DNA of 56,823 bases, counting the filler, from Sphacelaria rigidula (lineage: Eukaryota), in NCBI GenBank assembly GCA_964200075.2. It is 6 parts of 6 records of this genome, joined end to end, with 100 filler letters (N's around TTAATTAATTAA, not from the genome) between each part and the next. Parts side by side here need not be neighbours in the genome. Positions count along the whole stretch, not along the records: positions 47,438 to 56,823 come from CAXNAA020008614.1; 5 more parts are not named here. One strand, given 5' to 3'. The position numbers and the translations under genes are program-made. This document shows, in pieces, positions 1-56,823 of this stretch; the first letter of the stretch is position 1; every line of letters starts with the position of its first letter. The notes below the pieces were generated by a model. That model saw nothing but the letters and a program-made list of their open reading frames with translations. It ran no database searches and was not told the DNA's origin.

Positions 1-459
1 ATACTCCCTTGCGCGTTCTGTGCAGTTCTCAGCGACGGAGATCAGCTGCCTATACACAGCTTGTTCATCCCCGTACACTACATACATGTTCACAGTGTTC
101 TGCAAGTCATCGGCAGAGGGATAAGCAGAATTTATGGCGGTAGCTCCTTATGTATTTCAACCGCCTACCTGAGTTTAGTGCCTCGTGAAAGTGACCACAT
201 TGTGGCATGTGCACTCCTTCCCGCTTTTTCCTACTCCACCCTGTGTTGGTGTAACTGCCACGTTTTAGTGAAGGCTGGCGACCCCCAAAAACTCCTGGGA
301 AATCCCAGGAACGCTATACTGAATGCAAGTAATCCGATAAGCCATGCTCCGAGCATCCTGGCTTTACTACCCTGAGAAGAATTCCTACGTCAGACGAGCA
401 CGAGTGTGACTCGTGGCACTCGCATTCGTTGGGCTGCTCGTTGGCAGTGAAAGTTAATG

Positions 460-745
460 GGGCGAGCACTCGAGTCATTGCTCGTTGTGGAAAAAAATAA
501 TGGGGCGAGCACTCGAGTCATTGCTCGTTGTGGGAAAAATGAATAGGGCAAGCAATCGAGTCATCGTTCGTTGTGGAAAAAAATAATAGGGCGAGCACTC
601 GAGTCATCGCTTGTTGTGGAAAATAATGATAGGGCGAGCACTCGAGTCATTGCTCGTTGTGGAAAAAATTGATAGGGCGAGCACTCGAGTCATTGCTCGT
701 TGTGGAAAAGAATAATAGGGCGAGCACTCGAGTCATTGCTCGTTT
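460..745 (+). repeat. Tandem repeat, 7 copies of a ~43-bp unit (gggcgagcactcgagtcattgctcgttgtgg plus an A-rich linker), probably the interior of a MITE spanning ~388-800
   Basis: Units start at ~460, 503, 546, 588, 632, 675 and 718. Each contains the inverted pair cgagca/tgctcg. The flanks gtcagacgag (~389) and ctcgtccgac (~789) are roughly inverted. Confidence 0.9.
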
Positions 746-1805
746 TGTAAAAACACCCACGAGTGCACTCGTCTAAACCAGTATTGACTCGTCCGACCTG
801 TGCAAACTACCACCGCTATAGGCTTATCCTAAGTCCCTTCCGTTATTACCGATCTGCACAAGCTTTCCTGTGTTTTGTGGTTGTTTTTTGTAGCTTCTGC
901 CAAAGGTTGCCGCGGGGGATGTCTTGGTTGAGGATCATCTCCAACCACGATCATCATAAACCGAAGCCCACCCACAGCAGCATGAGGGTGTTTCCAACAC
1001 GTAGTATCTAGAACATGTTTGAGGGGTAACGTGTATTGGTTGTATACGTGACTTGAAAGGGGGAGAAAAATCGACGTGGGGACAGGAGGAATAAAACGTG
1101 AACTGAAAAAAAACAGCGTGGGGGCGGGGAATGGGGCATGGGGGATGGGGTGGGGAGGGGGGGGGGTACGTAGTTTTGCGGGAATTGTTTCTTCGTGTAC
1201 CCCTTGCAAGACCGCGATAGATCAGAAATGGATACCACACGCCAATAGGATCGAATGTTCGGGAACGAAGCAGCTCACTCACTTGAGTCCAAAAAATGCC
1301 GATGGGCCTACTTTGCGCGTGAAGTATTGAGTGTCGTACATGACTTTTGCTACCGCAGTGAAGAGTCCGAACGCTTCATGATCAAGGGTTTCGAACCTTT
1401 ACGCCTTCCACCACCCACGTGGGTCACCATCTAGCTCTATCTCCCGAACCGAGATCTTGATTTCTTGACTAATTATAGGGATTCGCTCTGGAGATCGTCC
1501 TCATTCATCACGTCGTAATCGACTGGTGTCTCTTGGGAGAATACTTTGCTAAGACAGTCAAGTAGCGACTAAAAAGAAAGCTCTAAGCCGTGGGATGAAT
1601 CCAATGTTCAGTTTATTTTGTAATCGTTTTGTGAATCAGCACAAACCTAGAACTCCAGCTTTCCAGAAATGCTCCTCATGTACGTGGCCTTAGTACACGC
1701 TTTCTCTGGTAGCTTGCCAGTGAAGCCTCTTGCATCCCTGAGTACGATATCGACGTGTAGCTGTAAGCGCACCACATCGTCAAGGGCAGCACACACACAC
1801 AACTG

Positions 1806-2240
1806 TGTTATGCATGTGTTGCTGTACACCCACAAGTGGCTGCAGTAGGCTGACGCTCGAAGATGTTAAGCTGCCGAGCGAGCTGTAGCTCAACTGTGCG
1901 CGCTTATGGCCAACACAGACTTGTAGAGTACAATGGACTGTCGAAGTCCTGTTGAGAAGTTGTAGAAGTGAAGAGTGAAAGAGTAGGGCTCGTGAGTTCT
2001 CTCGTACTCCTCTTCTCAAGAGCTCGAATCTTAACCCTATCAAAGATTCTCGATCGAACTGGACCGTTACTCAGATCGATCTACAGCGTACAAGTTCTAG
2101 ACGTACTGCACTAGAAAGTTCCTATATTCGACGTTTCAATCGACAGCGGTTGCTCCGCATAAACACCAAACGACGCATGCTACCTGCACTTTGTCACTGA
2201 GCATTGTCTGGATAGTCTATGCCAAATTCTATCCCTAACA
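1806..2240 (-). repeat. Probable 3' LTR of copia element A (left boundary uncertain)
   Basis: On the minus strand a polypurine tract GGGGGAG (2247-2241) is followed directly by TGTT at 2240. It shares a gcgctta..ggccaa..cacag motif with the LTR at 6517-6961. Candidate far ends are tgtt at 1605, 1806 or 1864. Confidence 0.6.
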
Positions 2241-2889
2241 CTCCCCCGCAATGGAAGTTGCCTGCGCAAATAAAACTCCGTATCACCTGGTTGTCGACTA
2301 CAACTAATCAACCCCGATGACTACCTCACTTACTCCCCCCACCAAAGGCCAACTTAATATGGTGCTCTTTACTATAGAGCTCACGTCGGCACGATACCTG
2401 ATGGGAAATTAATGTCAATGTACCAAGCAAGTTTTCAATCGGTTTGAGAATTTCCCCCTGTTTGCCATGAGCCAAACCAATTCCATTTCTACTATAACAG
2501 CAATGAATGCTGGTTGTTGAAAAATTTGTATACTGTCTGTGCATGAGTTGCAATTGCCGTATGAAGAATACAAACTACAGGCGGATGTCGTCGTATCTTC
2601 AAAACGACTATTTGTACTCTCTCTGCAATACCGGTACTGCAAGAAAATCTCACGGGATTACTGAAAACCAAAACAAGACAACAATCATGGAATCTGGCAG
2701 CACTTGCAATGCCTTTCATAAAACAAACTCGATAACGATTCATGGAACAGCGTTTACATATTCCAGCGCAGACTGCTGCGCTCGTAGAACTTCTGACTAC
2801 CGTCAATCGTTGACACAGATGCTGAGCCCCCCCCCTTCATTTTCTGCCATGATGATGTGATTGACGTCGAAGATTCTTGGCGAAGATTC

Positions 2890-3315
2890 TTATCGCTGTT
2901 CAGGCTTTGAAGTTCTTGATTTTGTTGATGAGGTACCGGTGACGCTTCTTGTTGGGATGTTTTGTTCCGATATCAGCGAGTTGATCCTCCGTGGATACGC
3001 AATGGATCTTGATCTTGCCCTCCTTATTATTTCGTGGATGTAGAAGAAACGTAAGGCTACGTGCTTCGTGCGAACGCTGAAAGTCCGATTGCCGATCACA
3101 TGGAACGTGGCCGTGTTGTCGATGTTTAGTGGCACGCTGTCAAACTCCGCCTCGAAGCTCAACTCCGTCATTATATTCGAGCAGAACACCGCCTCTTTCA
3201 TCGCTAGTGCCGCAGCCACCATATCGGCTTCCATCGTCGACATGGCCGTGAGACTCTGCAGCCCTGACTTGAAGGTCACCGGGGCCTTTGCCATCGTCAT
3301 GAAGTGCGATGACAT
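2890..3315 (-). pseudogene. Copia A RNase H domain remnant
   Basis: QSLTAMSTMEADMVAA...LNIDNTA...RTKHVALRFFYIHE, frameshifted near the end. Confidence 0.85.
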
Positions 3316-5108
3316 CAAACGCAGTCCCTGCGTGGCACCTGACTCCAACCCTGGGCTACCAGGCGCCCCTTGTGAGTTTCGTCAGCCTTGATTATATACA
3401 TCCACCTTGACCCGGTCGCCTTCATTCCCGGAAGAATCGTGAAAGGAGGTACCAGGGAGTAGACCCCGAGTTCCTGCAGACTCTTCGTCTCCTTGTCGGA
3501 CGCAGTTTTCCAGCGTTGTGCTTCCGGTAGCTCCATAGCCTCCTTCAAGGTGTCCGGAATTGTGGTCACCCTCTCCCCCTCCGAACGACATTGTAGTTGA
3601 GTTTTGGCGGCAGCGAGGGCGTACTCTGCAAAATTTAGCGCGTCCTCGTGGTGGGAAACGTCCGCCACCACCTCCTTGGTGTAGTATGCGAGCGCATTGA
3701 GTTCGCGCAAAGTTGCCGCACTGACCCCGTCGTCGGGCGTGTTGGGATTAGCGAGAGGTTGACCGCTGTATCGTGTCGCCAGGCGTCCTGGCGCACTCGA
3801 TGTTCGGGCGGAAGGGATGCTCCGCGTCTTGGCACGAGAGGCACCTACCGCAGAAGACGAAGATGCCTCTTCTGAGGCATTTGAAGATACTCCTCCTGAT
3901 TCTACACTCGACATAGCTTCCACCGGCGAACTCTTCCCAGGCGATGCAGGCCCTGACCCGGCGCGTAAGCGCAGATCATGGGCCGTATTTTCGCGGATTT
4001 TCTCCACAATGATCCGAAGTTCGTCGTTATCCAATCTCGATAGATCGATTCCCGCCATGTGGTTAAGCGAAGAATTGAGGTCAAGACGTGAAGTGTAGTT
4101 TCTCACGTATCTCACAAGTTGGTCATGGTCCTGGTACGTGAAATCAGTGTCGTTGAAATCGCCCGTCAATTCCGGAGCCCGCAGGGTAGATGGTGGCTCG
4201 ATAAAATGACGTTCCTGCCCTCCCTCACCTTCTTCCTTGCTGGATTGTAGATCCGAAACGACTTGCTGCCCATGATGTACCCACAGAGCTGTCCTTCCCA
4301 AGCGTGGGGGTCGAGCTTCTTGGCGTGCGTTTCAACGTCAACAAACGCCCTGGCTCCGATGAACCGAAGATGTCCGAGGTTTGCCTCCTTGCCGCCGTAA
4401 AAGCTTTTGTAGGGCGTGACATTTCCCAATGCTGCATGCGGCACCCGGTTCGTTAGGTATGCCGTGGTTTGCATGAGTTCTTCCCCCAGAAAATTCGGCA
4501 GGCCGGACTCCGTAAGAAGGCATCGCACCATCCCGGTGAAAGTCCTCCCGTCACGCTCGCAGGCACCAATCTGCTGTAGTGTTTTCGTTGAGGCAAACTC
4601 GTGTCGAATGCCAGTCTGAAGACGGTAGTCCTTGAACGCATCACCGGTGTACTCTCCGCTTCTATCCGTGCGAAGGTGCTCGACGCGCAACTCACTGGGA
4701 ACTACGAGCGCTTGCACGAACATTTTGAGTGAGTCGATGGAGTCGCTCTTGTCGTTGATGAGGAATATCTCCTTCCACTTGGTCCCTGGTCGGTGAACTT
4801 GCTGAGGTAGTTGCAGTCCTCCAACGCGGAAGGAGTGATGGGCTCCATAAGGTCGGTGTACACTGGTTGTAGGTGGCTTCCTTAGGGTGAGATTGTTGTG
4901 CGCTTTTCCCAATGGCACATACATCGCAAGCTGACACGCCCCCGTCGTAGTTGATGCCGTTGCCGTCCACCTTCTTCAAGACATCCAGACTCCTGCGGTT
5001 GACGTGTCCCAAACGCCGGTGCCACAGGTTCGCCGACTCTGCTCGCATGGCCGTTCCCGTTGTTCCACCCTTCGGATCTAACGAAAAGGGGTACAACAAT
5101 TCGTTCAA
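3316..5108 (-). pseudogene. Copia A pre-integrase, integrase and N-terminal RT fragment
   Basis: LWHRRLGHVN...CDVCAIGK (Zn-binding part), rve core TDRSGEY, PDTLKEAM...W...E..SL and KGRLVAQG motifs, spread over several frames. Confidence 0.85.
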
Positions 5109-5216
5109 GCCATTTTAACGGCAGAGTATGATTCCCACCTACAGGTGCGATTGAACAGAGTCGAAAATGGTAACAGCCCCCATGTTTGATACCGCAGCTA
5201 CTGAATAGAAGTGCCG

Positions 5217-6516
5217 TCACAGACCAGGCACGATGATGACCGAGCGTGAGACCGGGTACTTCCCCCCGTCTCGGTCGGTGACAGTACCAGAAATGGTGCC
5301 CGTCGCGACGCCTTCCACAATGTGTTTACCAGCGGTAACAATCCTGTGAGACTGCTTCAGTTTCGCTAGGTTTATCATCCGGCGTTGAATTCCGGGAGCG
5401 AGATCGCTGTCCAGGTAGTGTCCAGATGCACCCCTATCCACCAGCATGATCAGGGATGTGCTGTTGATGCCGTCCCCATTGTGCCCCACCGAGCCCAAAG
5501 CCGTTGGCGCAGCTGCGTATGACTCCCCATCCGAAACTTCGCCGAACGCCCCGAATAATCCTCGAATATCTGCAGTCTGTCGTTCCAGTGTTTTCTCCGG
5601 CATTGGTCCGAGAACGAAGACTGAATTGTCGGACTCTTCCAGCTTCTTGGACTCCTCCGCCACGTTCGTGAGCGTAGTCCCAACAGATGTGAAGGAAAAC
5701 CCCAACCTTGGCTATTGGGGTTCTGTTGTCCGGGCAATTCGCGCGCTGCCGATGTTGGCGAAGTTGATGCTGCTAGCTTGTTCCTTCTTTGCAGCCTTCT
5801 GCTTGAAGCACTGCTCGTCGCTGTGACTTTTTGTCTTGTGTAGAGAACACCATTTGGAATTTCCGTCTCCTTCTTTCTTCTAGTGCTTCTTCTTTTGCCT
5901 CTGCTGTTGTTGGTGCTCCTGCGAACTCTGCCGCAGAGGTTCAGGGCATGTGTTGCGACGCGGTGCCCGTATATGTCGCAGTTAAAGCACTGGATGCTGC
6001 TGAGGTCGCCGTGCGCCGCCTGCATGGCCACGCCGCGGCCCACAACAGATTTGGTGGATACGCGAGAACGGTTGTCGATGAACATGTTCCACATGGTGGA
6101 CTTTATCTTCTCCAACCCGTAGTTGCGGTCGCGGAAGCTGGTCTGTCGTACAAAGTCGTAGTCGTTCGTGATGGAGTGCAGAATAACGTCCTGGTAACGC
6201 TCGTCAGAGACCACCTCTCCCATGTCATACAGCCGGGCTCGAAGGTCGTCCATTTTGTAATAGAGGTCCTCCGGATCCTGTCCATGCTGCATCTTTGTAT
6301 TGCACAGCTCGTCGTAGCATACTCGTCGCGTCTCTTTCGTATAGCTGTCATATTTGCCCGCGAGGGCTTTCCAGGCAGCAATCCTATCGCCGAGTCCCTC
6401 TCCCTGCCTCCGGCTCTCGTACTGTCGCACGAGGATGTTCGCTGACCCGGTGGTGGCGAGGTACAAAATGGAAAAGTGGTCTTGATTACCGCGCTGCCGT
6501 TTTTCAATGGCTCCCG
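5217..6516 (-). pseudogene. Copia A gag (N-terminally interrupted) and aspartic protease
   Basis: AAWKALAGKYD...GQDPEDLYYKMDDLRARL gag-like segment, zinc knuckle at ~5990-5960, protease DSGA-like motif (DRGASGHY) at ~5440-5415. Confidence 0.85.
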
Positions 6517-6961
6517 TGTTATGGATATTGGATATACCCCAGGCACTGTGGGCAGTGGCTGTGTCTCTCGATGTCAGTCGAGACGTGATGTCACTTGCAG
6601 CGGGTAACACAATAGAAGTAGGAAGATACTTCCGTGCTGTAGAGACAATGATGTGACGATGACATGTGGCGCTTAGGTGGCCAATACACACACAGATGAA
6701 ATGCACAGAGTACGGTGAAGTCTAGACAACGGTAGCTATCCAGAGATAACAGGACAGCATATATACCAGAGCATCCAGAAAGATCCAGACAAGAGGAATG
6801 ACCTCCACGGCAGAACACACAGCGAAGTAGTTCCTCCGCATACCATACGTTACACATGAACCGATACATATTAGACCGACAAGGCCTGCTATGATACAAC
6901 AGCGGTGCTACGGAACTGAACATTGACTTGTACATGGACATGAGCCAACATTTCCATAACA
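6517..6961 (-). repeat. 3' LTR of copia element B (445 bp)
   Basis: Perfect 9-bp terminal inverted repeats TGTTATGGA...TCCATAACA. A polypurine tract (minus strand GAAGGGGAG, 6970-6962) abuts it. Confidence 0.9.
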
Positions 6962-7238
6962 CTCCCCTTCAATGAAAGTGCAGTGAAATCAAGAAACAAA
7001 CAAATACGCGATGAGAATCAAACAAATAATTCACTCTGTTCCACTAGTTTCCTTCTACGTGTTAACATACCTGCGTTAATATGTTTTCTGCAAATAATGT
7101 ATCACGAACCAGAATACTCTTAAATTCAAAGCTGCAGTGCTCCAGCGATCAGGGATGATGCGAGCCGTAAAAGACTACTCAAACGTAAACACGAAAATAC
7201 CACATACTCATGATGAAACCGTCAGAGGTTAAATCTGT

Positions 7239-9213
7239 TTATGATGATGTCGAAGACGTTAGAAAGTCTCGGAACTTGTGAAGAAGATGCTGAAGACGAT
7301 GCTTTATCAGATGCTTCGTCCCGATGTCAGCTAGGTTGTCCTCGGTGGATACGTAGTGAATCGTCATCTTTCCCTCGCCAACTAGTTCACGGATGTAGAA
7401 GAACCTCAACGCGATGTGTTCGTGCGAGAGCTGTACGCGCGGTTCCCGATCACATGTAGCGTCGCCGCGTTGTCGATGTACAGCGGCACCTTCTCGACGT
7501 CCTTTCCGAAACCAAGCTCGATCAGCATGTTGGAGCAGAAAATCGCTTCCTTCATGGTCAGAGCTGGAGCCACCAGCTCCGCCTCCGTCGTGGGCATAGC
7601 CATAAGACTTTGAACACCCGACCTGAAGCTCACGGGAGCCTTGCAGAACATCATGATGTAACACGACGTCGACTTGCCGTTGTCGGGGTTGTTCCCCCAG
7701 TTGGAATCAGAGAATGCTGTCAGCTTGAATCCTCCCTTCTTGTAATCTAAGGAAAAATCCGCTGTTCCAGCCAGATACCTGAGCAAGTGCTTGGCCGCAC
7801 CCATGTGCACTTTCGACGGCTTAGACATCGCACGAGCGAGTTGACAAGTGCTGTACATGACATCGTAGCGCCTTATCTGTGCTAGGTACATTACGGAACC
7901 TGTTATTGCCTGGTACCTCTGCTTCTCTTCCTCGTCGAGAAGAGTCTCCTCCGGTTGGTTGGTAGACAGTTCCTTTCCGAAACTGGGGGTGCTCACAGGA
8001 TTGCAGTCCGCCATGCCAAACTTCTCCAGGACGGACCTGGTGTAGTTCTCCTGGCTGATCGTGATCGTCTTCTGCTGGCGGTCACGCGTAACCTGCATCC
8101 CAAGCACGAGCGAGACGTCTCCCATGTCCGTCATCTCGAACCTGTCCATCAACTTCCGTTTGATGCTCTCGATAACCTGGATGTCAGCTCCAACGAGAAG
8201 AGGTCATCCACCTAGAGAGTCAGGATGATGACGACGCCGTTCTTCCTGTATATGTAAACACAGGTGTCAGACTTGAGCGGAACGAACCCGAGCGCGATGA
8301 GTTCCGGGTCGATGGTTTTGAACCAGTTTCCGGGGCTTTGAGCGAGTCCGTAAAGACTCTTGTGCAGTTTCATGACGAGAGGAACTCCATCCTTGTCCAT
8401 CTTCTCGAAGCCAGGTGCTGCTTCTACATGCACCCGCTGGTCGATAAGCGCGTACAAGAAAGCAGTGTTGACGTCCATTTGCACCACCTCCCAGTCCATC
8501 TCCGCGGCTATAGCCAACACCATTCGCACGCTCTGTAGACGGCAAACGGGGGCGTACGTGTTGCCGCAGTCCTTGCCCGGGACTTGGCCCCAGCCAGAGA
8601 CCACCAAGCGCGCTTTGTAGCTGTTGTCGGCTTTGATCTTCAAAACCCATTGGGTTTTGTAGATCCTGTCGCCAGCAGGGACGGTCTTGCGCGGGACCAG
8701 CGTGAAGACCTTCAGTTCTTCTAGCCTGTCCATTTCTTTTCGCGTAGCCGTGCGCCACAGGTTCGCGTCGGCTAGCCCCATGGCCTCTTTGAACGTCCTC
8801 GGAACCTTCTGTTGGACGTTTTGCGCTACGTTTTGCGCTGCGTAGGCGTAATGGACGAAGTACACGAACTCGTCCTTGTGGGCGATATCTTGTCTCTCCC
8901 CCTTCGTGTGGAGTCCAAGCCTTTTCAGTTCTCGAAGGGTCCTGGCGTTGGGCCCTTGTGTCACCGATCTGGTAGCAGGACGCTGCGATTTAGAATCACC
9001 ACGCCAACCACGAGATGCTGTGCCACCGTCGTCGTGCGATGTCGAACCAGACCCCGAACCACCGGAGTTATAACTTGACTCAGAACCACCACCGGTACCT
9101 GCAGGGCTCCCCCCCTCAGATGGAGCGAGTCTTTCTCCCCCAGGGTCGTCTCCCCCAGGGGGATCACCCGATGTATTGTCGGTTGGTGCGGTCTCAGAAG
9201 ACGCTGAAGTCAT
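7239..9213 (-). pseudogene. Copia B reverse transcriptase/RNase H, inactivated
   Basis: The catalytic YVDD reads TAG-VDD at ~8214-8203 and is followed by a 1-nt frameshift. There is a second frameshift near 7420. Confidence 0.9.
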
Positions 9214-9389
9214 CCTACGATAGGGGGGGGGGTATTTTGAGCCATTCCTCGCACGAAAGTCCAGGTCAAATCGTCGTTGAAAGCAGCAAAGGTTGCTCGA
9301 ATAAGCTTGTTATAGATACGTGACGCTCATTCATGTCGATTGACATCGTTTCGAACCAAATACAAGCGCACCGCGAGTGTGGCAGGTCG

Positions 9390-9489
9390 NNNNNNNNNNN
9401 NNNNNNNNNNNNNNNNNNNNNNNNNNNNNNNNNTTAATTAATTAANNNNNNNNNNNNNNNNNNNNNNNNNNNNNNNNNNNNNNNNNNNN
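9390..9489. other. Artificial contig linker (N44-TTAATTAATTAA-N44)
   Basis: Exactly 100 bp, with a six-frame stop linker in the middle. Confidence 0.98.
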
Positions 9490-10509
9490 ATAGACACACT
9501 GCACTGTCTGCACTGCTTGCAAGCAGTGTCTTGGGTGCGTGTGTGCGTGTTTCGTTCAGGAGGATATAAAAGAGAAGCGGGCAATGTGCAGTGCAGGCAG
9601 CCCAGGACTATCAGTTTTCTCTGCTTACAATACGACGTGAAGAGGACTTCAGCACCGTGCAGCTTGGTACCGCCTGCACTGTCCATGAGCGTGCATGCAA
9701 CTCGGTTGCCCACCGCACCACGCAGTTCCGTCGCTGATCCCCACCATAAGAGAAGATGCGAAAGTTTTCGCTAACAAGAATAAACAAGGCATACCCAACT
9801 ACTGCAGTGTATCTTTCCCTGGGCTCAACTCGTGCTCTATGCTGCAGGGTTGCGGTGGTAGCTAAGAATGAGTTGGATGAGGTTTGCATGTCCCATGAAC
9901 AGGTGTTATCTGGCGTGGTGGTCTTTAAGATAGGAGTCAAGTGCCGCTGCGTGCCTTTCGACCGCATGTTTTCGATTGAAAACGATTGTTTTTCACCTCG
10001 GTGCATTCTTCTCCGCGCGCCGCTAATTATACTATTGAGTTGAAGCTTTCTGGTAACATGAATGCGGTGGACCTATCAGATCGGCGAAAAAAAATCGATC
10101 GCACTTTTTCGATCGAAAAAAAAAGTGCTGAGACACGCCCTGAGTCCAATAACGTTTTCGTGAGGTTGAGAGTAGAGCGCAGATTGAGAGTGGCTTCGAT
10201 CATTAGCTTTAACTTACCCAATTTTCCGTTCCGTATGTGCTTTTCTTTGCCTCCATCACTGGCGTGTGCTCACAGCTACACATCGATATTCCTCTCAGGG
10301 ACATCAAGGGCCTCAGTGGCAAGCTACTACAGAAAATATATCGGACCTCATGGAGGGGCATTTCGGAACTGAAACGATTCAATCACTGATTGACCGCTTT
10401 TCGCTCTCAATGGTATCCTCTACTCTCAGTGTCACGAAATCGTTCTTGTTCGTGCTTTCAAGGGATCAACCTATCTCTCACCCGGTACACGCCTTGTATT
10501 TCGGTATCG

Positions 10510-10704
10510 CGGATTGTGTCAGCACTCCCGCACCGCGTCAACTCACGTCAAACAATCCCAGTTGACTACTTTGTGAACTCACGTTCTCACGCTTTCCGCG
10601 GTGAAAATCATGCATTACGAAGAAAAACCCAACGCATCGGGAATCGAACCCTCGTTCTCTCCACCCTAATGGCGACAATCGGACCATAACACCACCGGGG
10701 CGCG
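10510..10704 (-). mobile_element. tRNA-derived SINE
   Basis: Minus strand has an A-box-like TGGTGTTATGG and a B box GGTTCGATTCC (10650-10640), with no complete cloverleaf. A related copy lies at 22581-22660. Confidence 0.7.
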
Positions 10705-11051
10705 GTGACACCGTTAATAGCGTAATAATGGAGACGTGTGAGCTCACTTCTACAACTATGCAATGAGCTACTAGAATATAGTAGTGCTAGACAACATGTT
10801 AGATCTGTCACGAGAAAATGGCACCGTAGTCTTTCTATCTTCAGCGGAGCAACCTGATAACACCGCAGTTGCTGGGGGAAGGCTGTGATCACAACCTCTC
10901 CATTACGACACGCGTACTTTCAAGCTCAAGTATGTCGATCTTGAACATCGTCGTTGTCCATCCCTGTCCGGTTGATCGTCATGATCCTTTCCGGTAAAGG
11001 TAAAACGAGGGGCCTCCGTCCCCCCGTCCGTCACTGTTTTTCGGTAATTAA

Positions 11052-11351
11052 CTGGCGTTGGGCTACCATATGTCCATGGTTGATGTTACTTGACTATAGT
11101 CTGAGTAACGAGAATCGGATCTTCAGTGGAGCTGACAGTCCCGTGTGCTCCTAGCATGCGCAGAACGCGTTTCCGTTCGAATCGGCGCCACAGGCGCCGA
11201 TTTGGGGTCTACCAGGGTCGCACTTTGCCTAGGGAACCCCATGTACTCCCCTTGCCCGAGGTTTCTCGGTATGCCTTGAGTTGGGGTTAGGGGAGGGGTA
11301 GCGGTAGTTGTAAAATGTGTCAACCATGGACAAGTCGTAGCCCAACGCCGG
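11052..11351. mobile_element. MITE (~300 bp) with ~32-bp terminal inverted repeats
   Basis: ctggcgttgggctac...tgtccatggttga / tcaaccatggaca...gtagcccaacgccgg. The interior matches 55684-55976 in reverse orientation. Confidence 0.85.
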
Positions 11352-14300
11352 GTCATCCACCTCGTTTTTCCACAACACAGTCTGACAGCTCGACAAGACA
11401 CGTCCAATTCCTTCCCAGGAGGTGCGCCCCATCAAGTAAGGAGCTACACCCACTGCACCTCATGACGTGGTTTAACGGTGACACGTTTCATCAAGTTACC
11501 GAGGCTACCGGCAGCACGGGCCCGCTGATGAGAAACTCTTATTCCAGCTAAGGCTCATAACCTTAAGGAGGCCGTCATCAGCATAATTTATTACACGGCA
11601 TATCTCCACACTTGAGAAAATTTAAGGCCCAAATTCCTCGTTGCTGATTTGATTGGCAGTGGACCCGTGTTGTATCGCTACCCTGCTGGAAACTGCGCGG
11701 TGTCTCCTAGTAATGATATCGCTGTTTGTCCTTGATAAAAATACAAGACATTTTGCCCACGTCTAGGGGAATTGGTTAATGGGGGGCTAGTTAATTTGAC
11801 GGATTTGCCACGGGCGTCAGGGTTATTTTGTCATCGGCGGATTAACCCGATAAAACCGCTGTAGCTGGGAAGGGACTGTGTTCACCACATCTCTATATCC
11901 GATACACCTACGTACAATCCCAGACTGTCCATCTTGATTATCATAATCGTCCATCCCTGTCCGAGTGGTGGCCATGGTCCTTTTGGGTGAAGAGAAAACC
12001 CTCCGCTCCCCCGTTCGTCAGCCCTTATCACAACCCAGTCCGACAGTCCCGGAAGACTCGTCTGGTCCCTCACCAAGGGATGTACCACATGTCCCTTAGC
12101 ACCCTACCGAGTACGAGGCCTGTGACCGTAACCCCACCGTTCTAGGTAGAGTGGAACGTACCCGCTGTCCTCCGATCCCTTTCACGTACAGTAGTTTACA
12201 GCTAAAGTAAGGGATTTTTGTATTTCTACTGTAGTTGGCGATTTTCGGTAGTGTTTTCGTGTGCCACTACTTATGGCAGTGAACGTTTGATCACGAAGTT
12301 TGGGGATCGGGAGATTCTAGGCACCCGTTCCGCATTCCGAACTAATACCCTACCTGTACTAAGTAGTGAACAACTTACGGGCTGACCGGTTTTCGGGGAT
12401 CCTGCGACTACCCAGCCCCAGGTTCTGACCTTGGGGTGTTTCTGCTCCATTGAAGCGATCCCGATCGTTCTCGCGAACAAGTGTGACGGAATGTTGTTCA
12501 TTTCTACCTATTGTTTGTGCTGCAGTCCAAAAACTATGTTTTTTGGATCGGTGGCGGTTGATTACACCGAGGAACTTACTCCGTATCACCCCGACGACAC
12601 CAACTCGAGGATTGTGTCCCGAGCACAACCTGCTTCTTTTCCCAAGACAATAGCCGCAATAGGCCTATGCTTAACCCAATATATATATTGTCTATTGAAT
12701 CTATTGGCCATATATTGTCCAGGGTGTAAAAATATCTGATTTCCGTCGTTGAAAGCTTGAGGAGGTGAGTAGCAAAAAATGTGTCGTTCGACTGACTTTG
12801 TTTGATCAGACCCGACGCGGTGCGGGTGTGCTGATTCGTGAGTCAATCCGCGATAGTGCACCAAAACATAGGGCGTGCCCCCGGGTAAAGACGGAATCAA
12901 TACCTTGAGAACATGGGCTTGTCCCGTGTGGCGAAACAAATATGTAAATGTATCATTTCAAATTTTCCGCCATTTTTGCCGAGTATCCTCTGGCGGCAAG
13001 GCATTTTTCCCGCACTTTCTTTTGCAGCGCACTGAGAAGGCTCAGCGGTACATTACCGTTCAGATTTGTGTGTCATCTGATCAATGTGGCGCGTGTTCTG
13101 GCCACCGAAAGTCACTCGAACTGGCCCTTTTTCGCGAAGTGTCGTTCCCGAACCACAACAACCTTTTGAAGATCATGGAAAACGTGAACAAGAACTCGAA
13201 CCACAAAATGAGCCTGTTGAAGATCATGGAAATCTTCAAACAGGATTACTTTCGGCGGGATATTGTTTCCCCGTGTTTCTCTTTGTCGCGTCCTCGTTCA
13301 TTTGGGAGCACGAACACACCGGTTATGCCGCCGATGTCACGAGAGCATGAGAGCAAAGCAGTTGAAAACAATTGGACATTGCCTTGGTCTTAGTCAGCAG
13401 CAAACACAAGACCGTGCGATAGGCCGTTGGCGAGTTGAACAAGGCACAGCAGCACGGCAGCACGGCAGCGCAGGAATGTTTTGCCGCGAAAACAATCACC
13501 CTGTTTAAAAATAAAAGCCCAGTGATAAGGAAGCCACAGTGATGCACAAAGAACATGCCAAGAATGGCCCACGCATGCCGATTTTTCGGGAGTGCCTCCC
13601 GTTGTCATGTCTTTTTGTGGCGCGAGAGCTACTTCACACTCTGGCACCTCGGAAATACCACACATGTCCTACTCCGGTTGTTCCGCCGTCGGCCTCCGTC
13701 CGAATTCCCATGTTTCCGAACGACGTCTGATAACACATGCGATGTTTTGTACAGCCACGATCACTACTGTACATCGAGATACAACAGCCTCTCTTAACCA
13801 TATATTTTTGACTTGCGTCACCCACGGGAGGCCCGTACGAACCTCCCGAAAGGGAACCTTGTGCATCAATATGACTTTTCATTCCTGGCTATTCCTGATA
13901 CCTCCTTGGACGCCCTTCGTCGTTTCTTAGACATCCAGATATTTCGTAGATGTTCTTCGGACCTTTGTCAGACGTCGTCAGACGCTTCTCACATGCCCTC
14001 GGATGTGAAACACTCGCATCTAGACGTCCGAAATCTGAACGCCTGAATTTGTTCCGTGGAGAAAGACCTGCAGATGAAGATTCTGCAGCCAAATGGTTGA
14101 GGGGCTCCAATACCGCGTCTGTCTGAAAAATTATATGCCCAGTGCAATGCAACGAAACGCATGCCGACCAGCAGTAGCTCTCGGTCAACTGGATACGGCG
14201 TGCTTTGCTGGGGGGTGAAAATCCATCCAAAGGTTGAATGAAGACCGATGTTTTCATAAGTCGTGGCCCAACCCAAACTATGCAAACGGCACTCGAAAAT

Positions 14301-14462
14301 ACGCCTGTTCATTTTCATTTTATTTGGCGCGCATTGCCGTTGGTTGTCCGCTGCCGAGCCGATTTTCGTGAACCAGAGCCCCTTTGGTGCAGCTGAGAAA
14401 AATCTGGTAATCGTCATCTAGTGTGCCCGCGTGGTCGCGCCACAGGTGCTGGTAAGCGCGTG

Positions 14463-14527
14463 CTCATTTGTTGCTTGCCTTAGTCGTGTGACCATTGACC
14501 ACGCATCCCTTTCGCGACGGAGCACCG
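14463..14527 (-). mobile_element. Short 3'-terminal LINE fragment
   Basis: Matches 23664-23730 and the reverse complement of 48140-48203 (tgaccattgaccacgcatcc core). Confidence 0.7.
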
Positions 14528-15014
14528 ATGCTGGGGGGGGCATCCCTACATTTTCGCGGGCCTCAGGAACGTGGCATGTTTCTACTCGTGTGTAACGTGG
14601 ATCCCTTGCCCAGAGTAGGCGCGCCTGAGCTCCTTTAGGGGGTTCACGCTTTGACACGAGAGTCCCTCGAAGTACGTCACGTTGTCCAATCGAACAATGA
14701 AGGCGAAATATCTGGGATGTAGCATGTCTATTTACACTGAACATACATATTCTTGAGCGTGTGCGTGTACGTTTGTGCACGGAGAGCGCCTGTCGATTTG
14801 TGACTGTTTTTGGGACCGAGTGAGTACATAGCCCATCAAATTGATAAACCATGCGCGGTTGGTGTATGCTCGCTCTCGTACTGCAGCAATATCACCCAAG
14901 CAGCATACTCTCTAGCTTGGAGGAACCCTGGTTGTTCCGTGGTGGGGAAGGCACACACCTCGAGCATGTTTTAGTGTCGCGTCGAATTTTACGGTACTTC
15001 AATTGCTACTACAC

Positions 15015-15060
15015 CATACTACACTGCACTGCACTGCACTGCACTGCACTGCAATGCATT
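15015..15060. repeat. (ACTGC)n microsatellite
   Basis: actgcactgcactgc run. Related degenerate pentamer tracts occur at ~33300-33370 and ~51300-51540. Confidence 0.85.
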
Positions 15061-15686
15061 ACATGATGATCTGTTACGCTGTACATGGCGAGAGTTACTT
15101 CTCCCTCGCATCAGCAACCGCACGGAGGTATAGTCAACGTGCTGTTGCTCTCTCCTGCACACAGGCTAAGCTGCTGCCGGTTGACTGCAATCAGGGCAGG
15201 CACTACGTGTAGTTTCTTGGAACGTTGAGAACTGTAGGTGACAACGACCGCGCACCAGCAACTTATCTACGCTGTGCTTAAATATCGTACCGGTTGTTTT
15301 GAAAGTGGTGAGATGCAGCCCTGCTGCGAGACAATCAATTTTGATTGATTTGTTCGTCAATTTGACCCTCGCGTTGACTGTTTTTTGTCCTTGAATTAGA
15401 CCCTAGTCATGATTGCTTATGGGATTTTAACGCTTGTTTCCTGGGTCGTTTCATGGGCTGTCCAAGAGACCCCGCCTGTCGGAACAAAATATCCAGAGCA
15501 CAGCCGAACATACATACACATGCAGATGGCGAGGCACACCATTTTTTTTGTTTGCGTTGCCAGACCGGATACATGGACAGGAGACAACGAAGCTGAACAT
15601 GTTTTATTCTTTCGCAATACCCAGAACACAGACCGGATATAACACAGACCGGATATAGATATGAAATAAAGAAGCAAGGCGAACAC

Positions 15687-18600
15687 GTGAGTGGGCGCGA
15701 CCTAGATATGGTGGGAATCCAAGAGTCACGGGAGAAAGAGGGGGCAGGAAGCAGGATGCCAAGTTGGAAAGCGCGCATGGATGGGGAAAGAGAGGAAGAG
15801 ACAGACGCGCAAGAATTAGGGAGTCGGGGGAGCAGGACTCCTGGTGAAGAAATATCTGTGTATTATGATAGAAGTGATCAAATACACATAATTCGACGAG
15901 ATCATATGGATAAGGGTACCAGGAGGGCGGGGAACGAAGAACTTCTTTGTAGGAAACATATATTTGCCTACAATATGTACAGATGAATTCGGACAGCTAG
16001 CAGCAGATGCACAGAAGTATGAGGGGTAATGAAACATATTGGTGGGAGACTTGAATGCCAGGGTTGGGGAAGCAAGCCAGCCGGATGACAACATGGGGAA
16101 ATACGGGGAAACCAAGGATGCGAATGGGTAGATATGTTGATGTTATTTCAGAATACGGAGATGAAGATGATGGATAATAGAGTAAGAAAGCCAGACCCGT
16201 TTAAATAGAGCAATTCATACAAAATAGAGACAAATTTTTCGTCGACTATTCAGTGGTAAAATATGGAAATAATAGGAAGACGGAAGTACATGTATGAGCA
16301 GCGGACGTAGGAACTACGGTTTATTTACTAGCATGGACGGACAGCCGACAGACGAGAGTTATGAAAAAATAAGCAGGGGAGGAATATGTACAAATGGAGA
16401 ATATATTAACTCGGAATAAAGAAAAGCAAGAGTTCCAAGAAGAAATTACCGACAATGCAGTGAAATGTTTCGAGCTGTTGAGAAGGGTAGGTACAGCTAA
16501 TACCGAAATAGTAGGGGATCGGGCAGGAGCGAACATTATAGAGGGATGGGAGCAAAAGGTCAAGACCATAATATTTCAAGTCACAAGGAAGGGGTGATCA
16601 TATTCAACAGAGCAGTGAAATGGTCGAATGAAGAAGTAAAGGAGGTTGTAAGAGTAGGGAGGAAGGCTCACGCAGGATATCCATCGAGTAAAACTGCGGT
16701 AGGGTCGGAGGAGTATGCTAACGCTAGAAAAGAGGTGTAAACGATGGTAGAGAAGAAAAAGAAGTGAACATGAAAAGGTATAGTTATTAAAATGAACTAA
16801 GATTTTGATGGCGAGATGAAGCAAATGTGGGTAGGCATGAAGGGGATACTGAGCAAACAGGCAGGAGAGAGCAGACAAGAGAAAAGCCACACCAAGAGCA
16901 CAGCACGGAAATATGGTTGGTATTTCGAACGGGAAGAGAGAAACGCTCGTAGAACACCACCAAACACTTGAGACGCAAGCAAGTAACAAGAGGTTTGATG
17001 CAGAATTCGAGAAGTAACCAACGCGTGGGCGGAGGTAAATATGGAGACATCAAAATGGAAAGATAGTGATCCAAAGGAACTGCCGAGAGAGTTCACAAGA
17101 GAGAAAGTAACGGAGTGTGTAGCTGAGCTCAAGAGTGGGAGGGCAGCAGGGGCAGGCGAATAGTGAATTGAGTTCATGAAATACGGGGGAAAGGAAATGC
17201 TCATGATTAGTATGTTCATAATTGGATCTGGGGAATCGAGTACACACCCAAGAGGTGGAGAGAAGCGGTAGTAGTCAACGTTTTCAAGAAAGGAAACAAT
17301 GCTTACCCAGGCAATCATCGAGAGATGTTGCTACTGAGCACCGTAGGGAAAACATTATGTACGATTCTGAACGATAGAGTGGGAACGATGCTTGGGAAGG
17401 GGGAGAAATAAGCGAAAGGCAAGCAGGGTTGACCAATCAGTAGTTGCGTAGACCATGTGTGCACATTAGATTAGATTATTCAAGGTAGGAAAAACGCGGA
17501 GCTGAGGACGTATGTTTTCTAGACGTACAGGAAGCGCATGACAGTGCGGAGAAATGGGATGTGGGAGAAGGTGTGGGGAACTTGGATCAAAGGAAAGGAT
17601 GTGGAGAATGGTGAAAAAGATGATAGAATGTGCGAGAAGTGCGATGGTACTAGATGGAGAAGTATCGAAGTACGTTGATACAAGATATTTCACAAGGGTT
17701 TACATTATCACTCACTTTATGCGAGGTATCACCCACTTTATTCAAGATATTTTTATGGCATGATGGTAGCAGTAGAAGCAGCAAAGCAAGGAGTCAAGGT
17801 GGGGGAAGATACGGTGTCGAGATGAATGTTCGCGGATGATTTCGGGGGAATATTAGAAATACGAGGAGGATTGCAGGAACAAGTAGAGAAGGCGCGAGAG
17901 TACACCAGGAAATGAAGAGTGATAGCGAACGTAAGTGAATGCGCGGTAGTTGTATGTAATGGAGATGAGGAGAACCCGGTAGAGTTCAGATGGAAATGGG
18001 GAGAAGAAAAACTACCGATCGTAGACCAGTATACATACCTTAGCGTAGAGATCTCAAGACAGTGTTCTTGGGATGCCTACAACGAGAACGCAATAGGAAA
18101 GGGTAAGGCATAGATAGGCAAGATTGATGTGATCCTGAGAGTCTCTCACCTCCATACTAAGAGTAGTATGTATTCTGATGGGTGTGATTGAACCAAAGCT
18201 GGAATATGCAGAAGAAAAATGGGAGGGGAACGCGGAGTTGGTGAAGCAGCTGGAAACAGTACAGATGACAGCTGCTAGGAAAGTACTTGGATGCTCAAAA
18301 ACGACGAGCATTGGGAGCAGAATTGGAACTGTACCCTCTCAACGAAAAGAGACATGAGAGAATTGAAATTGCAATACAATCTAAGGAGCATGCTAAGTAA
18401 GATATTGTCAGCCATAGGTGATGGAGCTGTTTGTAAGAAAATGACGAAAGGGCAGGCAGGAATAAGGTAGGATAGCGTAGTCGAAAAAGTATGGAAAGAC
18501 GCAGTAAGAAACCAAGACAAAATAATAATCATAGGTGAATGCGGCGGGTACAAGACAAGATTGAGATACATGATAGAAATAGGGGGAAAACAAGCCCACA

Positions 18601-18765
18601 GACGGAAAGTGGGTGAAGAAAAGGACCTGAAGATATGCGGGGGGGTTGGCAGACGGGATAGAGATGAAAACGTATCTTCACGACCTGATGGACTACGTAA
18701 AAGACTTGGAAGTGCGATTCCGGGTGGGGAACCTGTACCTGCCAGGAAGAAGAAAGATATACAGG
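15687..18765 (+). mobile_element. Highly decayed LINE ORF2 (APE endonuclease plus RT) pseudogene
   Basis: Fragments across frames: DMVGIQES and ILVGDLNARVG (endonuclease); LKSGRAAG, FKKG..PGNHR..LLLSTVGK, SPTLFKIF and MFADDF (~17826) (RT); YTYLSVEI. Purine-rich, with many stops and frameshifts. Confidence 0.9.
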
Positions 18766-18877
18766 CTGGGCCAGCAAAGAGTGCTGCATTTGCATCTCCA
18801 ACCATAACTCGTCAAGTTTACCAAATCAGCTCGACTTGAGCATATCGCTGTGAACTGCAGCTCGACCTGGTAATGGA

Positions 18878-18977
18878 NNNNNNNNNNNNNNNNNNNNNNN
18901 NNNNNNNNNNNNNNNNNNNNNTTAATTAATTAANNNNNNNNNNNNNNNNNNNNNNNNNNNNNNNNNNNNNNNNNNNN
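18878..18977. other. Artificial contig linker
   Basis: Same 100-bp N44-TTAATTAATTAA-N44 structure. Confidence 0.98.
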
Positions 18978-19535
18978 CCGTTTTCGATTAGAAAAAGAAC
19001 GAACTCGTCGCGCAAATTTGTTTTTCTTTTCAAAGAACAGAAAGTTGGTCCCCCCCCCCCCCCCCCCCCGCCTTCCCCGAACATGCCTCGGACCTTGAAA
19101 GAAGCAAAAAAAAGTCGCTGGAGTATGTGGTAATTTTTTTCATTAGACGAGATGAAGCCAAATATCAAGTATGGCCTGAAGAAAAAGACAAAAAAAAAGG
19201 TGACGATGTTTGTAACTCTGCTATATAGCTGATAGTGAGCGACCTCATTGCCACGGCCCCCAACGTGAACCGATGCCAACTGACTGTGACAGAGTCAAAC
19301 TTCGATTCGTGAGTATTGGAACGTCAATAGGCCGGGATTGAGGACATTTATTCACCTCTCCCTGAAGCTGTTTGTGTACGAGATCTAGAGAATTTGACGA
19401 AAACAAAAACTCGGCTATTTTGCGGAAACACTCCTCTGTCCTTCCTCCCCCTCTCCAACCCATTTTTCTCCGTCAGTCCTCCAAATTTCATGCAGTTTCC
19501 TCTCCTTTGCTTTTTTCTCCCTTCCTTTTGAATAT

Positions 19536-19749
19536 TCACTCATCATACAGCGCAATGCCTTCGCTGAGCAACTCCTCCACCAGAGGGGATCTCGAGGTTT
19601 TGAAGAATTCCTTCAAACGCCGCTGTTTGAGCGGGTCCCTGAGCAGCTGCATGGCCTTGCTTTCGATCTTGCGGACCTCCTTGCGGCTGGTCTGCGCCAC
19701 GTGTGCAACCTGCGCTACCGTTTTGAACTCCCCGTCAATAAGACCAAAC
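19536..19749 (-). CDS. Sigma factor last exon (region 4.2)
   Basis: The phase-2 acceptor completes R-FGLIDG...; stop TGA at 19538-19536. Confidence 0.9.
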
Positions 19750-20644
19750 CTGCGGTTCGTTGGGTAAAAAAGGCAAAGAAAAAGAGAGGGGGACGGGACG
19801 GGGAAAGGAAATGAGTAAGATATACGCACGTGAACGAAGAAAAAACAAAAGGATGCGCTACCGTTTTCAACTGCCCGTCAACAAGACTAAACCTGCGGTT
19901 CCACGGTTCAAGGGCAATGGAGAAGAGGGAAATATATATATATACGGGAAAAGAAAGGAGTACGAAACACGTACGTGAAAAAAAAAACTGTGGCTTGTTT
20001 CAACCAGAATAATTAGTGGTGACACCATCCATACACGCTATCTTGTTGGTGATGGCAGTTGATATCGGGAGATATCCACCGCCAAAGAACTCAGGGATTG
20101 CCCAGAGTTGACAAAAAAGGATCGAGGCATATCGTGGGGCATGTGGGCCGCGGGCCGGCATTATAATTAACTTGCGCTCCCATCAACAAACAGTAAAACA
20201 CACCGTAATCCTCGAGTTGTGAAAGTAAGATGTATTTTAGGTGTCTAGCGATACCACCCACCTCCCCCTCCGCATCGCACCTGACGCCGGTTAATCTCTC
20301 TGCTACTGCAAGGAATGCCACCAGACAAGAACTTACCGTTGCTGCTGCTGCTGCTGCTTCACACTCGCCATCGCACTTCGGTCTCTATTCTGCATTTTTC
20401 TATCATGTATTTCACGAATCTTAATAACCGTGGAGTCATTTACTGATTTCAAAATAATAGGCGCATATTTGTCCAGGATGGCAGGGTAGTCACAATTTTG
20501 TCCACCAGAAGTTAGCACCAGGCGAACCGGTCGGTTTGAGGATGGATGCATACGGAGCAAAGATCTCACACTGCACTGTAGCAGCACCTCCGTTAACTAC
20601 ATTCGTTCTCCTACAGTCCGCCCTCCGCAGCCCCTCATCTCGTG

Positions 20645-20678
<34 letters not shown>

Positions 20679-23600
20679 ACGCGAGACGAAGCAAACACTA
20701 GGTACAGACGAGGGGGTAGTCCGAGCCGTGAAACTTTGAACCGCTTCCGTTCGACGTCAACGATTGCGACCGATAAAATCACGAGCACGGGGTCAAACGA
20801 TTCTCCACTATCAGAGACCGAACTGGCTGGCTGACCGGCTAACTTGACCGACATCCCACAATCTACATACCTCAGGGCCACAAGTTCTCGCTCGTCCTCA
20901 GGGAGCTCCCAAACCAACTCCCGGAGCTTGGCCTTCAGCAGAACCATCTCCGTCTCCGTCTCGGGTAACTGGGTCTCGGGGTCCTCCACCGTATCGCCAA
21001 TGACACCCGGATCGCTTCCAGGAATCTTACCCCCCATGGGGACCTGGGACATACACCACGCACACATGCACATGGACGGAGTAGAACGAGCGGGTGGGTA
21101 AGTGTTCGAGGCGTTCGAGAGGGGGAGGGGGGGGGGTATGCTGGAGCTAGAGTGTCGAGACACTTTTTCTTTTCTAACGCGCTCCCTTCTTCAAAGAGAC
21201 TCCACAGTTTCATGGGACATCAATCGGCCCATCTCGTCCTCCGTGCCCAGCTACCGGACGCTTTTATCGGGGAGAACTGGATCAGTGCTTGGGCACCGCG
21301 TAGATTGTCGTCCGATTTTTCACAAGTTACGTTCTGAAAAGTACGTTTTGGGGGGGTACAAGGGGCAAAACCCGGGTATTACCCGTTCCCGACAAATGTG
21401 TGAGTTCTGCAAGCCTCCCATACCGGCACCCGGCCTGTCCTGTGAGTTCTGTACGCCTCCGATACCGGTACCCGATCGTTGTGTGAGATCTGGAAGGAAC
21501 GTTTACCCTTACCCGGGGCACGGGTATATCGTCGTGGAATACCCGGTTGAGGGTGAGGGCTTCTGTACGATCTCAACATCGGTACCCCACAGGTGATGCT
21601 AGTTCTGGAAGACTTCCACACCGCTAGCTGGCAGCTGTGAGTTTTGTGAGACGAAACGGACAAAGCGGCATCTCACACTCGTCGAAAAAAAAATAATGCT
21701 GAAAAATAATACTGAAGAATATTAAAGAAAAAAAAAATCGAGGGAGAGTCAAAAGGTCATACCTCGAACGATACCATCTCCTTGGTGTTGCTGAGGTATT
21801 GTTTCAGTCGCCCTTCCGGCATCTCCAGCTGCTCCGCAATCTGCCCTCACACGATTGAAAATATTTCGTCATGATCCAATCCGGGCGGGAGGGGGGGGGG
21901 GGGCGAGGGGGGTGATCAGTTTCGAGAACTTTTGTACAAAAAATAATTCTTCTACAGAAATATGGAGGGAAAATTTCGTTATACTTTTTTTCACAAGATG
22001 CAACATACTTGTTCCTCAGACAAGCTCTTTACCATGATGTCATCAACCACCTCCCCGACGACACCATCACTTCAATCCTCGGTTTCTTTCACGCCTCTCC
22101 TGCCCACCATTTATCCTGTATGGGGGGGGGGGGGTTCAAGTTTATTGCGTACGGTATGCTCACGCGTCCGACCAAGTAGATGGGGAGAAGGATCCAACCC
22201 TTTAAACGCCAGGGTAGTGGGCCGTCATCGGTCGCGAGTCGGAACGGTAATATTCTTCACTCGAAGACTGACCAATATCTAGATGACCCCACCCAAGCGG
22301 TCAAATCATCAAACATCCTTGAACACGCCATCTTGACTCCCCACTTGGGGTCACACACCCCCATGTGAGACCCTTACATCGACCACCGGGAATATCTGGA
22401 AAAAGACTGCTCTGCTCAAACAACTTGACAAATTGTCACGGAGCGGGGGGGGGGGGTGTACCCATGATCTTGCATGCCGTGGTCACAAGACCACTGACCT
22501 CGCATCCCTTAAAAGCCGGGCGCCGGATCAGGCTCGTAGTCGCCAAGCGCTTTCGATGGTTGATATCAGATATTTCGAAGGAAAAACCCAACGCATCGTG
22601 ATTCGAACCATCGTTCTCTCCGCCCTAATAAAGACAGCCAGACCATTACACTACCAAGAAGCGGCGACAACTAAACGACGGCCGAGTCGCGCGCATGCGC
22701 GACGAAGGCCTCCTCGACGTCGACATGCGCGGAGATACCGTCAAGGGCGAAGAGGAAAGCATGTCAACCTGCAAAAACACCCACAACACCGTGTCACTGG
22801 GTACTGCTCCGCTTTCGGAATACAAAAGACTTGCCATCATGGACGCATATCGCCCAACCAACATGTTTCCGAGCGGTATCGGGTGTGGTCGTAGAAGAGG
22901 GGGCTCAACAGGGTAAATGGCAAGTTGGACCACCACGGACGCGGAAGCAACCAAGGCGCATCATGCAAACGAACATATTGCTGTGGGGCGATGTCGCAAC
23001 CCCCCCCCCCAGAGAAGAAAAAAATGGAGGAGGCAAATCCGCACGTACGAAATTGGCAAAAGCCGGCTCACATGCTTGACATCGTTTTCGACAATGTCGC
23101 CCATATGAGGAGCTTCATGCAGAGAGAGTGAGACCAGCTGACATAAGCTGTGTAACCATGTTCTTGGTTGACATTTTGGGGGCTGGTTTAGAGGGGGGGG
23201 AGGGGGGGGGGGGAATATCGGGGCATCACTCTGTTGACCACTAGATTCATGATTACAAATCAACGTTACTTCAACTTCCGTCATCATCTACGCTTATGCG
23301 AATTTTGTGTCTCTCTCACCTCCGCTCGCGACGGGCGGTCTTGCACGTCTCTGGCGAACTCTTTTTCCACCTTCCACACGCTCACCAGCAAGTTATGCAC
23401 GTGCATTGGCAGTCTGATCACACGACTTTGGTTTGCCAGACCCTGACAATCCGAAACGGCGCGAGATGGGGTAGGGGTGGGGGTATGGGGAGTGGGGGGC
23501 ATCCCAGTTATCATCATCATCTCTATTTTGCAAATCAAGGCGATTTTTCTCCAGTTTTGTTGGGTTAACAACAGAGAACCCTGTACATAAGATTCTAGAC

Positions 23601-24948
23601 ACCATAGCCTCAAAAGTTAAAGTTTGATGCTCTATTTGTTTTTTTTGGGGGGGGAGGGGCGTCCTCATTCGTTGCTCGCCCGAGTCGTTTGACCATTGAC
23701 CACGCATCCTCTTCGAGACGGAGCACCGCTCCTACTCCTGATCGCAACATTTCGGCGCTCATTCTGTTTCTTCCATACATGACACAATACCCTTCACAAA
23801 TCTTATCCCCGCCCTGTCTCGTCGTCTCTGGCCACCATCTATCTCCCAGTATAGCCATCGTTCTCTTCCTACTGTCTGAGCATCAAACGATTTCATGTTA
23901 TCTTCGTTCACGTCCCGCATTTTCCCCTCTAGTACGTCCCGTTCCTCCTTGTATCATTCACATTCTGCCACTATATGACTTCTGCTCTCTATTCCTTTGC
24001 CACAGGAGCAGTCCTCTCCATCTACTTCCTCCTCCACACGACGACTGGTATATATATTTCCATGCTTTTTTTTTTGAGGGGGGGGGAAGGGGGGGGAGTG
24101 GGTGGGTGGGGGCGGGGAATATCTAGCGAATGCCATGCTACTCTCAAGTGCAATTCAAACGACGAGACATTTTTCTTCACGAATATGTGGATATTGGGCA
24201 TGTAGATGCACTGGAAATAGTGCCGGAGTACTGATTTTGAGGCGCAAGTCAAGTGCATACAGAGTCAGCATGTATCTCTTTCCTGAGCAGGTGGCGCACG
24301 CTAGAAGTCGACATTACTGCGATATACACTGTGTGTGTCGGTAATAAATGCCGACAGGATCGCGATACAATGAAAAAAATAAACATCGGTGTCCGCTTCT
24401 TGAAGCGCCAGACGGAGGCGCACGCCCGATCGTACTCATATTATCGTCGATTAGATTGTGAAGCATGTATCGTGCATGTGCAACCGGTGAAGACAAACTG
24501 ACGATATTGGGGCTGACTACCGAAACATTATATCAGTAGAATCGGTAATGTCTGGATGAAGCACGTACTGTACTTGAAAACCGGTAACAGCAAACTGGCG
24601 ATATTAGGGCTGATTACCGAAACGATATATATATATATATATATATTTTTTTATAGTGTTGGTGCGACAACGAACACACGTAAGCACTCCACGTTACGGC
24701 ACACACCTTGAAGACAGCCTGCTGTATCCACCACGCCGAGTAAGTGCTCAGCTTGAACCCTCGCTCGGGGTCGAATTTCTCGACAGCTCTTATGAGCCCC
24801 ATCGACCCCTCCTGGATAAGATCGGTAAGGGGCACCCCGAAGTGCTGATAACGCTTGGCGATTGCGATTACCATCCTCAGATTGGACCGCACCATGGTGA
24901 CCTTGGCCTCTCGGCAAATGATCAATGCTTTCTGTTTGTTCGGAACGA

Positions 24949-24985
<37 letters not shown>

Positions 24986-27013
24986 GGCCAACAAAAGCGG
25001 GGAATGAAGTGATGAAAGTCACGAACTGCTGAGTCAGGGGTCTGAAGAAAAGTGAGAAAACATACACATAAAAAAAAAGCGCGTGTACTCCAGCATGCAA
25101 ACGCATCAACAGACACTATCCTTCTTTCTCGCGAAAACAAGCAGCAACGAGTAAATAAGTAGGTACAACCGTGAAAACAATCCACACCCTGGACAATATA
25201 TGGTCGATAGATGCAATAGACGAAAATAATATTGCCTAAAGTATAGGCCTATTTGAACTATTGCCGGCCGACAACATCACAATAGACTACACTTTATGCA
25301 GTACGCTCCTGTCTGTTGCAACAATTGAGCATATATTGTCCGAGGTGTGGAACAATCAAAACCAAAGCTTCAAGACAATCAATACACGAAAAAAACTCCT
25401 GTTGAACAATCAAAATCAGCGCCAAAGATTAAAAAAAAAAAACGGTAGGTTCCAAACGCGTCACGACAAAGAAAGCCGGGAACCTCTCCTCCACTCCCCT
25501 GAGACCTGTTGCCTGAGCTATAAATTTCATGGGAAAGCGCATGGTTGGTTGACTTATGGAGCTTTCTCCGAACATCTCGGAGCCTGTACCCTGTCTCGCA
25601 GTGAGAGTAAATCGGCCTGTGATGTTGTTCCGAGATGAAGCTGGCGGTCAAAGGGGTCAAAATAGGTGTGCTTGATTCCAACTGTTTTAGATTTCAATGC
25701 CTGGATCTTTACTGCAGATCATTCCATCATTCCAACATGCAAATTAACACGCGCCAGCGGAGGGACGGGTTGATCTCTGAAGACAACTGACCTCGCATCC
25801 TCACAAAACCGGGACGGAACACGCCGGGGGGGGGGGCGAGGGATGAACAAGATTGTCACGTGTGATCCGTGGATTCTTTTTCACAACTCTCGTCCTCCAC
25901 CCTTATCCTGCCATGGAGACGTAGGGTTCAAAGTAAAGCGATTCAAGAATGTGTGACTTGTATCAGGTGCTTGTTCGTCAGAGTCTTGATTAATCGATCA
26001 TCGCAGATTACCTTCATCCTTGCACGAATCCTGCCGCGTGGACACGAAATGGACGTACCCCCAGAAAGTAAGTACTAGCTTGTATTTGTTTTAGCGACGT
26101 TGAAACAGCTGAAACGAACAAAAACAAATAACGATTTCACCCAGCACTCCACAAAAGCCCCCCGTCGGAAAACGCAATCCTCAAGTCAACATCATGATCA
26201 CCTCATGCATGTAACCCTACCAGGTACTCTATTGCAAACGAGGCACAACATATGTACGACTGAAACGCCTGGGCAAAACGTACACCGTTCATCAAAAACA
26301 ACTGAAGAGAACAACACCACGGACACAGTCGCAACCATTTTAATTTGGTCATATCTCGGCTCCGAAATCCATCGGCTATTTACTACGAGTATAATACTAC
26401 GCTCACGTATCCAGAGGACTGGCGCACAGTCCGAGCGCTCGCTCAGCGTTCGTAGCACGCGTTTCGACTCAAGTCGGCGCGAGCCAAACCAAAGCGAACT
26501 TGCATCGAGCACTCGTGGAAGCAGTCCGCGTGCCTGAGGGTTCTCCGTCTGCCTGACGTTGAGGTTTGTGTCACTTGGGGTCAGTACTTGATAACTGACA
26601 CGGTATCTCTCATGGTTTTGACGAGGGAATAATTGGAAAAAAAAAAACAATGTGCTGACCTACCGGATTTCGGAACGGACCTAGGAAATAAAACGCCTCG
26701 CGACAAACAAAACACCATCGGCGCCGCACTGAAAACACTCGGACCAGCACCATAACAAACACCTGGTATATATTCTTGATTTTTTTCTTCTTTCTTTATC
26801 ATCACCTGCAAGTCGAGAGAGGACATGGAGCATGCATCGGCCCACTCCTGAGGCAAGGGCTGCCTCCCCAAGTACTCCCCGAGCTGCTGGCGGACCTGAA
26901 GGTAGTGCATGAGAGCCTGAATCTTCGTGCCCAGCTCGTACTCCTCGTCTCTCGACAGGATCTTGCAATCTCGCAGCTCTTCGCACATTTGCCGTATTGT
27001 CATAGCCCCGTTA
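19536..27013 (-). CDS. Nucleus-encoded plastid RNA polymerase sigma-70 factor, 5'-partial. Exons 27013-26806, 24931-24707, 23442-23320, 21840-21763, 21043-20871, 19749-19536 (~339 aa)
   Basis: All five introns are GT-AG and phase-consistent. Region 1.2 [11 protein letters not shown]; region 2 [13 protein letters not shown]...[43 protein letters not shown]; region 3 IAEQLEM; region 4 [15 protein letters not shown]...VRKIESKAM. Confidence 0.93.
20871..21043 (-). CDS. Sigma factor exon (region 3.2-4.1)
   Basis: VPMGG...IGDTVED...[12 protein letters not shown]; phase-2 donor ag|gtatgt. Confidence 0.9.
21763..21840 (-). CDS. Sigma factor exon (region 3), absent from the ORF track
   Basis: cag acceptor, gag|gtatga donor; [26 protein letters not shown]. 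Confidence 0.88.
22581..22660 (-). mobile_element. tRNA-derived SINE head fragment (intronic)
   Basis: gaaaaacccaacgcatcg...tcgaacc.tcgttctctcc.ccctaat matches 10622-10700. Confidence 0.7.
23320..23442 (-). CDS. Sigma factor exon (region 2.4-3)
   Basis: [15 protein letters not shown]...RPSRAE; gag|gtgaga donor. Confidence 0.92.
23664..24052 (-). mobile_element. 5'-truncated LINE 3' end in a sigma factor intron
   Basis: [31 protein letters not shown] (C-x-C...H...C knuckle), followed by the shared 3' terminus and a C-rich tail. Confidence 0.8.
24707..24931 (-). CDS. Sigma factor exon (regions 2.1-2.4)
   Basis: aacag acceptor, aag|gtgtgt donor; [12 protein letters not shown]...[13 protein letters not shown]. 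Confidence 0.95.
26806..27013 (-). CDS. Sigma factor exon (region 1.2)
   Basis: ttttttag acceptor, cag|gtgatg donor; [16 protein letters not shown]...[11 protein letters not shown]. Confidence 0.88.
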
Positions 27014-27299
27014 CTAAAAAAAATCCGTCGCAACCAGAGTGACCGAGAGCGCAACAAAAAAAAATGGGAAAAGAGTTTGAGTTTGACGAAGGTGATGGAC
27101 CATCGCGGATGAGGAATAAATCTCAGACAGCAATACGCGTTCACCCCTTGGCATTCCATATGAATTGCCACGCTGATCGACCCTATATCTTCCACTGGAA
27201 ACACGTGCCAAAAAAAACAAAACAATTGCTTGACATTTAGCCCAGGCATCACAGCCACCCTCCCTACTTCCCCCCCTTTTTTAGCCGTACAGCTAAAGC

Positions 27300-27421
27300 T
27301 CACGCATTGGCATTAGCAGGGGTGATGTACAATACACAATACAAGTGGTTAGGTGAACGAATCACGCATTGGCATTAGCAGGGGTGATATATAGTACACG
27401 ATACAACCGGTCAGGTGAACG
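27300..27421. repeat. 62-bp direct tandem duplication
   Basis: tcacgcattggcattagcaggggtgat...ggtgaacg at 27300 and 27362. Confidence 0.85.
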
Positions 27422-28364
27422 GATCTCTCCTCCGATCTCTCCTCCACCTCCGCAATTGGGGATGGTCCGGTCTGCATGTAAGTCCCACACTCAGCCGCCG
27501 TAGCTGATTTTTTTCTTCAATTACCACGAGTCACGTCGATATCTCTGACTGGCAGTCAACCCGTACCAATACCTTTAAAATAGTGTACATTCTTTCTCCC
27601 AGTCTAGGAACGTGCTTTCAACATGTGAATCAACTTCAGATGGCAGCCTAATTACCTACATCTTATCCCCTTCTCACCCCCCCCCCCCGCGCGCGCGCGC
27701 GCAAAGTTTGGGCCATTACATTTACTGTGTGTAGCGTCTGGCCTGAGAGATATGTTATCCCTTGGCCTTTTACATGAATCAAGTACTGTGACAAGGATCG
27801 GGGACTGAGAACGACAGAGTCAACAGTTACACTGCTGTTACTGAGGAGGTCGTGCTCGAGACCAGAGATGAACTGGTCAGCCACAGCATCGGGGCTAATA
27901 CAGCGTTGCAGGTGAGTAAGCCGGTGAAAATTGTCCCGAAACAAAGGTCTGGCGCACAATGCGTGAACTCAACAAACCCTTGGATCACGAATAATCTAGG
28001 ATCTCAAACGAAAGGGAAAAAGTCGCACAAAAATCAATTACACAAGAGTAGTGCATGAACGTACAGTGATGGGCCGACTCATGAACTGCTCTGTCGGAAT
28101 ATCAAGTCAATTTTCGTACCCCTTCGTTTGCCGAGTGTCACTAAAAAACACGGTTGTACCTATGGATTGCGCCATGGTGTGTTTACAGGGAGTTTCACAC
28201 TTTGATTACATTTGGGGAGGGGGTACTAATGATCTTGCACGCCGTAGTCACGTGACAAAAAAAGGGGGGGGGGGGGGGCAATTGTTTGGCACAGCACTGA
28301 AGGGGGGGGGGTGGCTCCAAAATGGGGGGAAGAGGTCATATGCGGGGGGGGGGTTATTTCGGGG

Positions 28365-28464
28365 NNNNNNNNNNNNNNNNNNNNNNNNNNNNNNNNNNNN
28401 NNNNNNNNTTAATTAATTAANNNNNNNNNNNNNNNNNNNNNNNNNNNNNNNNNNNNNNNNNNNN
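28365..28464. other. Artificial contig linker
   Basis: Same 100-bp structure. Confidence 0.98.
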
Positions 28465-28833
28465 AAGCATCGCGGCTTCGGATAGGGGCATTTCATAGCC
28501 GGAAAATAGAAGGCTGGAGCTGAACAGAAATGGTAATGACTCGGGGCGGTTCAAGGAGACCTCGGAAGCGCTTACTTGCAGCATCAATTGTCACGCGTCA
28601 GGAACGGAGAAACAGATCAACCGTCCCTTGCGGCCCTTTTTTTTTTCGGAATTGTTTCTGGCATAACACCCCGAATATTTCTGGTCCCCAAAATTCCGAC
28701 TCTAGCGGAGACACAAACGAACAGGTCGCACGGGTCAAAGAGTTTCGCACTCAACTCCAAATGGCATGTAACCGACCGATATTGTATTTGCGATCTTTTC
28801 GGGACTTCACGGGGTACTTTTCAATCAGCTGCG

Positions 28834-29990
28834 AGTGGTATCTGTGACATCTTTCAGAAGCTAATCCCGGGGTCCTTCTGGCTGTTACGCCATCGGGCCC
28901 CTGCTTTACCCCAGGGTTGCCACCACTGTAATCAGCACCGCGCTGCCCAAATCTTACAGCAGCGCCGCTTGCCCTCCTCGCCGTGGTACAAACAGTCTAG
29001 CTATGCTTCTCCTTTCCAGAGTGATTAATACTCACCGTTCGAAACTGTCTGGGTGCCCCTGAAAAAAAGGAAATCCCGACGCGCTGGGGTTTCAACCCCG
29101 GCATACGCTATTGTTAGGTGTCACAGATACTACTGAGCCAACCAGTCCTGGTTGGCTCAGTAGTATCTGTGAAATTTAACAAAAATATTGACCCCGACGA
29201 GTTATGTTCACCAGGGCATCACCCGCGTACGTACACAACTCTCATGGTACATGTAGTCTATCTATGCTTCTCCTTTCCAGAGTGATGAATAATCACCGTG
29301 CAGAACGGTCCGAGTACCCCTGAAAAGAAGGAAATCCCGACGCGCTGGGGTTTGAACCCCGGGATTAGCTTTTGTTAGATACTGACTGTTTTGCTCAGTG
29401 GTATCTGTGACATGTAACAAAAAGATTGCCCCCGACTAGTTGTGTTTACTAGGGCCTCACCCTTGTTAGACATCACAGAAACCACTGAGCTAAATAGTCA
29501 GCGCTGACTGTTTAGCTCAGTGGTATCTGTGACATCTAATAAAAGCTAATCCCGGGGTCCTTCAGGGTGTTACGCCATCGGACCCCGTTTCACCCCAGGG
29601 TTGTCACCCCTGTAATCAGCGCCGCGCTGCCCAACTCTGTCAGCAGCGCCGCTTGCCCAACTCGCATGGTACAAGCAGTCTATCTGTGCGTCCTCTTTCC
29701 AGAGTGATGAATACTCACCGTGCGGAACGCTGACTGTTTAGCTCAGTGGTATCTGTGACATCTAACAAAAGCTGATTCCGGGGTTCAAATCCCAGCGCGT
29801 CGGGATCTCCTTCTTTTCAGGGGCACTCGGACCGTTCTGCACGGTGACTATTTATCACTCTGGAAAGGAGAAGCACAAATAGACTGCTTGTACCATGGTG
29901 AGGAGGGCAAGTGGCGCTGCTGTCAGCGTTGGGCAGCGCGGCGCAAATTACAGGGGTGGCAACCCTGGGGTGAAACGAGGTCTGGTGGCT
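28834..29990. mobile_element. Cluster of ~5 tandem/inverted copies of a ~330-bp element with ~55-bp tRNA-like terminal inverted repeats
   Basis: The terminus gctgactgtttagctcagtggtatctgtgacatctaacaaaag recurs in both orientations. The body at 29575-29725 is the reverse complement of ~29835-29985. A box at 29739-29749, B box at 29782-29792. Confidence 0.8.
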
Positions 29991-31737
29991 TAGGGTCGTT
30001 ATTATCGACACAGCTTTTTGGGAGATCGCCAAGATTTTAGGCGTTTTCGCACCGGGCGCTTCGTATTCTCCGAAGATGAAGCGGCTAGATTTTTTCGCCG
30101 AGCCTTCACGTTTGGCGTACGCCAAATATTTCAGACCGCAGCACCATACTCCGCAGAGCTGCCCTTGCGTGTCCGGTCGCAAGCATGCGAGAATCATCAG
30201 GAACTTTGCTAGTGACACCCTGGGCTATGTCGCACAGTAAAAAGCACCGCGGGTTGGCGGTATCTATCCTCTTGGACAGTGTGTGCCCCGGCAGCGGTGT
30301 TGGAGCTGTTGGGGCCAAGCACGGTGGTCGTCGTTTGCAGACATACACACTTTCGAAGCGAAGAGCAGAAACAATCCAGTACCTACCTACTTGCCTGCAG
30401 TGCTGCTACGAGTGTACGCTACTGCGCTGTCTGAAAAGTGTATAGCTGGTGGTTTTATTTGGTGTATCTGCGCATACAACTCACAGCAAGTAAGCATGCT
30501 GCGATCTATGCACGGGGCTTTCTACAGTCGGTATTTTACTCATGTGTGCTGCTGCAGCATCCTGAGAGCGCCGGTCGATCACGCCCTAGCCTGTCCGACT
30601 GTCCTCCTGTGTCACAGAGAGGTTGTGAGAAAGATGTTTACCACAGTTGTGAACGCCATACACGGGCAGGTCAGTACCATCTGCAATGAGATATCTAACA
30701 GCAACAGTAGATATAGATGATAATGAGCCTTCGACGATTGCCGAAATTTCAGACCCTCTCCAATTTTTTTTATTTGTCGATAATGAAGGCCCTTAACCCT
30801 TAGACCGCGAGCTTAGTCTTCTGTTGCATCGGCACCAATTTCAAGTGAAAAAAAAGTATGCATGATCCAGAAAGACTAATCTCGCGGTCTAAGGATCAAC
30901 CCTTAGACGACGAGCGTTGTCTCGGACCAGCTATACAGGCTGACAGTCCCGAGACGTCCGGGGGGGTTTCCAGGGCTCGGGGGGGGGGAAGGGGGGGGGG
31001 TCTCTCCGCGGAGCACTGGAGAAGCTCATGGTGTCGATCATGTGTGTTTGGAAGTTTCTCGCGGAAAATTATGAGCCGTGCACGAGGCCGGAGTGGCGCG
31101 GGGTGATCATTCTGACCAATCACGGTCGTCGAAATGAGCAGTTTTGTTCCGGTAGAGGGTAGAGGTACAGTAGACCGCTGGTAGACACATTCGCTGTCTA
31201 CCCTCTCATTTTGATCATGCCAAATGAACCATGGATTAAATACAAAAATGGTGTTCGAGCATCTTCGGTACACTGTGTCTGTCTGTTCAGTACTGCTTGA
31301 GCGTCCTACTAGCTCCACACCTCCATCTGGTATACAACGTTATGGCGCAACACGCGAGCGGCGGCCACGAGTACCCTACGCACGTATATGTAGACAAATA
31401 CTTCGACAGTGAGGCGACCGCCATCGCCGAGCAATTGCTGTACGGCAGTCGGGGGCGTTCGCGACGGCATACATGGTGCGGTATCCAAACGCACGCTGCG
31501 TACACTCGGCATGTTCGCCGCTGTAAGATCCAGTACGCTGCAGACCGCACGTGCAGCCGCGGCACCATACACTACAGACTGCACAGAAAAAATAGTAGGC
31601 GTACTCAGGTGATCGACAACCATACCACCGTCTGTGTTATGACTCTCACAACTGTGCGACTCTTATGCACTCCTGGTCCCTTCCGCCGTGGAGTAGGCAT
31701 TTTGAGTTGTGACAACGAAATTTTTCTGAACCCAAAA

Positions 31738-31841
31738 GGTGAAGGACCCCGGGATTAGTCTTTTGTTTGATGTCACATATACCACTGAGCTAAACAGTCA
31801 GCGCTGAATGTTAAGCTCAGTGGTATCTGTGACATCTAACA
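31738..31841. repeat. Further terminus-to-terminus junction of the same element
   Basis: gaaggaccccgggattag...ccactgagctaaacagtcagc|gctgaatgttaagctcagtggtatctgtgacatctaaca, a palindrome centred at 31802/31803. Confidence 0.8.
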
Positions 31842-32379
31842 TACACCGGCGCGTCCAGAATAGATGAGACAGCAACACACACACACACAACGTTCGACAC
31901 CGAGGAGCACATACCATTTACCACGCCGAGAAGTGCACCAAATGCGATGAACAGTTGTAATTTGAAATAGCCGAAAATGTGAAAATATTCAACGTGGGTA
32001 CGACGACTCACATCTTGTATACCTCACGCACACTACTCACACGTAGACCACCATTATTTACCTTACGCACATTGCCCACACGTCTTCCTTTGTTTAGCAA
32101 TGCCCGCTTGAACGATGTGGGAGAGAACACGCACCCCTGCCCCCACGCGGACCATCTACCGTCCTCAAATGAGGCACTTCAATTTCTCACTTCACAGTAG
32201 CCCGTGTTTCGGAGTGTCCCTCCTGTCAAACAGATAGTGGCGGGCATTTAGACCGCGACTCGAGTACTGGTACTTGACCGCGAAAACGCCTCCTTGTATT
32301 CCAGGTTAGTCGTTCATACACAAGGGCTATATAGTTCAACAGCAGCGGGTGAGGCCAAGCAAACCTGCTTCTTCACAAC

Positions 32380-35300
32380 ATGGCAACCGACGGCACCAAC
32401 AAGAGAAAGAGAGGGAAAATGAAATTGACATCGGCAGCAGCAGCATTAGCACCAGCGTCAGTACCCCCGGCCCCAGACGCAGCCGCAGCAAGGAAAGCAG
32501 CCCCATTTGTAGTGGGTCTCCATGCTGCGGTCGTTTCAAATACAGACAGCCTGGCCACTTTTGATGATGGTGCGTGTGGGTGCATGATGATTTGATCGAG
32601 GCTCCTGCAGTAGTATTTGCAGAGAATAGGATTTCAAAAATGGCTGCATGCGTGCGGCAGACAGCGCACACATGATTTACGGGTTTGGGGTGTTACATAA
32701 TTTTACTCTGTTGCTCACCCTTTCGTGAAACCACTGAGTATGCGAACGTGAGGACCGGTAACTTGTCGCGAGTGCAGCTCTCCCGGGACCCCTACAGAAT
32801 CGCACATTTGAGACCTCAGACATATCAGAGAGGTGAATCTCTCTGGCAAGCCGATACATATCATCTGCAATGGACGTTGGGATAGCTTTGCTTTGGTGGC
32901 TGGATCGAGTGTTTTTTACTGCAATCTCGCTTCTTTGGGTCAACCCTTAAGCGCCGGACTTCCTTTCGGAACAATACAACCGGCTGGTCTTCAAGGCCGA
33001 TAACCCCGACGCTGTTGCGGGGCAGCGCCTCTATCTTTACTAGTACCTCCCCGAATAATGGCATGACGTGTATTCCATGATCCCTGGTACCTGACTCCGG
33101 TATATTCTAGCGCATTGTTTCCCACGCATCCCCTGCGATCGACGTATAGGAGCGATCTGTGGCGTCTGGCTTCCGCTGGGTCAATTTCGCATCACCAAGT
33201 TCACATATCAAACTTGTACGGCATACCAAGGGGCCGTACCGTGCACCGCAGACCCCAACTGTGGTATACTTTGGCGTATGGCGCTGTGATGTTTTGTTAT
33301 GCAGCACAACACAGTACAACACAGCATGGCACAGCACGGCAGAGCACGGCACAGCATGATACAGCATGGTGGCATTTATACGCACGTGTCAATCATAGCC
33401 ATCATACCTACGTTGAGGGAGACTTACGCCGGACTGCATGAACCTAAACTACTTATGTTGACCACCACTAAATTCGAGTGTGGAGGTGACGTTGGTGTCT
33501 AGCTAAGCAGGCACTTATCTTTTCCCTGTTCGGTTCTATTCGATCTGTCCCGTTGTATTCGAACCGCGCACTCGACCGGTTGCCCTGTAAAGCGCAGAAT
33601 GTCGTAGCACTTCTTGCAGTGACTCACACCGTCGACATTTCCAGTGAGTTTGCACTGGGCTACTTGTCATACTATGGTGTGTCACTCGTGGGTGTTTCAC
33701 TCGCCGTTCGTCGACTTGCTTTGGAATATTAGAGGCCATTGGCACAAGCACAGGTACTCATGACATTATCTATGTCACTCACACGTATGTCGTCGCCGTC
33801 ATAATGGACACATAGACTTTGTTCAAACACGAACATAGTTCTGTGTTGTGCGCAAGTTGCGCAAGTCAATGTTCACTGAAGATGTTACTGTAGACATTGT
33901 GCTATCCTGCCACGGAGGGCTAGTCGTTACTGAATACCGAATTTTGGAGGTAGAGCTCCATACCTAGGAACTCAACACCAACGTACATCTTCCCCAATTC
34001 TGCCACTTCGACAATCCCCTCCCTAGACTAACTATTGGACTCAGACAGTGTCGCGAGGACTTACATTTTCTATATGTGTGTCAATAAATGCGGTGTCTCC
34101 CTCGATTCGCCGTGAGCTAAGCATGAAGCTGTGATGGTTTCCGAATGTAATCAACCTGAGCCTCTCCTTCCTGACTCTGCATTTGTGAATGTGGGTGCGA
34201 CCTGCGTGTCACATCTCGTGGGTTTCAGGCAACATTATCTTCACCAATGAGGCCAGCGTGGGGCAGGAGGTCCTGACCAAGCACTTCAGCAACTGCAGCA
34301 CGTATGCCTCCTTCCAGAGGAATATGAATTACTTCGGCTTCAGAAAATTATCGAAGAAGGTCTGGTTTATTCAACCGTTCTGAGGACGAGTGCGTCACAG
34401 AGAAAGTCTGGTGTCCCGGATCATGCTCTTTTTGCCGTTGCAGATGTCGCTTTTCTACGCAATTCCTCTGTTCGTACCGCAGCCGGTCTGTTCTTCGAAT
34501 GGCCGGTGTGGATATGATTCCTGGACCAGTCTCTATTGTGTAGTATTTGCCGACAGACTACCCCGCTGCACTGTTATGCCTGAAGACGACCTTGTGTTCT
34601 TTCGAACATAACCTCGACCGATGTCGCGACGATATAGTTTAGATGAGGGCACGGGTGATCAGGGATACAGCAATGGGCAATACAAACACATAGTGTCATT
34701 TGCGATTTACATCAGAGATGGCATGATGGCCTTGCTCGAAATTATATTGGGATGAATTTACCAAACGAGTCCCCTAGTCTCGCATTTTCAACCAAGCCCT
34801 CAACACACCTCGTCACCGGGCGCTGTTGGACGCGCACTCTGTTCTTCGCAACTGTTCCTCGTCGCACGGTGCATGCGCACTGCCTGGTGGCCCCGCCCCG
34901 CCCCAATGTTGGAATTTGTCCAGCCCCTCGTGTTCTACAATTACACACTCAAGGTGATGATCTTACTAATACTTAGGACGAAAATAAGTCTACTCGGATT
35001 TGTTACAGTTGTTGCTTATCAAGAGGGGTGCATAAGTCTTGTGTAATCAACGCGAATGGGTGGCATTTTCTTTGACCGTTGCCGTGACTCGGTACGGTGA
35101 CAAGTTTGACGGAGAGTCAAGTGAACGGAGTGGCCAAGAGTAATCGGGTTGATATGAAGGGGTGAGCGGCCAACGTATTCAACAGTTGCAATACTTCCTG
35201 CGGTGCCAGGTTCAACAAACTGGCTATGATGCCTGCCGATGCCCTCGGGCACGACTTGGAAGCATTTGAGGGTGTCCTGCCGCAAAATAACCCCTAGCAT

Positions 35301-36882
35301 GACATGGCGCGAGCCCTGCTAATCCCTTCCCATATATCCTATGCACCTCCGCCGAATCCGCACGTCGCTAACCACCCACTCACAGGGAAGGCATCCACGG
35401 GAGATCCTGAACCTCACACGCCGCACCAAACTATCGGGTACGGCAGGGTCAAACAGCACTGTCTCCGTGTTGGACCAGCCGTTATCGAAATATTTCAAGC
35501 TACCCATCGACGAGCAAGGTCGTGGTCGCGGCGACGATGACCATGCGTACAGTCGCAACGTCGATGATACAACGGGTAAAAGAAAGAAAGGCAGTAACGA
35601 TGTCCTCATCGATAGCCATCTGGCAAGGAGTAAACGCCCGAAGCAACGATCGCAGAGCAAGGAAGGCGGAGTAGTTCGGCAGGATGCTTCAGTCAGGCGT
35701 GAAGATATTGGCGCCGGCCACAACGCGGGTGAGATGAAGAATGGACGAAACGGTGTCAGTGCCGACGTGTCCGGCTGGCAGCGTCTTCTCTCCGCCAACC
35801 CTTCATCACAATCTCTTCCTGCTATCGAAAACACTATCCGCAAGAAGGGTAACCCACCGAGCTATGACAATGATGGTGGTCGGTGGATGAAGTGTGGAGC
35901 TAAACATTCTGTCGCTGAACTTGGTGCCCACAAACAACGGAACAAAGCAAAACAAGATAGGCAAGAGAACACCAGCAACAAAGGGGCGAGGACATTCCGG
36001 ACTCTAGTAACAGCGGTCAAGATGAAAACCGATTATCTTCTTGACGGTGGCGATAGGAGTGATGGGCCACTCTCCGTCGACGCTCACGCAGAGAAATCGC
36101 CAGCCCCATTCGGCGCGCACAACATCAGCAGTGCAAGACGCAGCAGTAGCAGTAGTAGAACCACCAGCAGCATACTTGACGGCAGAACGGTGTTCGAGCG
36201 CGAGCAGAGCGATCACAGCCGCGATGTCGATGAGTTACGGCGTCCATCTTCGGGCTGTTCTGCCGCAGGCAATGACCCTACTAGGGTGCACCCTCTGCAA
36301 CTGCCGGGGGATCGATTATCGCCGATATCAAGTTATACCTTCACGTCGGATCTCAGCCCAAGTATGGAGTTTTCCGGGCAGCAGGCACTGACTACGGTAG
36401 ACTTCAATTGCCAGAGCCAACTGTCCCCCCCTGTCAACAATGATGCGCCACTTTCCCGTTCACTGCTTCCTTCGTGGTCCTTGCACGGGGGTGATGTCGA
36501 GTTTGTGAGCAAGGACTTCGGCGACAGCTTACTTAGTGACTGCCGAACGTCTGAAGGAAGGAGCATTTGTTTCGGGAGTACTACTGGTCTCTCGCCGAGT
36601 GCCACCGTTCGTGTATCGTGCGGGCAAGACACCATGTTCTCCCCTAGTTTCTGGAAGTTTGTTCGCAACAGCGAGTCAGACAACGGAAGAAGGGGGGGGT
36701 GGGACACAGAAAATTCCACAATCTCGAGCCTGAAGATTGAAAGCGAACGTTGGAGAGCAAACGACAATACCACTGGAGTGGGTGCTGAGGTGCGGTCATC
36801 CCCAGGATTGCCTCCAACCCCTACGGCTCTGTCCCTACAAAGCCCAAACCATGACAACGCGTCTTGGGGTTCTAGACTTTAG
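32380..36882 (+). CDS. HSF-type DNA-binding domain transcription factor. Exons 32380-32569, 34229-34359, 35386-36882 (~605 aa; a micro-exon may be missing)
   Basis: ATG in acaacATGG context. APFVVGLHAAV...FDDG|NIIF...EVLTKHFSNCSTYASFQRNMNYFGFRK matches the HSF winged helix. The GT-AG phases agree (1 and 0). There is a gctaac branch point before the cacag acceptor at 35385 and a long Ser-rich tail. Confidence 0.8.
34229..34359 (+). CDS. HSF DNA-binding domain exon (recognition helix)
   Basis: SFQRNMNYFGFRK versus the consensus SFVRQLNxYGFRK; tttcag acceptor, aag|gt donor. Confidence 0.88.
35386..36882 (+). CDS. Long terminal exon of the HSF-like gene
   Basis: 1.5-kb open frame starting GRHPREILNLTRR (resembles the end of the HSF domain), with a basic GKRKK motif. 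Confidence 0.78.
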   Translation, partial: GRHPREILNLTRRTKLSGTAGSNSTVSVLDQPLSKYFKLPIDEQGRGRGDDDHAYSRNVDDTTGKRKKGSNDVLIDSHLARSKRPKQRSQSKEGGVVRQDASVRREDIGAGHNAGEMKNGRNGVSADVSGWQRLLSANPSSQSLPAIENTIRKKGNPPSYDNDGGRWMKCGAKHSVAELGAHKQRNKAKQDRQENTSNKGARTFRTLVTAVKMKTDYLLDGGDRSDGPLSVDAHAEKSPAPFGAHNISSARRSSSSSRTTSSILDGRTVFEREQSDHSRDVDELRRPSSGCSAAGNDPTRVHPLQLPGDRLSPISSYTFTSDLSPSMEFSGQQALTTVDFNCQSQLSPPVNNDAPLSRSLLPSWSLHGGDVEFVSKDFGDSLLSDCRTSEGRSICFGSTTGLSPSATVRVSCGQDTMFSPSFWKFVRNSESDNGRRGGWDTENSTISSLKIESERWRANDNTTGVGAEVRSSPGLPPTPTALSLQSPNHDNASWGSRL

Positions 36883-37851
36883 CAGGGGCAACAACAGGTG
36901 ATATCTGGATTCAGAAGATGTGGCCCAAGACACTGTTGATCTGCCTACGCTTTGAAGAGGCATGGTATCAAATACGTTGAAACACGTTTTTCTGTGTTGG
37001 GGCAGGAGTTGGCCGCTGTGTCGGAAATGTGCTGTGGCCACATATCGTTACCTGGAAGTGATTTTGGGGGGAATGTGGTATTTTCTCCCCATTTGAACAT
37101 CGTAAGTGGGTTCGGTTTGGACAATGACCGAAGACTATATTTTTATTCGAAACATCTCGATGGTATTTTCGTCGGTAGGCACTCTATATGTTTGGGGCAG
37201 CATCCGACTGTGGTGCGACACACACATTTCATTGCCCGTTGCTTTGGTGGATGCACCAAGCATTAGTGCATCAGGCTGTGCATCCCCGCACCTGGCATCT
37301 TGTTAGTAGGTGGGCGATATACTTAAGGCAGGTCGCGCGTCTGTGGTGTATGGGAATGGCGGGAGAGGGAAGACGGGGTATGGAAAGGTATGAAATATAG
37401 TTATGAAAACGTGACTTCCTACGCATTTCGTGTTGTTTGGAACCCCAGTATACTGCTGTTGATGGAGAGTGTACGGTTCCGGGTAAAAACACTTTCCCTG
37501 TGTATGTTTGTGCAGCACTGGACGGACTCCTGCTCATCGTGCTGAACAGCACTATTTATGAACGGGTTCGCTGTGGGTATTCGCATGTGTAATTGCGTGC
37601 ACGGTGAAACGAGTACTTTGCAAAATACCATGTGCTACTATATTTTATGCACTATAGATCAAGCCTGGGTATGTCGGGGAGTAGTCGATGTGCGACAATC
37701 AATCATTCAATTGATTGATCAGACCGTAGCGTGCTCGTATATATGTGGCCCACGGATCAGGACACTTTCTACGATATTCCCCCCAAAACCGTGCATGGAT
37801 TTGGGAGGCAAAATCTTCACGTACATCGAAATGGGAAAAGGCGAGCACAAC

Positions 37852-37951
37852 NNNNNNNNNNNNNNNNNNNNNNNNNNNNNNNNNNNNNNNNNNNNTTAAT
37901 TAATTAANNNNNNNNNNNNNNNNNNNNNNNNNNNNNNNNNNNNNNNNNNNN
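37852..37951. other. Artificial contig linker
   Basis: Same 100-bp structure. Confidence 0.98.
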
Positions 37952-38243
37952 TTTTTTTTTTTTTTTTTTTTTCTCCCTCTTTTTTTTACAAAGGTTCTCC
38001 CCCCCCCCCCCCCCCCCCCCTCGAAAACACCCAGGATTTAAAAAATAGGTATAGGGCCTCGCACTTGTTTTTGGGCACTCCTGTTCATACTAGAACATAT
38101 ATGGGTATGTATCACAAACGATGACGGATTTCCCAGCGAGTCCACTGCCCACGTATATGCGTCATAACTCTTGACTCACACCCCTACCTGATGCGCACCG
38201 TCTCTTTTCCCCCGCTGCCGCTGGCACCTTTTCCAAGAACCAG

Positions 38244-38522
38244 ACGAACCTCCCAGACGGAGACACGATCGAGCTCGACAAGGCCTTGGAGGATGTCGTG
38301 TCTGATGTCGCCGGAGTCGAGAGTGCCCAGCTGCTCGGCATGATGAGTTCAAGTCTTTTCGATCGTGAGTACCCGCCTAGTGTTGACTGTGTCGGTGTCG
38401 TCCTCGCGTGGTGCCAAGTAAATGGATACGTTTGGAAGCATCATCCCTACACGGGACAAATGGACGTCGTGTTTGCGCCAGTTTCTAATTTGAAGCTGTT
38501 GAAAATCGCCCAGCTGTACTGA
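38244..38522 (+). CDS. Possible terminal exon of an unknown gene
   Basis: A pyrimidine tract and cag at 38243 precede a protein-like open frame (TNLPDGDTIELDKALEDVV...KIAQLY*). I do not recognise a family. Confidence 0.35.
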   Translation, partial: TNLPDGDTIELDKALEDVVSDVAGVESAQLLGMMSSSLFDREYPPSVDCVGVVLAWCQVNGYVWKHHPYTGQMDVVFAPVSNLKLLKIAQLY

Positions 38523-41420
38523 AGCGCCCGATTTATCGGCTGCAGCCTGCCCCATTAACTTTTGCGATCACCCGTACCCTTCGCCGCTGCCCCCGATCAA
38601 TCATTCCCGCAGGATCATGCAGAAGACGTGCAAGACGCACCCCTTTCAAGTGTCGACGCTCGGCGTGACATCAAAATGCGCAGAGTCAGCGATTTGTGTA
38701 GGCCACGTACTGTCCCTCAAGGGGGAGAGCACGGATGGGGTAGAGGTGGAGCAGGAGCGGTGGTCTTGGAGTCAACTGAGACCCAGCGTCCGGTGTTCGT
38801 TGTACCGTTAATTGCTGTTCAGCACAGCATGATGTCCTGTTCTTGGTTGGCCAGTTCCAAGTGCTCCCGGTGTTTTGCAGCCAATTTGCTGATGCGGTAG
38901 TATTTGTTTTCCCGTGTTGATGGCTGATCAGCCGTTCTTGATAAGTCCCTCGGCACGTGTTTCGAGTGCATTTTCGGAAATCCGATGCGGTTGGCGAGAG
39001 TCCCTGGCAAAATCGATTTGCTGCAGCTCATAGACGGGAGGCGCTCCATTGGCCTCGTGCAAGACGATTTTTTATGATCCGCTGCCATCGAGGATGAGAT
39101 CATGGAACAGAATCCTCGGCACGAAAAGGCGGGATATCAGCACTCATATCACACGCGATGACTTGCGCTTTCAAAAACAACGACGGAAACTGCGGCGAAA
39201 TTGTTGATCAGGAACGTGATTTCAAGATATCCACGAGCCCCAAGTCCACACGAATGGTGGCATCAACTGCATTTGCGAATGAATTCGGGCACAACCTGGC
39301 TAAATCGTATCTTTAACTCGAACCGCACGACTCACACTACTTTGGAGACCTCTTGAACGGTGCATTTTTCTACAAATGCGCACCTGTGGGCCAGCGCGCA
39401 ACATTGTCCAACATTATTCTGCCATTCAATTCAGGCAACGGGTGGCAGGAATGTTCCAACATGCTACACGTGTAAACGTTTCGTCTCATTATCGGAACCG
39501 GCGCAGCGAGACATGCTATGAATAAAACCTTACTCTCAATCGTACTTTAAACGCTCGATTTCACGGAAACATTGTTGGGTTTGCCAGCAGGATATTGCAC
39601 CAATGTGCGAGGTGAGCGTTTTGTCCATTAATGATGTAGACACACCCGGCCACTGAAAGCCATGAAAACCCTGCTCTCAATCGTATCGTAGATTCTAAAT
39701 CTCACAAAAAAACATTGTTTTAAGCGTTTCTCCGACGGTTTTGGATTTTCCGAACTATGTTTTGAATGAGTCCGCTGCGCCGTTCTTGGCCGGGCTCATG
39801 AGAGTTGGTCTGACCGTACGTGCCTGCGCATCGATAGCCAAGATCTGGAACATCCTGGCGGGGTTCCTTCGGAGACTGATTGTACAACTACTTGCTACAT
39901 GGGTCAACTAAAGGTGGGAATGTTCCAAGACTAACCCACGATAACCATTTCCTCGTCCTTCTGTCAGCACGTAGCTGTCGACTCAAGCGGCAAGCTCCGC
40001 CATACTCCGACAACAGAACCCGATATGTCAACTACGAGGAAATACGACGCTTCACAGATACCCACCATATGTCCACGATCTACTATTTGAACAATACCGC
40101 CACCGCTACTGCTACGAATAATAATGTCTACTAATGTATTCATATTTCCCGTATCACCTACTCAAGCGCGACCTAATTATGCATGCATGGGCACATTTAG
40201 AAAAGCAACACTCAGCCCCCAGCACACCCACAGCGGCCTCGGAAGCGTCAAGGTCTACCCTTCAGTACTCGACGAAAATCTCAGTCCCCGCAGACCCCGG
40301 GTATGAAACTTCTATATTCCCGCCCGCGCTCCTATCTAAACATAAAAATCGAGGCGAACAACTGAAGACGAGTCTGTTTCTCGTCCAGAGAAGGTATGAA
40401 TGCGAACAAACATCGAACCGACACACGAAAGGTACAACTCAAGCTGCCCTGAGAACGCCCCCTCCCCACCCTTTCCAGGATGACGGGTAAAGACCGCATG
40501 AACAGCGGAATGAACCCGACTTCGCAGCAGTCTCGTGAGTAGGGGAGGGAAGACGATGGTGTGAGTAATATTAAACTTCACCTCCAGGCCCACGCCGTCT
40601 GGCGCATTCAATCAATTTCTTTTGTACTTAGCCTATTCGATGCGTACATCTTGTGCCAACCCTCTCGGGCACCTTCGTCCGGCCAGTGCGCCCACAAGAC
40701 GCTCTTGGGTATCGTACTAGCAACTATGACCATGTGTACTCCGTAGTTGTATTCAGCCGTGGATGGGGGTTGTTTCTCTTCAGCTACCTCTTAACAACAG
40801 ACACTCCCGAGCGCGCGACCAAAGTTGGTCTCAGGGACCAACGCGAGACAAGTTCTCCTGTTTGCTTCGCGAGAACAAGCTGCGACGCTTCATCGTCACT
40901 CCATGCAACAACAGTCCTCTCCATCAGTCAAAAGTGATATTTTCCTCATTTCTCAACCATATGCGACGAGAAATACTTTTCCAAGTTGATGATCGATGGA
41001 CTCTATAGAAGGTATCCTTCGGGTTTTTTCGACAGACAAACGTGTATTTTAGAAACGAAAAGATCAGACAAGAATGAATGACTGTCCGACAGAAAATAGT
41101 TCGTTTTACTTTCAAAAGCACAATGAAAAGAGGGGCAGGAAAGTAAGCCTGCACTGTTCTTACTCCATATACCCAATCAAATCATATCAGTACAAACTCG
41201 TCACGAGAAGGACGGTACCGCCCAATCTACATCACATACAGAAACAGTACCCTGCGAAGATATTGGAATCGTCTCGTGCGCACCCACTACTTCGAGGGAA
41301 AACGTCTCCGAAAGACGCCAAGAGGTACATGTACGATGCACCACGCTGTCAAATGGACGACAAAAAGTGACCGCACGCGCACACAACGGCGTTGGTTGTT
41401 TCCTCATCTCACCATCACTT

Positions 41421-44400
41421 CTACCTGACACACTCGTCATCGGCTTCAAAGTATATAGCATCGCAAACAGCATCATCGTCCGCGTTGTTGACGAAAATCA
41501 TGTTGTTCGCGGGGGTCAACGACCCACCGGCCACCACGAACACGGGGGCACCAATCGGGTCATCGCTTGGATTGTTGAAGAACACAGTATCTTCGGCCAG
41601 GATCATCTCGCCCGTCTCCCCCACAACAATAGCACCTCCACGGTCGGGTGAGTTTCCGTTGAAAAACAGAGCTGCTCCCGAAAACTTGAATTCACCCGCG
41701 TTGAAAATCGAACCGGCTATTCCGTCGAACGCCCTGCAGTCGTTGAAAACCGCGGTCGCGCCGTCCTTGAACTTGAAGGTGGCGCTCTCCCCGTTGAAAA
41801 TCGCGCCTGCCGTCTCCGCGCTCAGGTTTTCGAAAATGGAATCACCCTTAACTATAACCCTGCCCAGGTTGTAGAAGCCGGCGCCGTTGTTGCCCTCATC
41901 GTCGATGATGGACACGTCCTTGATTTCCAGGGTGTCCTGGAATACGACGACTGCGTTTTCACCCACCCAAAGAGCTCCGCCCGGCCCCGGCGAGCTCTCT
42001 CCACCACCGCTGTTCTCGCAGTTGTCGAAGATAGCCTGTTGAATACCAGCATGATGGAGGGAAATATTCCAAAGTTGCTCAGGATAGGGGACGTGCCCTG
42101 GGTGACCCTGGATTTCAGGGTAGCTTGGAGTAACCGATGATTCAGGGCACGCAGGGTATAGATGGCAGAACTAGAGAGAGTGCCGGTACCGCTGGAGTCA
42201 TGGGACATGTGAAATATTCAGTATACCAGGGTACCCACGGGTGCGTTTTACACCACTGCACCTTACTACCCTACCCTGAGCATGTTTGGAAGATCCGTAT
42301 TTCATGGCCATGATCGGATCGGTGTGTGTGCTTGTGTGCGTCGGTGGGCCTATGACCACGTGTTACATGTAATAGAACGCATGCGGACACGCCCAGATGG
42401 TGTAGCTACTACAGATTAAAACACTGGTGGAGGCAGAGTGCAGGGTTTCACGGGTAGAGTGACTCATGGTTTCGTGAGGTTTGACTTCTTTCGCCTGCCG
42501 AGTGATCATGATGTGCCGAATGGTCTTGACGTTGGGATCAAATAGATGGAGAAAAGGTGTAGCATCAATTTTGGGTTCGTAAAATAGAGATGGATCGAGG
42601 TTTGGGGATCACTCTGTTGTCAACGAGGGTGCGCGCAACCAACGAAAAGCTAAAAGCTGTCGCGTTCCGGTTTCCGGCGCTAGGGGTTAACCGGGGGTAC
42701 CGTTCCTACATGATCACTGGCGCCAACGGGGTCAAGGATAGTTGGTCCATGGAGAGGTCACATCAGTCAATGGGCAAACACGAGTGCTACACACTCATTG
42801 ACGACAAAAAACAAGGTTCAGCTCAACGTGTCACAACACACTGAATATGGTACCCCCCTGATACGTCAATGTTCATACCAAGCTTCGTCGACAGCCGTGG
42901 TGCTCATGACATCGATCGATCAGTAATCGTCGTCGGATAGACTTGCTCCTTCGACAACAGCTGGCATTGGTTTTGTCGATCACCATAACCCAGTCCCCAC
43001 CTCGTTTTACCAGGTGATGCGGTGATCAAATGTGGTAGACGAAGTCATGGTACAGTATCGCCTTCACTAGAAATAAAAGTATGGTGTTCGCATGAGACAT
43101 GAGATTACTGTACCGTGAGAGGACCGTGTGCTCAAAGGGCCGCATCATAGTTCAAAACACCTCAGGATAGACGTTTTTCAAAACCACTCGAGCCGGTCCC
43201 TGCAGGGACCACGCTCCTGAACCTAACCCCAACCTTGACCATACGAGCTGGGCAGGCAGGCCTAGACACGGATTTACACACGCGGCCATTCGGCTACCCT
43301 CATAAACATCCTCTATCGTGATTTCCATCCTCTCGAGGGTGAGGTGATCCTGCGGAGGATAAAAATACCCCCTAGAGGGTATTACATACTCAGTTCCGGT
43401 CATAAAACGAAGCCTCTGGAGGGCATCTGATGCTCCAGTGACTTCCCACGTCTGAATCTCTCGAGAGTAACAAAAAATATGGTGCTCTGGAGGGCTGTGC
43501 ATCCTCCAAGTTCCTCCAGAGGATGCGCGGCCCTCCGGGGCAAAGGGCGTTCGATACTAACCCTCTGTAGGGCCGCGCACCCTCTAGAGGCGTTTAATTC
43601 CTCTGGAGGCTCGAACTGTTGACCGGAACAGAGTATTTTGGGGGGTAGCCGAATGGCCGCGTGTGTAAGCTCTCAAAGCAATATCTCGTTGACACGGACG
43701 AGTTGGGCCATGATCCAACTTTTGCATTAATCGTCTAACCAAGGGGAAGGTGCCCATCTGCTCATAATTTTGGGCCCATATTTTCTCGTTGATAAAACCC
43801 CATGTCTAGTAATTCCTACACCCAAGGGAGATAGCGTCCATAATAAAATCTCTATGAAACCCCCGATCGATGCATTCAGCGGATGACGACGAATTTTGCT
43901 ATGCACATTCCCTGGAGCACGGGGAGACGATATATACCCCCACCTTCACCTAATTCGTAATCTACCTCGAGGAAATGGCGCACACAATTTTTCATACTGA
44001 AATCAGTATATTACGAGCAGATGCGCTAGACTAGCTGATCCTGGATATCGCGTCTCGGTTTCTGAGAGCTATGCTATAAACTTTCGTATGGAGAACCGCT
44101 AGTGCATACTAGAGCTTATAAACACAGCTTCTTCAATTTTTTCGTTTCATTTCTTCATCTTTTTTCGGGTTTTCTCGGGCAGTTTCGAGGAGAAATGAAC
44201 ACACTGCTTTTGGGCCTCATCTCAATTTCCAAGTTCATTTTTTAGAAGTGTAATTTGAAACTCAGCATAGAGGACAACAGAGGTATGCAAAAAATATAAA
44301 ATAACTGGGCCTTCATTTGTTTTTTGGAGAAGTTCAGGTGTTCTTGTGAAAAAATGGTCTCCACCAGGCTTGAACCCCCGAAACCAAAGAAGAAAAAAAA

Positions 44401-47054
44401 CGACCTCGCCCACTTTGTTTTGTTGATCATGCCCTAGCCACGCCCTACACAAAGTTTCAATACACAAACACCAAACGTGGGCCGGTAAATGGCCTGCACA
44501 ATACTGTTCGGAATTTCTTCTGACCCTGTCACTAAGTGGCACATTGTACGGCTAATACTTGGAGATGGACCCTGAAAATTGGTATAGACAAAAAGTAGGG
44601 CGTAATACAAAAACTACTAGTGCACACAAGTTTTCTTCTCTTCATGAATTAAGGGCAATAATCAGTTTTCAGATATCGGTAAAATGCCACCAACTCATGG
44701 AAAAAAAACCTTGTGTGCACCAGTAATTCTTCATCATGCCCTACTCATTGTCCATACCAAAAATCAGGGTCCAACTCCAAGTATTGGCCGTATAATGGGC
44801 CTGCAAACTACATAATCGCTTCTCGGCTGGCCCGGCTCGTAGCAATGTTCAAACTCCGATGCGATCCTTCAAGCACGCGATCCTCTCACGCATTACACCA
44901 TTCAAGTGGCCGGGTGCCCTGTACCCGCCTTTCAACCCCACTCCCCCACGCACTTTTTACCACGTTCCCCTCTCGCAGGGTGAGGGTTAGGACCGAATGG
45001 GTTGGAACAGACCAGGAGTCCAATCACAGTCTCGTCGAGGAGAGACTATAATATTTTAGTCAAACCTTCCTTACATGTTGCGCGAGAGGATGACGTTCCT
45101 CTGTATACGGATGCAAACTGATGTACAGTGAACCGTTTCTCCATGCTCTCGTGTCAAAGCACATTATTGTACAACATGGGTGGTGGCATTTTCCTCGAGG
45201 TCTGCAGTCAGTGTTCACATGACCGACCTCATGATTCGCACGCCCACCCTCTCCCGTTTTTGACAACGACTCACCTCGCCGGCAACCCGGAAGTAGCCGT
45301 CAGTCCAAATGCAGCCACCGACGAGCTGGACCGACGCGAAGTCACCGTCGTCAACAATGCTGCGCACACCTACGTTCTGGGTCATGAAGTCGTTGAGGAA
45401 TCTCACGCGCGAGCCCGTGCCAATAAACAGGGCGCCACCGTCGACGCCCGGCAAATCGTCCTCTTCGCCCACAGTGCCCACAAACCTTGCGTTGGGCTCG
45501 AAAGTCAGCTCACCTCCGTTAATGACTTCGAATCGTACCTGGAAAGTGTAGTGGAGGGAGGAAGTATTGTTTTCAGTTTTGAATTTCGACGACATAACAA
45601 CCGCTCTTCCCCCCCGTCCCTCGACATACCTTGAATAACAGCCCCGCCTTCCTCGGGAAAAGTCCGCAGTTTGGATTGGTACCGGCCGACGAATATGATA
45701 ATTACCATAACTTCAAGTAGAACTTATACGCAGAACTGGCGGGTATTAGCCAGCACAACCCCGGTTTCGAAATGCCGGGTGAGTTCCGAAAGGCCGCCGG
45801 TGCTTCGGGTGCTCTTGCCTCGGGCAAAAAGCACCGTACCGAAGGTACATCACGGAGTCTGCCATCTCCATGGTGACCGGTTGGAACCAAGATAGATCGT
45901 TTCCGATCTACACGAATGAAGCATTGGCGTGGATGATTGGTCATGTCTCACTATACTGGAGGCAGACAGACACTGTACCGAAAAACCCTCGAACCACGTC
46001 TCACGAAAGTACCGCGCACATATAGAGGGGGATTCTTGGGCTCTCGGCAAGGCACCGGGTACTGGAAATGCCTACGAAAAAGAATGGAACGGGACGCTTG
46101 CTGCAACTGGGCGAACGGCACTAGCCCCTGGTCTATAATCTACGGGAATCAATCCATCCTCGCCCGGTGTAAACTATGATATGTCGATTTCCTCGAATCA
46201 GTCACCTTCGAGTCATGTTTTTTTTGACAACAGTGGGATCAAAGACCCTAACCAAGATTCGTGGTTGATTTATTTTATCTACTGGTGCTGTCATTTTCCA
46301 CACCCAATTATTCCCTCTTCCTCGTCCAGATATAAGTTTGCTCTGTCACTTTCCCCCGTCATTTTTCAATTTGAGCTATACAAGTCGAAACCTATTACGA
46401 AGCATCGTCACACCCGAGAAAGGCCCGACAGGCCCGGAATATCGATTAGTTGGGTCGACAAAACTGCCGACGTCCAGCTGTGCGAACCCTTTGTTTGAAC
46501 CAGTCCACGAAGTACACCTCGTTACCTCCCTGTCCCTCACAAATATCTCATTTTCACGAACGGGTTCGGAATATCGACCGAGAGCTTTAGATATTTTTGC
46601 GTTGTACGAAATTGTTGTTGCCCAAATCAAGACCGGAGACCCTGACATTTTCCAGCCATCGTTCCACTCCATCCAGCCCTGTGGCCGCCAGGGTAAGCGA
46701 TCTGAGTCTCAGAGTGATGCCGATTGACCAGATGAGCCTCCCCGGCGGCAAAAGGTTCAAACAAAACACCGACCTGCACTTTGGATAAACTCCGACGTTT
46801 GCGATAAAAGGAAAAATCAACCTCTACTAGACTACTACCCAGTTTTATACGAACTTTACTGGTGAAGGCTATGCGCCCATCCTTGCCTGCTCCAAGTTTG
46901 CGTCGCCGAAGTTGAAGCTAAGATCCTCGCTTGACAAGATCGTTAAATGATTCCCGTCGATGGTCATAGTGGTGAAGGTGTCGCACACGATATCCGCGAA
47001 GGGGCTCATCTCGAAGGTGGCGTCGCCATTATCGGACACGTCGTTCACGGCTTC
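41421..47054 (-). CDS. Polymorphic-membrane-protein/adhesin-like beta-helix protein, 5'-partial. Exons 47054-46887, 45538-45275, 42035-41421
   Basis: Repeated GGA(L/I) and FxxN/FxxC motifs (DGGALFIG, PGGALWVG, RGGAIVVG, IFDNC, VFFNN). The exons join in phase 0: NLEQ|VRFEV and VAGE|AIFDN. A possible further exon lies at ~47235-47320. Confidence 0.85.
43277..43665. mobile_element. MITE, Tc1/mariner-like (TA flanks), intronic
   Basis: Perfect 23-bp TIR cacacgcggccattcggctaccc / gggtagccgaatggccgcgtgtg, with TA on both sides. Confidence 0.85.
43680..44520. repeat. Dispersed repeat (probable non-autonomous DNA transposon)
   Basis: 43680-43900 and ~44270-44520 match the reverse complement of 47570-48050 on another contig. 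Confidence 0.75.
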
Positions 47055-47337
47055 CTGGCGGGAGGTATGCACACCAGGTATCACAACGTACTCACATGTA
47101 AGACCGTTCTCATGTCTTGGTAAATGAATGTCTTCGGTTGGTCAGTGTCATAGCCAAGCCTGGGTCCCGTAGCAAATATTCATCCAATCAATCGATCAAC
47201 CCATTACTCAAACGAGGTCAGGTTTCGTACTTCACCCGTGGATAGCGAGCGTCGCCTCCGAACAGTTCATCAGGGTGACAGTCCGGACACATTCGGGGGT
47301 TTCCGGTGGCCGTGGTGTGGGTTTTGAAGGGGGGGGG

Positions 47338-47437
47338 NNNNNNNNNNNNNNNNNNNNNNNNNNNNNNNNNNNNNNNNNNNNTTAATTAATTAANNNNNNN
47401 NNNNNNNNNNNNNNNNNNNNNNNNNNNNNNNNNNNNN
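47338..47437. other. Artificial contig linker
   Basis: Same 100-bp structure. Confidence 0.98.
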
Positions 47438-47569
47438 CAGCGCCGCGCCCCAAAGCGAAAAATGCGCTACCCTTTTTTGCTCCAAAAGCATAAGGGTGCA
47501 CCCTTTTTTGTATATTGCCCAACTCTAAATATCGCCCGGCGCATTCGCCTTTTAAAGAATCGGATCGGT

Positions 47570-48050
47570 AGAATTTCGGAACAGTATTTCGCAGGCCACT
47601 CACCTGCCCACGTTTGGTTTTCGTGTATTGAAATTTTGTGTGGGCGCTTTCTAAGGCATAATTAACAAAAAAAAGTGGGTCAGGTTGATTTTTTTCAATT
47701 TTTTCCACTGGTTTAGGGCGTTGTATTATGGTAAAGACCATATTTCACGAGAACGCCCTAACCTCTATGAAAAAATAGATAAATGGAAGGCTCATTTTTT
47801 TTTTCGGCACTCTTTTGTGGTTCTCCACACCAAAATTCGTCGCCATCCGCTAAATGCATCGATCGGAAGTTTCATAGAGATTTTAGTATTGGCGCCGTCT
47901 CCCTTAGGTATAGGAATTACTAGACATGGGGTTTAATCATCGAGATAATATGGGCCCGATTGTTTGAGTAGATGGGCACCTTCCCCTTGATTTAGACGAT
48001 TAATACGATATGCGGATCACGGCCCAACTCGTCTGTGTCGATGAGATATT
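47570..48050. repeat. Second copy of the dispersed repeat at 43680-44520
   Basis: For example taggaattactagacatgggg and agatgggcaccttccccttg are exact reverse complements of segments at ~43740-43820. Confidence 0.75.
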
Positions 48051-48075
48051 TCCGTTTTTAGGCTGGCTCAGCTCG

Positions 48076-48203
48076 CAATGTATGGAAGAAACGCAATGAG
48101 CTCCGGAATGTTGGAGGTGTATGTATTAGGAGTAGGAACGGTGCTCAGACTCGCAAGGAATGCGTGGTCAATGGTCAAACGACTAAGGCAAGCAACAAAT
48201 GAG
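48076..48203 (+). mobile_element. LINE 3'-end fragment with a C-rich tail
   Basis: Reverse complement of 23664-23780. Confidence 0.75.
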
Positions 48204-48639
48204 TACGCCCCCCCTCGTCCACCTCCGCCCCCCTGCGCCCTCCATCGCCAGCATCCTGCTGCGTGTCTCGTCCCCGCTATCCCCCGACCTCCGGACAACG
48301 TGGATCTATTCGGTACTACAGTTGCATTTCAGAGGTCGGAGGATGGCAAAAACGCAAATATGGATTTTAGTAGGCCCCAGTGAAGAAGCAAAACCTCAAC
48401 CCCGAGGAGCACACTCACTCGATGTGACGTCTCGTCACGCCCATATCGTACAGTGGAAACGGTTACACGCAACAAGCACGACTGCAAATGATCAGTAGCT
48501 TTTGACTGTGTTGTTGCGTGTTGTCATCCCAGCTATTCTAGACGGCAGTGACACCTTTCGGTGTTGGGCGCATAAGCCGGGGTCACACAGGAGGAAGGCC
48601 AGCACAAGAGTTTTTTTCTTCTTTTTCTTCTTATTCCGT

Positions 48640-48870
48640 ATTCCACCTTCTGCGGTACGTGCCTTTTATATGGCAAGAGGGGTTCAGCAGTCCCTCTCCT
48701 TCGTCGACCGTGAAATCGAGTTCTATGTACCCACGACGTAGTCGCTCCCGATCCTCTATTGGGCATGGTGTGAGGAAAAATCCTAGATCATGTGACTTCA
48801 CCGAGATTCGAACCCACAACTCAACCATTAGAAGCGTTCGAGGTTACCAACAGAGCAATCGGGGCGACCG
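48640..48870 (-). mobile_element. tRNA-derived SINE (second family)
   Basis: Minus strand starts cggtcgccccg, with a degenerate A box and a B box GGTTCGAATC (~48814-48805). The 3' boundary is approximate. Confidence 0.65.
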
Positions 48871-51800
48871 ACACTCACTAACAACAAAAAGTGAGCTGGC
48901 CAAGGTCGAGTATCAGGCTATGTCTTGTCGAAAAACAAATCGTGTTTGGAAAAAGGGACTTTTGCGTGATAGAGCGCGCATTAACAACCCTCTCTCCAAC
49001 AAAATAAATTTCGTCTGTGATTATTGATCTGTGCGTGTGTTCTTTGGCGAGATCCGAAAGAAGTGAGAAAATAATCATTCGGGATGTTTGAAAAAACACA
49101 CCGCTTGTCGGCAAACCCGACTGCGTGCAGAGGAGCCTGCCGTGCAAGCATTCGACACGCAACTATAGAAAGACGCAGATCCCGCAAACAATCAAACCCT
49201 GCCCGCAAACAATCGAAATTTGACTGGACTGCTGATGGCGTGTCTCGATATGGCAGAGTAACTATCCCCGCAGTACCACGGAAGCTTCTGGAGGTGAATA
49301 CTATATGTCGATCAAGGTACATACGACCCCCGGGGGTCATCCGTGTTTGAAATCCGAAACCTATTACGTCGCGGGTGTTATTCTCCCGGCCCTGCCCGGT
49401 ACGCCAGATGATGGTTTGAAAAATGGCAAAGGCTGTGTATAGAAAAGGCAATTGAGCAGCTTCAACTATCCGAGCCACCTCCTCAACTTCCCCGTGAAAC
49501 CGGGCAGGCGATATTTGCGAGTTACCCGGCAATCATGGTTCTGTTGCATCCGACAACAAGTAAATGGTGTGATGTGTGTTCATGAGTTGTATAAAAGGAT
49601 GTCGACTCGGGTGTGCTATTGTGGGAGTGGTATACCGGAGATACGCACCGTCAATTTTCGGTACTGTACGCTCGGCTTCCCGGCCGTAAGCCCTGGTACC
49701 TCTTCTCCGAGTCGCGATGGTGTGCAAACGCACGGTACGCCATGGATATCATCACATTGTAACCATACAGCACTCACACATCCGGGCGTCACGTGCAAAC
49801 CGTTCGCGAACGGGAACGGTCCGGGGCATCTTCTGGGGAAATTGCGCATTCGACCGCACAGCTTCTTCTCATCGCGCGACAACGGAGCACCTCATCCCCT
49901 ACCCTTCCAACCCGTCTCTCCGATATCCTACTCCACCGCAATACACCCACGTCGCCACTCGCAAACTACTGCTCTCGCCCACACTGTTTTGCACTACCCC
50001 CTGTTGATTACCCTGTGCTCGATGAATACCCTGTGCTACTCCTCCTACACCCAGACTTTATCCTGCCTATGCCTTTCCCGTCAGGCCTTCTGGCATCCTA
50101 CTCTGTCGGCCGCCGCCGCCGATTGTGCGGTACCTGCACCAGCCCAGCCGGCAGATAGCCCACAGTGTCCTCGGGCTGTGCAGTACCTCATCTATGGCCA
50201 ATCGGCGTGTTTTCTGCCTTGCCCTTGGATTGTATAGTGCATCAGCACGATACAGACGGAATGCTACCTGTAACTACCATTTCAGGCGACAGTATCAGGT
50301 TAGACCAGCCGGGAAATTCGATGCTACAGAGTCGGTTGCCGGCTGATATTCCGGCTATCTCACCTCCTGGGCATCCATTTTTGGCGGCCTTCTCATCGCT
50401 TTCAAGCGATCTCTCCTACGATGTAGCTGCATCATGTCGCCGTCCCCCCCGAACTTTACGCCCATCCAACGAAGGTCGCACGTGCCGTGGGAGACTTCCC
50501 GTGGCTATAGAGGAAGTGGACAGCAGCGGCAGGTCGTACAGCATGAGCATGGAGTTGTTCGTGTAAGGTTTTATTACATGATTTTCCGCCACGGTGCTGT
50601 AGCGAGAGACGCCGACGTCCGTGGAGCCATCCAGCGACACTCTTGCCTTTACGTTATCAAGTCCACCGAATCTGATACTCACTCACACGTGTCTCATCTC
50701 CATCATCGTGCTTTCCGTGACAGTGTCTCAACGACAGATAAAAGGCTGCAGCTGCGGGGTTCAATCTGGTTCCCATTCTACGGTAGAACTCCGAAGCTGC
50801 AAGATTGAGCGTCAGCACTGTCGGTATGACCCACTATCTAGAGTATGTATTGCATCATCACTGACAAGAAAAGCAGGCGAGCCAGTAGATCAACTTACCC
50901 TTCCTTATTTATTGACTGTGTTGTCGATGGGGTTAGCCTAACCCGACACGACTCACCCCAGACGGGTGGCGGTCGGGTGGAAGGGAATCGAAAGCAAAGC
51001 AAACGATTATCTTCCGAAATTTCACTTGAAGGATAGCTTTTGTATATACTTTGAAAATTTCGGAACATATGTTTTCGCATCATAAAGTCAGAGTGGAAGA
51101 ACTCCAGATTGGAAGCTTTTGAAAGCTCAGAGTGGGCGTTGAAACGTTCATAGCGGAAGCTGATGTGACGTGTCTTGACGTTATTTTTTTTTCTCACAGT
51201 GATTGGCCGCAGGTTGCCCTTCCAAATGTACAAATGACCAGCGTCCGGTTCGAAAATACACAGATCAGCACAGCTTTGACTGTACAATGAAATGGCGGGT
51301 CTGCGTTGTACCGTACCCTGCGGCACCGTACCGTGCCGTACACTACGCTTTACTGCACTTGCACTACTTCACTGCAATATGGTGCACTACAGGTCACTGC
51401 AGCGCTGTAGCGTTGTGCAGCGTAGAGTACAGACTGCAGTACAGACAGTGCAATGCAGATGCCCGAGACAGTACATTGCGGTACGGTGAACTACAGCGAT
51501 ACCGTTCAGTCAGTTGTACAGTAGCACAGTACAGTACGAAGCACTTCTGAACAACAGACAAGGCCGTATTACAACGATTTTCCTACATGCCACCCATAAC
51601 GGTGGCGCAAGACTTCATGGCCTGTGAGGGAATGGCAATGCAGTAATGTGTAGTACTACTTGTGCGATCTAGACTCCGAATCTTTCACACAGTCTGCTTC
51701 CAGCTGAGGCTGGCAAGAGTGGGGAACTGCACCCAAGGCAACGTTGTGTACCCGCTGAGCATTCAATTTTTACGCGATACAACCAAGCGAATGCTGATAC

Positions 51801-52609
51801 CATGGCGGCGTCCGAGAGTTCTTCTAATTGCAATGCCAAGCGTTGCTACTTCGTGAATGGTCCATTTTGATGAGCATGGCAGTTTTGTTGGATGTCCCAC
51901 TTTGCTTGTCAGAGTGTATTGATTGCGGACTGGCTGTGGCCATGGTGGTGAAGTTTGGGGTGGCTGAGAGGCACATCGCTTTTCATAGTGGAAATTTTCA
52001 AATGGGACTGTCACTGTCGAAAATTCGCTCTGGAAAACTTTTGATTGTGAAACGTGCGCCGTTACTGGCTATTTTCCTCTTCACTCTGACTCTAAGGTGC
52101 GAAAAATCATTATCCGGACCTTTCCGTTGTGCTCGTATGTTGAGCTGATCGTGTGAGCATTAACACACATACGTGTGACCTGAGCACGACAATTCTAAGG
52201 ACCTTCAGAGTCAAGCATTGGTCTCCTTGTACAATCGCCGCGCCGTGATGCAGTGACGGTAGCAGCTCTCGGCTTATTACAAAAAATGTCGCCGGTTCCC
52301 CTCTGCCTCTTGAAGCGCTTGAATTGTAAGAACACCACAGTTCACGAATCTGTTTGTCGCCAAGAACCTGTGATAGCGGTCCACCCACTTTTCCTTTTGA
52401 CACGATTTTTCGTTGCACTTGCTCCTCAATTATTCCAGGCCATTGCTGTTCTGGTCAGCTGGTACATACGCTCAGGTGTGTGGCGGTGTGGATTGTAGCA
52501 GCAGCGAGGCTCCCCATGCTGTGATCTTGGTACAGCCGTGGAAGGATGCCTACTCTATGTGCCCGCAGGGGTTCTCCGACGAAGGCACAGCGCGGCGGCT
52601 AGGTAGAAA

Positions 52610-54946
52610 GTGGAGTTTTGCTCCACACACGCTCGGGCTGGCATGGTGCATGTGAAGAGAAAGAGATGTGGCAAGGAGGACTGCTCCACAAGGCCGCCAT
52701 TCGGTGTAGCGGGTAGCGGAGAGACGGAGTTTGGCTCCACACACGCTCGGGCTGGCATGGTCAGTGCGAAAAAGAAGAGGTGCAGCGAGGAGGGCTGCTT
52801 CACATGGCCGTCGTTTGGTGTGGCGGGTAGCGGAAAGGCGATGTTCTGCGCCACACACGCTCTGGCTGGCATGGTCGATGTGAGAAGCGAGAGGTGTGGC
52901 GAGGTTGGGTGCTCCACAAGGCCGTTATTGGGTGTAGCGGGTAGCCGGAAGGCGGAGTTTTGCGCCACACACGCTCGGGCTGGCATGGTCGATGTGAGCA
53001 GCAAGAGGTGTGGCGAGGTTGGGTGCTCCTCAAGGCCGTTATTCGGTGTAGCGAGTAGCGGCAAGGCGGAGTTCTGCGCCATACACGCTCGGGCTGGTAT
53101 GGTCCATGTGGAAAGTAAGAGGTGTGGCGTGGTTGAGTGCTCCGCAAATCCGTCATTCGGTGTAGCGGGTAGCGTGGAGGCGGAGTTCTGCGCCAGACAC
53201 GCTCGGGTTGGCATGATCGATGTGGAAAGCAAGAGGTGCGGCGAGGAGGGCTGCTCCACCAACCTATCATTCGGTGTAGCGGATAGTGGGAAGGCGGAGT
53301 TCTGCGCCAAACATACACGGACTGGCATGGTCAGTGTGAAAAACAAGAAGTGCGGCGAGGAGGGCTGCTCCACATGGCCATTGTTCGGTGTAGCGGGGAG
53401 CCGGAAGGCGGAGTTCTGCGCCACGCACGCTCGGGTTGGTATGGTCAATGTGAAAAACAAGAGGTGCGGCGAGGAGGGCTGCCCCACATGGCCATTGTTC
53501 GGTGTAGCGGGTAGCGGTAAGGCGGAGTTCTGCGCCACGCACGCTCGGGCTGGCATGGTCGATATGAAGACCAAGAGGTGCGGCCAGGAGGGCTGCTCCA
53601 CAAGGCCGTCATTCGGTGTAGCGGGTAGCCGGAAGGCGGAGTTCTGCGCCAGACACGTTCGGGCTGGCATGGTCCATGTGAGAAGCAAGAGGTGTGGCGA
53701 GGTTGGGTGCTTCACAAGGCCGTCATTCGGTGTAGCGGGTAGCGGGAAGGCGGAGTTCTGCGCCAGACACGCTCGGGTTGGCATGGTCGATGTGGAAAGC
53801 AAGAGGTGCGGCGAGGAGGGCTGCTGCACATCGCCGTCATTCGGTGTAGCAGGTAGCCGGAAGGCGGAGTTCTGCGCTACGCACGCTCTGGCTGGCATGG
53901 TCAATGTGAAAAGCAAGAGGTGCGGCGAGGAGGGCTGCTCCACAAATCCGTCATTCGGTGTAGCGGGTAGCCGGAAGGCGGAGTTCTGCGCCAAACACAC
54001 ACGGGCTGGCATGGTCGATGTGATAAACAAGAAGTGCGGCGAGGAGGGCTGCTCCACATGGCCATGGTTTGGTGTAGCGGGTAGCGGGAAGGTGGAGTTC
54101 TGCGCCATGCACGCTCGGGCTGGCATGGTCGATGTGAAAAGCAAGAGGTGCAGTCGGGAGGGCTGCTCCACAAGGCCGTCATTCGGTGTAGCGGGTAGCG
54201 GGAAGGCGGAGTTCTGCGCCAGACACGTTCGGGCTGGCATGGTCGATGTGAGAAGCAAGAGGTGCGGCGAGGAGGGCTGCTCCACATGGCTGTCGTTTGG
54301 TATAGCGGGTAGCCGGAAGGCGGAGTTTTGCGCCAGACACGCTCGGGCTGGCATAGTCGATGTGAAAAATAAGAGGTGCGGCGAGGATGGTATAGACTCC
54401 ACACCCTCGCCGCCGACCGCCTCGGGACAGGCCACCAGCGCTGCGGCAGCAGATGAGGTTCCGCCAGATAGGGCACCGAGGCGTATGAAAGTGAAAATGG
54501 AGATGACTCTGCCCGACGCGCGTGTTTCTGAACAGATAACGAGCAACGAACTAGCTGCTGCACGATCGAGCCTTCATTGTGGCGTGGTCAACGGCAATTC
54601 CAGCAGCATCGAAGACCCGAGCTTCGGTAGCAGCATCGCTAGTGGAAGGAGGAGCGCCAAGCGGCTACGTGGAGTAGCGCCGGTGGAAGTGGCATTTGGT
54701 GCGGCAACGTCGGCTGATGTGATGTCTATGGAGGAGGGCGACGATATGAAGTTTGATTTGGGGGTGTCCACTTTTGCACCTTCTGGTCACCAGCTACGTG
54801 GAGTAGCGCCGGTGGAAGTGGCATTTGGTGCGGCAACGTCGGCTGATGTGATGTCTATGAAGGAGGGCGACGATATGAAATTTGAGTTGGGGGTGTCCAC
54901 CTTTGCACCTTCTGGTCACATTTCCGCGATGGTATCCAGCGGATAA
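52610..54946 (+). CDS. EsV-1-7 cysteine-rich repeat protein (15 full 38-aa repeats plus a low-complexity C-terminus). First in-frame ATG is at 52643
   Basis: The unit GMVDVKSKRCGEEGCSTRPSFGVAGSRKAEFCARHARA (C-x4-C-x16-C-x2-H) is the EsV-1-7 motif known from Ectocarpus and its virus. The frame is uninterrupted for 2.3 kb. Confidence 0.92.
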   Translation: MEFCSTHARAGMVHVKRKRCGKEDCSTRPPFGVAGSGETEFGSTHARAGMVSAKKKRCSEEGCFTWPSFGVAGSGKAMFCATHALAGMVDVRSERCGEVGCSTRPLLGVAGSRKAEFCATHARAGMVDVSSKRCGEVGCSSRPLFGVASSGKAEFCAIHARAGMVHVESKRCGVVECSANPSFGVAGSVEAEFCARHARVGMIDVESKRCGEEGCSTNLSFGVADSGKAEFCAKHTRTGMVSVKNKKCGEEGCSTWPLFGVAGSRKAEFCATHARVGMVNVKNKRCGEEGCPTWPLFGVAGSGKAEFCATHARAGMVDMKTKRCGQEGCSTRPSFGVAGSRKAEFCARHVRAGMVHVRSKRCGEVGCFTRPSFGVAGSGKAEFCARHARVGMVDVESKRCGEEGCCTSPSFGVAGSRKAEFCATHALAGMVNVKSKRCGEEGCSTNPSFGVAGSRKAEFCAKHTRAGMVDVINKKCGEEGCSTWPWFGVAGSGKVEFCAMHARAGMVDVKSKRCSREGCSTRPSFGVAGSGKAEFCARHVRAGMVDVRSKRCGEEGCSTWLSFGIAGSRKAEFCARHARAGIVDVKNKRCGEDGIDSTPSPPTASGQATSAAAADEVPPDRAPRRMKVKMEMTLPDARVSEQITSNELAAARSSLHCGVVNGNSSSIEDPSFGSSIASGRRSAKRLRGVAPVEVAFGAATSADVMSMEEGDDMKFDLGVSTFAPSGHQLRGVAPVEVAFGAATSADVMSMKEGDDMKFELGVSTFAPSGHISAMVSSG
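52612..54388 (+). repeat. Coding minisatellite, 114-bp unit x ~15.5
   Basis: ggcatggtc...gagttctgcgcc recurs every 114 bp with no indels. Confidence 0.95.
54664..54919 (+). repeat. 129-bp (43-aa) in-frame tandem duplication
   Basis: gctacgtggagtagcgccgg...ccttctggtcac starts at 54664 and again at 54793, with only a few substitutions. Confidence 0.92.
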
Positions 54947-55683
54947 AAGAAGTAGCTTTATGAATCCATCTGTACATATGGGTTTGCCAGCTCACGTTGG
55001 CTTGGGGCTGTTGGGTGACATTTCGCCGTATTTGTGCGGGTCTACACGACCATAAAACATGAAAAACAAGTCGGTTAGTCCGGGCTGTATGTTGTTGCTC
55101 TGTTGGGTGACGGGTGGGGGGGACGGGGACGCCGAATAATCGCTCACGCATCATTGTGTTTTGGAATATTTTATTCTCTGCACAGTATCCTGGTCCTTTC
55201 CACATCGTTCCTCGTACTTCCAAGCTCATCCGGCTTGTTTTTTCTAGCACTCCCATCGCTTTTGCACGGCAATGTGCAGGAGTGGTGCCGTCGTAGCCGC
55301 TGCGTTGCTCGCATGACCATCCCGTTCTTCCCAGTACACACGGTCGGGGTCTTGATGTTCCTGGCGGCACAAGTGCGCGTCGGCAAGACGACGAGTGGAG
55401 TGGCGTTGAATATGCCAAGCGCTTGATAATATCAACATGGATAAAACAATGTTTTGGTGAGATTTAGGTTAATAGACCGGGTTGAGAGTCAACAATTCAT
55501 TCAAAAGACGGTCACATGCACATTTCAAATTGTTGCACGACACGTTGATGTTTGGCATAATAAGAGGCTAGTTGACCCATAGACCGCAAGGGTAGGTCCC
55601 CTGAGCTGAATCGCCGTCGCTTCTCACTTGAAAAAAGTGGAGGTGATCCATATTAACTACCCGCACCGCGGTCTAAGGATCAG

Positions 55684-55976
55684 CCGTCGTTGAGCTACGT
55701 TTTAGAATGGTTTACACAATTTTACAAGTATCGCTGGCCCTAACCATAACCCCAACCCAACGCATACCGAGAACTCTCGGGCAAGGGCGGCACACACACT
55801 CCCTAGGCAAAGTGCGGCCTTGGTAGACCCCTAATCGGCGCCCGTGGCGCCGATTCCAACGAAAACGCGTTTTGTGCAGGCGAGGAGCACACGGGACTGT
55901 CAGCCTCACTAACTTCCGATCCTCGTCGTTTACAACCAAGTAATATCAACCATTCTGAAACGTAGCCCAACGCCGG
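55684..55976. mobile_element. MITE, same family as 11052-11351
   Basis: TIR ccgtcgttgagctacgttttagaatggtt / aaccattctgaaacgtagcccaacgccgg, with a shared interior. Confidence 0.85.
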
Positions 55977-56823
55977 TAAAGTCTACTGGATCGACGTGTC
56001 ATTATTCCAATTTCAAATTGGTTGTTGTCTCAGGCTATTCCAGATTCGGCATTGGATTTCTGTAACAGAAACCACTCTCGTTTTTTTCGGAACACTTTTT
56101 AAAAAACGAGGAAAACTTTTTGAAAAACTGCTCGAACCATGACGCCATTATATGGAGTACAGGCTAGTACACTCAAAACAAAATACTTTTGCAGTGGTAT
56201 ATGGACTACATAATACTACTCTAAACGCAGAAGGAAAGAGGCGGATGCCCGCAACAGCAGCGCCCCAAAGTGGAGATGACTGACGAGTCCCGGAAACGCA
56301 GCGCATACTACTGACGGCCTGGAGCGGAAGGAGAAGGAGGAAGATATCGTTGATCGGAAGTGGGGATGGGGTTATGGGCAGAGACGATCGGCTGCGTACC
56401 ATTAGTCGGGGTGAGCCGTACACTGTGTCTGTGTACTGTGCAGGCTATTCAAGTGGCAGCACGAGTAGCGGGAGTGGTCCCGTATCGCATCACTTGTCAA
56501 CTGTTCAGAGCACTATAGGCCCTGTACAGTAGTACTTCTTTACTGCTGTCGTCTGTTGCCCGCTGTACGTAGTGTACAGTCCGCACAGCAGACAGCAGAC
56601 AACGGTACTTGTAGTACGATGATGGTGTGATTTCACAAGTTTCCCTACTTGCGGGTATACGGCCGTGTAAAGTACTCAGAGCATCCAGATGTCGTTATCT
56701 GCCTGGATGCATTGTGTTCCTGCGCATGGGCTGCGGCGGGTGTGAACGGTTGTCATTACGCAATGCACACTCTCATGTCAGGATTACACTTGAACACCCA
56801 GCTAATATAATGTTTTCCATGCC

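Follow-up and report, generated by a model that had tools for sequence, protein, structure and literature searches.

A Fifteen-Unit EsV-1-7 Repeat Array From Sphacelaria rigidula With Several Variable Residues per Unit and a Possible Role in Nucleic Acid Binding

In this work, we found an additional member of the known EsV-1-7 repeat family in the window, i.e., the whole stretch of 56,823 nucleotides analyzed from the Sphacelaria rigidula genome. The protein may use its array of zinc-type modules to bind nucleic acid, with several variable residues in each module tuning the sequence preference and an acidic C-terminal tail acting as the effector end; we give this reading a chance that is close to, but below, even. 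The original prediction for this locus, in which one hypervariable residue per unit forms a modular recognition code similar to those of TALE and PRDM9, was partly supported.

Array Anatomy and Family Membership

The array is located inside a single plus-strand open reading frame (ORF; 52610-54946). Tandem Repeats Finder placed it at 52612-54387 with a period of 114 bp, 15.6 copies, 85% matches, and 0% indels, so the indel-free 114-bp units that had been predicted are real and 15 of them are complete. The Pfam match of the ORF is PF19114 (EsV_1_7_cys; E = 1e-213; 691.2 bits vs. a cut-off of 25; 16 stretches). No other Pfam domain was found in this ORF, and KRAB, SET, and C2H2 domains had no Pfam match in it. 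When the register is set from the first Cys (52667 + 114k), the repeat and Pfam searches give 15 full units of 38 residues with the pattern C-x4-C-x16-C-x2-H-x12 (52667..54376, + strand), preceded by a half unit and followed by a truncated 16th unit. The C-x4-C-x16-C-x2-H spacing is kept in 14 of the 15 complete units. Unit 1 has a Gly at the third Cys position, such that all four putative metal ligands are present in only 14 units. Each of these modules is predicted to bind one zinc ion. The array has a pI of 9.2 and a net charge of +33, and the tail has a pI of 4.8.

The gene is of the brown-alga type, with approximately 767 residues encoded in one exon after an upstream intron, and is probably transcribed, for which the available contigs provide a hint. 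The putative GT..AG intron (50823..52438, + strand) lies between an upstream exon that ends near 50822 and the array exon. Its evidence is a splice joint in one contig, which connects 50822 to 52438, skips 1615 bases with GT..AG ends, and derives from run X5, a run only guessed to be RNA. None of the sequencing runs is recorded as RNA, their types being guessed, and X4 and X5 are identical in their figures and may represent one data set. The gene is covered at high contig depth in X4, X5, and X7 and the stretch 49399-49836 at low depth, while depth in X1 is even; this pattern is no more than a hint and does not amount to an expression ranking. The splice joint and the collinear contigs from these runs hint that the gene is transcribed and spliced.

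In three-frame translation, the leader of the array exon (52439..52642, + strand) shows decayed remnants of the repeat as well as short upstream ORFs, and a TAG lies in frame at 52604-52606. Contigs follow the genome collinearly over 52471-52766, so this TAG is retained in the transcript. The first ATG that follows the TAG in frame, namely, the Met of the "GMV" in the half unit, is the likely start codon, and together with a basic linker it precedes unit 1 (52643..52666, + strand). The predicted gene models of the relatives P0121, P0123, P0003, P0125, P0128, P0129, and P0130 have the same start point within the unit. Based on translation, the truncated 16th unit and the acidic tail occupy 54377..54943 (+ strand), and the stop codon is at 54944-54946. 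A 3' UTR may start at 54947 and reach 55083 (+ strand), given the extent of similar-depth contigs from RNA-like runs (a weak hint); contig records 15, 23, and 31 span 54830-55036 and 54830-55083.

Variable Sites in the Array and Across the Family

The 114-base units differ pairwise at 5 to 28 bases, with a synonymous divergence of approximately 0.25 per site, and the array is not homogenized as had been assumed. The diverged positions are chiefly 7, 9, and 11 (in the loop that follows the second Cys), 18, 25, 33, 35, and 36; the entropy exceeds 1.2 bits at eight sites, and the array has at least eight variable sites rather than one four-state residue. The residues at position 9, which is third after the second Cys, read R, W, R, R, N, N, W, W, R, R, S, N, W, R, and W (codons AGG, TGG, AAT, AAC, and TCG), exactly as predicted, and the series described for positions 11 (S/L/P/W), 25 (before the His; T/I/R/K/M), and 33 (after GM(V/I); D/H/N/S) are likewise exact. 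The array has chemically contrasting residues at the site that is most variable in the family.

The family data back the singling out of position 9, but it is not the most variable site of the window array, where its entropy of 1.78 bits is below those of positions 25 (1.97) and 35 (1.96). The within-protein mismatch at position 9 is 0.81 among 611 units from 120 relatives (rank first), 0.83 among 222 units from 49 proteins without the nuclease motif described below (rank first), and 0.73 among 381 units from 69 giant-virus arrays (rank second). The residues at this position in the 611 units include 175 R, 143 Q, 53 N, and 40 H, all of which are common base-contacting residues. Trp is found at position 9 in five of the 15 window units. 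It is rare in the relatives (eight of 203 units in proteins without the nuclease motif) and is not among the ten commonest position-9 residues in the nuclease-linked set.

The variation is unevenly spread, as the original prediction required. When mapped on the unit tree, the amino-acid changes show overdispersion (index 1.8, p = 0.002), and the same sites vary in relatives, with Spearman correlations between site variability in the window array and between-repeat difference of 0.65 (120 relatives) and 0.72 (the 49 without nuclease motif). In the giant-virus arrays, insertions are concentrated after positions 6-9 (39 units), in line with a surface loop.

The closest unit pairs are 9/14 (five differences per 114 bases), 5/10 (nine), 8/13 (nine), and 6/12 (12). 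These pairs and the unit tree suggest that single units and small blocks were duplicated as the array expanded and that the units diverged afterward. The state of position 9 agrees with unit ancestry in 10 of 15 nearest-neighbor comparisons and four changes on the unit tree suffice to explain it, so the 15 states should not be read as 15 independent draws. Changes were counted as the minimum number of label switches that this tree requires, an approach that misses some synonymous changes where they fall on a branch together with an amino-acid change.

Nuclease-Fused Relatives in Giant Viruses

An E-x-D-E-x-x-H motif was found behind the array in 78 of the 120 relatives. Of 598 stretches matched in viral contigs, 541 encode relatives that combine the array with a nuclease fold, which corresponds to at least 541 giant-virus loci. 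For one of these proteins, P0097, a model with a pLDDT of 92.1 was available. Residues 283-429 of this model match the catalytic domain of I-Bth0305I (3r3p_A; Z = 9.0, with 94 residues aligned at an rmsd of 3.1). Vsr matches at Z = 8.9 (1cw0_A) and Z = 8.0 (1vsr), and numerous PD-(D/E)XK nucleases rank below. The match is middling: the best Foldseek E value for the nuclease domain was 0.06, and Z scores under 8 in such fold searches are common by chance. In sequence searches with the viral C-terminal domain, Pfam gave nothing better than E = 0.11, and PHROGs and NCBIfam gave only chance-level rows. When the array and the viral C-terminal domain were searched against PDB sequences, there were no matches at E <= 10. 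The solved nuclease nearest to this domain is I-Bth0305I, an EDxHD-family homing endonuclease (PDB 3r3p; PMC3239194). A literature search for a giant-virus Vsr endonuclease with a zinc-finger repeat found no report.

The model of the window array is of moderate quality (pLDDT 75.3, pTM 0.33). With this model, no Foldseek hit had an E value below 1, and the best hits in a wide VIA fold search were RING domains (Z = 2.4), which are protein-binding domains. These outcomes neither mark the fold as new nor identify it. RING, LIM, FYVE, and PHD-type modules were its only structural neighbors, and very weak ones. Both the window-array model and the P0097 model have short strands and a one-turn helix in each unit. 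The fusion of the EsV-1-7 repeat to a Vsr/I-Bth0305I-like nuclease fold in the giant-virus relatives makes DNA binding by the repeat plausible, and this modeled fold and the fusion are best regarded as hints. Because the window gene has no nuclease domain, its link to DNA comes from the relatives only.

Possible Mode of Recognition and Alternative Explanations

In the mechanism that we propose, the basic array would bind nucleic acid, most likely DNA, and several variable residues per module, located beside the metal ligands, would tune the preferred sequence. This mode would be akin to that of C2H2 zinc-finger arrays, which use several residues per module, rather than to the one-residue-one-base code of TALE. 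The acidic tail would be an effector or partner-binding end, and the protein would be a candidate transcription-type regulator comparable to IMM, a developmental regulator and member of the EsV-1-7 family.

The selection tests are relevant to an alternative with an appreciable but clearly minority probability, namely, neutral drift, in which the zinc repeats would serve as a scaffold or a protein-interaction module, their unconstrained surface-loop residues would have drifted after duplication, and no nucleic acid would be read. Site 9 underwent four changes where the synonymous rate predicts 2.5 (P = 0.24), and the variable set within the array has a pN of 0.33 vs. a pS of 0.31. Once the P values are corrected for 38 sites, none of the sites rises above the synonymous rate; site 18 comes closest (P = 0.003, uncorrected). 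The original prediction had named variation no greater than synonymous variation as evidence against it, and this is what was found; the argument for PRDM9-like selection therefore fails. Among 10 pairs of viral orthologs, the pN values at positions 9 and 11 are 0.36 and 0.38 compared with a pS of 0.41, a near-synonymous rate that lack of constraint would equally explain. The finding that RING, LIM, FYVE, and PHD-type modules are the only structural neighbors of the array also favors drift. A further point cited for it is that, among 291 protein pairs with 50-90% identity, in-register units are no more alike than out-of-register units, with no sign of unit-identity conservation at 50-75% protein identity, a result that is silent on neutral vs. 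adaptive change.

Several observations argue against drift. The pooled dN/dS in the viral orthologs is 0.52 at the variable sites vs. 0.20 in the scaffold, such that the variable sites are not free of constraint. Furthermore, position 9 is occupied mostly by R, Q, N, and H rather than by a random mix, the array is strongly basic, and the repeat is fused to a nuclease fold at the viral loci, where a targeting domain is expected.

The position-9 Trp residues raise the question of whether the array may bind RNA or single-stranded nucleic acid instead of duplex DNA, with Trp stacking on bases. The frequency of Trp in the window units and the basic charge are consistent with this explanation, but the fused nuclease domains of the relatives resemble the DNA enzymes Vsr and I-Bth0305I, and we consider it improbable. 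A strict code, in which one hypervariable residue per unit acts as a TALE repeat-variable diresidue with one unit per base or is under PRDM9-like diversifying selection, is the least likely explanation and can largely be set aside: position 9 is the top repeat-variable site of the family in two data sets, units 5 and 10 differ at seven of 111 other bases yet at two bases of codon 9, and the variable set exceeds a dN/dS of 1 in two of the 10 viral pairs (1.25 and 2.43, with few synonymous sites), but the units are only 85% alike with many variable sites, the position-9 state tracks unit ancestry, the pooled viral ratio and the site tests show no excess of amino-acid change, and the model has short strands and a one-turn helix rather than a helical solenoid.

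Comparison With Known Systems

The window protein shares with the EsV-1-7 family (PF19114/IPR043822), which includes Ectocarpus IMM and EsV-1 gene 7, the repeat itself, the C-x4-C-x16-C-x2-H-x12 spacing, and the tandem organization of 38-residue units, and its closest named relatives are brown-algal. It differs from them in the frequent Trp at position 9 and in the duplicated end motif of the tail. The giant-virus proteins with a Vsr-like nuclease have the same repeat with the same variable positions as the window array, and the number of units varies between near-identical viral genes. In contrast to these genes, the window gene has no nuclease and is located in a host context with pieces of copia retrotransposons and an intron upstream.

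C2H2 arrays such as those of KRAB-ZNF and PRDM9 consist of tandem zinc modules with few variable positions, expand by unit duplication, and form large lineage-specific families. The window array resembles them in its tandem zinc-type modules, fixed variable positions, growth by unit duplication, and membership of a large lineage-specific family, but its ligand pattern and unit length differ from theirs, the fold searches gave no match to them, and it has no KRAB or SET domain. Unlike PRDM9, it has no excess of amino-acid over synonymous change. TALE repeats of Xanthomonas effectors have approximately 34 residues, are helical and metal-free, and are nearly identical outside two residues. The likeness is limited to tandem repeats of similar length (approximately 34 vs. 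38 residues) and position-specific variation. The window units are zinc-type, have short strands according to the moderate-confidence model, and vary at eight or more sites; at approximately 85% likeness, they lack the near-identity that a TALE-like reading had implied.

In the portions of the literature consulted, the EsV-1-7 family is listed among the largest brown-algal families, with up to 335 members in one species (Denoeud et al., preprint), and its molecular function is called unknown. The variable positions shared by host and viral arrays, the viral nuclease fusion, and a long, probably transcribed host array together lead to a testable hypothesis of DNA reading. If the recognized motif were to move with position 9 or with the units, the repeat would represent a new programmable recognition module and its bearers a new class of algal transcription factors. 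In a broader scenario, EsV-1-7 modules would constitute a new class of zinc units that bind DNA and read its sequence in a modular way, with positions 7, 9, 11, 25, 35, and 36 specifying bases; the arrays would aim homing-type nucleases in giant viruses, and in brown algae nuclease-free arrays such as the 15-unit window array would have been retained and have grown into a lineage-specific regulator family comparable to the vertebrate KRAB zinc-finger family. We regard this broader scenario as speculative and rather unlikely in its entirety.

The Acidic Tail and Its Relatives

The tail has a cluster of basic residues (KRLR) and, as its end motif, an acidic-hydrophobic sequence. This end motif was doubled by a tandem duplication of 129 bp, or 43 residues (54664..54919, + strand; Tandem Repeats Finder, 2.0 copies, 96% matches). 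The E-x-D-E-x-x-H nuclease motif is absent from the tail, and hhalign gave a probability of 0.09% for the tail against the profile of 78 viral nuclease proteins. BLASTP between the tail and P0002 was not significant (E = 0.2). A word-index search with the tail, which covered only proteins of 427-1362 residues, gave no match, and an exhaustive search led to shorter relatives. This exhaustive search identified 15 proteins at E <= 0.001, the best with 66% identity (E = 1e-40), and seven of the eight tail relatives that were looked up are from S. rigidula. According to the unit model, the 15-unit array is the longest among the tail-sharing proteins, and the others have one to five units.

Array anatomy and gene structure

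A tandem array occupies positions 52612-54387, with a period of 114, 15.6 copies, 85% matches, and no indels (Tandem Repeats Finder), within a plus-strand ORF at 52610-54946. The array is a real feature and a member of the known EsV-1-7 family, and it was matched by the Pfam model EsV_1_7_cys (PF19114) in 16 stretches (E 1e-213; 691 bits against a cut-off of 25). With the first Cys placed at 52667 + 114k and taken as position 1, there are 15 complete units of 38 residues each (C-x4-C-x16-C-x2-H-x12), preceded by a half unit and followed by a truncated 16th. All four ligands are present in 14 of these 15 units, because Gly replaces the third ligand in unit 1. The array is basic (net charge +33, pI 9.2). 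A search of the six frames of the window with a profile of the units found no second such gene. On the minus strand, a 663-residue open frame (52555-54546) runs antisense through the entire array, a by-product expected of a periodic stop-free repeat.

The repeat frame is stopped upstream of 52607 by a TAG at 52604-52606, and the repeat homology weakens farther upstream. Contigs from public runs, whose RNA kind is guessed, are collinear with the genome at 52471-52766, 52737-52959, 52969-53207, 54306-54564, and 54830-55083. A single contig, likewise from a run guessed to be RNA, links 50822 to 52438 and skips 1615 bases with GT..AG ends; we take this joint to mark an intron at 50823-52438 that separates an upstream exon from the array exon, which starts at 52439. 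The first in-frame ATG past the TAG is at 52643, the Met of the half-unit "GMV," and gives a 767-residue protein. Relatives have their predicted protein starts at the equivalent place of the unit, which would be consistent with this start but is not proof, because those starts are gene predictions.

Two further joints within 50362-50909 (50504 to 50687 and 50504 to 50899, RNA-like runs) have CT..AC ends, corresponding to GT..AG on the minus strand, which suggests a spliced minus-strand transcript adjoining the upstream exon of the array gene. At position 53889, most contigs of four runs have G where the window has T (Leu to Arg, the consensus residue, at position 28 of unit 11). This difference may be an allele, or may come from contigs of other units placed at 95% likeness.

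Variable positions in the array and across the family

The residue string that the original prediction gave for position 9 (the third residue after the second Cys) and its residue lists for positions 11, 25, and 33 are exact in the registered units. Position 9 is indeed variable (1.78 bits), but in this array positions 25 (1.97) and 35 (1.96) vary more. Further variable positions by entropy are 33, 11, 36, 3, 18, and 7.

Of 8000 candidates scored in a word-index search, 235 are relatives at E ≤ 0.001. Brown algae supply the best named matches (Sphacelaria rigidula, Ectocarpus, Pylaiella, and Scytosiphon), and the others are mostly metagenomic. For 611 units from the 120 matches listed, we measured how often two units within one protein differ at each site. 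Position 9 ranks first (0.81), followed by 36 (0.75), 11 (0.73), 35 (0.65), and 7 (0.64). It also ranks first (0.83) among 222 units from 49 proteins that lack the nuclease motif described below, followed by 36 (0.79) and 35 (0.72), and ranks second (0.73) among 381 units from 69 distinct giant-virus arrays, where the values at 11 and 36 are 0.74 and 0.67. Between the entropy profile of the window array and the difference profile, the Spearman correlation is 0.65 for the 120 relatives and 0.72 for the 49 proteins without the motif. The residues most often found at position 9 among the 611 units are R (175), Q (143), N (53), and H (40). Trp is frequent at this position in the window array but uncommon in other arrays (8 of 203 units among proteins without the nuclease motif). 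Insertions in viral units concentrate after positions 6-9 (39 units), as might be expected of a surface loop.

The proposal that a conserved, putatively zinc-binding scaffold varies at a fixed set of sites thus holds family-wide. Position 9 is special across the family and belongs to a group of about seven such positions, none of them more than five residues from a putative metal ligand.

Variation and selection

Units of the window array differ from each other at 5 to 28 of 114 bases, with pairwise means of 0.159 for dN and 0.251 for dS (Nei-Gojobori; ratio 0.63). At the nine most variable sites, which were picked after seeing the data, pN is 0.33 against a pS of 0.31; at the remaining 29 sites, the values are 0.08 and 0.18. 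The maximum-likelihood tree for the 15 units has poor resolution, with 7 of 12 inner branches open. It requires a minimum of 79 amino-acid changes, which are overdispersed over sites (index 1.8, p 0.002), and the variation is therefore uneven. The minimum is 7 changes at site 18, 6 at 25 and 33, 5 at 11, 35, and 36, and 4 at site 9. Against a yardstick of 25 synonymous-only changes over about 26 synonymous sites, the 4 changes at site 9 compare with 2.5 expected (P 0.24), and the best site, 18, has a P of 0.003 uncorrected for 38 sites.

When codon 9 is excluded, 10 of the 15 units have the same position-9 state as their nearest unit. Units such as 9/14, 6/12, and 7/8/13 are duplicates with an inherited state, and the fifteen residues therefore represent about four or five events rather than fifteen draws. 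Units 5 and 10 have 7 differences in the other 111 bases and two in codon 9; selection and a short conversion tract with an N-type unit as donor would account for this oddity equally well.

Between orthologs, codons were compared by site class in ten viral gene pairs with 71-93% protein identity. The variable set (positions 7, 9, 11, 24, 25, 35, and 36) has a dN of 0.337 and a dS of 0.643 (ratio 0.52), compared with ratios of 0.20 for scaffold sites and 0.13 for the non-repeat part. In these pairs, pN is 0.36 at position 9 and 0.38 at position 11, with a global pS of 0.41. In two of the ten pairs, the ratio for the variable set is above 1 (1.25 and 2.43), with few synonymous sites. Among 291 protein pairs with 50-90% identity, in-register units are no closer than out-of-register units; at ≥70% identity (15 pairs, 88 unit pairs), position 9 differs in 0.67 of comparisons in register vs. 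0.85 out of register. The ortholog ratios and register counts therefore indicate that the variable sites turn over fast, under weak average constraint and with no general excess over the neutral rate. Such turnover would fit either weak constraint or conservation mixed with occasional specificity change.

Predicted fold of the units

In a model of six window units (pLDDT 75.3, pTM 0.33), positions 12-14 of each unit form a short strand and positions 31-33 another strand, with a bridge at 22 and a one-turn helix at 24-26 between them; a high-confidence viral model has this secondary-structure pattern too. Neither Foldseek nor a wide VIA search found a solved analogue of the array (best Z 2.4, RING domains), and no PDB sequence matched it. 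The variable positions 7, 9, and 11 alternate with the more conserved 10 and 12. This alternation and the nearness of all variable sites to the ligands would be compatible with a single patch around the putative metal site.

Predicted nuclease fusions in giant viruses

Among the 120 listed relatives, 78 share a conserved stretch of some 250 residues at the C terminus, with the motif E-x-D-E-x-x-H, which is absent from all named brown-algal proteins in this set. Pfam, PHROGs, NCBIfam, and PDB sequences gave no name for this region. An AlphaFold2 model of one such relative, P0097, based on an alignment of these 78 proteins, has a mean pLDDT of 92.1. Foldseek found nothing at E ≤ 0.001 for this model (best 0.06), and nearly all top rows are PD-(D/E)XK nucleases. 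By VIA, residues 283-429 matched the catalytic domain of the homing endonuclease I-Bth0305I (3r3p_A; Z 9.0, rmsd 3.1, 94 aligned), Vsr (1cw0_A, Z 8.9, rmsd 4.9, 131 aligned; 1vsr, Z 8.0), and many further nucleases at Z 5-6.7, all in the range where VIA advises caution. The invariant E344, D346, E347, and H350 of the alignment would suit a putative catalytic site.

In viral contigs, at least 541 of 598 matched stretches encode proteins with the array and the nuclease-like domain, many of them in giant-virus bins, and one 420-kb record has two full copies and a remnant. The array precedes a predicted DNA-cutting domain, the place expected of a targeting domain, and this arrangement gives the strongest hint so far that EsV-1-7 units may bind DNA. 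A literature search found no report on EsV-1-7 nuclease fusions or variable positions.

A natural unit-number variant exists among near-identical giant-virus genes for the nuclease fusion, in which L001 (4001-5326) and the loci L002-L004 differ solely by one exact extra 38-residue unit. The array of another relative, P0013, matched Zf_WRKY19 (PF24906) when sub-stretches were summed (35.3 bits against a cut-off of 27, with no single stretch passing); the match may reflect only a shared C-x4-C knuckle.

Acidic tail

The array is followed by an acidic tail of 189 residues (pI 4.8), which shows no relationship to the nuclease domain of the viral proteins (hhalign probability 0.09%). An exhaustive search found 15 tail relatives at E ≤ 0.001 (best 66% identity, E 1e-40), and seven of the eight looked up come from Sphacelaria rigidula. 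These relatives have in common a basic KRLR cluster and an acidic-hydrophobic end motif. By the unit model, each has only 1 to 5 units, and thus the window gene has the longest array of this tail-defined subfamily. In P0121, the closest relative, several ligands are broken. A 129-bp duplication in two copies (54664-54919) doubles the last 43 tail residues, including the end motif, which may be an activation-type or partner-binding motif.

Proposed mechanism

In preprints, a review, and a primer, the EsV-1-7 family is described as strongly expanded in brown algae and of unknown function, with the Ectocarpus developmental regulator IMM as a member and with no further Pfam domain in Ectocarpus members. 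The original prediction likened the array to the modular recognition codes of TALE and PRDM9, and neither likeness is supported. Against TALE stand the number of variable sites, a likeness between units of 85%, and a non-helical model; against PRDM9 stands the lack of any excess of amino-acid over synonymous change. Judging from the relatives, we tentatively favor a multi-module array that would bind nucleic acid, with several residues per module setting specificity and the acidic tail behind it acting as an effector. Such a nucleic-acid-binding array is the most likely mechanism, although at slightly less than even odds, and we rate it ahead of simple drift in a repeat with a structural or protein-binding role, which is less likely.

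Surroundings

The surroundings of the window appear host-like, with pieces of a copia-type LTR retrotransposon identified by family matches (gag, retroviral SH3-like, and RVT_2) on the minus strand at 3315-9213, and no viral genes were noticed in an unsystematic look. Five pairs of 44-N runs, each pair with 12 bases between its runs, are spaced at intervals of 9487-9488 bases (9390-9489, 18878-18977, 28365-28464, 37852-37951, and 47338-47437), and this even spacing looks like a masking or assembly artifact rather than biology. A 43-bp tandem repeat is located at 455-753 (7 copies, 89% matches).
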